A stretch of 64,000 nucleotides of DNA from Armatimonadota bacterium (GTDB lineage: Bacteria > Armatimonadota > UBA5829 > DTLH01): NCBI GenBank assembly GCA_038207085.1, contig JBBRAE010000003.1, positions 1 to 64,000 on the forward strand. Direction: 5' to 3'. Positions 1 through 64,000 of this stretch are shown here, piece after piece. Every line of letters begins with the position of its first letter. The first letter of the stretch is position 1. A program made the translations under genes and the position numbers. Under the pieces are notes generated by a model. The model was not told where the DNA came from. It worked only from the letters and a program-made list of their open reading frames with translations, and ran no database searches.

Positions 1-120
1 GCGGGCTAGTGGCGAGCAGGCTATTCCGGAGGGAGGATTCTCCGGACTGCGGGTCGACAGTCGTCGATGCGCCATTGACGGAATACCATAATTGAATGAT
101 CGGGCGCAGGAAGCAGCCTG

Positions 121-966
121 TTGGTATTTTCCACACATGGAAAAGGTGGTAATAGGTTGCGATTTCTGGGCTTTTTTGTTGTCATAATAGGAATATCACT
201 TGCCGCTGGAGTGGTCTTTGCCGAAGGCTCCTTGGGCGATTTATATTATGGCGCCAACAGATTTGACCGCTTATTTGCCTCTACGAGCTTTGCGACGCTT
301 TTCCTGGTTCGTCACGCACTGAGGCGACTCGGTGCATCGAAAATACGCGCAAGAGCTGACGCTACTTACCTCTTTGTAAAACGCGTGGCCGACATCCTCT
401 TTTCCACCGTGGCCCTACTGCTCCTCACGCCTGTCTTTGTCCTGATCGGCCTGGTAGTCGCCGGCGACAGTCGAGGCCCGATTGTCCACAAGCGCATGGT
501 TGTCGGTAAAGACGGCAAGAAGTTCGCCATGTTCAAGTTCAGAACCATGGTCCACAACGCCGACTCCATTCTCTACGGCGACGAGGAATTGAAGGCAGCG
601 TATTACGAGGGACACTGCAAACTGGTGTCAGACCCACGGGTGACTCGCATTGGCGGCATTCTTCGCAAGACCAGCCTCGACGAGCTGCCGCAGTTCCTCA
701 ATATTCTCTTTGGAGAGATGACATTCGTTGGCCCCAGGCCGATTGCATTTGACGAGATTGATTTGTATGGCTCCCAGTTTGAGAAGTTCAAGGTTGTTAA
801 ACCCGGCATTACCGGCTTGTGGCAGGTGTCTGGTCGCAGCGAGACTTCTTACGAAAAACGTGTTGAACTCGATATGCACTATCTCAATAACCGATCTATC
901 GCTTTTGACCTGTGCATTATCTTGAAGACGGTGCCGGCAGTAGTATTCAAGCGAGGCGCCTTCTAA
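121..966 (+). CDS. Priming sugar transferase (Bac_transf / WcaJ-WbaP C-terminal-like polyprenyl-phosphate glycosylphosphotransferase)
   Basis: Motifs [50 protein letters not shown]-terminal TM segments. Confidence 0.92.
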
Positions 967-1114
967 TGTCGCGGTAAACTCGACATTATTACATAGAACG
1001 AGAGGAGGATGCTTCGCCATTCTACAAGTTTGCTAATGAAAGATTCACACTTTAGTACAAAAGCACTGCGCTATTACTAAAGTAATGTACTATGTTTCAG
1101 AAAGGAGACAGAAA

Positions 1115-1861
1115 TTGTCTAAATCGCGATTAACTATTTTGGTCTTGCTCGCAGCGGTTGTGCTCTCAGTTGGCGCAACGGCTTCGACAAGCACCCCCTG
1201 GAACCTTTATTATTCAGGGTACAACAACGACAACAAGTATTACGGTTCTTGTGTCCTGAACTACAGGCAGGGTTCCAGCTGGGATGCAGGCGCCGCAGCG
1301 GCTGGCGCATTCGACATGTATGCGAAGTTTGACGGCAATCCCGTAGGGCATATTTGGACATATTGCATCGATATGGCTGTTGTCCGCAACGGCAGCATCT
1401 ACACCAGGTACAACGCAGAGATCACTCCGGCAGCATCGAGCATTCCGCCGATGACTGTTGCGGCGTGGCAGGATCTTGCATGGCTGAATGAGAATTTCTT
1501 CGATGACAGCCTTACAAGCAACGCCAAGTCGGCAGGTTTCCAGTTTGTGCTCTGGGACCGCGTCTTTAACAGCGGACTTGCCGGCAACGATTATCGCTTG
1601 CACAAGGCACTCAGCTCTGGCAGTGATTTCTATGTCACCGGCTGGGGAGACTCTACTGCTTGGCAGTATGGAAACAGCTGTCTGGAGGCTCTTCAGACCG
1701 CTCGCAACACCGGCTTTGTAGACTATACCAACAAAACGGTATTCTACGTGGACGGACAGAACCAGATGGGACACAACGCTGTTCCTGAGTGGCCTGTTGC
1801 AGCTCTCGCGCCGTTCGGCCTTGGTATTCTCGGCTACGTCAGACGTCGTCTGATGGCTTAG
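1115..1861 (+). CDS. Secreted PEP-CTERM-type sorting-signal protein with a possible thioester (TED-like) domain
   Basis: AGGAG at 1103-1107 then in-frame TTG at 1115; signal peptide; C-terminal VPEW + hydrophobic stretch + RRR; internal YCID...FQFVLW. Confidence 0.8.
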   Translation: MSKSRLTILVLLAAVVLSVGATASTSTPWNLYYSGYNNDNKYYGSCVLNYRQGSSWDAGAAAAGAFDMYAKFDGNPVGHIWTYCIDMAVVRNGSIYTRYNAEITPAASSIPPMTVAAWQDLAWLNENFFDDSLTSNAKSAGFQFVLWDRVFNSGLAGNDYRLHKALSSGSDFYVTGWGDSTAWQYGNSCLEALQTARNTGFVDYTNKTVFYVDGQNQMGHNAVPEWPVAALAPFGLGILGYVRRRLMA

Positions 1862-1900
1862 AATCATCGCAACTGCTTTGAACTACGAAAAGCAATGATC

Positions 1901-1940
1901 GTTTTTCACCGTGGAAGGGACTCTTTTCACGGTGAAAAAC
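1901..1940. terminator. Intrinsic terminator-like hairpin after the PEP-CTERM gene
   Basis: Perfect 13-bp inverted repeat GTTTTTCACCGTG (1901-1913) / CACGGTGAAAAAC (1928-1940), followed by T-rich sequence. Confidence 0.7.
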
Positions 1941-2114
1941 TTTCCTCTTTGCTCCTACCCCTCTCACAACTTATCACATACTTGATGAGTTCGACCCGTT
2001 CAGTGCAAAATCAATCTCAACTGTAATGGTAAATGCCCCGCCTGTACGGTATAATTTATCGGCAAGGGATAGATTTGCACGATCTCAATCTGGTGCGTCT
2101 CCGAGGTAATTGTC

Positions 2115-4436
2115 GTGAACTTTTGGCATCTCGTAAGAGTATTGCAGACCCGAAAATGGATAATCATTGGCCTTGTGGGCATGACGCTTCTGGTTGTGGT
2201 TATCGCCGCCCCTGAACCGAAGGTGACTTATGTCGCCACGTGTCAGATGTCTCCCACCGCACAGGCAATGCGCGGCGGGATAACGACCACCGCAAATACA
2301 GACAACGGCGGCGCACAACTCCCTGACCGTGCCGTAGTGCTGAGCAACCTTGTGCTACTTGCGCAGTCCGGAGAGGTGATACAGGCGGCAGCCGACTTCC
2401 TGGCGCTTCCGGAAACCGAGCAGAAGAAACTTCATCCCGGCTTGCCCGCCTACAGGCGCATCCCACGGCTGTACTACTCGCGCCAACCCGATAAACCTAT
2501 AGCCCCCAAGGACTGGATGGACGTCCTTCAGATAGCTCCAATGGTCAACCCCGCCATCGGCGAAAAAGGCACCATCAGCGACGTTATCGCGATCAACATC
2601 AAGATTGCCAATGGGGAAGACGCTCCGTTTATAGCAAACGCGATCGGCGTCTGCTTTGCTGAGTCTTACGATCGCAAGAGCCATTCTGAAAAGCAGAAGT
2701 ATATAGAGTTTCTTTCGGCGAGTATGGACGAAGCCGGCAAGAAGCTCGGCGACATCGAGAACCAAATCGCCGAGGCCAAGTCCCGGCACGGGTTGGTCGC
2801 CGTCGACGCCGATACCGCAGCGGCTGTGCAGACGCTGAACTCTCTTACCTCCACCAGGGATGCCGCTCAGGCCACCGCAAGTGAGGCCGCAGCAGCGTTA
2901 AACGCGATAGACAGGCAGCTTGCATCGCAACCACTTGTGCGCACCGACAGGCTTCCTTCTGATATGAACCCTGAAGTCATCAAGCTAAAGCAAGAGCTTG
3001 CTCAGGCCGAGTCGGACCTCCGAGTGGCATCAGGCAAATACACACCGGAGCATTCGGTTTATAGAGCTATCCAAGGCAAAATAGGCAGCCTCAGGACTCA
3101 GATCGCAAGGTCCGGCAGCAGCTACAACCTGCCTGTTATGAACGAACTGCACAATATACTCATCAAGCAGCGGTCCGAGACCGCGAATCAACTGGCCGCA
3201 TCAGCAGCCAAGCTTCGGATATTGAATGGACAAGTCGTGCGCGCCCAAGCGACGATCTCTACCGTACCCGAAGCCCAAAAAGAAATCGCCACGTTCACAC
3301 GAGAGCTGACACGGGTCACCGAAGACTATACTACCTACGCTCAAAAGCTCGCGCTCGCCAAGATCTCGGACAGAGAGTCAAGAGAGGCCGGTTCGATTAT
3401 TCTGTTTGACCCGGCGATGAAGTCAATAGGCCCGATGGTCGATGGCCCGCGTAAGAGGACACTCTTGGTGTATGGGTTCATCCTTACGCTCGTGCTTGGA
3501 ACCTCTATCTGCGTGTGGCTGGACAGCATCGACAACAAGATGCGAAACGCGGCCGATGTCGAGGAACTCCTGGGACTCCCCGCGATCGGCCTGATACCGG
3601 CGATCGAGGGCTCCAAAGGCGAGCTGACGAGGCTCACGCACATCTTTCCGCTTTCAGCGGCTGCGGAGTCCTATAGAATACTGCGCACGCACGTATTGTT
3701 CGCTCACAGAGATAAGCCGTTCAAAACATTGATGGCCGCCTCATCCAAACCCGGACAGGGCGCCACTACCACGATATGTAATCTCGCGATCGCGCTCGCG
3801 CAGATCGGGAAAAAGATAGTGCTGATAGACGCCGATATGAGAAGGCCGTCGCTGCACGAGTTCTTCTCGGTCTCCAATGAAGTGGGGCTGAGCACACTTC
3901 TTACCGGCACAGGGGACACGATGGATGCGATCAAGCAGACTGAAGTCGAGAACTTGATCGTCATTCCCGCCGGTCCCCCACCCCTCAACCCGTCGGAACT
4001 GCTTGCCTCCCACCGTATGTGGGAGATCGTCGAGCGCCTCAAAGAAAACTGCGATATGGTGCTCTTTGACACGCCTTCGACTGTGGTTTTTAGCGACGGA
4101 CCGGTGCTCGCGAGCTGGCTTGACGCAGTGCTCTTCGTCGTTAGCGCCAACCAGGCTCCAAGAGGTACGGAAATGCGCGCGCTTGATATTCTTCGGAAAG
4201 CCAAAGCCAATATCATAGGCACCGCCGTCAACCGTCTCGGCTTCGACACGGTAGACAGCTGCCATTTCCATTCCAAATATTATGCGAGCTCCATGGGAGA
4301 TATTCAGCAACTTCCTCAGTCGACAGCGTCGGGAGCACGCAAGCAGTTGGAAAGTGCGAACTCCAAGGCATCGACTGGTCAAAAGCCTGAGCAATCGGAC
4401 AAAACGGCCGAAGCGGACAACCCGTTCCCCGACTAA
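2115..4436 (+). CDS. Wzc/GumC-like polysaccharide co-polymerase with BY-kinase-like domain (Walker A Lys replaced)
   Basis: Two TM segments flanking a coiled-coil domain; AESYRILRT, SSKPGQGATT, DADMRRP, NPSELL, VLFDTP. Confidence 0.88.
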   Translation: MNFWHLVRVLQTRKWIIIGLVGMTLLVVVIAAPEPKVTYVATCQMSPTAQAMRGGITTTANTDNGGAQLPDRAVVLSNLVLLAQSGEVIQAAADFLALPETEQKKLHPGLPAYRRIPRLYYSRQPDKPIAPKDWMDVLQIAPMVNPAIGEKGTISDVIAINIKIANGEDAPFIANAIGVCFAESYDRKSHSEKQKYIEFLSASMDEAGKKLGDIENQIAEAKSRHGLVAVDADTAAAVQTLNSLTSTRDAAQATASEAAAALNAIDRQLASQPLVRTDRLPSDMNPEVIKLKQELAQAESDLRVASGKYTPEHSVYRAIQGKIGSLRTQIARSGSSYNLPVMNELHNILIKQRSETANQLAASAAKLRILNGQVVRAQATISTVPEAQKEIATFTRELTRVTEDYTTYAQKLALAKISDRESREAGSIILFDPAMKSIGPMVDGPRKRTLLVYGFILTLVLGTSICVWLDSIDNKMRNAADVEELLGLPAIGLIPAIEGSKGELTRLTHIFPLSAAAESYRILRTHVLFAHRDKPFKTLMAASSKPGQGATTTICNLAIALAQIGKKIVLIDADMRRPSLHEFFSVSNEVGLSTLLTGTGDTMDAIKQTEVENLIVIPAGPPPLNPSELLASHRMWEIVERLKENCDMVLFDTPSTVVFSDGPVLASWLDAVLFVVSANQAPRGTEMRALDILRKAKANIIGTAVNRLGFDTVDSCHFHSKYYASSMGDIQQLPQSTASGARKQLESANSKASTGQKPEQSDKTAEADNPFPD

Positions 4437-4455
4437 AGAGGCGATGCAGTAACAA

Positions 4456-5307
4456 ATGAACTCAGTAGAGCAGACTGCGATAATCGATCAACATATCGAA
4501 CATGACGAGTGGCCCGAGGAGAACACCGAGGGCGCACTCGTCACTTTGCTGCGGCATCGCGAACTGGTCATGAGCCTGACCATTCGCGACATCCGCTCGC
4601 GTTACAAGCAGTCCATGCTCGGCGTCGCGTGGGCTCTGCTTCAGCCGCTTGCTATGATGCTGATCTACACCGTGGTCTTCTCTCATATTGCAAGAATTGA
4701 GACCGGCGGCATCCCCTACCCCATTTTCACGTACATTGCGCTCCTGCCCTGGACGTTCTTTCAGACCGGCTTGGTCGGAGGCTCGGAGTGCCTTGTATCC
4801 AACGCAAATCTAATCACTAAGATTTACTTCCCGAGAGAGGTTTTTCCTCTGTCGGTCATTCTCGGCAGGACGGTCGACCTTGCGCTCGGTATGTTGGTAA
4901 TTACGCCGTTGTTTCTGTTCTACCACATTCATGTTACCTGGTGGATTCTTCTTGTAATCCCGTTAGTTGTCGTGCAGATGTGCTTTATGCTCGGGATGAC
5001 ATTTCTGTTGTCATCTATCAACCTGTTTTACCGAGACATCAGACACGTGGTGCCGCTGGTTACACAGCTTTGGATGTATATGACTCCAATCATCTACCCC
5101 TTGAGCCTTGTCCCGCACAAGTATCTGTCGATATACATGATGAACCCTATGTCTTCGATAATGGACTCCTACAGGAGGGTGGCGCTGCTCGGTGAGCCGC
5201 CGATGTGGGGATATCTGGCCATCGCATCATTGGTTTCGGTGGTCGCGTTGGTGCTCGGCTACCGTCTGTTCAAGAAGCTGGAACCGGCATTCGCCGAGAC
5301 GGTGTGA
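4456..5307 (+). CDS. wzm: ABC-2 polysaccharide export permease (Wzm)
   Basis: RDIRSRYKQSMLGVAWALLQP, KIYFPRE, YRDIRH, TPIIYP, NPM motifs; about 6 TM segments. Confidence 0.92.
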   Translation: MNSVEQTAIIDQHIEHDEWPEENTEGALVTLLRHRELVMSLTIRDIRSRYKQSMLGVAWALLQPLAMMLIYTVVFSHIARIETGGIPYPIFTYIALLPWTFFQTGLVGGSECLVSNANLITKIYFPREVFPLSVILGRTVDLALGMLVITPLFLFYHIHVTWWILLVIPLVVVQMCFMLGMTFLLSSINLFYRDIRHVVPLVTQLWMYMTPIIYPLSLVPHKYLSIYMMNPMSSIMDSYRRVALLGEPPMWGYLAIASLVSVVALVLGYRLFKKLEPAFAETV

Positions 5308-5331
5308 GACGCATTTACGAGAATACAAACT

Positions 5332-6576
5332 ATGAAAGCAATATCCGTCGAACACGTATCCAAGAAGTTCATATTGTCCAAAGACAGGCCCAAGAACCTC
5401 GCCGAAGCTTGCCGGAGCATCGGCAAACGCAAACCGCGCGAGGATTTCTGGGCCCTGAACGACGTAAGCTTTGAGGTGAATCAGGGAGAAGCGCTCGGGA
5501 TCATCGGCCATAACGGCGCGGGAAAGAGCACCGTGCTAAAGCTCCTCACCCGGATCATGCAGCCGACAAGCGGCCACATCCGAACCCGGGGCCGCGTCTC
5601 TGCGCTGATCGAGGTCGGAGCCGGTTTTCACCCCGATATGACCGGACGGGAGAACGTCTATCTGAACGGCTCGATTCTTGGGATGACCAAACGGGAGATC
5701 GACGGCAAGTTCGACGAGATCGTAGCTTTTTCCGAACTTGAGAAGTTCATCGACACCCCAGTCAAGAGATACTCAAGCGGGATGTACGCGCGACTAGGGT
5801 TTTCCGTCGCAGCTCACGTCCAGCCCGATATTTTGATCGTAGACGAAGTGCTCGCCGTGGGAGACGCGGCGTTCCAGCAGAAGTGTCTGGATCACATGAC
5901 TGATCTTCGAAGGAGCGGTTGCACGATTGTCTTTGTGAGCCACAACACATCAGCGGTGACCTCACTCTGCGACACCGGAGTCGTCATTGCGCTTGGAGAA
6001 AAGCAGTTCTTCGGGCCGGTTCTCGACGCAGTGGACTGCTACACCAAGTTCGTCATCAAGAAACGCGATGTGCAGCGGCGGGCCGAAGACCAGTCACTGC
6101 TCTCGGCCAAGGTGTGCTCGGACGGGGCTACGATCGAAAGCATCAGCCTGCGAAGCGCCGACGGAAGCGCACGCACATCGGTGAGGTCGAACGACCCACT
6201 GGTCATAGCAGTGCGCGTCAAGTTTGATGAAGACGCGAAGTCGCCTGTTCCGGTCATTCACATCCGAAACAATGACGGGCTACTGATATACGACACCAAT
6301 TCGGTCATGCAACGCACCGACTGCGGCGACTTCAGGGCAGGCGACACGGCGTTGTTTGAGTTTGCAATAGATCACCTGCCGCTCAAGGCCGGAACCTACC
6401 CGATATCGGCGGAGCTTGCTTACGGCGACTTCAGCATGTACTACGATAGCCGCCGCAACGCGGTCGAGATGCTGGTCGTCGACTCGGACACATCCTACGG
6501 GCTACTCGAGCTACCGGTTTCGCTGTCATCGTCTATTGTGGCGAGAGATCGCGAGGAGCAAGTTGCCGAAAGTTAG
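5332..6576 (+). CDS. wzt: ABC polysaccharide export ATPase with C-terminal carbohydrate-binding domain (Wzt)
   Basis: [33 protein letters not shown]-terminal Ig-like extension of about 150 aa. Confidence 0.92.
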   Translation: MKAISVEHVSKKFILSKDRPKNLAEACRSIGKRKPREDFWALNDVSFEVNQGEALGIIGHNGAGKSTVLKLLTRIMQPTSGHIRTRGRVSALIEVGAGFHPDMTGRENVYLNGSILGMTKREIDGKFDEIVAFSELEKFIDTPVKRYSSGMYARLGFSVAAHVQPDILIVDEVLAVGDAAFQQKCLDHMTDLRRSGCTIVFVSHNTSAVTSLCDTGVVIALGEKQFFGPVLDAVDCYTKFVIKKRDVQRRAEDQSLLSAKVCSDGATIESISLRSADGSARTSVRSNDPLVIAVRVKFDEDAKSPVPVIHIRNNDGLLIYDTNSVMQRTDCGDFRAGDTALFEFAIDHLPLKAGTYPISAELAYGDFSMYYDSRRNAVEMLVVDSDTSYGLLELPVSLSSSIVARDREEQVAES

Positions 6577-7543
6577 CGTCATTATCCCCAACTACAATCA
6601 CGCAAGGTTTCTGGTCCGCCGCATCGAAAGCGTGCTCAACCAGACCTATCGAGATTTTGAGGTGATTCTCCTCGATGACGCGTCCACCGACGACAGCCTG
6701 GATATTATCAAAAGTTATTCGTCCGACCCGCGAGTGAGGACGATCCTTAACGACCAAAACAGCGGCAGCACCTTCAAACAGTGGAACAAAGGGTTTCGCG
6801 AAGCACAGGGCGAGTATATCTGGATCGCTGAAAGCGACGACTACGCCGATTTGAGCTTGATCGAGACGTTTGTGGGTCGCCTCGACAGCCACAAGTCCGT
6901 CGGGCTCGTATACTCTGAGTCCTACAGGGTAGACGAAGACGACAATATCATTGGGCAGTTGCGCTATCGCCCCGCTGAGGAGTGGACCAGCCGCTGGTCA
7001 AGCGACTTTGTCAACAACGGGCTGGACGAGTGTCGGAGGTATCTGTCGCTGGGATGCACCATCGGAAATGCGAGCGCGGTTATGTTCCGCCGAAGCGATC
7101 TTGAGTCCGTCGGATACCCGGATTCACAGATGCGCCAGGCTGGTGACTATATGCTGTGGGCTAAGCTTTTGTTAGCGTCTGACGTCGAGTTTGTGGCCCG
7201 CCCACTGAACTTTTACCGCGAGCACTCCGCCAATGTGAGCTCGAAACTGGTTATGTTCGGTGTCACGTCCCTTGAGTCGTATATGGTGGCCGCCTTTATA
7301 GCACAAGTTTGCCCGCTTGATCCCGAACAGCTTGAAGCGGCTCGCAGGAATTGGTTTGATCTGTGGGTCGAATACGCCAGGGGCGACAAGTTCAGCTGGA
7401 AGATGCACGCGCGAATCCGCAGCATCGCATCACAGTGCGACCCAATGTTTTCCCGGCGCGTGCTCGGCTACCGGCTGCGCAGGTGCACGGACATACTAAG
7501 AAGCGCAAAGCGCGTGCTTTCTGTGGGACATCCCGGCGCATAG
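6563..7543 (+). CDS. GT2 glycosyltransferase
   Basis: KVSVIIPNYN, DDASTD, ESDD; GAGGAG RBS before in-frame TTG 6563 (ORF track starts at 6416). Confidence 0.88.
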   Translation: MPKVSVIIPNYNHARFLVRRIESVLNQTYRDFEVILLDDASTDDSLDIIKSYSSDPRVRTILNDQNSGSTFKQWNKGFREAQGEYIWIAESDDYADLSLIETFVGRLDSHKSVGLVYSESYRVDEDDNIIGQLRYRPAEEWTSRWSSDFVNNGLDECRRYLSLGCTIGNASAVMFRRSDLESVGYPDSQMRQAGDYMLWAKLLLASDVEFVARPLNFYREHSANVSSKLVMFGVTSLESYMVAAFIAQVCPLDPEQLEAARRNWFDLWVEYARGDKFSWKMHARIRSIASQCDPMFSRRVLGYRLRRCTDILRSAKRVLSVGHPGA

Positions 7544-7575
7544 CGACCTATCACATTGAAAGGACTGATGCTATT

Positions 7576-8523
7576 ATGCCAAAAGTGAGCGTCGTTATAC
7601 CGACCTACAACCGCGGACGCCTCATTGTGCCGACACTGCAAAGCGTCATAGCGCAGTCCTATCGCGACTTCGAGATCATTGTCGTAGACGACGGTTCGAC
7701 CGACGATACTTCAGAGGTAATTGCGAGCTTTGGCGATGAGGTTCGGTATATTTACCAGGAAAACCAGGAGAGGTCGACCGCGCGCAATCGTGGGATTATG
7801 GAGTCGCAAGGAGAATACATAGCATTCTTGGATTCGGACGACCTCTGGAAGCCCGATAAGCTCCTGAAGCAGGTTCAGGCGGCGCAGCAGTATTCCGACG
7901 GGCCCCGAGTGATCTATTGCAACGCCGATCTGGTCGATGTCGACGGAGGCAGCATCTGTCCCGAGGGGATCGTCGGCGAGGCACTGGCAGAGAGCAAACC
8001 GAGCGGCAACGTCTACCACGCCCTTCTTGGAGGGTGTTTTGTTTCGTCGTGTGAACCTATGGTTCCGCGCCTGTGCTTTGCGGCCTGCGGGCTTTTCGAC
8101 ACCTCGCTCAACTACTCCGAAGACTGGGATATGTGGCTTAGGCTCGCCCGACGTTATGAGTTTGTGTATGTCCCTGACATTCTCGCAAGCGTGCGCGTTC
8201 ATTCCGGCAACAGCATTGAGAACGAAGAACTCGTAAGACAGGGTGATGTTCATTTCTTCCAAAAGCAGATCGTCGAAAACCGAGATGATCCCAAGGCTCT
8301 TTCAATACTTAAAAGGGCCAGTGTAATGGTCCCTTCGGAGCGGATCCTGCGCAAGGCCTATGATCTGCAAGCGGCTCACAAGTGGGCCGCGTCGCTTGGG
8401 TATTTCAGGCGCGCTTTGCTGTGCCGTCCCGCGCTTGCGGTCAATCCGTTCTTCGTCAAGAGCGTTCTAAGGAGTCTTGGGGGCATGCGCGGTGTCTCGA
8501 CAGGTTCGGGAGGCTCAAATTGA
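7576..8523 (+). CDS. GT2 glycosyltransferase
   Basis: MPKVSVVIPTYN, VVDDGSTD, FLDSDD, EDWDMWLRL; ATG 7576 chosen as start. Confidence 0.9.
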   Translation: MPKVSVVIPTYNRGRLIVPTLQSVIAQSYRDFEIIVVDDGSTDDTSEVIASFGDEVRYIYQENQERSTARNRGIMESQGEYIAFLDSDDLWKPDKLLKQVQAAQQYSDGPRVIYCNADLVDVDGGSICPEGIVGEALAESKPSGNVYHALLGGCFVSSCEPMVPRLCFAACGLFDTSLNYSEDWDMWLRLARRYEFVYVPDILASVRVHSGNSIENEELVRQGDVHFFQKQIVENRDDPKALSILKRASVMVPSERILRKAYDLQAAHKWAASLGYFRRALLCRPALAVNPFFVKSVLRSLGGMRGVSTGSGGSN

Positions 8524-9143
8524 GGCTACTTGAGAACTTGAGCTGGCACTTCCGGGTTAGATATTCGCGCGCGAAACTCCGACTTTCGGGGGCCAAGTCT
8601 GGTCACGGCTGCCTTGTCTCGCCGAAGTCCCGGGTGATCGGCCCATGCGTGGAGTTCGGCGACGCCGTTTTGATCGATAGTTTCTGCACTGTGGTCGGCC
8701 ATAGTGGTTCGAACGTTGCGGTCCGAGTTGGGGATAACGCCCACCTTTGGCCGCACGTGATGCTCGATTCGGCCCAGGGAAGCATCTCCATAGGCTCCAA
8801 TGTGTCGATCGGCTCGTTTACGGAGATCTACGGCCACGGAGGATGCATAATCGGTGACGACCGCCAGATCGCCGGTCACTGCTACATTATCTCCACCAAC
8901 CACGCCTTTGATGACCCCGACACGCCGATAAGACTGCAGGGCTCGGTGTCCAAGGGAGTCGTGCTCGAAGACGACTGCTGGCTCGGGCACGCGGTCACGA
9001 TTCTCGACGGAGTGACCGTCGGCAGGGGCAGCGTAATCGGCGCGTGCTCGGTGGTTACGCGGAACATCCCCCCGTTTTGCATCGCCGTCGGCAACCCCGC
9101 GAGGGTTGTCGGATCGCGAACAAAGCCGGAGTGCGCAGAATGA
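8520..9143 (+). CDS. Left-handed beta-helix (hexapeptide) O-acyltransferase
   Basis: Hexapeptide repeats, STNH, WLGHAVTILDGVTVG, VGNPARV; GGGAGG RBS and TTG overlapping the upstream stop. Confidence 0.85.
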   Translation: MRLLENLSWHFRVRYSRAKLRLSGAKSGHGCLVSPKSRVIGPCVEFGDAVLIDSFCTVVGHSGSNVAVRVGDNAHLWPHVMLDSAQGSISIGSNVSIGSFTEIYGHGGCIIGDDRQIAGHCYIISTNHAFDDPDTPIRLQGSVSKGVVLEDDCWLGHAVTILDGVTVGRGSVIGACSVVTRNIPPFCIAVGNPARVVGSRTKPECAE

Positions 9144-10264
9144 GGATCGTTCAGATCGTCAACAGGCTTGTGTCCAATCCGCTGGACGGTGGATCGACAA
9201 GAACCTGCGCGCTCGATTCGTTTGTCGATTCCTTGGGCGGAAAAAAGCTCGTCGTGCAATCCGATGGCTGGGGAGACAGTCGCGTGTGGAGGCTCGCGCG
9301 TCCGTGGTCGCTCCTTCGTGAGATCGAGTCGGCAACTCCCGATGTTTTGATATTTCGCTATCCCGGATTCCCGTTTTTCTGGAGCATCGACCGCAACACC
9401 GACATTTTGAGAAGTCTTGCCTTTCTTCAAGGCATAAAGAGTCTCGCACGCCGCAACGGAACCCGTATAATCATCGACATTCTCGATCTTCTCAGGTATC
9501 CGAGCCCCAACCCGGATATGAAGCTGGATCTAAACGACGGGCTCCTCGGATACTTCGAGCAGAGCCTGTTCAACACTGCCGACGAGGTCTGGGCCTGCTC
9601 GCACGCGATCGCGGATCACTTGACCGGGACATATTCGCTGCCGAGCGACAAGGTGCGGGTGGTGCTAAACGGCAACGGACATAACCAATCGGTAGGCAAC
9701 GCGACCAGTGTGACGATTCCCGAGGACACGTTCGCCTTCTTCTATGCGGGGGATCTCTCACGGGGCTGGCGCGGGACCGAGATTATGCTCGATGGGTTTC
9801 AGGAGGTAATTGACCCCTCGGCCAGACTTGTGCTTTGCGGCCTCAACGGGGACTGGATCGCCGACACCTGCGACGATCAGCGGATACTGCTCCTTGGCCC
9901 TCTGTCCGCCGATGCCGTCGCGCAGATAGGTCGGGAGTGCAAGGTCGGTTTGATTCCTCAGCCGGAGCTTGGATATTATCATCTCGCGTTTCCCACCAAA
10001 CTCGGACTGTATCTGAACCTCGGTTTGCCCGTGCTCACGACGCTTGCCAGGGAGGCGTCCGACTTTGTGACCCGTAACAACGTCGGGCTTGCCGTGGCGG
10101 CGACCGACTTTGGGCGCACGATGAGCGACATACTCGCTGCCCCCGACCAGTTGGAGGTTCTTCGATCTGAGTGCGATCGGCTCGGTCCGGGTTTCTACTG
10201 GGACGCGATCTACGGAAATGCGTTTTCAGGGTTCTGCGCGCGCGGATTGGAGGCAACCCGATGA
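9140..10264 (+). CDS. GT-B fold (GT4-like) glycosyltransferase, paralog A
   Basis: YAGDL, FPTKLGLYLNLGLPVL; ATGA overlap with the upstream gene. Confidence 0.75.
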   Translation: MRIVQIVNRLVSNPLDGGSTRTCALDSFVDSLGGKKLVVQSDGWGDSRVWRLARPWSLLREIESATPDVLIFRYPGFPFFWSIDRNTDILRSLAFLQGIKSLARRNGTRIIIDILDLLRYPSPNPDMKLDLNDGLLGYFEQSLFNTADEVWACSHAIADHLTGTYSLPSDKVRVVLNGNGHNQSVGNATSVTIPEDTFAFFYAGDLSRGWRGTEIMLDGFQEVIDPSARLVLCGLNGDWIADTCDDQRILLLGPLSADAVAQIGRECKVGLIPQPELGYYHLAFPTKLGLYLNLGLPVLTTLAREASDFVTRNNVGLAVAATDFGRTMSDILAAPDQLEVLRSECDRLGPGFYWDAIYGNAFSGFCARGLEATR

Positions 10265-11370
10265 CCCGCATGGTCTATGTCGCCAATTTCACACGAAACC
10301 CGGAGGTAACGGACGGCGGTTCGAGCCGGGAAGATGCGCTTGCGACTTTTGTCTGCGATCAGGGCGGAGAATGCCTTACTGTGTGTGACGGCAGGTTCAA
10401 AGGAAACGCAAAAGAGCGCTTTACCCGCGCCGGCAGGCTGCTCCGAGAGATCGAGGAGTTGAACCCGGAACTCGTTGTGCTGAGCTACCCGTCGTATCCG
10501 TTCTTCTGGCAGCACAAAGTAACCCGGTACTTCTGGACCAGTGTGCAGTTCACCCGGCAGCTTTCGAAACTTGCCCGGAAGATCGGCTTTCGTGTGGTTA
10601 TCGATATAATGGATCTGCCGGTGTTTCAGTACAAAGACCTCGGCTTTGGGCTTGAAATGCGCCCTGAGACTCTGAGAAAGTTTGATCGCTTCATATTCGG
10701 CTGGGCGGACTATCTTTGGGTCTGCTCAGAGTCGCTCGCCGAGGTGATAGCTAAGAACTATGCCATCCCTAAGTCCCGTATGATCGTCGCATTGAATGGC
10801 TACCGTGACACCTGCAAGCCTGACACGTCGGCGGACTGCACGGACAACGTGCTGCGGTTCACCTACGCCGGAAGCCTGAACCCCGAGCGCGGTATAAAGC
10901 ACCTGATCGACAGCTTTCTTGCAAATGACCTGGAGAATTGCGAACTGCACCTCTGCGGGCCGTTCGGGGAGTGGATAGACACGACCGTTCAGTCGAAGGC
11001 GATATTCCACCACGGCTCGCTCTTCAACGATCAGGCCTGCGAGATTATGAGCGGCTGCGATGTCGGGCTGATCCCTTACCCAGAGAGAGGATACTATCAT
11101 CTCGCGTTTGCCACCAAGCTCGGCTTTTATCTCGGGCTCGGGATGCCGGTCCTGTCGAGCAATGCGCACGAGACAGCGTCACACGTGAAGCGCCTGGGGG
11201 TGGGTCTGTGCTGGAACATCGACGATTTCGCGTCGGCATTCGCCTACATCAACGCTCACCGGGAAGAGCTCTGCAAGTGGCGCAAGCGAGCGATGGAAGC
11301 GCGAGGCGATTTCAACTGGTCCACGATTTACGCAAACGCTCTATCAAGAACATGTGAAGGTCACATGTAA
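10261..11370 (+). CDS. GT-B fold (GT4-like) glycosyltransferase, paralog B
   Basis: YAGSLNPERG, CDVGLIP, FATKLGFYLGLGMPVL; ATGA overlap. Confidence 0.78.
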   Translation: MTRMVYVANFTRNPEVTDGGSSREDALATFVCDQGGECLTVCDGRFKGNAKERFTRAGRLLREIEELNPELVVLSYPSYPFFWQHKVTRYFWTSVQFTRQLSKLARKIGFRVVIDIMDLPVFQYKDLGFGLEMRPETLRKFDRFIFGWADYLWVCSESLAEVIAKNYAIPKSRMIVALNGYRDTCKPDTSADCTDNVLRFTYAGSLNPERGIKHLIDSFLANDLENCELHLCGPFGEWIDTTVQSKAIFHHGSLFNDQACEIMSGCDVGLIPYPERGYYHLAFATKLGFYLGLGMPVLSSNAHETASHVKRLGVGLCWNIDDFASAFAYINAHREELCKWRKRAMEARGDFNWSTIYANALSRTCEGHM

Positions 11371-12287
11371 TGGATATCGAGTGCATTGTGCCGAACTACA
11401 ACGGCGGCTCGCTTATCAAACAAAATATACCGGGTGTCGTCTCGTGCTCCAAGATCAAGCGGGTGACGGTCATCGATGACGCGTCTACGGACGACAGTCT
11501 ATCATTGATTCGCCGGGAAGCGCCTGATGTAAGATTGGTCGCCCGCGACCAAAACGGCGGGTTCTCAGCGGCGGTGAACGACGGCATCAGGGCCGCCGAA
11601 AGCGATCTTATTCTGCTGCTGAACAACGATGTTGAGGTGACAGCGGGGTTTCTGGACGAGATATTGCCTGTCTTTGCTGACGACACCGTGTTCGCCGTCT
11701 GCCCGCGCATCATCCTGCCCAAGCTCGGCGGTATCGACGAAGGCGCAAAGACCGCATTCTGGCATCACGGGATGCTCTATACCGACCAAAACCAGGGGGT
11801 CGAGAAAGTTCACCCAATTCTCTACACTACGGGATGCGCTGCGGTCTACCGGCGCTCTATGCTCCAAGAGCTCGGCGGGTTCGACGACGCCTATTCCCCG
11901 TTTTACTGGGAAGACGCCGACCTCGGGTACCGCGCGTGGAAACGGGGTTGGAAAAGCTTGTATCACCCCGGAGGTCTGGTATACCATCAGCACTCGGCGT
12001 CGATCTCCAAGCTCGACACAGGCCGAACCGACAGGATCAAAGCCAGAAACAGCCTGTTTTTCATCTGGCGGAATATCGAAGATAGATCGATGCTCTCCGA
12101 CCACCGCCGATGGCTGCCGCTCGTGCTCGCCGAACGATTGAGGCGTCGGGACGGGGCGTTTGTCGCGGGATGGCGGGAAGCGTTTGCTCGCCGCGATGAA
12201 GCCAAAGCTGCCCGCGAGCGTGATTCGCGCCACAGGGTGCTCGGCGACCGGGAGATATTTGAACAAGTGGGGATACCAGTCAGGTGA
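11370..12287 (+). CDS. GT2 glycosyltransferase
   Basis: VPNYNG, DDASTD, LLNND, GGFDDAYSPFYWEDADL. Confidence 0.9.
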   Translation: MDIECIVPNYNGGSLIKQNIPGVVSCSKIKRVTVIDDASTDDSLSLIRREAPDVRLVARDQNGGFSAAVNDGIRAAESDLILLLNNDVEVTAGFLDEILPVFADDTVFAVCPRIILPKLGGIDEGAKTAFWHHGMLYTDQNQGVEKVHPILYTTGCAAVYRRSMLQELGGFDDAYSPFYWEDADLGYRAWKRGWKSLYHPGGLVYHQHSASISKLDTGRTDRIKARNSLFFIWRNIEDRSMLSDHRRWLPLVLAERLRRRDGAFVAGWREAFARRDEAKAARERDSRHRVLGDREIFEQVGIPVR

Positions 12288-13495
12288 AGATACTTTTTGT
12301 TTCCGCGTGGTATCCTTATCCGCCGGATAACGGGGCACGCATCAGGACCTACAACTTGCTTAAAGCGCTCTCGGCACGACACGAAGTGTTCCTGATTTCG
12401 CTTCTGCAGGACGATTCGGACCCGTCGGACTCAGCCAAACTGGCCGACGTGTGCAAGATCGTCTCGCTTCACAAGTCGCAGTGGTTCAAACCGGGGAGGC
12501 TTGACTCTCTCCTGGGGTTCTTTTCCAACAGACCCAGGTCGTGCGTCGCCACCTTCGATCAAGCCATCAAAGAGTCGGTGTCTGACGCCGCGCGAACTCT
12601 CTCACCCGATGTTATAGTCGCAGCTACCATCGGCGTAGTCGAATATATGCCCAGCGTTGATGTGCCGATGCTGCTCGACGAGCACAACTGTGAATACGGT
12701 GTCCTCAAGCGTCAGGCCAACAATGCGAAGTGTCCGTTTCACAGGCTCCGGCTGGAGCTGACATGGAGAAAGTTTGCGCGGTGGGAATCCTCTATATGTC
12801 GCAAGTTCGCGGGGATATCGATAGTGTCCGAGCTGGACAGGTCAATGCTGCTTGCCGCAGCGCCCGTCCTTCGTAATGTCAAAGTGGTTCCAAACGGGGT
12901 CGATACGTCTCTTTACGACCAAAATCAGCATGACCCGAAAAACAATCTTCTAATATACAACGGTGCGATGACCTACGGCGCGAACCTAGATGCCGTGAGG
13001 TACTTCGCATCGGATATATACTCGCACATCGCGACTTCGCTTCCAGATGCGAAGCTCAGAGTCACCGGACGCGTGGATGGGGTCGACCTATCGGACCTGG
13101 CCGACTGCGCGGGGATCGAGTTCACGGGGTACGTTGACGACATTCGCGGGGTGCTATCCGAGAGTGCGGTCTGCGTCGTACCGCTTCGGCAGGGCGGAGG
13201 GAGCCGTCTCAAGATTCTTGAAGCGATGGCTGCGGGCGTCCCCGTCGTCTCGACGACTATGGGCGCTGAAGGGTTGGAGGTGGTCGATGGTAAGCACCTC
13301 CTTGTCGCAGACTCAGGCCCGGAGTTTGCGGAGGCTGTCTGCAGAGTTGCAGCAGACAGAAAACTCGCGACCATGCTCACCGAAAACGCGAGGATATTGG
13401 TGGAAGAACACTACAGCTGGGCTAGCATAGGCGAGCGATTTTGCGATATAGTTGAAGAACTGGCCGGGAACCAACCCTTGGAGAACGATAGATGA
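12284..13495 (+). CDS. GT4 glycosyltransferase (resembles PEP-CTERM-locus-associated sugar transferases)
   Basis: PYPPDNGARIR, VPNGVD, VVPLRQGGGSRLKILEAMAAGVPVVST. Confidence 0.9.
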   Translation: MKILFVSAWYPYPPDNGARIRTYNLLKALSARHEVFLISLLQDDSDPSDSAKLADVCKIVSLHKSQWFKPGRLDSLLGFFSNRPRSCVATFDQAIKESVSDAARTLSPDVIVAATIGVVEYMPSVDVPMLLDEHNCEYGVLKRQANNAKCPFHRLRLELTWRKFARWESSICRKFAGISIVSELDRSMLLAAAPVLRNVKVVPNGVDTSLYDQNQHDPKNNLLIYNGAMTYGANLDAVRYFASDIYSHIATSLPDAKLRVTGRVDGVDLSDLADCAGIEFTGYVDDIRGVLSESAVCVVPLRQGGGSRLKILEAMAAGVPVVSTTMGAEGLEVVDGKHLLVADSGPEFAEAVCRVAADRKLATMLTENARILVEEHYSWASIGERFCDIVEELAGNQPLENDR

Positions 13496-14934
13496 CAGAA
13501 TCAAACGGCAGGCTGCCGAAAGATATACACTCGGGAACGAACTCGGGATGGACCCCGGAACGCGTCGCCGCCGTCGTCGGCATAGTCTCCCTGATCGCCC
13601 TCGGAAGCGTGCTGTTTGGTGTATTTGCGGCGAGTTTTAACTTCTACTGGATAGCGATCTGCATCGTCGGCACGCTTCTGATCGGACTTGTCGCTTGGCA
13701 ATTCGAGGCGGCTATGGTCGTCTACGCCCTCGTCGCATTCGTCCCTTGGGGGAGGACGCCCGACCTCGCGGTCGGTGGATCGGGCTCCGGCAAGGGTGTC
13801 TATATCAGCGAGGTGATGCTCGGTTTCCTGCTCACGGTATGGGCGGTGCGAAGCCTGCTCAAACTCATCCCGCAGAAGAGAATTGGGAGCGGGTTTTACA
13901 GGCCACTTGCGCTTTATCTCGCCTACAGCGTCCTTTGCGTCGTAAACGGGTTCATATTCTGGGACCCACACATCGACAAGCTGAACCAGCACCCGAGCGT
14001 GAACGTGATCGAGCTTGGACTGCGATTTCTGAGCGCTGGCGCGCTTGTGATGATGGCGACCTCAATCAGCAGCACGAAATGGGTGAAGCTGATCTCCTTC
14101 AGCTTGATGATCCCGGGGATCTACAGCCTCTTGAACGCCCTCGCGGGAGGCGCTGTGCCGGTGACAGGCATCTGGTGGTCGCTCCTCGGGTTTCTTCCCG
14201 CGTGCTTTATGTGGGGCCTTGTTCTTGAGCCCGGCACGGCAAAGCATATTAGAATCATAGGGGTTGCCGGAACAGCGATCGCGCTCTTTATAACTTTCTT
14301 CAAGAGTATCTCGTGGGTGTCAGGATGGCTCGGGCTGCTTACAGCCCTTGCCGCGGTCACCTATGTCAGAAACCGCAAATTGTTTGCGATACTGGTCTTC
14401 ATATTTGTGTGCCTGATGGCCTTTGGGCAGCCCTTTATCAAACACAATATCATCGCCGACTCCAAAGAGTCCGGTGACTACGACAGGTTTTCGTTGATGC
14501 AGGGGTCACTCAAATACGCGACGACGTTTCCACTTGGCGTTGGGCCCGGCAATTATCGAGCATATAACTCATTCTACTACGGTAAGAAATGGGGGACCAC
14601 GAGCTACACCTCAGCGCACGGAACATACTCACAGCACTTGTCTGAAATGGGCTTCCCGGGGACGATAATTCTGTTGTCCCTGCTATTTTTGGGTGGCAAG
14701 TGGCTGCTCTCCCGCCATCGCCGCCTGCCGCCGGGCCTTTCTCGGATGTTCTTGCTTGCGGCGTTTGGTCAGACGGTCGGAATTACCTGCGCTTCGATTC
14801 TCGGCGACTATATAATCCCCACCTATCACAATGGTGGACTCGTGACATTTTCCACGACGGTCTACACCTGGCTGGTTTGGGGCGCTGCAATCGCCCACGT
14901 CAGGCTGTCCGGTGTGGACGCAGCGGCGGAGTAA
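13492..14934 (+). CDS. O-antigen ligase / Wzy_C family integral membrane protein
   Basis: About 12 TM segments; late periplasmic loop with DR...PLGVGPGNY...SAHGTY..HLSEMG. Confidence 0.8.
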   Translation: MTESNGRLPKDIHSGTNSGWTPERVAAVVGIVSLIALGSVLFGVFAASFNFYWIAICIVGTLLIGLVAWQFEAAMVVYALVAFVPWGRTPDLAVGGSGSGKGVYISEVMLGFLLTVWAVRSLLKLIPQKRIGSGFYRPLALYLAYSVLCVVNGFIFWDPHIDKLNQHPSVNVIELGLRFLSAGALVMMATSISSTKWVKLISFSLMIPGIYSLLNALAGGAVPVTGIWWSLLGFLPACFMWGLVLEPGTAKHIRIIGVAGTAIALFITFFKSISWVSGWLGLLTALAAVTYVRNRKLFAILVFIFVCLMAFGQPFIKHNIIADSKESGDYDRFSLMQGSLKYATTFPLGVGPGNYRAYNSFYYGKKWGTTSYTSAHGTYSQHLSEMGFPGTIILLSLLFLGGKWLLSRHRRLPPGLSRMFLLAAFGQTVGITCASILGDYIIPTYHNGGLVTFSTTVYTWLVWGAAIAHVRLSGVDAAAE

Positions 14935-14938
14935 GCTT

Positions 14939-15796
14939 TTGGACATTTCTGTATCAATAGTTAGCTGGAACACTCGCGAACTGCTCGACCAGTGCATATC
15001 GTCGATCTATGCAGCTTCCGATGATATGAATGTCGAGATCATCGTCGTCGACAACTCTTCGAGCGACGGCAGCCAACAGATGACAAAAGAAAAGTATCCC
15101 TGTGTGAGGCTTGTGGAAAACTCTGCAAATCTCGGGTTCCCAAGGGCCAACAACCAGGCGTTCGAGTTGTCGACGGGACGGTATTTTCTCTTGCTGAACC
15201 CAGACACAGTCTGCCTGCCGGGCTCGTTGAACGGTATGGTTCGGTTTCTCGACCAAAATCCCTGCGCGGGAGTGGTTGGGCCGCTTGTGCGCAACCCGGA
15301 TGGCACACTACAGCACTCGTGGTCGAGGTTCCCGACGATTTGGAGCGAGTTCAAAGGCCGACTGAATAGAAGTATCTCTGGCTTAAGCCACGTGCCTCAA
15401 ACGGCCAAAGATACTATCGCGATCGGCCCTTTTCAGACCGACTGGGTAGGTGGATGCTGCCTGCTGATACGTCGCAGCGCAGTTGAGAAGGTCGGGCAGA
15501 TGGACGAATCGTTCTTTATGTACAGCGAGGAGACGGACTGGTGCTTTCGGCTGAAACAGGCTGGGATGGAAGTGTGGGTCGAACCTGCGGCAGAGATTGT
15601 TCACATCGGCGGGCAGAGCAGTTCGCAGGCATCGGCTGAGTCCGCGCGGCAGCTGCGGCGGAGCAAGTCGATATACTTTGGAAAACACCACGGGGCGGTG
15701 CAGGCGGTGACGCTATCGGCGCTTCTTTACGCTAAATCATCGGTTTTGTCGTTAGCAAGACGTGGGCGAAACTTTTCGCCTCAGGATAAAAAGTAG
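14939..15796 (+). CDS. GT2 glycosyltransferase
   Basis: IVSWNTRELL, VDNSSSDGS, LLNPD, FMYSEETDWC; TTG 14939 follows GGAG (ORF track start 14912). Confidence 0.88.
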   Translation: MDISVSIVSWNTRELLDQCISSIYAASDDMNVEIIVVDNSSSDGSQQMTKEKYPCVRLVENSANLGFPRANNQAFELSTGRYFLLLNPDTVCLPGSLNGMVRFLDQNPCAGVVGPLVRNPDGTLQHSWSRFPTIWSEFKGRLNRSISGLSHVPQTAKDTIAIGPFQTDWVGGCCLLIRRSAVEKVGQMDESFFMYSEETDWCFRLKQAGMEVWVEPAAEIVHIGGQSSSQASAESARQLRRSKSIYFGKHHGAVQAVTLSALLYAKSSVLSLARRGRNFSPQDKK

Positions 15797-16797
15797 TGTT
15801 TAACACATTCTCTCAGGACACAATTTGGAACCCCGGAGTCGTCTCGATCATCATCGTGAACTGGAACACGCGCGAGCTTCTGATGCGCTGCATTGAGGCC
15901 GTGGGTCAGGATGCCGCCGGACTGGACTTGGAGATAATCGTCGTCGACAATGCTTCTAGTGATGGGTCTGCAAAGACGATCCGCGAACACTATTCCGAGG
16001 TCAAGCTGATCACCAATACTAGAAATCTGGGATTTGCCGTCGCCTCAAACCAAGGAATAAAGGAATCGAAAGGGGAGTACATACTTCTGCTCAATCCGGA
16101 CGCAATTGTGCAACCAGGCGCTGTGCGAGGCCTAGTATGTTTTCTGAGCGATCAGCGCTCTGTAGGTATAGTTGGACCATTGCTTTATGGCACCGACGGC
16201 CAAGTTCAGATTTCCAGTTTCGGAATGACTCCATCGCCGATCGAAGCGGCTATGCGCGCTTTTCGCATCTGGCGCTTGGCGCCAAAGTCTAAGCTAGCGC
16301 GGCGGTTCTTGACATTACCGGAAGGAACATGCAACTGGACCGAAACAGAACACTTGCTGGGTGCCTGTATGTTAATCAGACGTGATGTGGTGGAGCAGAT
16401 AGGAGGTTTGGACGAAGGCTTCTTCCTGTTCCTCGAGGAAACGGACTTCTGTTGTCGCGCAAAGGACAGCGGGTGGAAACTCGCATACTACACCGGAGTT
16501 GCAGTCACGCATATTGGCGAACAGAGTATGCAGAACATTCTGCACAGGTCGGGCGGCTTGTATATAAGAAGTTATAACAGGTTCTGTCGCAAGCGCGGGA
16601 TGAATGGTATGCGTCGGGCCATTGTAAACGTCTTTCTTATTGCCGCAGTAGCTACAGACGCGCTTGTAGGTCTCGTAAAGTACCGCAATCTTACCCGGTC
16701 GCTTCAGGGATTGGCGGCCATTTGGTACGGCTACATTGGCAATCCGCAGCCGAAGAAAGGTAGTGTTCTAGCGTGTCCAGAGGACGAAATTACGTAG
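15796..16797 (+). CDS. GT2 glycosyltransferase (paralog of the preceding gene)
   Basis: IVNWNTRELL, VDNASSDGS, LLNPD, FLFLEETDFC. Confidence 0.88.
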   Translation: MFNTFSQDTIWNPGVVSIIIVNWNTRELLMRCIEAVGQDAAGLDLEIIVVDNASSDGSAKTIREHYSEVKLITNTRNLGFAVASNQGIKESKGEYILLLNPDAIVQPGAVRGLVCFLSDQRSVGIVGPLLYGTDGQVQISSFGMTPSPIEAAMRAFRIWRLAPKSKLARRFLTLPEGTCNWTETEHLLGACMLIRRDVVEQIGGLDEGFFLFLEETDFCCRAKDSGWKLAYYTGVAVTHIGEQSMQNILHRSGGLYIRSYNRFCRKRGMNGMRRAIVNVFLIAAVATDALVGLVKYRNLTRSLQGLAAIWYGYIGNPQPKKGSVLACPEDEIT

Positions 16798-16841
16798 CAG
16801 GACAGCAACGAAGTTCAGTAACCACGTTGCAGCAAGGAGAT

Positions 16842-17900
16842 ATGATGCGTGTGACAGAGCAAAATACCGATAGACTAAAAACCATCCTTGCCGTGAGTGA
16901 ACATCTGCAAAATATCGCTGAGGGCACGGGACCGATCAAGGATTATGAGGTAATTTCAGCAGAGATGGACGCACGCGTAATTGGATGTACACGTGCAAAT
17001 TGGATGAGACATCCGTTCGCAGTAGCAGAACGTGCATTTGCTCTGGATTTGTCCCAAGCCGCACGGATACTTAGGGATTTCCCGACTGCAAAAGCTTATA
17101 TCAGCTTTTCCGAACGCACCGGTATACCACTGGCAGCCTTGCTACGCTCCAGACACACTCGGCCAGCACATGTTATGATCGCCCATCGCTTGAACACCCG
17201 ATCGAAGAGACTCTTCCGCCAGATATCGCAATGGCACAATGGGATTGACACCATTGTCACGATGTGCAGCACCCAGCTTGAATACGCTCGGCAACTACTG
17301 CCGGATTCGTCGGTATTTATCAGGCAGGGAATTGACACCGACTTCTACTCTCCTCAATATGGGGCCTACGAAGGCAACTACATACTTAGTGTGGGCAGCG
17401 AGAGCAGAGACTATGCAACGCTGGCTCAGGCAGCAGAGATCTTTCCCTATCCCATTAAAATATTGGCATCCAGCCCTTGGTCCCGAAATCGAGTTCGTAA
17501 CGATTCACAATCCTTGCCAACTAATATGGAGTTCCTTCCCCGCCTTGACTACGATAGCGTGCGCAAGTTATATAGGGAGGCCAAAGTCATTGTGGTGCCA
17601 CTCCACGATACATACTATGCTGCAGGCGTCAACGCTGTGCTGGAAGGTTTCGCCGTAGGTAAGCCTGTATTAGTTTCGGGATCACTGGGCATATTGGACT
17701 ACGTTTGTCACTCGAATAATGCGTATGTTGTACCGGTCGCCAATGCTGAAGCCTTGGCGGATGCCGTGGAATTACTGTGGAACGACAGCGCGCTTCGAGA
17801 GGCATTGGGGGAAGAAGCGCGCCGTTGGGTGGTTTGTCACTGCGGATTGGTGACATATGCAGCTGCAATTAGCCAAATCGTCAAGAACAATCTAAAATGA
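16842..17900 (+). CDS. GT4 glycosyltransferase
   Basis: GIDTDFY, SVGSESRDY, AGVNAVLEGFAVGKPV; AAGGAG RBS before ATG. Confidence 0.85.
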   Translation: MMRVTEQNTDRLKTILAVSEHLQNIAEGTGPIKDYEVISAEMDARVIGCTRANWMRHPFAVAERAFALDLSQAARILRDFPTAKAYISFSERTGIPLAALLRSRHTRPAHVMIAHRLNTRSKRLFRQISQWHNGIDTIVTMCSTQLEYARQLLPDSSVFIRQGIDTDFYSPQYGAYEGNYILSVGSESRDYATLAQAAEIFPYPIKILASSPWSRNRVRNDSQSLPTNMEFLPRLDYDSVRKLYREAKVIVVPLHDTYYAAGVNAVLEGFAVGKPVLVSGSLGILDYVCHSNNAYVVPVANAEALADAVELLWNDSALREALGEEARRWVVCHCGLVTYAAAISQIVKNNLK

Positions 17901-18046
17901 GTCAAAACTTTCGGAGCAATCCTGGTGCTTTTTTTGTCGGATTCAGCTGGTAGAATTGCCGATGCAGAGCATTATATAAGAATGGAACACTAGTGTAGAG
18001 CCCTTCGTCTCAAGTCTTAGGCAGACTATCAGGAGAGGAATCTACA

Positions 18047-21000
18047 ATGTCCAGAACGCTAACCGTGCTGTTGCTCTTTACGTGTGTTCTTGCTTCACAG
18101 ACTGTTCAGGCAGAACCATCAGTCAATGGCGTCAGCTCACCCTTGAGCATTGGACTATACCAAAAGTTTGAGGTAAGTTTCGATATCACCACTACCGCTT
18201 CCAACTTCTACTGGCCTCACGACACAGCGCCTAACCCCGGAGTGCCTGCCACAGTAGGAGTAAGCGTAGACGGACTGTTCTCCTGTAATAACTGGGCCAC
18301 GACAATCGTTCAGCCGGCGTTTTACTTCCAGGATTATGAGCGTAACGGCAATTGGTTGTACCCCAAAGGTGATCCACAGTGGAAGATCAGGTTTGCCCCG
18401 AATACGGTCGGGTCTTGGAAATACAAGATCCGAGTTACTGACTCTAGCGGAACTGTCATAACACCTGAGTACTCTTTTGGATGCGTGCCATCATCAAACC
18501 GCGGGTTTGTCAAGGTCAGTAACGCCGACTGCAGGTATTTTGAGACCTCGGAGGGGTCGACGCTAAACCTGGTTGGACTCAGTGACTATACCACTAAACC
18601 AAACGAAATGGATGCTCTATATCCGACTCTGGGAGCAAACGGCGTGAATCTGCTCAGAGTATGGTGGCAGGGCTCACAAGGACCTGTGGTCTGGGGTTTC
18701 TCAGGACAGGGAGGAGTGGCAGGATGGGGCGGGTTCGATGTATCTTCGGAGCAATCCAGGTCTGGTGAGCTGTTCAGCGGAAACCTTGTTGGGAACAAGT
18801 CTGCATCCATTAAGGCGGACGTAAAGCCCAGCACAACCTATCGCTTTTCCGCCTGGGTAAAGACAGTGGGAGTGATTGGACCGGTAAATGCCTCGAAACC
18901 ATACGGCGCTTGGCTACAAGCGTTTGATTTGGCGAACGATATGGCAGATAAGCCTCTAACCACTCCCGTAAACGGGAACAGTCAATGGACTTCCATCTCC
19001 GCAAGCGTAACCACAAAAGCCGGGCAGACGGAAATCGGATGGGCCAAGTGCGTGTTAGACAACGTTTCAGGAGGCGCAGCCTATTTCACGGATATGTCAT
19101 TGCAGGAAGACTTGGGAAACGGGCATTATGGCCCGAACATCTTCGCTTGGCCTGATCTGAACGTATACAAATACATATCTCAACTAGAAGCATGGAAAGC
19201 CGACTATCAGACAGACCTGTGCAGCCGTAACGGAATCTATCTGAAGGTATGCTTGCAGGAGAAACAGGACGAGATTTTTGGCAGAATCCAGGCAAACGGC
19301 ACTGCGGGCTCCACGAATGACAACAATGTATACGCCAATCCCACTCACGCTAGCCGCACCTATCAACAATACATTTGGAGATACATAATCGCCAGGTACG
19401 GATATGCGACCAGCATTCACTCCTTCGAGTTCTGCAACGAGGGCGACCCGTTCAACGCCAACCACACGAATGCGCTACAGGCAATGACCGACAGCTTTGC
19501 GAACCAAGACCCCAACAAGCACTTGGTCACCACATCAAACTGGCACAGTTTTCCAACAAAGGAAATGTGGGATCAAATTAGTTCGCCCGGCTACACCGAC
19601 TGGCATCAGTATGTAGGCGTTCAGACAAGCACGAACACCAACAACGTAGTATATGGCTGGGCATGCTCAACGTCAGACATAGACACTTCGGTGAAGCGTT
19701 CCGGCACAGGCAGTCTGCACGTTGTAGGCAATGGTGACGAGTGCTCTATTGAATCACGTCCATTTGCGATCACCCCAGGGCACACCTACACTCTGTCCTA
19801 CTACTGCAAAGGACAGGGCCTAACAGCGACTGGAACGCACGCCGGGAGTGTCGACTGGATTTACCCGTCATTTATAATCTATACTATGGATGGTTGGTGG
19901 AGTAACGAGCTTGTAAAGCTTATCACTGGCAGACCCGGCGACATGATGGGAACGTATGATTGGACCCAGAAGTCTATCACATTCAATGCTGGACCTACTG
20001 CTAAGTATCTTCGTCTGGGACCGTCAGCTCATTGGGCTGTGGGTGATCTGTGGTTCGATGATATACGACTACACGATGACACTGCAGGAGTCTATGTTGA
20101 AGTCCCAAATGGCAGTTTTGACACAGCCAGAATGGACTATGACACATCGCTTCTCAACCTGTCTGTTGGCACTCAGGTCGGCAACAAGATCACCAGGACG
20201 GTCAAGACCCCATGCATTAGAGGGGAGTTGGGCATAGTTGGTAACAATGTGTTCGGAACTCCTTACAAAGGGTTTTCATACACCGGAGAGAACCAGCAGT
20301 TGGTTGATGACCAGGAAGGCATTTGGTATAAGAAGCTTGTATGGGGTCAAGTGAACCCCTATGGCGTCATCAGCATGTATTGGTGGCGCGAAAACATTAT
20401 GGCCAAAGGCCTATACAAATACACGAAGGCTTACCAAACGTTTATGGCTGCGATTCCACTGTCGAACGGACACTACAGCGACGCTAAGGCCGTCTGTTCA
20501 AGCTCAACAATGCGTGCATGGGGACAGAAAGACACCGTCAACAACAAGGCGCATCTCTGGATAGACAACACGCCATACACTTGGAAGAAAGTAGTGGACG
20601 GAGTAGCTGTCCCCGCAGCATCTGGAAGCGTTACGCTCGCGGGGCTGGCTAACGGGACTTATATCGCAGAGTGGTGGGACACGACAAACGGCGTCGTGTC
20701 GAGGACCGAGACCGTCCAGTGCTCATCGGGCAACATTGTGCTCTCGGTAAGCAGTTTGCAGTCGGACACCGCATGCAAGGTATATCCCGCGCCGCCTGAC
20801 ACGACTTTGCCGGTTGTCGCGATCACCAGCCCGACGAGTTCGCCTTCCTACACAAGCGCCTCGGCGAGCGTCAGCATCGCGGGAAACGCTTCGGACGACT
20901 CGGGCATCACCGGTGTTACCTGGGCTAACAGCCTGGGAGGAAGCGGAGCCTGCACTGGCGGCGCCTCATGGAGCGCTGCCGGATTGATCCTCCATGCGGG

Positions 21001-23059
21001 AGTCAACGTAATAACCGTGACCGCTCGTGACCCGGCTGGAAACGCGGGGACTGCGCAGCTATCTGTCTCTTACACACCTCCCGACACGACCAATCCGACT
21101 GTTATCATCACAAGCCCGACGAGCAGCGCAACCTACTCCACCAGCAGCGACACTCTGGCGATAGGAGGCTCGGCCTCCGACAACGTGGGAGTCAGCACTG
21201 TCACATGGAGCAACAGCCGCGGTGGGAACGGAACATGTTCGGGGACGACTAGTTGGTATGCGTCAGGCATCTCCCTGCTCCTCGGCACAAACGTAATTGT
21301 CGTAACGGCGCGAGATTCCGTGGGGAACTCTTCGACCGATACGCTCACCGTGACCTACAACGACGCTACCCTGCCGACGATCGCGATCATGTCGCCTACC
21401 ACGCTTCCGGGTTACTCCACAACAGAGGACACAGTGGGTGTCGCGGGGACAGCGGCGGACAACGTCGAAATATCAGCCGTTACATGGTCGAACTCAGCCG
21501 GTGGCAGCGGCAACTGCTCAGGGACGAACTCGTGGAGCGCGGCGGCCATCTCACTTGTCTCGGGGGACAACATGATTACCGTCACGGCAAGAGACACCTC
21601 CGGCAACTCGATAACAGACGTGATAACGGTTGTCAGGGAGACGATCCAATCGCACCAGATTACTCTAAGCATCGGCTCACCGACCTCGGAGAGCGCCTTT
21701 TCGACGAGCGCTGACAATATCACCCTGGGCGGCGTCGCGACTTCGGATGGAACAATCACGGGGGTGACGTGGTCGAGCAGCAGAGGCCACGTCGGAAGCT
21801 GCACCGGCACTACAAATTGGTCCGCGGCGGCGATTCCACTTGATATGGGGGAGAACATTATCACGGTCTCCGCCAGCGACTCAAACGGCGGCTCAGCGTC
21901 CGATGCCCTTACCGTGACCAGAACCATTGCGCCCGATACCTCCGCGCCCGCGGTCTCGATCACTACGCCGACCTCGCTTGACGAATATACCGTCAATACC
22001 CCAAGTATTTCGCTCGCGGGAACCGCATCCGATGACCGTGGGGTCACATCGGTGACTTGGACGAACAATCGCGGCGGCAGTGGATACTGCACGGGCTCTA
22101 CAAACTGGACGGAGGCGGCCGTTGCGCTTCAAACCGGCGCAAACGTCATCACAATAGCGGCCCACGACGCCGCGAACAATACGACGACCGACGTGCTAAC
22201 CGTCACCTGCAACGCATCGCCACCGCCGACACTTGCAGTCACCTATCCCAACGATGACGGCTATTCCCAAACCAACGCCAGATCACTTTCGCTTTCGGGA
22301 ACCGCCACTGCAGCCACCGGAATGGGTTTGGTCAGTTGGAACTGCTCGACAGGCGGGTCGGGAAGCTGCTCGGGCGGAGCAAACTGGCAGACTCCGGCGA
22401 TCAACCTCGCCGTCGGCTCCAACGCAATCACCATTACGGCCCAAAACGCAACCGGGCAATCCACAAGCGTGACGTATATGATCAACGTGATTGACACGCC
22501 GATTCCAAGCTCGTGGAACGGTATTGCGATGGTCTCGGTCCCACTATATCCCTTTGTCGCCGACCCCAAGGAGTCAGTCGGTTTTGTGGACGATTTCTGG
22601 TATACATTTTGCACTCAGTACAATTGTTACGTCGATTACGGGAACGACCCGGAAATGGTGACGTGGTTTGGGCAGCCCAATCACACCCCCGGGCGGGGGT
22701 TTTGGGCGTGTTTTGATGGAAACGCCTCCGTTCCGGTCGGCGAAATTCCTGCGCAGGACCAACCCAGGGAGATTCATCTCTACCAGGGATGGAACCTGAT
22801 CGGTCTTCCTTTTCTGTCGCCCCTGCAGTGGGGAAAGAACTCCATGTACGTGCGCAATTCCCAAGGGACGCTGCTTCGGATGTCTGCCGCGTCAGACGTA
22901 TTGGAGAACTTCGCCTTCGGTTGGCGGCAGGAGGCAGGTGAGACGACCGGCAATTACTTCCTTGTGACTGAGAACGGTGGCGATCGCGAACTGCAACCCT
23001 GGATGGCTTATTGGGTAAAAACCTACTCGGAATGCGACTTGATATTCTACCCCGGGTAG
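18047..23059 (+). CDS. Large secreted modular glycoside hydrolase (DUF5060-like N-terminus, clan GH-A barrel with CBM-like inserts, six Ig-like repeats, C-terminal GWNLIG-type domain)
   Basis: Signal peptide; WKIRFAP..G.W.Y; YIIARYGY..SIHSFEFCNEG (candidate acid/base); RGELG (candidate nucleophile); AGGAGAGG RBS. Confidence 0.75.
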   Translation: MSRTLTVLLLFTCVLASQTVQAEPSVNGVSSPLSIGLYQKFEVSFDITTTASNFYWPHDTAPNPGVPATVGVSVDGLFSCNNWATTIVQPAFYFQDYERNGNWLYPKGDPQWKIRFAPNTVGSWKYKIRVTDSSGTVITPEYSFGCVPSSNRGFVKVSNADCRYFETSEGSTLNLVGLSDYTTKPNEMDALYPTLGANGVNLLRVWWQGSQGPVVWGFSGQGGVAGWGGFDVSSEQSRSGELFSGNLVGNKSASIKADVKPSTTYRFSAWVKTVGVIGPVNASKPYGAWLQAFDLANDMADKPLTTPVNGNSQWTSISASVTTKAGQTEIGWAKCVLDNVSGGAAYFTDMSLQEDLGNGHYGPNIFAWPDLNVYKYISQLEAWKADYQTDLCSRNGIYLKVCLQEKQDEIFGRIQANGTAGSTNDNNVYANPTHASRTYQQYIWRYIIARYGYATSIHSFEFCNEGDPFNANHTNALQAMTDSFANQDPNKHLVTTSNWHSFPTKEMWDQISSPGYTDWHQYVGVQTSTNTNNVVYGWACSTSDIDTSVKRSGTGSLHVVGNGDECSIESRPFAITPGHTYTLSYYCKGQGLTATGTHAGSVDWIYPSFIIYTMDGWWSNELVKLITGRPGDMMGTYDWTQKSITFNAGPTAKYLRLGPSAHWAVGDLWFDDIRLHDDTAGVYVEVPNGSFDTARMDYDTSLLNLSVGTQVGNKITRTVKTPCIRGELGIVGNNVFGTPYKGFSYTGENQQLVDDQEGIWYKKLVWGQVNPYGVISMYWWRENIMAKGLYKYTKAYQTFMAAIPLSNGHYSDAKAVCSSSTMRAWGQKDTVNNKAHLWIDNTPYTWKKVVDGVAVPAASGSVTLAGLANGTYIAEWWDTTNGVVSRTETVQCSSGNIVLSVSSLQSDTACKVYPAPPDTTLPVVAITSPTSSPSYTSASASVSIAGNASDDSGITGVTWANSLGGSGACTGGASWSAAGLILHAGVNVITVTARDPAGNAGTAQLSVSYTPPDTTNPTVIITSPTSSATYSTSSDTLAIGGSASDNVGVSTVTWSNSRGGNGTCSGTTSWYASGISLLLGTNVIVVTARDSVGNSSTDTLTVTYNDATLPTIAIMSPTTLPGYSTTEDTVGVAGTAADNVEISAVTWSNSAGGSGNCSGTNSWSAAAISLVSGDNMITVTARDTSGNSITDVITVVRETIQSHQITLSIGSPTSESAFSTSADNITLGGVATSDGTITGVTWSSSRGHVGSCTGTTNWSAAAIPLDMGENIITVSASDSNGGSASDALTVTRTIAPDTSAPAVSITTPTSLDEYTVNTPSISLAGTASDDRGVTSVTWTNNRGGSGYCTGSTNWTEAAVALQTGANVITIAAHDAANNTTTDVLTVTCNASPPPTLAVTYPNDDGYSQTNARSLSLSGTATAATGMGLVSWNCSTGGSGSCSGGANWQTPAINLAVGSNAITITAQNATGQSTSVTYMINVIDTPIPSSWNGIAMVSVPLYPFVADPKESVGFVDDFWYTFCTQYNCYVDYGNDPEMVTWFGQPNHTPGRGFWACFDGNASVPVGEIPAQDQPREIHLYQGWNLIGLPFLSPLQWGKNSMYVRNSQGTLLRMSAASDVLENFAFGWRQEAGETTGNYFLVTENGGDRELQPWMAYWVKTYSECDLIFYPG
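20792..22490 (+). repeat. Six tandem Ig-like protein repeats of about 93-95 aa within the large hydrolase
   Basis: Repeated D-T-x-P-x-[VI]-x-I-T-S-P-T...G-x-A-S-D...V-T-W-S-N-S-x-G-G-S-G-x-C-x-G-T-x-x-W...G-x-N-x-I-T-V-T-A. Confidence 0.88.
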
Positions 23060-23156
23060 AATATCAAGTCGATCAAGCCTGCAGTGATCCGAGTCATCTC
23101 TCGATTCCCGATTTGTGTTGCATAATGTATAACTGCCAAATGTCGAATTCTGTATT

Positions 23157-25853
23157 CTATACAGTTGCGCGTAAAAGCTCCAAGGTGACTACGCGTTTGG
23201 GTGACACTTTGAGAGTGACTTCGTCAACGTGTGACGCAATCAACTCTTCCCGAGTCTCGTCCATCCGGCACGTCCAGACTTGGTCATACTCGTACCCAAG
23301 GGGGATAGATGTCTCCACTTCGTCCTCTGAGACGTTGTAGAACCTAAATATGAGAGAACTGGAGCCCTCGGCCTTCTTGAGCGTGCTGAAGAAGAGCCTT
23401 GAATCTGCGATATAAGGCCCGGACATCTCAATTGATTCACCAGACGGGTATTGTCGGCAGAAAGTAGGGTTGAGGAAGCCATCCACTTCAGCAAGCGCAC
23501 CAGTGGCAAAGAGGTCGCCCCCGAACGGACGGATTGCATATTTCATCCGTTGCGTTCCCGGCATGTAGCCGGATTCCGAACTTCCCCAGCCCTCAAAACC
23601 GATGTTTATCGTGCCTGCAGACCGAAGTAGCGTCAGATAGAGCATATCGTCCTGCACCTCGTGCTTGTACTCATAGAGGCCGTGGGCCGCAAGGACCATT
23701 CCATCGCTTCCATTATCGACGGTGAGGAACCCCTGCATCCCACTTCCTCCGAGTGCATCCATCTGTGCCTGGGTCACACCTCTGGGCCTGTCGATGTTGT
23801 GTTCGGGGGTGCGATCAACCAGGTCAAACATTGTTTTCACCCGCAGTCGCCTGCCTGCCACCGGACACACTGCGCTGCGCAGACGGTGGCCAGCGCCAAG
23901 ATTCTCCACAGTCACGACAATGTCCACAAGCTCGCTTCCACGGCTCAGGCCGATCTCTATAGATATGGGACAATCGACGGTCGGCGCGCTGCTTCCGAGA
24001 CGGCGTTCGAGAGTATCAGTCGAGATCTGACGCTCATCAAAAAGGGCGATAGTGGAATCCACACGGACAACCCCACGCAGTTCACTGTTAAGGACCGTAC
24101 TCACTTTTCCAGTAGCGACTGTCGACAGGGCACGGTTTCGAGGTCTGCCATAAGAATACTGATTCCCCGCATCCTGCTCGTCGATAATGGTGTTTAGCCC
24201 GGAGTATGTCGCGCCCGTCGAGAGCACAGTCAGGTCGAATGACCCGTTCGGGTGAACCGCAACCTCGACCGACTCGTTCCTGAGCACTCCCCGACGACCT
24301 ACGAGGTCGGGGCGAGAGACACATGTCGATGCGTCTACGCCGGTGTTGTCCTCAGCCACCAGGATGCTCGCGCTAGGCTTCTTTTTGCCGGGCAGTATGT
24401 CGAAGGTCTTAATCCCAAGAGGTGGCAGGTCCGTCACCTCTGCAAGGAACCGCAGAGTGCGGGTGTTCTTGATGGTCGGGTTAATCCGTTCATGGTAAAC
24501 CGGTCGAATCGTGGCACTGTCCTCGAGTATATGAACCGGCACACTGGTCATACCGTCATAGAGTGAGAATTCCCCACCAAAATAGAACTCGAACAGCCAG
24601 TCCCTTCCGGCTTTGTCGGGTAGGTCCATCCGGCACTCCACTACGCCGCTTCGAGGGAACGGGCTCGGGTTGTACACGGCGAGTCTTCCCTCCCCGACAG
24701 GGTCCTCCCAGTATGAGTCTATGCCGATCAGAGAGTCCATCGCTTCGGCGGCAACGCCGTAGCCAATCTCTTTGACCCGCTCATACCGGTGCTCCACGTC
24801 ACGCGCCACGGCATCGGTATGCGCTCCTCCTATGCTGTCGTGAGCGGCATTCTTAACCATCATCCGCCATGCCCGATTTAGGAACCCTTCGGGATAGTCG
24901 CGGCCAGACAGATGAGCATGCGCCGCCAATGGTTCAGCATAAGAGGTCAAGAGACTCTCACAATACGCATTGGCCTGCTTCTGGTCTAGTCGGTTTGAGA
25001 GCGTGGAATCAAGCCCTGGCACCCATAAAAGCTCACCTTGAAGCTCCGGCAGATCATTCCCCACCCCCCGAACATCGGCCAGGAACTCCTCCCAGCTGCT
25101 GTGGGAGACTGTGAGATCTGGGAAACGACGACGCATCTCGTCCAGGACATCTGAAAGGTTCGATGCCGGCATCGCATGGTCGATCCCGTCAGTTATGGCG
25201 ATGCGTCGGGTGAGACTCAGTCGCTTCAGCGTCGGCAAGTTTCGCGAAAGGCAGTTATCCTCAGGCTCACACGGTGCAAAACCGGCTGCGTTGGAGTAGC
25301 CGCGGGTGAGAAGGATGGCAAGGACGGTGGAACCGTCGGCACCCCGCCAGTTGACCTCAGCCCCAGGGATATGGTTCTCATCGTAACCTCTCCAGAAGAT
25401 GGCATTGTCCAGGCCAAACCCCAAAAGTACCTGAGGAAGCTGGCTCGTGTGCCCGAAATTATCGGCCAGATACCCCACAGACTCCGTCCTGCCGAAAAGC
25501 CGGCAGTCGGCCCGACCAAGGATCAGGTTCCTGAGCGTCGCCTCACCACCGATCAACTGTTCATCCGGCTGCACGCACCAGGGGCCTATCCTGAGTTTGC
25601 CACACCTGACCAATTCTTTGACGGACTCTGTCTTTCCCGGACAGACGTCCGTGTAGTCGATCAGCGCCTGGGTCTGGCCATCCAGAAAGAACGAATGCCA
25701 CGCGGGCTCATCTTGAAGCAGACGGATTGCACGGTCAAGACACTTGACTAGGCGAAACCTGTATTGCTCCACTGTCCGATACCACTCACGGTCCCAGTGA
25801 GTGTGGCTGATGACGTGAGCAAGGTATTGTTCTGTCCATTTTTCATTCTTCAT
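23157..25853 (-). CDS. GH38 alpha-mannosidase (MngB-like)
   Basis: HVISHTHWDREW, FFLDGQ, GYLADNFGH, AHDSIGG, LTLLRS. Confidence 0.92.
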   Translation of the reverse strand: MKNEKWTEQYLAHVISHTHWDREWYRTVEQYRFRLVKCLDRAIRLLQDEPAWHSFFLDGQTQALIDYTDVCPGKTESVKELVRCGKLRIGPWCVQPDEQLIGGEATLRNLILGRADCRLFGRTESVGYLADNFGHTSQLPQVLLGFGLDNAIFWRGYDENHIPGAEVNWRGADGSTVLAILLTRGYSNAAGFAPCEPEDNCLSRNLPTLKRLSLTRRIAITDGIDHAMPASNLSDVLDEMRRRFPDLTVSHSSWEEFLADVRGVGNDLPELQGELLWVPGLDSTLSNRLDQKQANAYCESLLTSYAEPLAAHAHLSGRDYPEGFLNRAWRMMVKNAAHDSIGGAHTDAVARDVEHRYERVKEIGYGVAAEAMDSLIGIDSYWEDPVGEGRLAVYNPSPFPRSGVVECRMDLPDKAGRDWLFEFYFGGEFSLYDGMTSVPVHILEDSATIRPVYHERINPTIKNTRTLRFLAEVTDLPPLGIKTFDILPGKKKPSASILVAEDNTGVDASTCVSRPDLVGRRGVLRNESVEVAVHPNGSFDLTVLSTGATYSGLNTIIDEQDAGNQYSYGRPRNRALSTVATGKVSTVLNSELRGVVRVDSTIALFDERQISTDTLERRLGSSAPTVDCPISIEIGLSRGSELVDIVVTVENLGAGHRLRSAVCPVAGRRLRVKTMFDLVDRTPEHNIDRPRGVTQAQMDALGGSGMQGFLTVDNGSDGMVLAAHGLYEYKHEVQDDMLYLTLLRSAGTINIGFEGWGSSESGYMPGTQRMKYAIRPFGGDLFATGALAEVDGFLNPTFCRQYPSGESIEMSGPYIADSRLFFSTLKKAEGSSSLIFRFYNVSEDEVETSIPLGYEYDQVWTCRMDETREELIASHVDEVTLKVSPKRVVTLELLRATV

Positions 25854-25873
25854 AGTGTTTAGCGATCTTTCTG

Positions 25874-26566
25874 TTAGAATCGGTAGTGGCCTGCGTAGTC
25901 ATTGTATAGCAGATATATCGGCGCTTCGTCCTCCTCGATCTCGGGGAACCTGCCGACTGAGTCGAAGAAGTGATTGTCGATGTGGTCGTCGTTGACACAG
26001 CTGACCTCACCTACGAGCACCGTCCCAGTCCCCTTCTCACCCCAGAACCTATGATAGTTGCGCTGAGGAAGACACACCGAGTCTCCGGGCCGAAGTGTAA
26101 TCGTCCCACCAGCTGGTATGGTCACGTCGACCCCGTCCATAGCGACGGTCACATCAGTGTCGGCGAGTTGGTCGTCGTCTGTCGCGTTCCACAGGCGAAT
26201 GACCAGGTTCCCCCCGCCACGGTTGATGATGTCCTCCATCTTCTGGTGGTGGAAGTGCGTCGGGGTGAGTTGCTCTTCGCGGACAACCATTATCTTCTCG
26301 GCGTAGGTCTTTCCGTTTGGGCGATTGAGGTCCTCGAATGTGCCATTTCGGATCGTGAACAAGAATAGTCCCATTTGTTCAAAGTCGCCGCCGCCAAAGT
26401 CGGTTATATCCCAGCCAAGCTGCTGCTCGATTATTTTCCGGCACTCAGGGCCCTTCCAGGCCCAGTCCTCAGGGCTCCATTTGGCAAAAGGAGGCAAGAG
26501 GAAGTTCATCTCCTCCAGAAAATCCGTGCACTCCCGCATTATCTCGTTTATCTCAGATCTTTTCAT
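25874..26566 (-). CDS. D-lyxose/D-mannose ketol-isomerase family (cupin)
   Basis: LGWDITDFG, YAEKIM, TPTHFH..KMEDIINRGGG, GEVSCVNDD. Confidence 0.9.
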   Translation of the reverse strand: MKRSEINEIMRECTDFLEEMNFLLPPFAKWSPEDWAWKGPECRKIIEQQLGWDITDFGGGDFEQMGLFLFTIRNGTFEDLNRPNGKTYAEKIMVVREEQLTPTHFHHQKMEDIINRGGGNLVIRLWNATDDDQLADTDVTVAMDGVDVTIPAGGTITLRPGDSVCLPQRNYHRFWGEKGTGTVLVGEVSCVNDDHIDNHFFDSVGRFPEIEEDEAPIYLLYNDYAGHYRF

Positions 26567-26568
26567 AT

Positions 26569-26706
26569 CTATCCTCTATTATCATAAAAAGACTCAAGAG
26601 TCGAATAGAGACGCCTGTAGTCAGCGAACTTCTTGTCGTAGATCACCGTGTTTTCCTCGTTTGGCTCGATTACGGCAGTAGTGCGGCCCACCAAACACGT
26701 CTTTGC
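26569..26706 (-). pseudogene. 3' remnant of an FGGY carbohydrate kinase (xylulokinase-like)
   Basis: Translation TTAVIEPNEENTVIYDKKFADYRRLYSTLESFY resembles FGGY C-termini; its stop abuts the isomerase RBS; upstream coding sequence is replaced by a palindromic element. Confidence 0.6.
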
Positions 26707-26707
26707 A

Positions 26708-26788
26708 TTAGCCCGCTTTATTCGTGAAGCGAATAAAGCTTTCGCCAACAGAGCATTATTCACGCTACTCGTGAATAATGCGGGTTAG
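26708..26788. mobile_element. MITE-like palindromic element
   Basis: Imperfect terminal inverted repeats TTAGCCCGCTTTATTCG / TGAATAATGCGGGTTAG; perfect internal stems 26715-26724/26730-26739 and 26753-26764/26770-26781. Confidence 0.55.
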
Positions 26789-27031
26789 AAGTTCTTCTTG
26801 TCCCTATTCTATCAAATGTATTATGGATCGCCTAGTACATACTCCAATAATTGTGTGTACGCTCGCATTGTTGGGTGGCGATCACTGATACAGTCCTCGA
26901 TTACCTGCCTCAGTATTCCCAGCGGGTCATCCCTCTCGTTTCGCGCTAGCCGCAAAACTCCGTGACACACGCGCGCTTCATGTTGTATCATAGATACGAA
27001 ATACATCCACATCAGCGCATGGCCGCGAGCA

Positions 27032-29509
27032 GTGGGGATCGTGGAGCTAGTTATGTCACGACCAGCGAGCAGCAAGAAGTTATCGGAAAAACCAAATCTA
27101 TCCCCCATCGATTCCATACTGAACTGTGAGCAGTTGATCGAGAACATGCTCGACGGTTTCGCTATGTTCCGCACCACGTTTGACTCCAGAGGCAAGCCCA
27201 CCGACTACATCGTCACGCGGGTCAACAAAGCATTCGGAAGAGTAACCGGGCTTGACACCGAAACACTGGTCGACCGTCCCGTCGCCGCCGTCTTCGGAAA
27301 CGACAGCGACAACGAGTGGCTCTCCATATTCCGAAGAGTAACGACAACCGGCAAAGCGTCGACCTGCCTGTTCTTCTCATCGCTTCTCAACCGGTTCATC
27401 AAAGCCTCAGTCTTCCGCCCGTCACCCGACACAATCGCCATGACATGCGAGGATATCACCGCAAGGCTGCAAGCCGAGGGTAGCGTCGTTCGACAGCTGA
27501 ACTTTGAGATGTCGATGTCGATATTCTCCCAATTGCTGATCGGCGGAGACAATGTCGACCTCGCCCACTGCCTCTCCATCCTCGGAAGAGCAGTCGACGC
27601 TGACCACGTCTACGTCCTCACATTCAACAACGACGCAACCGTAATGGAGTTATTCTGCAATTGGAGTATGCCCGGCAAGCCCCAACAAGCAGACATAGAC
27701 CGGGTCTGGCTAAGCGCTGACGTGCCCTGGTGGGCGGCGAAAATCCTCGCAAACGAGGTAATCTCTATCCCCGATGTAAGCGCGATGCCCGCGGAGGCCG
27801 CTACCGAGCAGCAGGAACTCACAGAGCGTGGCATCAAGAGTCTGCTGGCTGTGCCGATGCGCTCGCGCGGCAAGGTCATCGGTTTCCTCGGACTGGACGA
27901 CACCAAGAGCACGCATGAGTGGTCAAACGGCGAGGAATACCTGCTTCGAACCGCAGGCGACAGCCTCGCAACCTATCTCGACCGCACCGCGTTCCTCCAG
28001 GAGTTGCGCGAGACCCAAATGCGTTTCCGTGCCGTGTTCGACTGCTCGATGGACGCGATGGTGATCGCTGACGACAACGCCTTCTACACCGAAGCCAACC
28101 CCGCCGCCTGCAAGCTTTTCGGTGTAAACAAAGAGACGCTGATCGGCTCACGCATGTCTGACTACGTGCCTGACATCCAGAACTTTAAGACGGCGTGGAA
28201 AGAGTTCATAAAACGTGGATATATGCGCGAAGACGTGAGGATTCACCGCCCCGACGGCACAACCAGGCAGATCGAGTGTTATGCCGTGGCAAATGTGCTG
28301 CCCGGTCGCCACCTCGCAACGTGCCACGACGTCACCGAGCAGCGCGCTTACCAGGAGTTCGTCAACCAGTCCAACAAGATGCAGACGATGGGACGGCTCG
28401 CGGCGGGGATCGCCCACGACTTCAACAACCTGCTGCAGGCGATCCTCGGATACTCCAGCCTGCTTAGCACAGAAACCGGACTGAGCGACACCGCCCGCTA
28501 CGGCCTGCAATCAATCGAGCAGGCATCAAGAAGGGCCGCTGAGCTCGTCCAGCAGATCCTTGCCTACTCCCGTCAGGTGCCGGCAAAGATTGAGACCGCC
28601 GATCTAAACGCAATCACCGTCGAAGCCCTCGCGCTTGTAGCAAAGGCGCTTCCACCGACCATAACAGTCGAGCACGAAACGACACTGAAGCCCGCGATTG
28701 TGTCAGCCGACGCAACCCAGCTCCACCAGGTCGTGATGAACCTCTGCATGAACGCACGCGACGCGATGCCCGATGGAGGAACGCTCAAGTTGGAGATAGA
28801 CCAAATCAGCATCAGCCGGAGCTTTGTCAGAGCGAACCCCTGGGCAAGAGTTGGGGAGTTCGTGAGGTTGAAGGTGACTGATAACGGCTGCGGAATGGAC
28901 GAAGAAACCCGAAAACGTGCCCTTGAGCCGTTCTTTACGACCAAAACCCCAGACGGCTCAGGCCTAGGACTCGCCACCTGCTACGGCATCGTCTCCGCAC
29001 ACAGTGGGCAGATCGACATAAAGAGCAAGCCGGGTCGAGGCACAACGGTCAGCATTTACCTTCCAGCTGAAGGCATCTCCTCGTCCAAAACGCCGACAAT
29101 CCCTGCCGCGCACACTCCCACCCGCGGCACTGAAACCGTGCTCTTGGTCGACGACGAGTCATACATCAGGAAGTTTTCGTCTCAGGTGCTAATAAGTAAC
29201 GGCTACAGCGTCGTCACGGCATCCAACGGTCGCGAGGCTCTGGGCCAGATATCCGGGGGCGAGGGAAAGATAGAGCTTGTGATTCTAGACATCAACATGC
29301 CGGTAATGGACGGCATGGAGGCGCTTGCACACATCCGAAAACTTGAGGTCCAGCCCAAAGTGCTGATAAGCGCCGGGCTCGATACGGGGATAGACGAGCT
29401 AAGCCCCGAAGAGCGACCCGACGGATTCATCCAAAAGCCCTACTCCCCCGAATCGCTGCTGCGGGCGATAAGAAGGGTGCTGGACGGGGACTCTCCAGCC
29501 AAAAGATGA
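27032..29509 (+). CDS. Cytoplasmic hybrid sensor kinase PAS-GAF-PAS-HisKA-HATPase-REC (CckA-like)
   Basis: GIAHDFNNLL, QVVMNLCMNARDAM, DNGCGM, EPFFTTK, GSGLGL, LLVDDE, LDINMP, QKPY. Confidence 0.93.
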   Translation: MGIVELVMSRPASSKKLSEKPNLSPIDSILNCEQLIENMLDGFAMFRTTFDSRGKPTDYIVTRVNKAFGRVTGLDTETLVDRPVAAVFGNDSDNEWLSIFRRVTTTGKASTCLFFSSLLNRFIKASVFRPSPDTIAMTCEDITARLQAEGSVVRQLNFEMSMSIFSQLLIGGDNVDLAHCLSILGRAVDADHVYVLTFNNDATVMELFCNWSMPGKPQQADIDRVWLSADVPWWAAKILANEVISIPDVSAMPAEAATEQQELTERGIKSLLAVPMRSRGKVIGFLGLDDTKSTHEWSNGEEYLLRTAGDSLATYLDRTAFLQELRETQMRFRAVFDCSMDAMVIADDNAFYTEANPAACKLFGVNKETLIGSRMSDYVPDIQNFKTAWKEFIKRGYMREDVRIHRPDGTTRQIECYAVANVLPGRHLATCHDVTEQRAYQEFVNQSNKMQTMGRLAAGIAHDFNNLLQAILGYSSLLSTETGLSDTARYGLQSIEQASRRAAELVQQILAYSRQVPAKIETADLNAITVEALALVAKALPPTITVEHETTLKPAIVSADATQLHQVVMNLCMNARDAMPDGGTLKLEIDQISISRSFVRANPWARVGEFVRLKVTDNGCGMDEETRKRALEPFFTTKTPDGSGLGLATCYGIVSAHSGQIDIKSKPGRGTTVSIYLPAEGISSSKTPTIPAAHTPTRGTETVLLVDDESYIRKFSSQVLISNGYSVVTASNGREALGQISGGEGKIELVILDINMPVMDGMEALAHIRKLEVQPKVLISAGLDTGIDELSPEERPDGFIQKPYSPESLLRAIRRVLDGDSPAKR

Positions 29510-29538
29510 TGTGCGGAGGCCGGTCAGACCTCCGCACA
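29510..29538. terminator. Hairpin between convergent genes
   Basis: TGTGCGGAGG (29510-29519) / CCTCCGCACA (29529-29538); no clear U-tract. Confidence 0.5.
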
Positions 29539-29550
29539 GGACCTATGTAG

Positions 29551-32500
29551 TTACAGAGCTACTATCTGCACGTCGTCGATGTCCACATATCCCCCGCGTC
29601 CCTGAACAAGGGTCTGCCCGCCTATGATCGCGAGCGCCGGTTTGGTCGAATCAGCCTCAGCGTCGAGCACTACAGTGTTGTCAAACTTCACAATATGCCG
29701 CTTCCCTCGCACCTCGACGGACAACGTGTGCCACGCCACGTCAGGCACTCCAAGCACTGCACGAGCGGTGCTCTGGGACTTCCTAAACGTCAGATCTGTA
29801 GCCATTGAAGTAAACTGGCTCGTGCCGGAGTCGAACCCCCAGGTCTCCAGCCCATCGGTCGGGTCGGCGTCGACCCAGAGCTCATAGGGCTTCGCCCCTT
29901 CTCCATATGTCAGGCCAAAAATCCCATACCAACCCGAATACTTGTCTTTGGGAAGCTCACCTAGCTTGAACCGAAGCGACACCCGGTAGTCGCTGAGCCC
30001 CGCTAAAGCCTCATCGACTACCCGAACCCCGGTTCCCTGGTGCGAAGGTTTCAGCCTGAATGCGATGTTCCCGGGGTCGGTCTCAATCGTCTTCCACTCG
30101 CCCGGCACGTACCCCGGAACTTCCTTCCACCCCGACCCGAGGCCAAGCTGCATATCATCGAAGAACGTTGTCTTCGCGGGCCTCGCCGGTGGGAGTTGCG
30201 CCTCCGTGAGCGCTCCCACGAGCAGCCTCGTTCCGAAGTTGGCAGAGAGCTTCACCGTTGTCGCGCCGTCTTTACCCGATGGGAGAACCTCGCGGGTTTC
30301 GGCGTCCATCCAAGCCTTGATGCCACTCATTGCGACGCTCGTCTCAGCAGGAGTCTTTGCGTAGCTCTGCAGAAGGATCATCACCTCGGGCTTGGACTTG
30401 CGGACCATCCCCAGCCACTTCACATCGCTGTTTGAGACGGCAAATGGCAGATCATCGGCCCAGTAGTTGACGTGCTCGACGTCGTCGCTCCCGTAGCCGA
30501 ACTGCCGGATCATCGCCGACATCGGCCCGTCCATCCGGTTCATAATCTCGTGGACCCAGCCCATTCCGGCGTTGGCTCTGGGATCCTTTCCTCCGCTGAG
30601 CTCGGAATGTGAGTGCATCTGCTGCCCAATCTGCCGCCCAACGACCTCCGCAAGCAAAAAGTCCGGCGGATACGGTGCGTACTCCATATCGCCGCTCCAA
30701 TTCGCCGATGTGTCGGTCTTGCCCTTCCACACCCACTCAAGGTCGAGGTTGCATGTGGCCCATTCCTGGATCGGCAGCAGCGTTGTGTTGGTCGAGTGCA
30801 GAGTGAACCGAAGCGGAGGGTTCATCCCGTGCTCGTTATGATAGTTCATCATATTCCAGATGCGCTGGTAGTATTCTCTCTGCGCCCAGACACCGTCCGC
30901 GGGCTGGATTTTGCCAAGTTCGGTCATGTGCGCTTCAGACTTGTTCGGGTCAAGCGAGAGATGCGGGTAGGTATTGTCGAAGTAGAGGCTTATCCCCCGC
31001 TTCATAAACTCGTTGCCGTAGTAGACAGAGAAATCGACCAGGCTGTCCGTGTAGAAACCGGCGATCATATTCCCTGAGCGTCCGGTCTCTTTCATATAGG
31101 GCGAATCGTAGATGACCCGGTTCTTCTCGCGGATAGGCCAGGCTCCAAGGAACTGCCGTGCCGTCCACTCGTTTGCGTAGGTGTCGAAGTCGGTCTGACC
31201 GGGGTCGGTCCAGTGCTCTTCATAGTAGATGCTGTCCATCGGTCCTTGCTCGGCCACTCCAGCCCAGCGCGCAACCCATGACTCGGGGGTCATGTCCTCG
31301 GGCCATCCCTTGGCTTTCATCTCCTCGACTTTGTCATAGAGGAACGTGGTATCGGGAGTACCGCCTGCGGCCTTGATCTTCCTGTTCTCGATTGACTTGT
31401 CGACCAGGCTGAAATCGTGGTCTATTGGGAACTTGGTGCAGCAGAACCTGCCGAAAGCCGGGGTCATATAGCCCCAGGATGCGAACTTGTCGACAGTGCG
31501 GAAGTCCTTGCTCATCGGCTTGGTGGGCGACGACTGCAGCCCGAAGACGATGTGCCGCCCCTCCGTGACCTGCGAAGGTTTGTTGATGAGGTAGACCCTC
31601 AGGACGAGCTTGTCGCCCTCGCGGGTAATGACTTGTCCGGGCTTGTTCATGTCCGGAATCCAGCCGTTGTCGCTGTCGGCGAACCACGCAAGCCCGCGCC
31701 CCGGCCCGCCCATCCAGAAGTAGGCGACAAACGGGTTGACGGTGTAGTTGATCGAGCAGCGCATGTTGGTCGAGTCCCACACAACGCCGTCGTCCTGACC
31801 TTCGGTGCCCGGCTCAACTGACCAAAGCGGCGGTCGGCGGTCCTTCCACTCAGCAAGCGGCGGCTCCCAGACGATCTTGCCGCCCCGGGGCATTTTCCCG
31901 GCGTAGTTCCACCTGATCCCCGCCATATGCGTCGCGTGGAAGAGCGACATTTCGCTGTCTTTCATGGGGATTTCAACCCACATTCGCTTTACAGTCTCAG
32001 GTGCGCTTCCGGGCAGAACGTCCATCTCGACCCGGGTGCAGCCGTCATACTCTGTTTTAGAAACAGTCCGAATCTTGAGCGCCCCGGCGTCGGCCTGGGC
32101 CTCGTAGACCGCCATATTGCCCTTGACCGACTTAAAGCGCCCCTCGCCGAACTTCCAGTCTTTGATGCCCTGCTCGGTCTCGACTTTGATGGTCATCGGT
32201 CCGGTCAGAAGGTCGCGCCCCTCGCTTTTGAGCTCATCGTAGAGCCCGAACCCGTTCATCCGAACGACTCTGCCGCTGGAGAGCTTGATCGAGTCGCCCG
32301 CAACCGAGATCGGCTCGAACGGGTAGTACACCTTGTCGGTTATGCCGAGGGTGTTGCGCTCCCAGGGAAGCGTCTCGCGCTTGAACTCGATCGGAACGGC
32401 CTTCATTCCATTGTCGAGCGTGATGCGCACCTCGTAGTCGCCGTCAGCGAGGTCGGGGATCGTCACATAGTCTTCGGCGTACTGCTTGCCGTTGAAAACG

Positions 32501-34245
32501 AGGTTCATCCGGGCAAGCACTCTGCCGCCCAGCTTTGAGACAACCTGCGCCGACGCCGTGCGCACGCCCTTCACCTCATCCTGATAGGCGTATGTGCTGA
32601 GATCAGCCGCCGCGCCGACCTTCTCTTGATACGGATAAAAACTGGTCTGGCAGCTTCGAGTGAGAAGCTCTTCGCGCATCGAGTAAGCCTTGCCAAACGT
32701 AAGCACTTCAAGATTCGCCCCAAGCGCGCGGGTCTTCTCGTCCTGCGGACGAACTGTGTTTTTGCCCACAAGGTTCGCCGATTTCCCCGCCGTGAACTTC
32801 CCTTCAACGACGACATTGCCGTTGTCCCCAGAGACGCTTGCGGCAGTTACGGAGTCGTCCGGGCCAACAAAAAGCACCCCGCTGTTTCTCAAGACGACGC
32901 TTCCAAACGAATAGCTTGCAGGCGTTGTGTCAGAGATTGACGTGCAAATATTATACATACTTCGACAAGGCTGGCCGTTGTTGTCGACAACGAGCGTCCC
33001 CTGCCCTTTTGCGTCCTTCGGGGTCTCGATGTAGATCGTGCCCGCGGCAGCCGGAGTGCTCCATCGTCCCTCACCGCCATAGGCCTGAAGCCTGACCTTG
33101 CCGGTAGATGTTCCATTGGCTAGAACCACTGCGACGCGCCCACCGCCGCCGCCGCCCCTGCTATGAGCAAACCCCGGAGCATCGCTTCCGTTCGCGCTTA
33201 TCACGCCGTTGCCCGAAATCTTGTTCGCCGTTATATAGACCGATCCGCCGCTTGCACCGGTCTCCCCGACAAGCGCGCCGTCTGCCATGATCTTACCTTC
33301 GATGGTCAGAGCGCCCGCGACTATGAGCCGAATCGCCCCGCCGCCATAAGCACCTTTGCCGCTCCAGAAAGTATCGTCTTCAGTGTAGGCGCTGTATTTG
33401 TAGTCAGGCGCTTTGAACGACTTCGCGCCGCTTCCAAGGCTCATCGGGGCAGTGATCGAACCGTAGGTCGAGCCTCCTGCAAAGACCCAGATACCCGACC
33501 CCATCGGCCACTGACCGTAGAAATAGTGGGGCTGGACCGTGTCCCACCCATAGGGGTTACGGTAGATCCCCGCGCCGCGTCCACCGTACCCGGGGCCTGC
33601 GGGGGAGATCGGAATTGGCTGACCGTAGAGCGAATCGCTCGCGGCTGTGCCGTAGTCGGTGTCGCGCGACGAAGCTTCAGACTTTGCCTTCGGCATATCG
33701 AGCACAGGAGTCCCAGGGCCTTCGGTAAACCCTTTGCCGGTCGCGGTGATAACACCAGGCACGCTCAAGTTGCCCCCAACGATAACCGTGCGACCCTTGC
33801 CTTCGCCATCAGTTGACGATCTGGGGCATGTAAGATAACACCCCGGCATCACCGACAGATTCCCGCCCACCGAGAGCTCTCCGGGTTTGTCGGACAGAAA
33901 CGTCCAGCCCACAACCGAGCCTCCGGCAAGCGACATATCCCCTTTGACCGAAAGACTCCCCTGCTGGGTGATCGTCCCAAGGTATCCCGGTTCGACTCGG
34001 ACCGCCCCGACGCTTGATACGTCAACCAAAGCCTCGCCGCTGGCCGACTTATCAAAAACCGCCGTGTCCCCGCCCCCGGGAACCCCGGCTCGGCCATGCC
34101 CACCGGACATACTCGACCAGTTCTTGGGCTCAGACCACTTGCCGGCATCTTTGCCGACCCAGTACAAGTCCGCCGCCCAGGCACTCCCGGCCATACCCAG
34201 CAAAGCACAAAACGCCAATCCCTTTGCGACTGAAAACATTCTCAT
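29551..34245 (-). CDS. Large secreted protein: Gly-rich beta-solenoid N-terminus, DUF6067/GH123-like glycoside hydrolase region, C-terminal jelly-roll domain
   Basis: Signal peptide (AWA-ADL); GGGAIRL...GASGGSV...GGGGGRVAV repeats; TEYDGC, GLAWFADS, FGLQSSPTKP, SLYFDN; GGAGG RBS. Confidence 0.62.
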   Translation of the reverse strand: MRMFSVAKGLAFCALLGMAGSAWAADLYWVGKDAGKWSEPKNWSSMSGGHGRAGVPGGGDTAVFDKSASGEALVDVSSVGAVRVEPGYLGTITQQGSLSVKGDMSLAGGSVVGWTFLSDKPGELSVGGNLSVMPGCYLTCPRSSTDGEGKGRTVIVGGNLSVPGVITATGKGFTEGPGTPVLDMPKAKSEASSRDTDYGTAASDSLYGQPIPISPAGPGYGGRGAGIYRNPYGWDTVQPHYFYGQWPMGSGIWVFAGGSTYGSITAPMSLGSGAKSFKAPDYKYSAYTEDDTFWSGKGAYGGGAIRLIVAGALTIEGKIMADGALVGETGASGGSVYITANKISGNGVISANGSDAPGFAHSRGGGGGGRVAVVLANGTSTGKVRLQAYGGEGRWSTPAAAGTIYIETPKDAKGQGTLVVDNNGQPCRSMYNICTSISDTTPASYSFGSVVLRNSGVLFVGPDDSVTAASVSGDNGNVVVEGKFTAGKSANLVGKNTVRPQDEKTRALGANLEVLTFGKAYSMREELLTRSCQTSFYPYQEKVGAAADLSTYAYQDEVKGVRTASAQVVSKLGGRVLARMNLVFNGKQYAEDYVTIPDLADGDYEVRITLDNGMKAVPIEFKRETLPWERNTLGITDKVYYPFEPISVAGDSIKLSSGRVVRMNGFGLYDELKSEGRDLLTGPMTIKVETEQGIKDWKFGEGRFKSVKGNMAVYEAQADAGALKIRTVSKTEYDGCTRVEMDVLPGSAPETVKRMWVEIPMKDSEMSLFHATHMAGIRWNYAGKMPRGGKIVWEPPLAEWKDRRPPLWSVEPGTEGQDDGVVWDSTNMRCSINYTVNPFVAYFWMGGPGRGLAWFADSDNGWIPDMNKPGQVITREGDKLVLRVYLINKPSQVTEGRHIVFGLQSSPTKPMSKDFRTVDKFASWGYMTPAFGRFCCTKFPIDHDFSLVDKSIENRKIKAAGGTPDTTFLYDKVEEMKAKGWPEDMTPESWVARWAGVAEQGPMDSIYYEEHWTDPGQTDFDTYANEWTARQFLGAWPIREKNRVIYDSPYMKETGRSGNMIAGFYTDSLVDFSVYYGNEFMKRGISLYFDNTYPHLSLDPNKSEAHMTELGKIQPADGVWAQREYYQRIWNMMNYHNEHGMNPPLRFTLHSTNTTLLPIQEWATCNLDLEWVWKGKTDTSANWSGDMEYAPYPPDFLLAEVVGRQIGQQMHSHSELSGGKDPRANAGMGWVHEIMNRMDGPMSAMIRQFGYGSDDVEHVNYWADDLPFAVSNSDVKWLGMVRKSKPEVMILLQSYAKTPAETSVAMSGIKAWMDAETREVLPSGKDGATTVKLSANFGTRLLVGALTEAQLPPARPAKTTFFDDMQLGLGSGWKEVPGYVPGEWKTIETDPGNIAFRLKPSHQGTGVRVVDEALAGLSDYRVSLRFKLGELPKDKYSGWYGIFGLTYGEGAKPYELWVDADPTDGLETWGFDSGTSQFTSMATDLTFRKSQSTARAVLGVPDVAWHTLSVEVRGKRHIVKFDNTVVLDAEADSTKPALAIIGGQTLVQGRGGYVDIDDVQIVAL

Positions 34246-34358
34246 TTAACGATTCCTCCGTCCATACGCTCACCTGCACATCGTGTACAAATCAACCATA
34301 TAAGACGCTGGCTCCCCGCATTTATGCCCACTTGTACATGCGTTTGTTGAACTTGACG

Positions 34359-34396
34359 AAAAAAATCGGGTGGCGATCCAAAAGACCACCACCCGA
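34359..34396 (-). terminator. Rho-independent terminator of the 1093-aa gene
   Basis: On the minus strand TCGGGTGGTGGTC-TTTTG-GATCGCCACCCGA followed by T7. Confidence 0.8.
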
Positions 34397-34442
34397 GCTA
34401 TGAGACGTACCTCCGGCCTCTCCGACCGGAAGCTTTTGCGTG

Positions 34443-37400
34443 TTACGGTTCGATCGCGTTTGCGATCTGGTCGCGTACCGACGCCACCTTGCCAATGTCC
34501 TGAGTGTAGGACGTGTAGCTGGTGACGAGCTGGTTCACGTAGTTCATCACAGCCGCGCGGCCCTGTTTCTGCTCAAGCAGCCACAGATACTGGTAGTCTT
34601 CGAGACCGTCGCGTACCAACTCCATTCGGATCGATGATACGCCGCTTGCGATTCCTACCTGCGCGCCAGGATAGTAAAGGATACCTTCGCCGTAAGACGA
34701 GGGATTGTTCTTCATGTTGGTCCAGGGGTTAGGACACCCACCCCAGAAGTTCGCACACCACCAGAGCTGACCCGGTGCATCGTAGTGATAACCAAGCCAT
34801 GTCTGAAGTCTGGGCTCGACCGCCGGGGTGATGCCGCCGTTTCGGGCGACGCCATACCAGTTATAGGTCCAGATCATATCGCCCGCTGCTCTGCGCTCGG
34901 CGATCTCAGGCTCCATCAGACTCACCAAGCCGGAGCCTATGCACCACACATCGATATAATCCTTCAGATAGTCGAAGTGGGTGACGCGGCTCCAGTACTG
35001 CTGCCAGTTGGCGCCCTTTGCAGGCTCAGTAGCCGCGGATGATACGTGTGCGACTTTGCACTTGAACAGATAGTTCATGTAGTAGTATGCCTGGGCTGCG
35101 TGCCCTGCCTTCTCACCGACAGCATAGCTCCTGCCCGACACCCAGCTGGGCTCCGTGGTCTGACGCGGCATATCTGAGAAGGTGATCATTGTCTTCAGGC
35201 GCGGGTCACACCCGTGGATGTAGTTCGCGGTCTGCTTGACCTGCTCGAATATGTCGACGGTATAGGGCTCGTCGTAGCAGTACATGTAGGCCTTGTCGAG
35301 CACTCCAAGCTGAGCGTACTTGGCTGCCGCGTTCTTCATCCAGGTAGCGTCCGTGCTGTATGGCATGATGAAACTCGACATTCGGGGGTCGCTCAGAACC
35401 TGAGTGCCTGTGGTGGACATAACATCGGTGCCCCAGGGCAGATAGTAGGACGAGATGCCCCGGGTGAGCATGAACTCATAGTAGGCCCTGTGGAGATTGG
35501 CGTACTCGAGCGTCCCGCCGGCCACGTTGTGCTGCTTGCCCATCTCGTCGTCGCGGAACCCGAAGGATGTCGCGCACTTCCACTGGTCGGGAAGTGTGAT
35601 GTTGTAGACGTGCAGTGTGTAAGGCACATCGGTCTTCGCGCCGCTTGCGTCAGAGATAGTGACCATGCCGCTGTAGTCGCCTGTGGGCGTAGTCTTCGGC
35701 ACGTAAACATCTACCCATATCGGCTGAGTCTGACCAGCAGCCAGGTTAAACGCTCCCTTGTAAGGAGGCAGCGCGTCCGGGTAGTCGACATTGAAGTCCT
35801 GCAGCGGAATGTAGGTGGTCATAAACAGAGTCACGTTGCTTGCCGCAATCGACCCGCCGGGGCCTGTCAGGTTGCCCGGTGTGAGCGTAACTGAGCTGGT
35901 TGATGTCGTCTTGCCACGAAGCGCTATTTGGAACGCCTCATGCTCGTGCCTTGCGGCCTTGATACCGATGGTGTTAAGCGCCTGTGCGGCCTCGGTCTTG
36001 TAGACCTTCTCCATAGAAGTCTTGGTCCAGACCGAGTAGTTCGCATTTATCGGCGTAGGAGGCGAAGGTGGCGCAACGATACTGACATCGGCGATGCTCT
36101 CGACTCTCATAACAGGCACGAACGCGCCCGACGAGTCTTTCTCCACGCCGACGCAGCCAAGGACCGTCGCCTGCCCGGATGTATAGGTGTTATCGGCACA
36201 GTAAACCTTGACCGAACGGGTTGAGTCGCTCAGGTTGAACGTTCCCGCGGTCAGGTTGGCGGTTCCAAGCGTGCCGGTGACCTGGACGAGTAAGCCCGTC
36301 ATAGCGACCGTTCCGTAGAGCGAGGAAACCGCTGTCGATATAGCCGATACTTTCGATGAAAGTGTCGAAACCGTCTGTCCAGTAAGCGTGATCGTTCTCT
36401 CCCCGTTGGTCGTTCCGAGGGTTCCCTTGACCGACACAAGCTGGCCTTCGTCCGCAGTGGTCGTTCCAACCACGCAGATGCCGTTGGTACGGTCGGCTTC
36501 TTCGATGTAGAACCCTGTCGTTACGTTACCCGTCGAGCCCTTCTCGCGAACCAGCTTTGTTCGGGCCTTGGTGTTGACATCAACACTTGTGCCGTCTGCG
36601 AGGTTCTTGAGCTCTGAGAGATTGGTCACGGTTGTGGGAGTAGGCGTAGGATTGGGAGTGGGGTCCGGCGTCGGAGTAGGAGTTATCGCAGAGGTGTCAA
36701 CCATCCCCACGCCTCTTAAGCTAAGACCAGCCTTGACGTTGGCCTCTGTCACGATCCCGGAGTATGCAAAAGGAGTGCCGGTCGCTGGGATGTTGTACCA
36801 CTGCAGGGAAGCAGTCGTATTTGCGCTTAGGACCATCTCGGCGGTCTTGTCGCCGTCGATGCAGCCGAACGCAAGCGCACCCGCGCTGCTGATCCACGAA
36901 ACGGTCGTGCCGGTGATCGTGGTGTAGGCAAACTTGCCGTCACAGGCATACAGCGTCGGTGTGGCAGCCGCGGTCGAGTAGAAGACGATGCGTCTTGTGG
37001 GCTGCCCTGAGAGAACAGTTCCACCGCCGACGGGCACCCAGTTGTTGTAGGGCGCTCTGCGGTCGGCGCCTGCGAGGCTGCTTCTCCATCCCATCGCTTG
37101 TCCGGAGCGCCACCATACGAGGTCGCCCGCGTAGCCACGGCTGGAGACGTCGAGCGCGAAGGCTCGGTCCATCTTGCCAAGGGCGGTGCGGTAGGCGCCG
37201 TCCGGCCTGATGTAGTAGGCCTGACCGAGGCTTGCACTCTTGAAGACGATCTGTCCGATCGTCCCTGAGGCGCTCGTGCGCACTACGGTAAGCGGAATAG
37301 CGTCGATTGGGGTGTTGAGAATGGCATGATCGTTCGACGCGGCGTATGCGCCGTTAGCGGAGACCTTGTAGTAACCGAGGCCGCCTTTGATGGCATTGGT

Positions 37401-37694
37401 GTAGACGATCTCATCGTTTAACCCGTTGCCGTCGACATCGCCGACAACTGCGTTCCTCATCCTCTCGGTCCCCACAAGCGGCACGACTGTCTTTGTGCCT
37501 GAGAGATACATTTGGTTCATACCGGATGAGATGGGTTGGTATATGATGGCGGGTACTGTAGCCGCAAACACCGAGCCTGCGACCAAAACGGACAACACTA
37601 CGGCCAGCGCTACAAGCGTTGACCAACTGCGGACTCTTCGCCCCTGCGACCCCTCGGCCTCCATGCCGAGCTGTCGATGATATGGGTAATTCAC
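34443..37694 (-). CDS. Secreted modular GH123-like (DUF4091) glycoside hydrolase with N-terminal propeller-like region, PT linker, OB-fold region and CBM5/12-like insert
   Basis: ARHEHEAFQI, YPDALPP, QPIWVDVYVP, YCYDEP, GEGILYYPG, SIRMELVRDGLEDYQYL; AAGGAGA RBS before GTG 37694. Confidence 0.8.
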   Translation of the reverse strand: MNYPYHRQLGMEAEGSQGRRVRSWSTLVALAVVLSVLVAGSVFAATVPAIIYQPISSGMNQMYLSGTKTVVPLVGTERMRNAVVGDVDGNGLNDEIVYTNAIKGGLGYYKVSANGAYAASNDHAILNTPIDAIPLTVVRTSASGTIGQIVFKSASLGQAYYIRPDGAYRTALGKMDRAFALDVSSRGYAGDLVWWRSGQAMGWRSSLAGADRRAPYNNWVPVGGGTVLSGQPTRRIVFYSTAAATPTLYACDGKFAYTTITGTTVSWISSAGALAFGCIDGDKTAEMVLSANTTASLQWYNIPATGTPFAYSGIVTEANVKAGLSLRGVGMVDTSAITPTPTPDPTPNPTPTPTTVTNLSELKNLADGTSVDVNTKARTKLVREKGSTGNVTTGFYIEEADRTNGICVVGTTTADEGQLVSVKGTLGTTNGERTITLTGQTVSTLSSKVSAISTAVSSLYGTVAMTGLLVQVTGTLGTANLTAGTFNLSDSTRSVKVYCADNTYTSGQATVLGCVGVEKDSSGAFVPVMRVESIADVSIVAPPSPPTPINANYSVWTKTSMEKVYKTEAAQALNTIGIKAARHEHEAFQIALRGKTTSTSSVTLTPGNLTGPGGSIAASNVTLFMTTYIPLQDFNVDYPDALPPYKGAFNLAAGQTQPIWVDVYVPKTTPTGDYSGMVTISDASGAKTDVPYTLHVYNITLPDQWKCATSFGFRDDEMGKQHNVAGGTLEYANLHRAYYEFMLTRGISSYYLPWGTDVMSTTGTQVLSDPRMSSFIMPYSTDATWMKNAAAKYAQLGVLDKAYMYCYDEPYTVDIFEQVKQTANYIHGCDPRLKTMITFSDMPRQTTEPSWVSGRSYAVGEKAGHAAQAYYYMNYLFKCKVAHVSSAATEPAKGANWQQYWSRVTHFDYLKDYIDVWCIGSGLVSLMEPEIAERRAAGDMIWTYNWYGVARNGGITPAVEPRLQTWLGYHYDAPGQLWWCANFWGGCPNPWTNMKNNPSSYGEGILYYPGAQVGIASGVSSIRMELVRDGLEDYQYLWLLEQKQGRAAVMNYVNQLVTSYTSYTQDIGKVASVRDQIANAIEP

Positions 37695-38238
37695 GGTTTC
37701 TCCTTTCAACTGTCGAAAAAACAACCTCTTACATTTGATTCAAGACACATTCAGTTCTCCTGTCGTATCTTTTCGTTTGAGATTCTGCCTGGAGTCGTCG
37801 GGGCCAATGCCCGAGCATCCACGGCGGGTGTTTTACGGGTTGAGCAAGTTCGTCAGGGATGGGCGTTCCCTTAGATAGATAAACAAACGCGAGGTTTGCT
37901 TGCTGAGGCAAATTGTAATACGAATCGGACCTTCACCACCTACCTTTCGATACTCTGAAAGATGGGTTAGCTCGATGCCTCCGGCAATATCAATACTTGG
38001 GCGAGGATACCGCCGACGGCATCAGACTGAGCTATACACCGACTTTTTAGACGATGGTCCACCATTACTGTTCCGTTAGTTTTACGCACAGGCAACAAGT
38101 AATTTTGACATTTATAGCACCAATTTGACCGCTTGCCTGCCATATATTGAATTTTCAGGTGTTTTCGCTGGGGTATGGCGGGTATTATAGCCCCAGCCCA
38201 CCGCCGCATAGTTGCTCTGAATTGCAGGTGCAAAATTT

Positions 38239-39600
38239 GTGCGACGCCGGGAAATTGGAGGTAACGGCAACGTGGACAGAAACACCGCAGGGGCGACGGC
38301 AACCGACGCCCCGGCCTCCGGCGCAAGACGCCACCGTGAACTCAGCCTAAAAACCAACTTCTCGTGGACGCTCGTCGGCCAAGTCATCTATACGGCTTGC
38401 CAGTGGGCGATGCTTGTCGTGCTCGCCAAGCTCGGCAGCCCGGAGATGGTCGGGCGCTTCGCTCTTGCTTTTGCAGTCACCGCGCCGGTCATCATGCTCA
38501 CCAACCTCCAGCTTCGCGCGGTTCAGGCGACAGACGCCCGCGAGGAATACCCATTCGACCAATATTTCGCGCTAAGACTCATCACATCCTCGGCTGCGAT
38601 ACTCGTCATCGCCGGAATCGCCGCATTTTCGGGCTACAAAAGCGCGGTCGCATGGGTGATCGTCGCAGTCGGGCTCGCGAAGACTTCTGAGTCTATAAGC
38701 GACATCATCCACGGACTCGCCCAGCAGCGCGAACAGATGGACAGGATCGCGATCTCGCTTGTGATCAAGGGCACGGTCTCTCTCGCGGCGCTTGCGATAG
38801 TCATCTACGCAACCAAAAACCTGATCGCAGGCACTCTCGCTCTGGCGATCTCCTGGGCGGTGGTGTTTGCCACTTACGACCTCAGGATCGTCCCCGACAT
38901 TTTGGTCGGCAAGCGCCGGTCCAGGCGAACGAGGCGGCGCACTCTTCGCCCTGAATGGAACCGGCCAAAGCTGCTGCGTCTCGCGGTGCTTTCCCTTCCA
39001 CTCGGGGTCACGATGATGCTGATCTCGCTCAACGCGAACATACCCCGCTACTTTGTCGAACGCTTCTCAGGCGAACGCGAGCTTGGAATATTTGCTGCGA
39101 TGAGCTACCTGATGGTCGCCGGGAGCACCGTAGTCGCCGCGCTCAGCCAGTCAGCCACCCCAAGGATGGCGAGGCACTTTGCAGACGGCGACGCCAAAGC
39201 GTTCACCCTTCTTCTTGGGAAACTCTCCGCGATGGGTGCAATAGTCGGACTTCTGGGTGTGGTCATTGCGGCGGTTGCGGGCAAGTGGCTTCTCACTGTG
39301 TTCTACGGGCCGGTGTACGCCCAGCAGACCGCCGTATTCGTCTGGATAGCCACCGCGACCGGCCTATCTTACATCCAATCGTTTCTTGGATGCGGGATGA
39401 CCGCCGCGCGGTGCTTCAAAGTGCAGGCGCCGTTGATCGGCGGGGCGGTAATCATCACCGCGGGGCTTAGCCTCTGGCTGATGCCAGGGCTTGGGCTCCT
39501 TGGAGCAGCAATCGCCGTAACCGTTTCGACCGCCGCACTTACGCTGGGCACCTTTGCCGTAGATGTCGTCGCCATCCGGGCGATGGGAGAGGAACGCTGA
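38239..39600 (+). CDS. wzx: Wzx-type oligosaccharide flippase
   Basis: NFSWTLVGQVIY..CQW, many TM segments, NIPRYFVE..GIFAA, GLLGAAIA; real start may be slightly downstream. Confidence 0.85.
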   Translation: MRRREIGGNGNVDRNTAGATATDAPASGARRHRELSLKTNFSWTLVGQVIYTACQWAMLVVLAKLGSPEMVGRFALAFAVTAPVIMLTNLQLRAVQATDAREEYPFDQYFALRLITSSAAILVIAGIAAFSGYKSAVAWVIVAVGLAKTSESISDIIHGLAQQREQMDRIAISLVIKGTVSLAALAIVIYATKNLIAGTLALAISWAVVFATYDLRIVPDILVGKRRSRRTRRRTLRPEWNRPKLLRLAVLSLPLGVTMMLISLNANIPRYFVERFSGERELGIFAAMSYLMVAGSTVVAALSQSATPRMARHFADGDAKAFTLLLGKLSAMGAIVGLLGVVIAAVAGKWLLTVFYGPVYAQQTAVFVWIATATGLSYIQSFLGCGMTAARCFKVQAPLIGGAVIITAGLSLWLMPGLGLLGAAIAVTVSTAALTLGTFAVDVVAIRAMGEER

Positions 39601-39601
39601 C

Positions 39602-40777
39602 ATGTCCCGAGAGATCAGAATCCTGCATGTGGTCGGCGGTATGCGCCAAGCGGGCACCGAAACCTGGCTTATAAACGTGCTTCGACTCATCGACCGAGAT
39701 CGGTTCCAGATGGACTTTCTCACCCACTCGACCGACCCCACCCATTATGACGACGAGATCAGGTCGCTTGGCGGCAGAATCATTCCCTGCCTGTCGCCAA
39801 ACTCGCCGGGGTCGTACTCCAAGAACTTCGCGCGGGTGATGAGTGACTTTGGCCCGTATGACATCGTTCACAGCCACATGCACCATTTCAGCGGACTCGC
39901 ACTCTGGCTTGCGGCGAGACACGATGTGCCGGTACGGGTGGCCCACAGCCACCTCGACACCCGCAGCACCGACGCTCAGGCATCCATACCCCGCAAGTTC
40001 TACACAAACATTGCCGCAAAAGCCATACAGAGATCAGCGACCCAGGGACTTGCGGCAAGCGAACCCGCAGCAGAGTCACTTTTCGGGAGAGATTGGAAGA
40101 ATGACCAACGCTGGAGAATACTCCACTGCGGCGTTGACCTGCAACCGTTCACTGCAGCGGCCGACAGGGCACAAGTCAGAAATGAGCTTGGAATCCCCTC
40201 CAATGCGTTCGTAATCGGGCACGTGGGAAGGTTCGAGCTGCAGAAGAACCACGCGTTTCTGATAGACGTGATCAAGGAGTCATCGCGGGCCAATCCTTTG
40301 GTCTGGGGGCTCCTGGTCGGCGATGGAATGCTTCGGTCTGAGATCGAGGCGATGGCAGCGCAGGCGGGGATCGGGGACAGAGTCGTGTTCGCAGGCGTGA
40401 GAGCAGATGTCCCGCGAGTAATGCTCGGGGCGATGGATGCGTTTGCCTTTCCGTCGGCGTTTGAGGGGCTTGGGCTGGCCATTGTCGAGGCTCAGGCTGC
40501 GGGGCTCCCGTGCGTGATATCCAACGTGGTCCCGCGCGAGGCCGATGTCATCGGTGGGCTTGTTAGGAGACTGGGACTATCCGACAGTTCCCAGGCATGG
40601 GCCGAAGCGGTGCTGTCGGCGAAACGCGTGGTGTCGCAAGAAGATGCCCTTCGAACGGTAGAGATGTCGGACTTCAATGTGATCACATCGACGCAGGCAT
40701 TGTGCGAGTTTTACAGTGAGGCAGTGACTAATCGGCGCGTTCAGTTGGTGAATCGAGCTCAAATAGGAAAGTCTTGA
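39602..40777 (+). CDS. GT4 glycosyltransferase (EpsF-like)
   Basis: RILHVVGGM..AGTET, GHVGRF..QKNH, FPSAFEGLGLAIVEAQAAGLP. Confidence 0.9.
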   Translation: MSREIRILHVVGGMRQAGTETWLINVLRLIDRDRFQMDFLTHSTDPTHYDDEIRSLGGRIIPCLSPNSPGSYSKNFARVMSDFGPYDIVHSHMHHFSGLALWLAARHDVPVRVAHSHLDTRSTDAQASIPRKFYTNIAAKAIQRSATQGLAASEPAAESLFGRDWKNDQRWRILHCGVDLQPFTAAADRAQVRNELGIPSNAFVIGHVGRFELQKNHAFLIDVIKESSRANPLVWGLLVGDGMLRSEIEAMAAQAGIGDRVVFAGVRADVPRVMLGAMDAFAFPSAFEGLGLAIVEAQAAGLPCVISNVVPREADVIGGLVRRLGLSDSSQAWAEAVLSAKRVVSQEDALRTVEMSDFNVITSTQALCEFYSEAVTNRRVQLVNRAQIGKS

Positions 40778-40781
40778 CGAG

Positions 40782-42032
40782 GTGTTTATGGAAACTATTA
40801 CGGCAGCGGTTAACAAAAATCAGGTAAAGGCGGCGATGGACTGCAACAGGTTGCAGTTGTTCTTTGTCGCGGCGCTGGTGGCGTTTCTGCCGATACAGAT
40901 CGACGTGTCCGATGGCATCCACATCGCACTGTCAGACCTGATGCTCATGTTTGCGATCGGGGGATATATCGCAGGCTTCGGAAGGTTCCGCATCGACTGG
41001 TCGGCGTGGAGTATATGGCACCTCGGACTGCTGCTTTCATTTGCTGTCGGATCAATATTCGCGCTAATCCGTTTTGGAGAGGTCGGGCGCTATGTGCTCA
41101 TCAACAAGGACATTGGCCTGATGGTGCTGTTTGCGACCTACGCCGTAGTCAACAGCGTTGCCCGCGATTGGGAGAGAGTTCGGTGGCTGCTTCGGGTGCT
41201 GATCATCAGCACATCGATCCAAAACGTCATCTACTTTACGCTATTTCTCGCTCGGCGCAACACAGGGCTCTTGATCCCATATATGGATGTAGGAGTACTG
41301 AGGCTCTGCGGAATGCTGATCGACGCAAACGCCTACGGGGGAATGCTTATCCTGGTGCTTGCTTTACATATCATAAACGTCTACTCAAGGCGTCCACTTG
41401 TCCCGGGATGGTTTGGTATGTTTACGACGATCAACCTGGCAATAGGCGTGCTGCTAACTTACTCGCGCTCTGCGTGGATCGGCCTCGTTTTGCTGTTGCT
41501 CCTTGTGATCGTGATGAAACCCGGCACAGGAGTGCGCCTGATTGGTATCTGTATCGTCGTTGCGTTTGCCATGCAGAGGGTGATGGGCCCAAAGTACGCG
41601 GCTGAAATGCAGCAGATGGCGCTTCGAGACACCGCATCGGACCGCATGTCTCTCATAGCCGAGGCGATGCCCATGTATTGGAAAAGTCCGGCATTTGGTG
41701 TAGGCTTGGGGGTCTTTGACCGCGAGTTCGGCACGATCATCCACAACACCACACTGTGGTTCCTTGTGGAGATGGGAATATTCGGGTTTGTCTGGTTTGT
41801 CGGTTTTGTCGCGTGGTTTTTGTACAAGGGTGTGCAGGCGTATAAGATGGCCTCCGAGTTGAACAAACCGCTGGTTCTCTCGCTGATTGCCGCATGCCTT
41901 GCCATGATCGGTCTATCGATGGGAATCGAGGCGCTCTACCAGCGGCACTGGTGGGTAGTGCTCTCCCTCATCGCCGCGTCCTGGTCGCTCGCCCGGGCAG
42001 ATCAACAACGGAGGAAAGAAGCTTGCGCGTAA
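40782..42032 (+). CDS. O-antigen ligase / Wzy polymerase family membrane protein
   Basis: RLCG..DANAYG, LTYSRSAW, FGVGLG, HNTTLWFLVEMGIFG; multiple TM segments. Confidence 0.85.
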   Translation: MFMETITAAVNKNQVKAAMDCNRLQLFFVAALVAFLPIQIDVSDGIHIALSDLMLMFAIGGYIAGFGRFRIDWSAWSIWHLGLLLSFAVGSIFALIRFGEVGRYVLINKDIGLMVLFATYAVVNSVARDWERVRWLLRVLIISTSIQNVIYFTLFLARRNTGLLIPYMDVGVLRLCGMLIDANAYGGMLILVLALHIINVYSRRPLVPGWFGMFTTINLAIGVLLTYSRSAWIGLVLLLLLVIVMKPGTGVRLIGICIVVAFAMQRVMGPKYAAEMQQMALRDTASDRMSLIAEAMPMYWKSPAFGVGLGVFDREFGTIIHNTTLWFLVEMGIFGFVWFVGFVAWFLYKGVQAYKMASELNKPLVLSLIAACLAMIGLSMGIEALYQRHWWVVLSLIAASWSLARADQQRRKEACA

Positions 42033-42934
42033 CGGTCGCGATACCCATCTATAACGCCGCCTCGACCCTTGCCGATGCGGTGCGCTCGGTCTTTGCCCAG
42101 AGTTACCAGGACTGGGAGTTGCTCCTGGTAGAGGACGGCTCCCGCGACGACTCCCTTCGTGTCGCCCGTTCCATCCGTGACCCCCGCGTGCGGGTAATCC
42201 ACGACGGAACAAACCGTGGGCTCCAGGCGAGGCTGAACCAGATAGCCCAAGAGGCCCGCGGCGAGTATCTCGCCCGGATGGACGCCGACGACCTGATGGC
42301 CCCCGAGCGCCTTGCCCACCAGGTAAAGCTCCTGGACGCCGTCCCCGAGGTCGATCTGGTAGACACCGGAGCCTACACAATCGACTCGGAGAACGCCCTT
42401 CTTGGCGCCAGAGGAATCACGCAGATCGACCAGCGCCCGGCCTCCGCGCTTCGATACGGCGTGCTATTTCACCCGACTGTGCTCGGGCGAACGGAGTGGT
42501 TCCGAAAGAACCTCTACGACGAACGCTATACCCGCGCCGAGGACTTTGAGCTGTGGCTTCGCACGTGTCAAAACTCGCTATTCGCACGAATCGAGAGCCC
42601 GCTCTACTACTACCGCGAGGAGCACCGCGCCCCGCGTTCATATCTCCGAGCGTATCTGCTCAGCCTAAAGTCCGTTCGGGCGGCGCAGGCGCGCTACGGG
42701 CCGGGGATGGTCGGCAGGCGCAAAACCGCCGAACTCCTCCTTGCCGCCCGCGCCAAAGAAATGATCTACCGAGTCGCAACCACGTTTGGCGTGCAAAGCG
42801 CGCTTGTCGCCGCGCGAAGCAGGCCAATCGACGATCTCGAACTCGCACGAGCCAGGGAAGGGCTGGAGAAAGTGCTCCAAACCCAAATCCCAGGGCTCGA
42901 CAAAACCGTTATGGAGGGCGCAACCCATGACTAA
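42023..42934 (+). CDS. GT2 glycosyltransferase
   Basis: VTVAIPIYNA, EDGSRD, ARMDADD, AEDFELWLR; TTG 42023 follows GGAGG. Confidence 0.9.
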   Translation: MRVTVAIPIYNAASTLADAVRSVFAQSYQDWELLLVEDGSRDDSLRVARSIRDPRVRVIHDGTNRGLQARLNQIAQEARGEYLARMDADDLMAPERLAHQVKLLDAVPEVDLVDTGAYTIDSENALLGARGITQIDQRPASALRYGVLFHPTVLGRTEWFRKNLYDERYTRAEDFELWLRTCQNSLFARIESPLYYYREEHRAPRSYLRAYLLSLKSVRAAQARYGPGMVGRRKTAELLLAARAKEMIYRVATTFGVQSALVAARSRPIDDLELARAREGLEKVLQTQIPGLDKTVMEGATHD

Positions 42935-44123
42935 TTCGCCAATAAGGCTCGTTCACCTGACGACCGTTCCCGACTCACTCTGCTTTGTCGCGGGCCAGGT
43001 CGGATATATGAAGTCCCGAGGCATGGAGGTCCACGCCGTTTCCAGCCCGGACGCGGCGCTTGACGACTTCGGGCGCGCGGAAGGGGTAGAGGTCCACGGG
43101 GTTGACATGCCCCGGGCGATCACCCCCGTCCAGGACATTGGCTCGATCCGATCGATCTGCCGAGTATTTCGCGCCGTCCGCCCGCACATCGTCCACTCCC
43201 ACACCCCAAAAGCCGGGCTGCTGGGGACGATCGCGGCGAGGATTTCGGGGGTCCCCGTAAGAATATATCACATCCACGGACTCCCCCTGCTCACCGCGAC
43301 CGGAACCAAGCGCGCCCTGCTGTCGATGAGCGAGCGCACCGCAAGCCGGCTCGCGACCCAAGTCCTCTGCGTCAGCAACTCGGTCCGAGAGGTCGTAGTG
43401 GCCGATGGGCTTTGCCCGAGTGAAAAGGTGAAGGTGCTCCTGTCGGGAAGCATCAACGGGATCGATTCGATCGGAAAGTTCAACCCAAACAACTACCCCG
43501 AGGGCACCCGACGGGAGGTCCGAGCGAAGTTCGGCATCCCCGAGGACGCGGTCGTCGCCGGGTTTGTGGGTCGGATAGTTCGCGACAAGGGAGTGATCGA
43601 ACTCGCTCGCGCCTGGAGAACCCTTCGGCAAGCCCACCCCGAGCTGCACCTCGTCGTCGTAGGCGCTCCCGAGCCCCAGGACCCGGTTCCACCCGAGATC
43701 GAAGATGAGCTTAGAGCCGACCCACGCGTCCACATGCTCGGCCTGCAGTTTGACATGCCCCCAATCTTCCGGGCGATCGACATGCTCGTCCTTCCCACCT
43801 ACCGGGAAGGGTTCCCCTTGGTCCCAATGGAAGCTGCTGCGATGGCGCTTCCGGTCGTCGCGACCCAGGTTCCCGGCTGCTTTGACGCAGTCGAAGACAG
43901 AGTGACAGGGACGCTCGTGCCGCCAAGAGACGCGTCGGCTCTGGCAGAGGCAATCAGCCATTATGTTAACTCGGCAGTTCTTCGAAAAGCCCGCGGAGAG
44001 GCCGGTCGCGCTCGAATGCTGCGAGATTTCCGCCAACAGGATATGTGGGAGGCGGTTTACCAGGAGTATATGCGGCTGCTCAGAGGGATGGTCGCAGAAA
44101 AGAGCCCGGCAAGAGCATATTAG
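42927..44123 (+). CDS. GT4 glycosyltransferase (CapM-like)
   Basis: HSHTPKAGLLG, GSINGID, GFVGRIVRDKG, LPTYREGFP..PMEAAAM. Confidence 0.9.
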   Translation: MTNSPIRLVHLTTVPDSLCFVAGQVGYMKSRGMEVHAVSSPDAALDDFGRAEGVEVHGVDMPRAITPVQDIGSIRSICRVFRAVRPHIVHSHTPKAGLLGTIAARISGVPVRIYHIHGLPLLTATGTKRALLSMSERTASRLATQVLCVSNSVREVVVADGLCPSEKVKVLLSGSINGIDSIGKFNPNNYPEGTRREVRAKFGIPEDAVVAGFVGRIVRDKGVIELARAWRTLRQAHPELHLVVVGAPEPQDPVPPEIEDELRADPRVHMLGLQFDMPPIFRAIDMLVLPTYREGFPLVPMEAAAMALPVVATQVPGCFDAVEDRVTGTLVPPRDASALAEAISHYVNSAVLRKARGEAGRARMLRDFRQQDMWEAVYQEYMRLLRGMVAEKSPARAY

Positions 44124-44183
44124 CATGAAATATGACAAATTCCACTGCTTGCGCGCCGCGTTCCGTGCAGAAATAGGTGTTAT

Positions 44184-44828
44184 ATGATCAAGCGACTATT
44201 TGACATAATGTTCAGCCTGACATTGCTTATGTTGCTTTCGCCGCTCATTGCTGCGACGGCCCTCGTCGTCGCCTACTCGATGGGCCGCCCCGTGATATTC
44301 ACCCAGCCGCGCGCCGGGTACCGATGCCAACACTTCACGCTCTACAAATTCCGATCGATGAAAAACGCCAACGGCCCCGACGGCACCCCCCTGCCCGACG
44401 CCGTGCGACTCACCAAAATGGGCCTGCTCTTGAGAAAACTCAGCTTGGACGAACTGCCTCAGCTCCTCAACGTGCTGAGGGGCGACATGAGCTTCGTCGG
44501 ACCAAGGCCACTCCTCGTAGAATACGTCCCGCTCTACACCCCCGAACAGAACGCCCGACACGACATTCACCCCGGCATCACGGGCTGGGCGCAGGTCAAC
44601 GGCCGCCACTCGACGCCCTTTATAAAGCGTCTTGAAATGGACGTATATTACGTCAATCACCACAGCCTCCTCCTCGACCTCAAGATTATGTTTCTCACAA
44701 TCCCAAGCGTTCTCGGCCTTCAGGGAGTGATCGAAGGCCCCAACATCGGCACCGGCGAAGAGCTCGGACTAAACGCCATGGCCGCCCTGAAAAAGCAGCG
44801 GAAAGAGTCTACTAACCTGGGCAGTTAA
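44184..44828 (+). CDS. Small priming phosphoglycosyltransferase (PglC/EpsL-like)
   Basis: MIKRLFDI, YKFRSM, LRKLSLDELPQL, GPRPLL, PGITGWAQVNGR. Confidence 0.92.
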   Translation: MIKRLFDIMFSLTLLMLLSPLIAATALVVAYSMGRPVIFTQPRAGYRCQHFTLYKFRSMKNANGPDGTPLPDAVRLTKMGLLLRKLSLDELPQLLNVLRGDMSFVGPRPLLVEYVPLYTPEQNARHDIHPGITGWAQVNGRHSTPFIKRLEMDVYYVNHHSLLLDLKIMFLTIPSVLGLQGVIEGPNIGTGEELGLNAMAALKKQRKESTNLGS

Positions 44829-44914
44829 TGACTGTTTTGCTACAACCTCAGGTTTAAATATTTAACTCTTGTGGAACATTCTCCCAGAACGCAAGATCAC
44901 CACAGGAGCAAGCA

Positions 44915-46039
44915 ATGACTGAACCACTAAGCCGATGGGAGAACGGATCTTTCTTCCAATGGGTACAAAACCATCCGCCGTCAAGCGCCCGGTCCCCCTG
45001 GGACAAGGAGCGCGTGATGTACGGATCGGGCCGAGACGCCATCCGGGCGCTCGTGAACCTCGGACGCGCAGAGCGTGGCTGGAGGCGGATGTGGGTCCCC
45101 TCGTATTTCTGCCAGTGCGTCGTAGAGTCGATCGCCCACACCGGCCTTGATGCTCTGCTCTACACCGACGGGCCGGAGGACACCTTCTGCGACTCAAGCG
45201 ACATAGACGCACGCCCCGGCGACGTCGTCCTGCGGATGAACTATTTCGGGCTTAGAACCATGCCCCAGTCCTGCCGCGCCAAGTCTCCCGGAGTCGAGAT
45301 CATAGACGACCACTCCCATGACCCGTGGTCTGAGTGGGCGTGGAAAAGCGACGCCGACTGGTGCATCGCATCGCTTAGAAAGAGCCTGCCTATCCCTGAC
45401 GGAGGCGTGCTCTGGTCGCCGAAAGCCCACGAGCTTCCTCCTGCGATCCCCGCGACTCCCGAGCACGAGGTCGCGAGCCTCAGGAAGTTTGCGGCGATGG
45501 CGCTTAAAGATATGTATCTTTCGGGCCACCACATCGAGAAGCAGACGTTCCGAGAGCTTGCCGAGTCGGGCGAATCCGGGATAGTCGGTGAGAGAATCTC
45601 GGGGATGCCGTCCTGGGTCACTGAGCTTGTGGAGCAGTTCCCGGTCGACGACTGGAGAAGCATCAGAAAAGCCAATCACCAGACGCTTTCCCGCCTACTG
45701 GTCGACGTGCCCGGGATTCGGGTGCTTCAGCCCATCTCCAGCACGCGCACGTGCCCCTTTGCGGGGATCATCGAGTGCGATTCCGATCTGCTTCGCGACC
45801 ACATCCGAGACGAGCTTGCCCGCAGGCAGGTCTACGCGACGATACTTTGGCCCATGGACGAGCCGGCCCTTCCGGGGATTCCCTCGCAGCACCTGCGTTT
45901 CAGCAGGTCGATGATGACCATTCACTGCGACATGCGCTACACCGAGCGCGACATGCGCACGATCGCCGGGTTCATCCGTGAACTCGCGACCAACGCGCCC
46001 TCGGTGTCCACCTCACCATCGCTAACCATCGGAGGATGA
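44915..46039 (+). CDS. Divergent DegT-like PLP-dependent protein
   Basis: SGRDAI, VPSYFC, NYFG, IIDDHSH, ASLRKSLPIPDGG (Lys at the expected PLP position). Confidence 0.62.
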   Translation: MTEPLSRWENGSFFQWVQNHPPSSARSPWDKERVMYGSGRDAIRALVNLGRAERGWRRMWVPSYFCQCVVESIAHTGLDALLYTDGPEDTFCDSSDIDARPGDVVLRMNYFGLRTMPQSCRAKSPGVEIIDDHSHDPWSEWAWKSDADWCIASLRKSLPIPDGGVLWSPKAHELPPAIPATPEHEVASLRKFAAMALKDMYLSGHHIEKQTFRELAESGESGIVGERISGMPSWVTELVEQFPVDDWRSIRKANHQTLSRLLVDVPGIRVLQPISSTRTCPFAGIIECDSDLLRDHIRDELARRQVYATILWPMDEPALPGIPSQHLRFSRSMMTIHCDMRYTERDMRTIAGFIRELATNAPSVSTSPSLTIGG

Positions 46040-47133
46040 GACTGTTGTCCAACTTGCAACGAATAGAGATTCTGACCACAAGAGACAAAGAGGCTTGGAG
46101 AGCGGCTCTAGACGAGATCGGCACTTACAGCTTCTACCATATGCCCGAGTTTCACCGCCTTGCGGAGATCCGCGGCGAAGGCGAGGGCATTATGCCCGTT
46201 TACCGGGAAGACGGCTTCATAGCGGCCTTTCCCATGCTGCTCAGGGACATTCAAATCCATGGGCAGTCGACCGGTATGCGCGACGCGACCTCGGTTGCCG
46301 GGTTTGCAGGCCCGATAGCGTCAATGGCCGAGCCTCCCAAGGACATCGTCAGGCGCGTACAGAGCGCCCTGCACGAGTTCCTACACGAAACAGGTGTCGT
46401 GAGCGTGTTCAGCCGGATGAACCCCGTAGCAAGCCGCCCACGCCTGTTAGATGGCATGGGAGTCTGTGTGGAGAGGGGCAACTCTCTTGTAATAGACCTG
46501 ACCGCACCGCTCGATGTCCAGCTCGCCCGCTACAAGTCCGAGCGACGCAAGAAACTTCGTCGGCTAGAAGAGACCGATCTGACCATAGACTTCGGGGGAA
46601 TGGAGCACATCGACGACTTTGTGCGCATCTTCAGCCAGACCATGGACCGCACCAGCGCCGATCACTCCTACCGGTTCGACCGCTTCTACATAGAGTATCT
46701 GCTTCGGGAGATGCCGGACGTGATGCATATCGGAGTCTGCAAGCTCGACGGAGAAGTCATAAGCGTAGTGCTCGACGGCTTCTGCGGCGGGATTGTGGAG
46801 GGGTATATCGGTGGCACGAGCACGGAGCACCGCCAGATGTCTCCCTCTACCATCCTCTACGACCGCATCCGCGTCTGGGGAACCTCAATCGGCGCGAAGT
46901 CACTGCACGTCGGCGGCGGTGTCGGGGGCCTGAAAGACACAGTTTACTCCTACAAGCTCTCATTCGGTGCAAACGAAATGCCCTACTACACCTGGAGATA
47001 TGTGGTCGATCAGCCCGCCTACGACAAGCTCTGCCGGGAAGCAGGCGGCACGCCAACCGATGACATTCACTCGGAGTATTTCCCAAATTACCGGGACCCC
47101 GAGCTTGGAGCAAGAGAAACGGTGGGGGTGTAA
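46036..47133 (+). CDS. FemAB-like GNAT acyltransferase, paralog 1
   Basis: FYHMPEFH, DATSVAGFAGP, FSRMNP, IDLT, LHVGGG, YKLSF, YFPNYR. Confidence 0.82.
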   Translation: MRLLSNLQRIEILTTRDKEAWRAALDEIGTYSFYHMPEFHRLAEIRGEGEGIMPVYREDGFIAAFPMLLRDIQIHGQSTGMRDATSVAGFAGPIASMAEPPKDIVRRVQSALHEFLHETGVVSVFSRMNPVASRPRLLDGMGVCVERGNSLVIDLTAPLDVQLARYKSERRKKLRRLEETDLTIDFGGMEHIDDFVRIFSQTMDRTSADHSYRFDRFYIEYLLREMPDVMHIGVCKLDGEVISVVLDGFCGGIVEGYIGGTSTEHRQMSPSTILYDRIRVWGTSIGAKSLHVGGGVGGLKDTVYSYKLSFGANEMPYYTWRYVVDQPAYDKLCREAGGTPTDDIHSEYFPNYRDPELGARETVGV

Positions 47134-47137
47134 CCAA

Positions 47138-48229
47138 TTGTCGCAAGCATCTTTTGAACTGCTGTCAACTGCAGAGTCGGGGCGCTGGAGGGAGACGCTC
47201 GAAGAGATCGGGGAGTATGACATTTATCACCTCCCCGAGTTCCATCGTCTGCCCGAAATGCGAGGGGAAGGCGAGGCGCTGCTGCTTGTCTACCGCGAAG
47301 GTGGCCGAGTCGCCGCGCTTCCCGTCATCATGCGCGACATAAAGCTTCCGCGTGATCTCGGAGCCCCCGTGCTCCGAGATGTGACAAGCGTCGGCGGCTT
47401 CGCAGGCCCGCTCGTCTCACCCAAAAGTGACGTCACAGAAATACGAGAAGGCTTCCAGCACGCTTTGAACGAGTTTTTCGCCGAGGCCGGTGTCATCACA
47501 GCGTATCACCGTCTGAACCCGATCATCGGCAACTTCGACCTGTTTGAAGGGCTCGGCGAGACTGTCATCCTCGGTATCACCGTGGCCGTGGACCTTTCGT
47601 ACTCGCCCGAGGAGCAGCTTAGTCGCTACAATCACGGGCACCTGGATGCGGTAAAACGACTGAAGAACCGCGGCGCCACATGCGAGCGGGTCGGGCCGGA
47701 GTATCTCGACGACTTCACCCAAGTCTATCACGAGACGATGACCAGAGCCGGCGCGCAGCCCGAGTACTTCTTCAAGCGGGACTACTTCGAATATTTACTT
47801 AACTCGATGCCCGGCGTGACCCAGCTTTTCATCTGCAACTACGACGGCAAAGTCATAAGCGCCGGAATCTTCTCAAAGACCGCAAATATAGTCGAGGGGA
47901 TGTACGCAGGAGGCCTGACGGAATACCTAAAGCTATCCCCGATCAAGATCTTAAACGATGCCGTTCGCGAGTGGGCAAACGAGCTTGGAGCAAAGTGGTT
48001 TCACATCGGCGGAAACGGAAGCGGCGCTCGGGACTCGCAGCACATATTCAGAAAGGGCTTCGGAGGCACGGAGCTGCCTTACGCTACATGGAGATACATC
48101 GCAGACTGCGGAGTCTACGGCGAACTCTGTGCGGAGCTTCGCCGCCGAGCAGGTGTGGACTCACCGGGAGGTTTCTTCCCCGAGTACCGCGACCCGTCCC
48201 TTGCACCCGTGCGGGAGGCTGTAAAGTAG
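47138..48229 (+). CDS. FemAB-like GNAT acyltransferase, paralog 2
   Basis: IYHLPEFH, DVTSVGGFAGP, YHRLNP, VDLS, FHIGG, FRKGF, FFPEYR; TTG 47138. Confidence 0.82.
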   Translation: MSQASFELLSTAESGRWRETLEEIGEYDIYHLPEFHRLPEMRGEGEALLLVYREGGRVAALPVIMRDIKLPRDLGAPVLRDVTSVGGFAGPLVSPKSDVTEIREGFQHALNEFFAEAGVITAYHRLNPIIGNFDLFEGLGETVILGITVAVDLSYSPEEQLSRYNHGHLDAVKRLKNRGATCERVGPEYLDDFTQVYHETMTRAGAQPEYFFKRDYFEYLLNSMPGVTQLFICNYDGKVISAGIFSKTANIVEGMYAGGLTEYLKLSPIKILNDAVREWANELGAKWFHIGGNGSGARDSQHIFRKGFGGTELPYATWRYIADCGVYGELCAELRRRAGVDSPGGFFPEYRDPSLAPVREAVK

Positions 48230-49356
48230 TGTCATTTATTGCAAATCGCGATATTGAAATACTGACTACACACGACGCGGAGCGCTGGAGCGAAACGCTC
48301 GAGCGAATCGGCGCGTACGACTTCTATCACCTGCCGCAGATACATCGTCTTGCCGAAATCGAGCGCGAGGGAGAAGCGGTGATGCCAGTCTACCGGGAAG
48401 GCGGCCACATCATCGCGTTCCCGATGCTCCTTCGCCGAATCGAAGGCTTTCCAGCGTTCGAGGGGCTGATGGACGTCTCCTCGATCTACGGCTACGCCGG
48501 TCCGCTTGCAACACCGGGGCTTCCGGCAGAAGTGCGGGACAGGTTCATCGCCGCCCTCGATGAGTTCTTCAGAGCAAGCCGAATCGTCACAGCCTTCTCC
48601 AGGCTCCACCCGATGATCGGCCAGACAGCCATGCTCACAGGTTACGGTGAAATCTCGGAGGTCGGCACGACAATATCGATCGATCTCACCAAATCCCCCG
48701 AGGAGCAGGTCGCGGGCTACCGAAAGAGCCACCGCTACGAAATCGGCAGGTTACGCAACCAGGGGTTCACCTGCAGACAGGCAGGGCCCGAGGCGCTTTC
48801 TGACTTCATCGACATCTACCACGAGTCCATGCGCGAAGTCGGGGCCGACCCCTACTACTTCTTCGAGAGAAGCTACTTCGAGTATCTTATGCGCGAACTC
48901 AGAGGGGTCATGACCCTTTTTGTCTGTGAGTTTGAAGGCCGCCCCGCGTGCGCCGCGATGTTTGCCAAGTGCGCCTCAATCGTGCAGTACCACCTCGCAG
49001 GCACACGCTCGGAGTTTAGAAAACTTGCGCCGATGAAGCTCCTGCTCGACACCGCGCGCGAGTGGGCGAACACGACCGGTGCAAGCGTGATGCACCTCGG
49101 AGGCGGCGTCGGAGCAAAGCAGGACTCGCTCTATGCCTTCAAACGGGGCTTCAGCGACCGGGAGCACACTTTCTCGGTCTGGAAACACGTCACCGCCCCG
49201 GAACTATACCGCGAACTATCCAGGGAGGCCGCCGCAGTGTCGGGAATGGAGCCCGAAAGCCCTTATTTCCCGTACTACCGGCACCCCGTTTTCGAACAAA
49301 TAGAACCAGAACTCGCCGACGCAATGATCGTTGGCGCAGAGGAGGAACGTTTGTGA
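48229..49356 (+). CDS. FemAB-like GNAT acyltransferase, paralog 3
   Basis: FYHLP, DVSSIYGYAGP, FSRLHP, IDLT, QYHLAGT, MHLGGG, FKRGF, YFPYYR; GTG 48229. Confidence 0.85.
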   Translation: MSFIANRDIEILTTHDAERWSETLERIGAYDFYHLPQIHRLAEIEREGEAVMPVYREGGHIIAFPMLLRRIEGFPAFEGLMDVSSIYGYAGPLATPGLPAEVRDRFIAALDEFFRASRIVTAFSRLHPMIGQTAMLTGYGEISEVGTTISIDLTKSPEEQVAGYRKSHRYEIGRLRNQGFTCRQAGPEALSDFIDIYHESMREVGADPYYFFERSYFEYLMRELRGVMTLFVCEFEGRPACAAMFAKCASIVQYHLAGTRSEFRKLAPMKLLLDTAREWANTTGASVMHLGGGVGAKQDSLYAFKRGFSDREHTFSVWKHVTAPELYRELSREAAAVSGMEPESPYFPYYRHPVFEQIEPELADAMIVGAEEERL

Positions 49357-50501
49357 CAACTGCGATTCTTTCAACAGAATATTGCCCCATCATCTGCCCC
49401 ACCCTGCCCGATCCCGAGGAGATGCTTGGGGTTATAGAGAAAGCCTTCGGCTCCGGCAGAGTGACCGTAGGCGAGCAGGTAGCCGCGCTTGAGGATGAAG
49501 TCTCGGCGCGAGTCGACGTGCGAAACACCATCGCCGTCTCGTCAGGGACAAGCGGGCTTATGCTGCTCATCCGCGCGCTCGGGCTCCCCGAGGGGAGCGA
49601 GGTCATCACCCCGAGCTTCACCTTCGCCGCGACAAGCCACGCGCTTCTTTGGAACGGGCTTCGCCCCGTCTTCTGCGACAGCGACCCGCAGACCTTTACG
49701 ATGGATCCCGCCTGCGCGAGAAGTCTCATAACCGAGCGCACGTCGGCGATATATCCCGTCTGCGTCTTTGGCGTCCCAGGCGATATCGCGGCCTACCAAA
49801 CGATCGCCCAAAACTACGGGCTCGCGCTCATTTTCGACAGCGCACAGGGCATAGGGAGCACCTACCGTAGACGAGCAGTCGGAAGCTTCGGCGTGGGCGA
49901 GGTCTTCAGCCTGAGCCCGACCAAAGTAGTGACCGGCCTCGAAGGCGGGCTCGTCACAACCAATGACGATCAGCTCGCAACCCAGATACGCTACATGCGC
50001 GACTACGGCAAAGCCCCCGACGGCGAGGACATGAACTGGCTCGGGCTTTCAGCGCGAATGACCGAACTAAACGCAGCCGTCGCCCGCTGGAGCCTTGCGA
50101 GGCTTGACACCTGGGTTGCAAACCGCACAGAGATCTGTGACCGCTACCTTGAGCGACTCGGCCACCTTCCCGGCGTCAGCTTTCAGGCGATCCCGACCGA
50201 CCGGCACTCGTCGCGCAACTACATGGTAGTCCTGCTCGACCCCGCAGAGTCGCCGATCACCCGCGACGAGCTCTACCGGGCCCTAAAAAACGACGGCATC
50301 CAGACCAAGCGCTATTTCTACCCCGCGCTTCACAACCAGACGCTTTACCAGAGCGTCACGGACGGCCGCAAGCTGCCTATAGCCCAAGCGATAAGCGAGC
50401 GGAGCATCGCAGTGCCGATGTACTCGCACATGCCACTTGAGACGGTCGAGGCTATCTGCGACCGCATCGTCGCGCACTTTGAGCAGGTGGACGCACTATG
50501 A
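49353..50501 (+). CDS. DegT/DnrJ/EryC1/StrS family sugar aminotransferase
   Basis: VSSGTSGL, TPSFTFAAT, FDSAQG, FSLSPTK..GLEGG, RMTELNAA; GGAGG before GTG 49353. Confidence 0.93.
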   Translation: MTTAILSTEYCPIICPTLPDPEEMLGVIEKAFGSGRVTVGEQVAALEDEVSARVDVRNTIAVSSGTSGLMLLIRALGLPEGSEVITPSFTFAATSHALLWNGLRPVFCDSDPQTFTMDPACARSLITERTSAIYPVCVFGVPGDIAAYQTIAQNYGLALIFDSAQGIGSTYRRRAVGSFGVGEVFSLSPTKVVTGLEGGLVTTNDDQLATQIRYMRDYGKAPDGEDMNWLGLSARMTELNAAVARWSLARLDTWVANRTEICDRYLERLGHLPGVSFQAIPTDRHSSRNYMVVLLDPAESPITRDELYRALKNDGIQTKRYFYPALHNQTLYQSVTDGRKLPIAQAISERSIAVPMYSHMPLETVEAICDRIVAHFEQVDAL

Positions 50502-51631
50502 GAAGCATTTTCACACTAATAATGATCGCACTTGCCACACTGCCCGCGCTTGCCGCCGATACGCCGGTCTACCAGGTCGGCCCCGAGGATGTGATCGGCG
50601 TAGTAGTCGCGCGTCACCCCGAGTTCTCCGGCGACTACACCATCCCCGTCGACGGCACGCTGACGCTTCCCGGCGCGGGACGAATCACCGCGGCAGGCAA
50701 GACACTTGCCGAAATCTCAGGCGAGGTCACCGACCGCTTGAGCGAACGAATCAAGGCCCCCGAGGTCACGGTATCGCTTCGCACAGCCCGAATGCAGCGG
50801 GTTTACGTGCTCGGCGCGGTGCACACCTCTGGGCTCTACGACCTGAAACCCGGCTGGAGAATCACCGAAGCGCTCGCCGCAGCGGGTGGAATCGCGGGCG
50901 GCATCGAGACGTCCGATTGCTCGGCATGTATCCTGCGGGCATCGACCGGCAAGCGCGAGACCTACCGCCTCGCCGATATCCTGCGCGGCCAGTCGAGCGC
51001 CGACACGCTTCTTCAGACCGGCGACGTAGTCACGATCGACGCCGACGAAACAGTGCCCGTATACGTCACCGGCAGGGTGAAAAACCCCGGCATCTACAGG
51101 CTCCGAAAAGACAGCGCGGGAGTGGTCGAAGCGATTACGCTCGCCGGTGGAGCCCTTGAAGACGCGGCCCTTGGCAAAGTCACAGTGGCCCACATCGACG
51201 GCAAGAACGAGACCGTCAACGCGGCGGGAGCGATCCTCGACGGAGGCCCCGCGCCCAAGGTCGAGATCAAAGCCGCGGACATGATCACCGTTCCGGCTGA
51301 GACCTCCCGCATCGCCGTCCTGGGAAACGTGAGTCAGCCCGGCTTCTTCCCGATCAGAGAGAACCAGAAGCTGACCCTCACCGACGCAATCGGACTCGCC
51401 CGTGGCGCAGACCCCCGCACAGGGAAACTGAGCGAAATCGCCGTCGTGCGCACGGATAACGGCAAACAGCAGAGGCTCGTCTTTGACCTCAGCAAGTTCC
51501 TGAAGACCGGGGACGCAAGTCAGAACCCTGAGCTCAAAGCCGGAGACGTGATCTTCGTGCCGAGGTCCAACAAGATCAACTGGGACTCGATCATGGGCTC
51601 GTTGCCGCTGGTCGGACTGTTTACAAACTGA
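50498..51631 (+). CDS. Wza/OPX polysaccharide export protein with SLBB domains
   Basis: YQVGPEDVI..DGTLTLP..G, repeated VYVLGAV..G.Y / VYVTGRVKNPG / IAVLGNVSQPG, GDVIFVP. Confidence 0.9.
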   Translation: MRSIFTLIMIALATLPALAADTPVYQVGPEDVIGVVVARHPEFSGDYTIPVDGTLTLPGAGRITAAGKTLAEISGEVTDRLSERIKAPEVTVSLRTARMQRVYVLGAVHTSGLYDLKPGWRITEALAAAGGIAGGIETSDCSACILRASTGKRETYRLADILRGQSSADTLLQTGDVVTIDADETVPVYVTGRVKNPGIYRLRKDSAGVVEAITLAGGALEDAALGKVTVAHIDGKNETVNAAGAILDGGPAPKVEIKAADMITVPAETSRIAVLGNVSQPGFFPIRENQKLTLTDAIGLARGADPRTGKLSEIAVVRTDNGKQQRLVFDLSKFLKTGDASQNPELKAGDVIFVPRSNKINWDSIMGSLPLVGLFTN

Positions 51632-51647
51632 AAGGGCGCCTACGCAG

Positions 51648-53828
51648 ATGATAATACGAAGAAACGATTTCCAGATTCAGCGCGTGCAGGAACCGAGTCA
51701 GACCATTCCTGAAGTATGGACGCCTCGGGAGCGCGAGGTTATGAGTATGAACGACTTTTCCGCGATGCTCAGGCGCAGAATCCTCACCATAGTCGTCGTC
51801 GCGGCAGTGATACTTGGCGCGGGAGTATACTACACGCTGACCAGGCCGCCGATATATGAATCGACGGCAAAGATGATGGTCATTACACCAAAGAATACCG
51901 CGGCAGTCGTAGGCGATGGCAGGCTGATAAGCGACCTTGAGGCCCTGAAGGGCGCAAGAAACGCCGACACTCAGGTCGAAATCATCACAAGCCCCGATAC
52001 CATCCAGGTCGCGGCCAAGTTGATCCCCGAAGACATCCGAAAGTACGGACTCGGCGGGACCGAGGTGCCGCCATGGGCCTATCGGGTCGTCAAGCGAAAG
52101 GAATCGGATATCATCACAGTGACAGGCAGGGCCTACACCCCCGTTGCTGCGGTTCAGATCGCAGAAGCGCTGATCAAGGCGCACTTCCAGAAGGACCTGG
52201 AGCGCAACCGACTGGCAACAAAACAGGCCCGCCAATACGCTGAGAACGAGATGCTCTCGGCCAAGAACGAGCTCTCCGCTGCGCGGATCCAACTTGCCCA
52301 GTTCAAGACCGTCACGGGTCTCTACGCACCTGAAACGCAGATGAACGCCTCAGCCGAGCGCATGACGACGCTCAACGACGAGCTCTCAGGCGCCCACGCC
52401 GACGTAGAAGCCGGACGAAGACAGATGGCCACGCTCCGCTCGCAGCTTTCCGGGCAGAGCGAAACGGTAGTGTCGGGCACCGTCGTCACTGACAACCCGC
52501 AGTTTACAGCCGCAATGAACAGAATCGACGCACTCCAGAGCGAACGGGCGCAACTGATACAGGAGTTCACCCCCACAAGCCGCGAGGTGCAGACGATCAA
52601 CGACCGCGTCCGGCGCGAAGAGGCAAGGCTGCGAAGCATCGCAAAGACGACGGTAAGTTCCGAGCAGATGGCGCGCAACCCTGTCCGGGAGAACGTAACC
52701 AACCGCTACATTGAGACGCTTGCAGCATACTCCGCCGCAACCGCCAGAATGAACGCGCTCGAACGCCAGGTGAGTCAAGGAAAACGGGCAGTCACGAGCC
52801 TGCCCGAACACGAACGCCAGCTGAACGAGCGCCAGCAGAATGTCCAACTTCTTCAGAGCAGGTACGAGTCGCTTTCAGGCAACTATCACACGCTGCTCCT
52901 AAATGAGCAGTCAATCATGCCAAGCGGTATGAAGTTCGCAAATGCGGGGTTGCCGACCAAGGCATCGTACCCGAACAAAATCGCAAACACCCTGTTCTTT
53001 ATGATCCTGGGCATCGCGTTCGGCATCCCCGTGGCGATCCTCGCCGAACGAAGGGACAGCCGCCTGCACGACCAAAACGTGATCGACCGCTCGACGGGGC
53101 TCCCGTCGCTTTCCGTGATCCCAAGGGCAAAGGCCGACTCCGTCCACATACGTGATGGCTCAAGCGCCGACGGAGCTACCATAGAGAGCTACCGGATACT
53201 GCGAAACAACATCCTCTTCGCATCAGCCGGAGATCACTTGAAAGTCCTTGCAGTCACAAGCCCCGGACGGGGTGAAGGCAAGTCGACAACCACAATGAAC
53301 CTAGCCGCGACAATGGCAATGGAAGGCAAACGCGTCCTGATGGTCGACGCCGACCTCCGCCGCCCGTCGCTCCACCGAGTGCTTGGAGTAAGCCGCGAAA
53401 AGGGCCTGACAGGCGTGATCGGCGGCAATGTGGCGCTTGAGGACGCGATAGTCGAAACCAAGACATCAAACGTCTTCCTGCTCCCGGCGGGGCCATCATG
53501 CCAGAACCCGGGCGAAACTCTGAACTCCGCACCAAGTCGCGAGCTATTCCGAAAACTTTCGGGGATGTACGACCTGGTCCTGGTCGACTGCCCGCCGAGC
53601 ACGGGGTTATCAGATGTGCAGATCATCTCGACGCTTTCAGACGCAGTGCTGCTGGTCGTATCGATGCACCAGTCGCTTCGCCCGCAGCTTGAGATCACCC
53701 TGCAGACACTCGCCCGAGCAGGCGCGCCGCTCATAGGAACGGTACTCAACCGTGTGGACATACGGTCTAGCGATTACTGCTACTACTACTCCCAAGACGA
53801 GTATAAACAGGACAACGAACAGAGCTAA
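51648..53828 (+). CDS. wzc: Wzc-type polysaccharide co-polymerase / tyrosine autokinase
   Basis: ESYRILRNN, TSPGRGEGKSTT, DADLRRP, VLVDCPP, C-terminal Tyr cluster DYCYYYSQDEY. Confidence 0.92.
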   Translation: MIIRRNDFQIQRVQEPSQTIPEVWTPREREVMSMNDFSAMLRRRILTIVVVAAVILGAGVYYTLTRPPIYESTAKMMVITPKNTAAVVGDGRLISDLEALKGARNADTQVEIITSPDTIQVAAKLIPEDIRKYGLGGTEVPPWAYRVVKRKESDIITVTGRAYTPVAAVQIAEALIKAHFQKDLERNRLATKQARQYAENEMLSAKNELSAARIQLAQFKTVTGLYAPETQMNASAERMTTLNDELSGAHADVEAGRRQMATLRSQLSGQSETVVSGTVVTDNPQFTAAMNRIDALQSERAQLIQEFTPTSREVQTINDRVRREEARLRSIAKTTVSSEQMARNPVRENVTNRYIETLAAYSAATARMNALERQVSQGKRAVTSLPEHERQLNERQQNVQLLQSRYESLSGNYHTLLLNEQSIMPSGMKFANAGLPTKASYPNKIANTLFFMILGIAFGIPVAILAERRDSRLHDQNVIDRSTGLPSLSVIPRAKADSVHIRDGSSADGATIESYRILRNNILFASAGDHLKVLAVTSPGRGEGKSTTTMNLAATMAMEGKRVLMVDADLRRPSLHRVLGVSREKGLTGVIGGNVALEDAIVETKTSNVFLLPAGPSCQNPGETLNSAPSRELFRKLSGMYDLVLVDCPPSTGLSDVQIISTLSDAVLLVVSMHQSLRPQLEITLQTLARAGAPLIGTVLNRVDIRSSDYCYYYSQDEYKQDNEQS

Positions 53829-53898
53829 AACTCACTTTGGGTGATCAATATATACTGCTGACGTGACAACACTTGTTTGATGGGGTAATGCTAAGGGG

Positions 53899-55941
53899 TT
53901 GATCAAACTGCCACTCGCCCGCAGTACAGAACAAAAACATACCCTTAGCGATGGAGGTCCGAGGAAGATCGTGGGACATAAGTCACGAATCCTTAAGTTA
54001 AGGCTGCGCGGCCCGGTAATAGCGCTAGTCATCGCCGACGTATTGGCGCTCGCCTTCTCCATCCTGGCGGCGCTGCTGCTTCGGTTCGACGGTGCCACAT
54101 GGCCCGATGTCTACAACCGCTACGTGGGAAACCACCTGACAAGTATGCCATTTGTCGCCGCCTTCTATATCGGCGCACTGGCAGTGTTTCGGATGTACAA
54201 ACGCGCGTGGCGGTTCACGAGCCTCGACATGCTCTGGGACGTGATCGGCGCAAACACCGCTGGTGTCGCCGGGATGATGGTCATCCAGATGATGTTCGAC
54301 GGCAGCCATTTCCCGCGCTCTGTGCTCGTGATGGTATGGGGGTCAGCTATCATGCTGACCGGCGGAATCCGGGTGTTCCTTAGGATGATGAGCGTGCTGC
54401 ACAAATACTCGGGCAAAGAGGACCGCCCATCAGTGCGGGAAAGCCGCCGCAAGCGGGTGGTTATCCTCGGCGCCGGGGCCGACGGCGCAAGCATCCTGCG
54501 AGCTATCCGGGAAGACCCGTACCTGGAATACGACGTGATCGGTTTTCTCGATGAAGACCCCAACAAGATGGGCGTCTACATCAGCAACGTGCGGGTAATC
54601 GGTTCGCTTGAGATGCTAAAGAAACTCGCAGACGATGGGACGATCGATGAGGTCATCGTCGCCCTTCCCGAAGACGCCTGTGAGAAGGTCCGCGAGTATG
54701 TCCTTGATTGCCGGGGCAAGCGCGTGGCGGTGAAGAAGGTGCCCCAGCTCCGGGATACGCTGATCGGCAAGACTGCGATCCAGATGGTCGACTTCGGGAT
54801 CGAGGACTTACTCGGACGCGCGCCGGTGAGCTCGAGCGTCGCGACCATTGGGACCTATATCAAGGGCAAACGCGTGCTTGTGACCGGTGCGGGCGGGTCG
54901 ATCGGCTCAGAGCTCTGCCGACAGATCATGCAGATGGAACCGGCGGCGCTGATCCTTCTCGGTCACGGTGAAAACTCGATCCACCTCGTCCACCAGGAGC
55001 TTCAGGCAAGGTACCGCAACCTGGCGGAGCGACTGAGCTACGTAATCGCAAGCGTATCGAACAAGAACCGAATCGACCAGGTGTTCAAACAGCACCGACC
55101 CAACATCGTCTTTCACGCGGCGGCCCACAAACACGTGCCCATCATGGAGCTGAACGAGCAAGAGGCCGTCAGCAACAACGTCCTTGGCACGCATCACGTG
55201 GCCGACGCCTGCGGGCGCTACGGAGTCGATCGGATGGTGCTGATCTCCACTGACAAGGCCGCCGACCCCTGCAGCATTATGGGGGCGACGAAGTGGCTTT
55301 GCGAGGAAGTGCTGCGCGCGTCTTCGCACATCCACCAGGGCACCTCCTACGTCGCAGTGCGGTTCGGCAACGTGCTTGGCAGCCGGGGGAGTGTTGTCCC
55401 CGTGTTCAAAGAGCAGATACGGCGCGGCGGGCCGGTGACTGTGACTCACCCGGACATGACCCGCTACTTTATGACCATTCCTGAGGCTGTTCGGCTGGTC
55501 CTTCAAGCGGGAGGAGTGGGCAGGTCCGGTGAGCTGTATCTGCTCGACATGGGGAACCCTGTAAGAATAGTCGACCTCGCGCGGGATATGATCCGGCTCC
55601 ACGGCTTCGAGCCCGATGTCGATATCGAGATCGCCTACACGGGAATGCGCCCAGGTGAGAAGCTTCACGAGACTCTGACGGCGTCCGGCGAGGACATTCA
55701 CCGCACCAACTGGGAGGGCCTCTACCACATCAAGCGCCCGCAGTACTTCGTGACCGACGAAGTCTTGGACGCGCTGGTGCATCTGGAGCGGGCAACATCA
55801 AGAGGGTCGTCAGCGGACGTCCGCCGACTGCTGAATCAGCTGATCCCAAGCCAGTGCACTGTCCCCGTCACAGAGTTACAGCAAGAGCTCGAAGAGAGCC
55901 TGGAACACGAGGGAGAATCCCCTCTGCGTTACCACATGTGA
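53899..55941 (+). CDS. Membrane-bound UDP-sugar 4,6-dehydratase (PglF/CapD/WbpM family)
   Basis: 4 N-terminal TM segments; LVTGAGGSIGSELCRQ, HAAAHKHVP, ISTDKA, VRFGNVLGSRGSV, MTRYFMTIPEA, GMRPGEKLHE. Confidence 0.93.
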   Translation: MIKLPLARSTEQKHTLSDGGPRKIVGHKSRILKLRLRGPVIALVIADVLALAFSILAALLLRFDGATWPDVYNRYVGNHLTSMPFVAAFYIGALAVFRMYKRAWRFTSLDMLWDVIGANTAGVAGMMVIQMMFDGSHFPRSVLVMVWGSAIMLTGGIRVFLRMMSVLHKYSGKEDRPSVRESRRKRVVILGAGADGASILRAIREDPYLEYDVIGFLDEDPNKMGVYISNVRVIGSLEMLKKLADDGTIDEVIVALPEDACEKVREYVLDCRGKRVAVKKVPQLRDTLIGKTAIQMVDFGIEDLLGRAPVSSSVATIGTYIKGKRVLVTGAGGSIGSELCRQIMQMEPAALILLGHGENSIHLVHQELQARYRNLAERLSYVIASVSNKNRIDQVFKQHRPNIVFHAAAHKHVPIMELNEQEAVSNNVLGTHHVADACGRYGVDRMVLISTDKAADPCSIMGATKWLCEEVLRASSHIHQGTSYVAVRFGNVLGSRGSVVPVFKEQIRRGGPVTVTHPDMTRYFMTIPEAVRLVLQAGGVGRSGELYLLDMGNPVRIVDLARDMIRLHGFEPDVDIEIAYTGMRPGEKLHETLTASGEDIHRTNWEGLYHIKRPQYFVTDEVLDALVHLERATSRGSSADVRRLLNQLIPSQCTVPVTELQQELEESLEHEGESPLRYHM

Positions 55942-55995
55942 GAGCGAGACGGTCCTCCGGGGTATATAACTAATGAGTTTCAATGATTGTTACTA

Positions 55996-56038
55996 CCCCT
56001 CACCCTCACCCTCTCCCCCTAAGGGAGAGGGTGAGGGG
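55996..56038. repeat. CCCTCACCC-type palindromic (REP/BoxC-like) element
   Basis: Perfect 15-bp stem CCCTCACCCTCTCCC (56003-56017) / GGGAGAGGGTGAGGG (56023-56037). Confidence 0.7.
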
Positions 56039-56078
56039 ATACCAACGAAACTCTGTCCCTACATTGGAGGACGCTGAA

Positions 56079-56366
56079 ATGACTATCATCGAGTTTCTAT
56101 TACTGCTCCTGATCGCGGCAGTCGCAGGCGCGATAGGGCAATCCATAGCGGGTTACGCGGCTGGGGGATTTTTGGCAGCTACGGCAATAGGCTTTATCGG
56201 AGCGCTTCTTGGCATGTGGATCGCCCGATCCACCGGGCTCCCGGAGCCGTTTGCAATAAACATAGGCGGCAGAACGTTCCCGGTGCTCTGGGCAATAATC
56301 GGAGCCGCACTCTTCTCTGCGATAATCCGACTCATCACCTCCCCGACAAGACGTTACCACGCCTGA
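56079..56366 (+). CDS. GlsB/YeaQ/YmgE family (transglycosylase-associated) small membrane protein
   Basis: GGAGG RBS then ATG 56079; three Gly-rich TM segments, GFIGALLG, WAIIGAALF. Confidence 0.82.
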   Translation: MTIIEFLLLLLIAAVAGAIGQSIAGYAAGGFLAATAIGFIGALLGMWIARSTGLPEPFAINIGGRTFPVLWAIIGAALFSAIIRLITSPTRRYHA

Positions 56367-56408
56367 TTCGTGTATTGGCCGGGTAAAAACCGGCCAATAC
56401 GCAATACA

Positions 56409-57737
56409 TCACTTGTGCTTAACCATCCCAAGATAGACATTCGGCACGAAGTGCGGGCTGTGCTCGGGTGTATGGCAGTCCTTGCACGCCTCGCGGATGC
56501 CTTTGGTTTCGTGCTTTGCCTTGTGGCCCGCACCGTGCGGCAGGACATCGGCGTGGCAGGACATACACTCGACCCCACCCAAGCCATCAGTCCCCTTGAC
56601 GCTCCGCTCGATCCTCCGATACATCTCGGAGTGGCATGGCAGACACTCGGGAAGCGTCTTGTTCTGCTTCTCAAGCGTGGTAAGCGCCGTCGCGTGCTTG
56701 GTCGTTTTCCACTGATCGTACTCCGCCTTGTGGCAGGACATACAGGTCTGGTAGCTGTAATAGCCTTCCTTGGGAGTCGACACATGCGTCTCAGTCGTGA
56801 TCGGACCCGGCGTCGACCCGGGGCTGATATTGACGATTCTCGGTGCCTGGAAGTCCTTGACCATCTTCAGGACATCGGCGTCCTCCGGGCAGCTTTCGTC
56901 GATGCCGACCCGTTTGTAGGTCTTCTTCTTGGTAGCACCGTTGATCTCGATGTCCACCTGTGCGATGGCGTTGCCCTGCACGCTGGTCGGGACGATCATC
57001 GTCTCGCCAACCATCTTGGGCTCTACGAGAATCATATTGCCAGTGCCGCCGAGGATGATATCCGGCGCACCGTAGCGTTTGGTGATCTTCTCGATCCACG
57101 CGTCCGACGCCACTTTGCCCTGGTCGAGCACGATCAAGACGTCCGACTTCTGCCGCGCTTCAGCGTAGACCTCATAGCGCTCTTTCAAGAGCTTATAGTC
57201 GTCGATAGCGCCATCGGGAAGCGTCCCAAATGAGACGACACCCACCTTCACCCCGCTGAGGTCGCGGATGATAAACGGCTTGGCGCCGGCCGCCTCGGGA
57301 GCGCCGAGGTTCACTACCGGCATCGACTTATCGTTCATGACCTTATAGAAACTGTCACCAAAGCGCAGGTCAGTCGGCCCGACGCCGACCGCCGAGTAGC
57401 CCATAGCTTTCAGCGCATCGATGACGACCTCAAGCTGACCCGTCTGGGTGTTGGTCATGTTGGGATAAGCGAGGTTTCCGCTTTCCACCGCAATTGTTCT
57501 GGGGTTTTCAGCTCTAAGCTTCTTTATGTAACCAGCTCGTCGAGGCAGACCGCCCGACTTGTGGCCGCCTCACCCACACGGTTCAAGCGTGCCGACCGTA
57601 TCGTTGCTCAAAATGACGGAGATTTTGGAAGGAAGCGAGCTCGCGGCATCAACCGCCCCCGCCACCCAAACAAAAGCCGCCAAAAGAGTCACGGCAAACA
57701 ACGCCCGAACCGCTGCAATAAGATATCTTTTAGTCAT
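56409..57737 (-). CDS. Probable selenoprotein: secreted UshA-like domain fused to a tetraheme c-type cytochrome (442 aa with Sec56)
   Basis: ATG 57737 is in frame with ORF 56409..57488; signal peptide; single in-frame TGA (57570-57572) in LEPCG*GGHKSGGLPRR; four CxxCH motifs (CMSCH, CLPCH, CMSCH, CKDCH). Confidence 0.85.
57539..57558 (-). promoter_or_regulatory. Bacterial SECIS-like hairpin
   Basis: GUCGGGC-GGUCU-GCC(U)CGAC starting exactly 11 nt after the UGA; apical GGUCUGC as in the E. coli fdhF SECIS. Confidence 0.75.
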
Positions 57738-57773
57738 ATCAACCCACTTTGCAACAGAGTTCGTAACAGTGAC

Positions 57774-57802
57774 AGTCTACCCACAGTTGAGTAAGATGTC
57801 AA
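57774..57802 (-). promoter_or_regulatory. Sigma70-type promoter of the selenoprotein gene
   Basis: TTGACA (57802-57797), 17-nt spacer, TAGACT (57779-57774), 36 nt upstream of ATG 57737. Confidence 0.72.
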
Positions 57803-57882
57803 CATATATAGGAACGAACTCAGGGGTTTGAGGACAGGAATTAGCTTCGAGTGTGTTGGCATGTGTCGAATCTTTGGGTGGA

Positions 57883-58052
57883 GCGCACGTTTCGAGAGCC
57901 TCAACGTGATGGGGTTTGGATTGATCAAATATGGGAGATGGTGGTCGATCATCCTGAGCACCGTCGAAGGGTGAGCGCGGTACAATCCCTCACATGTCAC
58001 CCAGCCCCAAACCCCTCACCCTGAGGCTCTCGAAGGGTGCGCTACACAAATC
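57883..58052. repeat. Cluster of three TCACCCTGAG..TCGAAGGGTG REP-like palindromes (BIME-like)
   Basis: Copies at 57883-57909 (-), 57949-57974 (+) and 58016-58052 (+); the outer copies form a long imperfect inverted repeat. Confidence 0.78.
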
Positions 58053-58110
58053 TATCGGCGTACTACAACCAAGGGAAGCTAGCAAAATCCCCCAATTCCC
58101 CTCCCCCCAT

Positions 58111-58140
58111 TTGCCAAACAGGAGCATTTGGTAGTACACT
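58111..58140 (+). promoter_or_regulatory. Candidate sigma70 promoter for nadE
   Basis: TTGCCA-18 nt-TACACT upstream of nadE. Confidence 0.4.
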
Positions 58141-58224
58141 TCCCGTATCAGACCGGTGGCGCTATCAGCGCCAGCCATTAAGAGACGGCGCGCATGGCGC
58201 CGTCGATCTGGAGGATTCAACTAG

Positions 58225-59973
58225 TTGGAAGAACGAACTGGGGCTATGCACGGCAGGCTTCGGCTTGCACTGGCGCAGATCAACGCATGCGTGGGCGACC
58301 TTCGGGGCAACACGGACAAGATCATCGAGAATATCGAAAAAGGCAGGAAGGCCGGGGCCGATATCGTCGTATTCCCCGAGCTTGCGATCACCGGATACCC
58401 GCCGGAGGACCTATTGCTCAAGCCTTCGTTCCTTGAGGGCAACCTCGCCGCACTCGACGAAGTCCGGGCGGCGTCTTATGATATCACGACGATCTGCGGG
58501 TTCGTCGACGTGCTCGACGACATCTACAACGCCGCCGCGGTTATCCACAACAGCCACATCGCCGGAGTCCACCACAAAGTTTTCCTCCCGAACTACGGAG
58601 TTTTTGACGAGTTTCGATACTTCCAGAAGGGCACTTCCACCCAGGTCTACAGGCTCGGCGGGCCGCTATTCGGCGTCTCGGTCTGCGAGGATATGTGGTA
58701 CCCTGACGGCCCGCACCGCGCCCAATCTCTTGCCGGGGCACAGGTGCTGATAAATCTCAACGCAAGCCCGTTCTACTCTCTCAAATGGAAATGGCGCGAG
58801 GGCATGCTCGCAACGCGCGCGGGCGACAACTCCGCATTCGTCGCTTACGTGAACATGGTCGGCGGCCAGGACGAGCTCGTTTTCGACGGCCATTCCGTGG
58901 TCTTCGACCCAAGAGCCCGGGCGATCATCCGCGGCAAGGCGTTTGAAGAGGAACTGGTCGTAGTGGACATCGAGGTCGGAAGCGCGTGGCACACCAGACT
59001 CGCCGATCCCCGGTGGCGGCAGGGAGCGGCGCACAAGAACGCCGATTACCCCGTCGAATTGATCGATCTCGGCGCGCAGAAGGGCTCTGAGAGGCCGACC
59101 ATCCCCGAGATCACGGTCATAGAACCGCCTGAGAGGGTCGAAGAGGTATACAAGGCGCTTGTCCTTGGCACGCGCGATTACGTCCGCAAAAACAAGTTCA
59201 AGCATGTAGTGATAGGGCTGTCCGGCGGCATCGACTCGGCGCTCACGGCTGCGATTGCGGTCGACGCGCTCGGCGCGGACTCCGTCACAGGCGTCACGAT
59301 GCCCTCGCAGTTCACCTCCACCGCTACACTCAGCGACGCCGAGGAGCTCGCGAAGAACCTTGGGATCGAGCTCCACACCATCCCGATCAAAGACGTTTTT
59401 GAGAATTACAAACAGGCGCTAAAGCCCGTTTTCGGCGACCGCGAACCCGATGTCGCCGAGGAAAACCTGCAGGCCCGCATTCGAGGCAACTACCTGATGG
59501 CGATCTCGAACAAGTTCGGCTGGCTAGTCCTGACGACCGGCAACAAGAGCGAGATGGCAACCGGCTACGCGACCCTCTACGGCGACATGGCCGGAGGTTT
59601 CGCGGTGCTGAAAGACGTGCCCAAAACCCTAGTCTATGAGCTTTCCGACTATCGAAACAGCCTGGGCCTCGTGATCCCGCAGACCACAATCGACCGAGCG
59701 CCGTCCGCCGAGCTTCGGCTCGATCAGAAAGACGAGGACTCGCTCCCGCCCTACTCCATCCTCGACCCGATCATCCACATGTACGTGGAGGAAGACGCAG
59801 CGCCAAGCGAGATAATCGAGCGTGGCTACCCAGAGGAATACGTCCGCCGCGCAGTGCGGCTGGTCGACGTAAACGAATACAAACGCCGCCAGGCCCCCCC
59901 CGGCGTCAAGATCACCCCAAAAGCTTTCGGCAAAGACCGCAGGCTCCCGATCACAAACCAGTTCAGGGAATAA
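58225..59973 (+). CDS. nadE: Glutamine-dependent NAD+ synthetase
   Basis: Nitrilase domain FPELAITGYPPEDL, CEDMW; synthetase domain GLSGGIDS, ENLQARIRG, TGNKSE, GYATLYGD, EYKRRQ. Confidence 0.96.
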   Translation: MEERTGAMHGRLRLALAQINACVGDLRGNTDKIIENIEKGRKAGADIVVFPELAITGYPPEDLLLKPSFLEGNLAALDEVRAASYDITTICGFVDVLDDIYNAAAVIHNSHIAGVHHKVFLPNYGVFDEFRYFQKGTSTQVYRLGGPLFGVSVCEDMWYPDGPHRAQSLAGAQVLINLNASPFYSLKWKWREGMLATRAGDNSAFVAYVNMVGGQDELVFDGHSVVFDPRARAIIRGKAFEEELVVVDIEVGSAWHTRLADPRWRQGAAHKNADYPVELIDLGAQKGSERPTIPEITVIEPPERVEEVYKALVLGTRDYVRKNKFKHVVIGLSGGIDSALTAAIAVDALGADSVTGVTMPSQFTSTATLSDAEELAKNLGIELHTIPIKDVFENYKQALKPVFGDREPDVAEENLQARIRGNYLMAISNKFGWLVLTTGNKSEMATGYATLYGDMAGGFAVLKDVPKTLVYELSDYRNSLGLVIPQTTIDRAPSAELRLDQKDEDSLPPYSILDPIIHMYVEEDAAPSEIIERGYPEEYVRRAVRLVDVNEYKRRQAPPGVKITPKAFGKDRRLPITNQFRE

Positions 59974-59997
59974 GCACCAACCGATGTCAGTTCAGTT

Positions 59998-60022
59998 GGT
60001 CGGGGGAATCCGTCCCCCGACC
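59998..60022. terminator. Hairpin after nadE (terminator or REP-like)
   Basis: GGTCGGGGGA (59998-60007) / TCCCCCGACC (60013-60022). Confidence 0.45.
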
Positions 60023-60078
60023 CCGTTCCGCGGACTCCATCCGCCAACAAACGCTGGACCAACACTCACGAATTCGCC

Positions 60079-60136
60079 CTAGGCCTGCATTGTTGGGTGG
60101 CGATTTCCGAATCCCGAATGGCGTAATGCAGGCTAG
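60079..60136. mobile_element. Short MITE-like element related to the one at 26.7 kb
   Basis: Ends CTAG(G)CCTGCATT ... AATGCAGGCTAG; the internal 18-mer GCATTGTTGGGTGGCGAT also occurs at 26865-26882. Confidence 0.5.
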
Positions 60137-60181
60137 CGATGAACAGGGTGCCGAATGCGTCAGATTTAAGTTAACCCAACA

Positions 60182-60598
60182 CTAGACCGATGTTACGGAG
60201 GGGTCAGTCTTGGGAGCATACTTGAGCCACGCCTCAGCCGCACCGGGACGGAGCATCACCCACAGGCTGTAAGCTCCAAGCGTGAGCTCGACCACAGCCG
60301 GGAATATTTTCACCTCAAAAAGCGACACCACTCCGACTAGCAGGAGAAACCCGCCAAACCCGAGCGCAACGGAGCGCGCCCAGGGTTTCTTGCTCAAAAG
60401 CCCCACACCGCACTTTATTTCCGTCCCAAACGCGATGACGAGGACGAACACCACCCCAAGCACCCCCGGAGGAAAATCAGGCGTCAGTGCCGATATGCCT
60501 GCAACGATCATCGTAATGAGCGCGATCATCAGCCCGGTAATCACATAGATCCACCCAAGCCCCAAGAAATGTGACTCGAAAGTATTTGGTTTAAACAA
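60182..60598 (-). CDS. Small 4-TM hypothetical membrane protein
   Basis: Four hydrophobic segments, GLLSKKPWAR motif; overlaps the stop of the upstream peptidase gene. Confidence 0.7.
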   Translation of the reverse strand: MFKPNTFESHFLGLGWIYVITGLMIALITMIVAGISALTPDFPPGVLGVVFVLVIAFGTEIKCGVGLLSKKPWARSVALGFGGFLLLVGVVSLFEVKIFPAVVELTLGAYSLWVMLRPGAAEAWLKYAPKTDPSVTSV

Positions 60599-61661
60599 CT
60601 ATCAGCTCCTTACTTGAACGGGTCAGGACCTCGCAGCCCCCCTCCGTCACGACCACGTCGTCTTCGATGCGCACGCCGCCCCAGCCTTCTATGTAAATCC
60701 CAGGCTCGATCGTCCCGACCATCCCCGGCACCAGCACAAACTCGCTTCTCTTGGTAAAAAGCGGACCGTCGTGAACGTCGATGCCGATGCTGTGGCCGAG
60801 TCCGTGGCCGAAATTGTCCCCGTAACCGGCCTCGGTTATATAGTCGCGGGCGACCGCGTCGATATCTTTGCCTTTCAAACCGGGACGGACTGCCTCGACC
60901 GCCGCGACTTGGGCCGCAAGAACGATTCCGTAGACCTCACGCTGCTTCTGATCAGGCTCGCCGAGAAAGATCGTGCGGGTGATGTCGGAGTTGTAGCCAT
61001 CGAGCAGCGCACCATAGTCGAGCTTGAGCATCTGCCCTCGCTTGACCACCGCACTGGTCGGCTTGTGATGAGGAAACGCCGCGTGCGCTCCGGCGGCGGC
61101 GATGGTATCAAACCCCTGCTTCTCAGCGCCATTCTTCCGCAAGAAAACGTCGATCTCAAGGGCGACCTCGCGCTCGGTCATCCCGACGCGCACAAAGTCG
61201 AGCATGTGGCTAAAACAGTCATCAACAAGCTTCACCGCCCGGCGTATCTTCTCGATCTCACCCGAATCTTTCACCATGCGCAGTTTCTCGACAAGCTGCT
61301 TCACGCCGACCAGCCGAACTTCCCTACCCATCAGCCTGCGAAGCCTGCTGTGGGTCGAAAACGAAACGTGTTCGGACTCAAAACCCAGGCGCACGAGTCC
61401 CATAGCATTGACGATATCAGCGGCGGCCGCGAGCACATCACCCGAGGAAAACTCAATCACCTCGTAGCCCGGACACTCCTCGCCTGCCTGAAGCACGTAG
61501 CGGAAGTCGACGAGTATAATCGAGCGCTCGCGGGTGAGCAGAACCGTCGCCGCGCTCCCTGTAAAGCCGCTCGCATAGCGAATATTCATAAGATCGGTCA
61601 GGAGCATCGCATCAAGCTTTGCTCCGATCATCGCCTCACGCGCTTTCTCGGTCCGGTTCAT
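60591..61661 (-). CDS. Xaa-Pro amino/dipeptidase (M24B, YqhT/PepQ-like)
   Basis: NIRYASGFTGS, DFRY, PHH, DYGA..GYNSDITRT, HGLGHSIG..VHD, TIEPGIY, GVRIEDD; ATG 61661. Confidence 0.93.
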   Translation of the reverse strand: MNRTEKAREAMIGAKLDAMLLTDLMNIRYASGFTGSAATVLLTRERSIILVDFRYVLQAGEECPGYEVIEFSSGDVLAAAADIVNAMGLVRLGFESEHVSFSTHSRLRRLMGREVRLVGVKQLVEKLRMVKDSGEIEKIRRAVKLVDDCFSHMLDFVRVGMTEREVALEIDVFLRKNGAEKQGFDTIAAAGAHAAFPHHKPTSAVVKRGQMLKLDYGALLDGYNSDITRTIFLGEPDQKQREVYGIVLAAQVAAVEAVRPGLKGKDIDAVARDYITEAGYGDNFGHGLGHSIGIDVHDGPLFTKRSEFVLVPGMVGTIEPGIYIEGWGGVRIEDDVVVTEGGCEVLTRSSKELIVV

Positions 61662-61662
61662 A

Positions 61663-62103
61663 TCACTTCCCCTTCTGAAGCATCGCACGCACGGCGTGCA
61701 GCCCCAGAATATAGCTCTCAGGACCAAACCCCGAAATCTGACCCGCACACACCGGAGCCGTCACAGAGGTCTTCCTGAACTCTTCCCGAGCATGGATATT
61801 TGAGAGGTGGACCTCAACACAGGGCAGGCCGACCGCGGCTATCGCGTCGCGCAGCGCCACACTGTAGTGGGTGAAAGCGCCGGGATTGATGACGATCGCA
61901 TCGACGCGTACCATCGCCTGCTGGATACAGTCGACAATCGCCCCTTCGTGGTTCGACTGAAAAAATTCGACCTCCATGCCCATCTCACCCGCCTCGCGTG
62001 AAACCTTCTCATTGATCTCATCGAGCGTCTTGTGGCCGTAAACCCCCGGCTCGCGCTTGCCGAGCATATTGAGGTTCGGCCCGTTTATCACCAGTGCCTT
62101 CAC
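61663..62103 (-). CDS. aroQ: Type II 3-dehydroquinate dehydratase
   Basis: [46 protein letters not shown]. Confidence 0.97.
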
Positions 62104-62129
62104 TTGTGTTTTCCTCCGTATTCGGTTAT

Positions 62130-62861
62130 CTATTCACAAACCGCCGCGCAGTAGCTGTCCACCACTTCAAGCGTCGGGCCATCCGCCCGCACCGTGCCAG
62201 AGTCGATCCACACAGTCCGAGACGCCACCCGACGCACGACATCGAGATCATGCGAGACGAACAGAATGGTCTTTCCCTGTCTCTGGAACGCTTCAATCTT
62301 CTTGTAGCACTTGTCCTGAAACGCCTCATCCCCTACAGCCAAAACCTCGTCGACCAGAAGAATATCCGGGTCCACCTGAGTCGCAATCGCAAACCCGAGC
62401 CGCATCACCATCCCCTTGGAGTAGGTCTTTATCGGCGCGTCGATGAACTTCTCAAGCTCGGCGAACTCGATGATCCGCTCGACGTTCTGTTTCATGTCTT
62501 TTCGGGGGATGCCGAGGATCGCGCCGTTCAGGAAGATATTTTCCGTGCCCGTAAGCTCGGGATGAAACCCCGCGCCGAGCTCAAGGAGCGCCGACACGCG
62601 ACCATTCACGGCAATCGTCCCTGCGGTTGCGCGGTAGATGTTGCCGATCAGCCCGAAAAGCGTGCTCTTGCCCGACCCGTTCTTGCCAATGACGGCGATA
62701 GTCTCCCCGCGTGCGATATCTAGGTCTATCCCCTTAAGCGCCCAGTGTTCTTCCACCTTCGGACGCCGAAACGACAGCACGAGCGACTTCAAGCTGTTAG
62801 CCCCGCCGTGGGTCAAACGAAAAGCTTTTTTCACGCCGCGAAGCTCGATTGAGTTTTCCAT
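62130..62861 (-). CDS. wzt: Polysaccharide ABC exporter ATPase without C-terminal domain (Wzt/TagH-like)
   Basis: [35 protein letters not shown]. Confidence 0.9.
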
Positions 62862-63712
62862 TAAATCCTCTCCGCAAAACACCACTTACGGGCGTTGAAG
62901 TAGGCGTAACCGGAGACCAGCACCACAAACGACACCAGACCGGCGATCATAACAATATGCCAGTCAAGCGGGATATCGGCCTGTCGGATGATCGAGTCCT
63001 TCCCCGGCGGAACGCTGTACGGCACGAGAAGCAGCTTCCTAAACGCGATCACAAGCGCGTTCAGCGGGTTAAGCTGATAAACCGTATAGAGCGCGCCAAG
63101 CCCTCTGGATTGAAGCGACGTGTAGACCATCTCCGACATGTAAATAACAGGCGTCAGGTAGAAAAACACGTTCAACACGACTGAAACGATGTACTTCACA
63201 TCCTGATAGAACACATTCAGCGCCGATATAAAAAGCGACATTCCAAGCACAAGCATAAACTCGAAGATAACGAGCAGCGGCATCAACAGCCATCCCCAAA
63301 CGATCGGCGTCCCAAGCACAATCAAATATATAAAGAACACCCCAAGCGCGAGCGAGAAGTGGATCAGGTTCGAGATCACCATCGAGACCGGCAGCACCTC
63401 GCGGGGAAAATAGACCTTTTTCAGCAGATCGTGATGCCCAATCACCGACTGACTCGCATCCATTAGCGACATCTGGAAAAACGTCCACGGCAGAAACGCC
63501 ACAAGCAGATAAGCAGAGTAATTCGGGATGTTGTTCGGCATCACGTACTTGAAGATGACAGTCATAGTCGCCACCTGCACGAGCGGGTTCAGAAGCGACC
63601 AAAAGAACCCAAGCACTGAGTTCTTATATCGCACCTTGAGGTCCCGCAAAATGAGTTGCGCAAGCAAATCCCGGTATCTGTATAGTTCACCAAGTTCTCT
63701 TATCATAGGCAC
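62861..63712 (-). CDS. wzm: ABC-2 polysaccharide export permease (Wzm/TagG-like)
   Basis: RDLKVRYKNSVLGFFWSLLNP, KVYFPRE, TPVIY, LNPL. Confidence 0.92.
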   Translation of the reverse strand: MPMIRELGELYRYRDLLAQLILRDLKVRYKNSVLGFFWSLLNPLVQVATMTVIFKYVMPNNIPNYSAYLLVAFLPWTFFQMSLMDASQSVIGHHDLLKKVYFPREVLPVSMVISNLIHFSLALGVFFIYLIVLGTPIVWGWLLMPLLVIFEFMLVLGMSLFISALNVFYQDVKYIVSVVLNVFFYLTPVIYMSEMVYTSLQSRGLGALYTVYQLNPLNALVIAFRKLLLVPYSVPPGKDSIIRQADIPLDWHIVMIAGLVSFVVLVSGYAYFNARKWCFAERI

Positions 63713-63959
63713 AACTCAAGTATAAATGAACACGGGGAGAAAAGCAATTTGTTGGGGAGAGAGTGGCTAGTGACTAGTGGCCCATTGTTCGTCCGGATAT
63801 GTTATCCGGGACGTCTGGGCCGGACAGGCATCTGTGATGCCGGTAGATTGGGCACAGTCGAAATACCGGGATCACAGATCCCTTGACTGCCACTGGGCCC
63901 CGGATTGCAAATCCGGGCCAACATCGGGTCTCTCATACATCCACCCATACCAAATCATA

Positions 63960-63996
63960 TCACCCTGAGGCTCTCGAAGGGTGCGATAGACAAATC
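63960..63996 (+). repeat. REP-like copy of the 58.0-kb element
   Basis: 35 of 37 nt identical to 58016-58052. Confidence 0.8.
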
Positions 63997-64000
63997 AAAG

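Follow-up and report, generated by a model that had tools for sequence, protein, structure and literature searches.

Within the 64,000-nucleotide stretch of Armatimonadota DNA analysed here (the window), the minus-strand locus summarised in Table 1 very probably constitutes one gene, encoding an exported selenoprotein of the UshA-like PCGU type in which a Cys-Gly-Sec motif and a tetraheme cytochrome domain lie in the same polypeptide. Judging from the sequence and from its relatives, we hold this with considerable confidence to be the best explanation of the locus overall, and the in-frame TGA at codon 56 is almost certainly a real selenocysteine codon. The gene is a divergent member of a family that has already been catalogued; its contribution is a Sec member of Armatimonadota type with a clean series of Sec and Cys forms, and it introduces no new principle.

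Table 1. Features of the selenoprotein locus, in window coordinates
Feature	Position	Strand	Description and basis
Full selenoprotein CDS (very probable)	56409..57737	-	442 residues plus TGA stop at 56409-56411; Sec is codon 56
N-terminal export signal, residues 1-31 (putative)	57645..57737	-	MTKR, hydrophobic stretch, V-D-A before A32; read from sequence
UGA Sec codon U56 in C54-G55-U56 motif	57570..57572	-	TGA/TGC alternation in relatives; C54-G55-C56 invariance
SECIS-like hairpin	57539..57558	-	7 bp, bulged U, apical loop GGUCU; 11 nt past UGA; codons 60-67
UshA-like (5'-nucleotidase N-terminal, metallophosphatase-fold) domain, degenerate metal site, residues ~35-300	56838..57635	-	Foldseek; profile against PDB
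Cytochrome c554-like tetraheme domain, residues ~326-442	56412..56762	-	PF13435; profile hits; NF041198 positions 355-517 at 88 bits
CxxCH motifs C332, C365, C391, C418	56730-56744, 56631-56645, 56553-56567, 56472-56486	-	Sequence
Sigma-70-like promoter candidate TTGACA-17-TAGACT	57774..57802	-	37 nt upstream of ATG; consensus match, 10/12
Strong inverted repeat between two convergent genes	56373..56400	.	Just past stop codon; -21.2 kcal/mol

Reading frame and gene call

The minus-strand frame running from ATG 57737 to 56409 contains a single internal TGA, and translation of the frame places this triplet (57570-57572) at codon 56, within the context TLEPCG-U-GGHKSGGLPRRAG and the motif E-P-C-G-U-G-G. 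The corresponding locus entry (G000:C3:56412-57737) likewise has one TGA within a 455-aa open frame, and full-length homologs align from approximately residue 10 to residue 441. A plain list of open reading frames yields a 359-aa ORF with a GTG start (56409..57488), and the protein database holds the same short form (P0002, 359 aa, 81% coverage), which has neither the export signal nor the Sec centre. The original prediction had held that this ORF extends upstream in frame to ATG 57737 across a single TGA, and that standard gene callers would truncate the protein; the coordinates, the codon number and the truncation all proved to be as described.

The signal peptide proposed for the upstream extension corresponds to a signal-like segment that we read from the N-terminal sequence. 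Residues 2-32 form a single helix in the AF2 model, and the signal would be cleaved before A32. The promoter-like element proposed to precede the ATG is also present, although we treat it as a candidate only; a consensus scan of the 2.1 kb region finds three promoter-like sites against 0.8 expected. At the other end of the gene, the inverted repeat beyond the stop codon folds with a z score of -5.35, none of 200 shuffles equalling it, and is a likely terminator hairpin without a T-run; it does not appear in the output of a consensus terminator scan.

The selenocysteine codon and decoding machinery

If codon 56 specifies selenocysteine, homologs should have Sec or Cys at that position, and this is what is seen. 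Among the 20 orthologous loci that match best, from G000 together with 19 genomes belonging to its family or order, 16 have TGA at the aligned codon and the other 4 have TGC (Cys). In the wider alignment of 27 proteins, some of them just 23-26% identical, the C54-G55-C56(U) motif does not vary. The same TGA occurs in a contig of a second sample (X2), which spans 57517-57726 with no differences. X2 and the other run compared, X1, which may be the source, are both contigs of one study; X2 covers only 13 of 30 bins, that of the TGA included, and with its depth of 2.3 and its shared origin it is weak evidence alone. A sequencing-run search listed no RNA run as containing the stretch.

The prediction also pointed to the Sec and cytochrome c maturation genes as a check, and both sets are found in the genome. 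Profile scores for selA, selB and selD are 572, 353 and 393 bits respectively, all above their cut-offs, and a tRNA-Sec with anticodon TCA scores 69.8 bits (ARAGORN); three Cytochrom_C_asm genes are located on contig C45. selA is above cut-off in all six Sec-form genomes tested. Among the four Cys-form genomes it is present in two; in genome G012 only stop-containing fragments are seen, and in genome G028 it is absent.

The SECIS-like hairpin

The original prediction placed a hairpin exactly 11 nt after the UGA, and it is there: a spacer of 11 nt (GGCGGCCACAA) is followed by a 20-nt hairpin (GUCGGGCGGUCUGCCUCGAC) with a fold energy of -10.4 kcal/mol. Taken alone the hairpin is no better than chance, the 71-nt fold having a z score of -0.55 and the 28-nt hairpin a z score of -1.41, which 20 of 200 shuffles equal. 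Because single-sequence folding did not beat shuffles, support for the hairpin is comparative, and comes from its conservation in the 16 Sec forms together with one covarying pair. The element GGCGGTCT is invariant in all 16 Sec forms, as is the loop GGUCU, and is found in two of the four Cys forms. MFE folds place the GGUCU(N) loop at the apex in 14 of the 16 Sec forms as against none of the four Cys forms. The exceptions are the Sec forms L027 and L032, for which the hairpin is not the MFE structure.

Pairing in the alignment points the same way. The stem cells are paired in 81.9% of cases, compared with 30.5-51.4% when the partners are slid, and the observed pairing or covariation score is reached by none of 500 shuffles. 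The covarying pair joins base 1 of codon 61 with the synonymous base 3 of Arg66, and occurs as UA (4), GC (3), AU (2), CG (2) and GU (1), with 3 unpaired. Four of the seven stem pairs are unpaired in 3 to 5 of the 15 distinct sequences, and a synonymous-recoding control, in which codon choice is uniform, gives a fraction of 0.1 or less in only 10 of the 16 Sec forms. Among the relatives, the distance from the UGA to the GG-L codons that carry the loop is 15 nt for 17 of 19 listed loci, with 13 of the 15 Sec forms among these; the listing excludes L024, which the search pattern does not pick up. In L035 and L040 the distance is 18 and 21 nt respectively. A search of the whole window against Rfam gave no matches at the gathering score.

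The E. coli fdhF SECIS is also a hairpin that starts about 11 nt after its UGA; as here, it has a bulged U and an apical loop with G and U within a GGUC sequence. However, the stem sequence of the present hairpin differs, and its bulge lies on the 3' side.

Domain structure

The N-terminal domain has the 5'-nucleotidase fold by two approaches, in agreement with the UshA likeness mentioned in the original prediction. The top Foldseek matches for the AF2 model are the 5'-nucleotidases 3ivd, UshA and CD73 (E ~1e-16 to 1e-13), and a profile search against the PDB finds 3ivd at E 6.4e-22. With E. coli UshA, human CD73 and E. coli c4898 (3ivd) the domain has in common the metallophosphatase fold and a GG.ARR segment after the first strand-loop, and there is in addition a weak similarity to the thiosulfohydrolase SoxB, which has the same fold. 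In contrast to those nucleotidases, the dimetal ligand motifs (DxH, GD, GNH(E/D), H and GHxH) are replaced. In the alignment, NDLHAH, AGD, GNHEF, IHEG and GHAH of 3ivd correspond here to NDT.G, SGN, GVGPTD, LDQG and GGTG, the H position being D/Q, and the replacement holds throughout the family in the 27-protein alignment. The C-terminal nucleotide-binding domain of the nucleotidases is likewise absent: the PDB nucleotidase alignments end near residue 300, and Pfam gives no match to a 5'-nucleotidase C-terminal substrate-binding domain, matching cytochrome families only. In its place a heme domain is appended. C54-G-U56 lies in a loop adjoining the former metal site, a feature that the nucleotidases lack. 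In the AF2 model (pLDDT 80.3) residues 51-60 around this loop have a pLDDT of ~56, the lowest of the N-domain, and a low-confidence linker of about 20 residues joins the N-domain to the heme domain.

All four of the C-terminal CxxCH motifs noted in the prediction are real features of the protein, and they are invariant in the 27 aligned sequences. Pfam PF13435 matches at 39.3 bits against a cut-off of 20.8, and profile hits to the heme domain include OcwA (6i5b) and cytochrome c554 (1bvb, E 6.3e-17); a single-protein PDB search finds OcwA only, via the heme motifs. The closest heme fold is that of c554. The first three CxxCH motifs, and a W/H signature after motif 1, align with c554 of Nitrosomonas europaea (1bvb/1ft5) and with the OcwA modules, although c554 is a free-standing electron carrier with neither Sec nor a fused domain. 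Beyond the CxxCH motifs, H348 and H401 are invariant and H441 is conserved in at least 90% of the 27 sequences.

Family placement and gene neighbourhood

The best NCBIfam match is NF041198, UshA_like_PCGU ("UshA-like (seleno)protein, PCGU"), at E 1.3e-61 and 208.7 bits. With this family the protein has in common the P-C-G-U motif, the UshA-like N-domain, the C-terminal tetraheme region and the alternation of Sec and Cys at the same column. Two stretches of the model are matched, positions 4-274 (109.4 bits) and 355-517 (88 bits), which cover both domains and leave about 75 positions between them (275-354) without a counterpart. The score nevertheless falls below the curated equivalog cut-off of 275 bits, as do those of the close relatives P0008, P0019 and P0031 (176-206 bits); a Cys paralog that the genome itself has on contig C10 scores 262.8 bits, and P0043, a relative at 25% identity, passes the cut-off at 296.1 bits. 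As the window protein reaches 208.7 bits against a cut-off of 275, it probably belongs, on these sequence scores, to a divergent, Armatimonadota-type clade, and the named database relatives within the 176-209-bit clade are Armatimonadota.

NF041198 is the "COG0737 UshA-like, CxU" selenoprotein family of the selenoproteome surveys, in which it has been catalogued since 2008 (PMC2398784; also PMC9312934, PMC13188914). The statement in the original prediction that UshA-like selenoproteins had been reported in surveys was therefore correct, but the novelty that it implied does not stand, as NF041198 already models the whole architecture including the heme domain. The family is large, with 2217 cluster representatives at E <=1e-10, single-domain matches included. 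A literature search for a functional study of the UshA-like PCGU family found none; what it returned was limited to survey tables and a paper on MccSep, which is unrelated.

The neighbours of the gene in the window are polysaccharide biosynthesis and export genes, an NAD synthase, an M24 peptidase and an ABC transporter, with no genes of redox or sulfur metabolism near it. Across the 19 relatives' loci there is no conserved partner gene, only tandem paralogs. In one relative family the locus adjoins genes of the porin-like and NlpC/P60 types. Distant relatives of 620-675 aa have a DsbA/GILT-like thioredoxin domain after the hemes; Pfam finds no thioredoxin-like domain in the window protein.

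Proposed mechanism and alternatives

Very probably, UGA codon 56 is decoded as Sec by SelB and tRNA-Sec, recruited via the hairpin 11 nt downstream, the N-terminal signal exports the product, and the cytochrome c maturation system attaches four c-type hemes. More tentatively, and at somewhat less than an even chance, the Cys-Sec pair may be wired to these hemes in a reductive mechanism acting on chalcogen bonds. The hemes would conduct electrons between the Cys-Sec pair and redox partners in the periplasm or membrane, and the pair would cycle between the selenolate/thiol and selenenylsulfide states. The selenolate would be the attacking group on a chalcogen bond, either that of a small substrate in the periplasm, such as a polysulfide or another S-S or Se-S species, or that of a protein disulfide, and the hemes would then re-reduce the Cys-Sec centre. 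Hints towards such a mechanism are the three conserved His for four hemes, the closeness of the heme fold to c554, the thioredoxin domain of the distant relatives and the example of MccSep. What we suggest of the substrate, of the direction of electron flow and of heme ligation by Cys or Sec is conjecture throughout.

The precedent is MccSep/ExtKL (GSU2936-37), a pentaheme Sec polysulfide reductase in which Sec, Cys and a heme chain together cleave polysulfide (PMC13510729). Like MccSep, the window protein would be a periplasmic multiheme c-type cytochrome whose single Sec is paired with a Cys for catalysis. The logic is analogous, but there is no homology beyond the heme motifs, the window protein scoring 17.9 bits to NF040886 against a cut-off of 250. 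MccSep has five hemes whereas there are four here, and its Sec lies within the cytochrome fold by a Cys-ligated heme whereas here it is in a separate nucleotidase-fold domain.

A more far-reaching reading, which we consider doubtful, is that the inactive metallophosphatase scaffold holds Cys-Gly-Sec in direct contact with a heme of the c554-like chain. The protein would then be a "selenium-on-heme" enzyme, the second of its kind and of independent origin, that cleaves or forms chalcogen bonds. There are only three conserved distal His for four hemes, and therefore one heme could be five-coordinate or have C54 or U56 as a ligand. The substrates may then be polysulfide, thiosulfate-type species, selenite or protein disulfides in the periplasm, and one relative family may be fed via the adjoining porin, which would be anion-selective. 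Were this true, the UshA-like PCGU family would gain a role in sulfur/selenium cycling or in heme-driven disulfide chemistry.

The same selenoprotein might instead work in the oxidative direction, with the Cys-Sec pair oxidising thiols, sulfide or a DsbA-like partner and passing electrons via the hemes to the respiratory chain, as a heme-linked, DsbB-independent disulfide-forming module or a sulfide/thiol-oxidising one. We regard this as unlikely, although nothing in the data fixes the direction. The thioredoxin-like domains after the hemes of the distant members, the weak resemblance of the N-domain to SoxB and the fact that c554 itself takes electrons from an oxidising enzyme are all consistent with it; however, GILT-type domains are reductases, and the window protein has no domain of this kind.

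A third role, that of a periplasmic peroxide or hydroperoxide reductase with GPx/Prx-like chemistry at Sec, a resolving Cys and re-reduction by the hemes, is improbable. Peroxidatic chemistry, as in GPx-type selenoproteins, would suit a C-x-U pair that has a resolving Cys close by, the heme chain could stand in for the thiol reductant, and the gene is solitary, as are many stress genes, but neither Pfam nor NCBIfam gives similarity to any peroxidase family, and no regulatory or neighbourhood tie to oxidative stress is seen.

That the TGA is a nonsense mutation or an assembly error, leaving a pseudogene or a 55-codon leader followed by the 359-aa GTG-started ORF, is very improbable, notwithstanding that plain calling and the databases both give that ORF and that the hairpin alone is statistically unexceptional. 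The TGA stands at the identical codon in 15 other genomes and is replaced by Cys in 4, protein conservation extends on both sides of it, and it recurs in contig X2. Furthermore, the export signal, a requirement for a c-type cytochrome, is encoded upstream of the TGA, and the start of the truncated ORF would fall within the first beta-alpha unit of the fold. Least probable of all is a working 5'-nucleotidase or phosphoesterase in which Sec is incidental, as the fold and best structural matches might suggest, given the family-wide replacement of the dimetal ligand motifs, the missing substrate-binding domain and a separate canonical enzyme on contig C4 with NDLHG, GD, GNNEF and GGDSH intact.

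Implications for annotation

The UshA-like PCGU family, being large and joining selenium to a heme chain, is after MccSep a reasonable candidate for Sec-plus-heme chalcogen chemistry. In the databases the 359-aa form P0002 should be restored with its export signal and Sec centre, and because the clade scores below the NF041198 cut-off its rescue by automatic pipelines is unlikely. By hand count, some 30 of the family's 150 best cluster representatives begin shortly after the Sec position, an indication that such truncation is systematic.

The selenocysteine codon and its reading frame

The original prediction was correct in both observation and interpretation: the window contains a hidden selenoprotein gene. 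All of its coordinates hold when the minus strand is read and TGA is translated as U, and so do the promoter-like site, the four CxxCH motifs and the hairpin that it had described. A plain ORF listing of the locus returns only a 359-aa ORF, and the database copy (P0002) is the same shortened form (identity 100%, coverage 81%), a gene call that should be corrected.

Features of the selenoprotein locus in the window
Feature	Position	Strand	Remarks
Selenoprotein gene	57737..56409	minus	One frame, 442 residues, with TGA=U
Selenocysteine codon	57572-57570	minus	Sole internal TGA, codon 56, context TLEPCG-U-GGHKSGGLPRRAG
CxxCH motifs	residues 332, 365, 391, 418		n=4, start positions
Plain ORF	56409..57488		359 aa, GTG start
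Promoter-like site TTGACA-17-TAGACT	57802..57774	minus	10/12 consensus matches; real as consensus match
Hairpin GUCGGGCGGUCUGCCUCGAC	57558..57539	minus	Starts 11 nt past TGA
Inverted repeat GUAUUGGCCGG / CCGGCCAAUAC	56373..56400		Perfect, 11 bp; directly past selenoprotein stop, between two convergent genes
Polysaccharide biosynthesis/export cluster	46000..56000	plus	End convergent to selenoprotein gene

When the window's own genome and 40 relatives (41 genomes in all) were searched in six frames, 35 gave a match to the family gene, and among the 26 strongest matches (>230 bits) 20 have exactly one internal TGA and 6 have none. At the position aligned with codon 56, the 20 loci that we fetched (L022-L041) have TGA in 16 cases (Sec forms) and TGC in four (Cys forms; L023, L026, L029 and L030), with protein conservation on either side of the codon. 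Homologs carry Cys or Sec at this position, a point that the original prediction had marked for checking. When 27 full-length proteins with identity reaching down to 23-26% are aligned, the invariant columns include C54, G55, C56(U), G62, G63, R67 and G87 as well as the four CxxCH motifs. The alternative that the TGA arose by nonsense mutation or sequencing error, or that it separates two genes, is contradicted by this conserved TGA/TGC series and by the protein conservation across the codon, and also by the position, upstream of the TGA, of what looks like an export signal (MTKR, then a hydrophobic run, then VDA ahead of A32). A further point against it is a contig with the TGA from another sample within the same study, which covers 57517-57726 with 0 differences at a depth of 2.3, although this is weak as independent support; the sequencing run that spans the whole stretch may be the source. 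SelB-dependent insertion of Sec at codon 56 is strongly supported.

Tandem duplicates of the family gene occur in several relatives (G012:C18, G022:C168, G007:C259, G035:C5; L025, L026, L040); those of G022 and G007 have TGA in both copies.

The SECIS-like hairpin

The window hairpin has 7 bp, a bulged U and a GGUCU loop (-10.4 kcal/mol). By itself it does no better than chance: the 71-nt fold has z -0.55 and the 28-nt fold z -1.41, the latter being equalled by 20 of 200 shuffles. Rfam gave no match across the window. It lies over codons 60-67, which encode x-x-G-G-L-(P/A)-R-R. The sequence GGCGGTCT is invariant in all 16 Sec forms and is kept in only two of the four Cys forms, although the Cys forms likewise encode G-G-L. 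GGUCU(N) is apical in the MFE fold (36 nt) in 14 of 16 Sec forms (the exceptions being L027 and L032) and in none of the four Cys forms. Against 300 synonymous recodings per sequence, a rough control as codon choice was uniform, a fraction of 0.1 or less was obtained for 10/16 Sec forms and 1/4 Cys forms.

Across the 7-bp stem of the 16 Sec forms (15 distinct rows), 81.9% of stem cells are paired, compared with 30.5-51.4% when the partners are slid by 1-3 columns, and none of 500 shuffles reached the observed pairing or covariation score. The covarying pair joins base 1 of codon 61 with the synonymous base 3 of Arg66 (UA 4, GC 3, AU 2, CG 2, GU 1, unpaired 3). At four of the seven stem pairs 3 to 5 sequences are unpaired, so some lineages have an imperfect stem. 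In 17 of the 19 listed loci, including 13 of 15 Sec forms (L024 was missed by the pattern), the loop-bearing GG-L codons start 15 nt past the UGA; the distance is 18 nt in L035 and 21 nt in L040. Judged from the aligned loci, the combined evidence is that of a normal bacterial SECIS signature.

Selenocysteine and heme-maturation machinery

The window's genome (G000; 83 contigs, 3.35 Mb, completeness 100%) has both Sec and cytochrome c maturation genes: selA (572 bits), selB (353 bits) and selD (393 bits), each above cut-off, a tRNA-Sec (69.8 bits; called tRNA-SeC, anticodon TCA, by ARAGORN) and three Cytochrom_C_asm genes for heme attachment on contig C45. There is a second match to the tRNA-Sec model at G000:C1:190335-190414 (L015; 48.4 bits against a gathering score of 47, 80 nt only), which is probably another long-arm tRNA rather than a second tRNA-Sec.

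All six Sec-form genomes tested (G001, G008, G013, G015, G022 and G026) have selA above cut-off. Of the four Cys-form genomes, G012 (97% complete) shows no more of selA than two short fragments that score about 26 bits, one of them containing a TAA stop; a search of G028 (98% complete) gave no selA match. This pattern partly fits a replacement of Sec by Cys with decay of the machinery; however, the other two, G002 and G018, keep selA. G012 itself looks like a case of conversion after such decay. The loci concerned are G012:C3:85386-85952 and G012:C18:101132-103840, and neither of its tandem family genes has a TGA.

Family membership

The gene belongs, as a divergent member, to a selenoprotein family that has been known since 2008 and for which NCBI has a model. 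The best NCBIfam match is NF041198 ('UshA_like_PCGU, UshA-like (seleno)protein'; E 1.3e-61, 208.7 bits against a cut-off of 275). The close relatives P0008, P0019 and P0031 also score below cut-off (176-206 bits), and the 25%-identical relative P0043 passes at 296.1 bits. As the named database relatives in its close clade are Armatimonadota, we take the window protein to belong to a divergent, Armatimonadota-type clade. In the six-frame family search the model spans both halves (positions 4-274, N-terminal part, 109.4 bits; 355-517, heme part, 88 bits), and the nucleotidase-heme fusion is therefore already part of the catalogued family. G000 also encodes a Cys paralog on contig C10 (L043:934-2385, minus strand; 483 aa, S-C-N-C motif, four CxxCH, NF041198 262.8 bits), so that the organism keeps one Sec and one Cys version.

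The family is large, with 5658 cluster representatives at E <=0.001, 2217 at 1e-10 and 109 at 1e-30, single-domain matches included. In the set P0045-P0121, P0158, P0166 and P0198, distant members of 620-675 aa, some named Poribacteria, have a C-terminal DsbA/GILT/thioredoxin-like domain past the hemes, and others of about 1190-1207 aa have the entire unit at the C-terminus behind some 780 further residues.

In the GOS selenoproteome paper (PMC2398784) the entry 'COG0737, UshA-like, CxU' has 76 Sec sequences together with 92 Cys homologs, and an 'UshA-like protein' is included in reviews of 2022 (PMC9312934) and 2026 (PMC13188914), the latter with NF041198. The passages concerned in these three sources give no function, and our literature search found no functional study of the family.

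Domain structure and possible mechanism

Pfam detects only the cytochrome part (PF13435, 39.3 bits against 20.8). An AF2 model from the 27-sequence alignment (pLDDT 80.3, pTM 0.73; residues 303-322 and the CGU loop are modelled with low confidence) matches the 5'-nucleotidases 3ivd, UshA and CD73 (E 1e-16 to 1e-13, about 300 columns), as does the sequence profile for 3ivd (E 6.4e-22). That the N-domain is a working nucleotidase is nevertheless contradicted by the absence of the C-terminal nucleotidase domain and by the loss of the metal ligands, the motifs NDLHAH, AGD, GNHEF, IHEG and GHAH of 3ivd being aligned with NDT.G, SGN, GVGPTD, LDQG and GGTG respectively. With the C-G-U motif in the loop after the first of these, the domain is a phosphatase fold in which the metal site is gone and a new Cys-Sec pair has taken its place. 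Elsewhere in G000 (contig C4) a canonical enzyme is encoded whose motifs are intact.

For the C-domain, alignments were obtained with cytochrome c554 (E 6.3e-17) and with c554-like modules of OcwA, a nonaheme protein (6i5b). The 27 proteins share, in addition to the four proximal His, only the invariant H348 and H401 and the 90%-or-more conserved H441, giving three distal His for four hemes. A protein of two domains that combines a Cys-Gly-Sec centre with four c-type hemes is strongly supported, as are its export and heme attachment.

We propose that the hemes would pass electrons to the Cys-Sec pair or take them from it, and that the pair may cycle through a selenenylsulfide and act on a chalcogen bond in some periplasmic substrate. 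Reductive cleavage of such a bond is a tentative reading; electron flow in the oxidative direction is rather unlikely, and peroxide reduction seems improbable. The hints that bear on the mechanism, none of them decisive, are the missing fourth distal His, the thioredoxin-like domain added in the 620-675-aa relatives, the SoxB-type fold of the N-domain, a rhodanese gene adjoining one ortholog (L039), and, at five loci within a single family, an OprO/P-like porin gene immediately upstream. A mechanistic precedent that joins Sec and hemes is MccSep/ExtKL, a pentaheme Sec enzyme for which polysulfide reduction with a Cys-ligated heme is described (PMC13510729), although it is not a relative (NF040886, 17.9 bits against a cut-off of 250).

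The porin-like genes (L030, L031, L032, L034 and L035; family f2) have the same orientation as the ortholog and encode exported products of 371-385 aa ending in ...TGF, with a weak match to phosphate-selective porin O/P (E 3e-4, 20.6 bits against a cut-off of 20.9). The L031 copy is 55% identical to that of L035 and 81% to that of L034, and an NlpC/P60 gene lies downstream in four of the five loci. The G000 porin homolog, on contig C42, is unlinked to the selenoprotein gene.

In the window the neighbours of the selenoprotein gene are unrelated. The polysaccharide cluster includes two FemAB/GNAT-like genes, a DegT-type aminotransferase, a Wza-like exporter with SLBB domains, a Wzz plus tyrosine-kinase-like ATPase, and a Polysacc_synt_2 dehydratase. 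The inverted repeat (fold -21.2 kcal/mol, z -5.35) was missed by the terminator scan because it has no T-run; it probably acts as a terminator in both directions or as a hairpin that stabilises.
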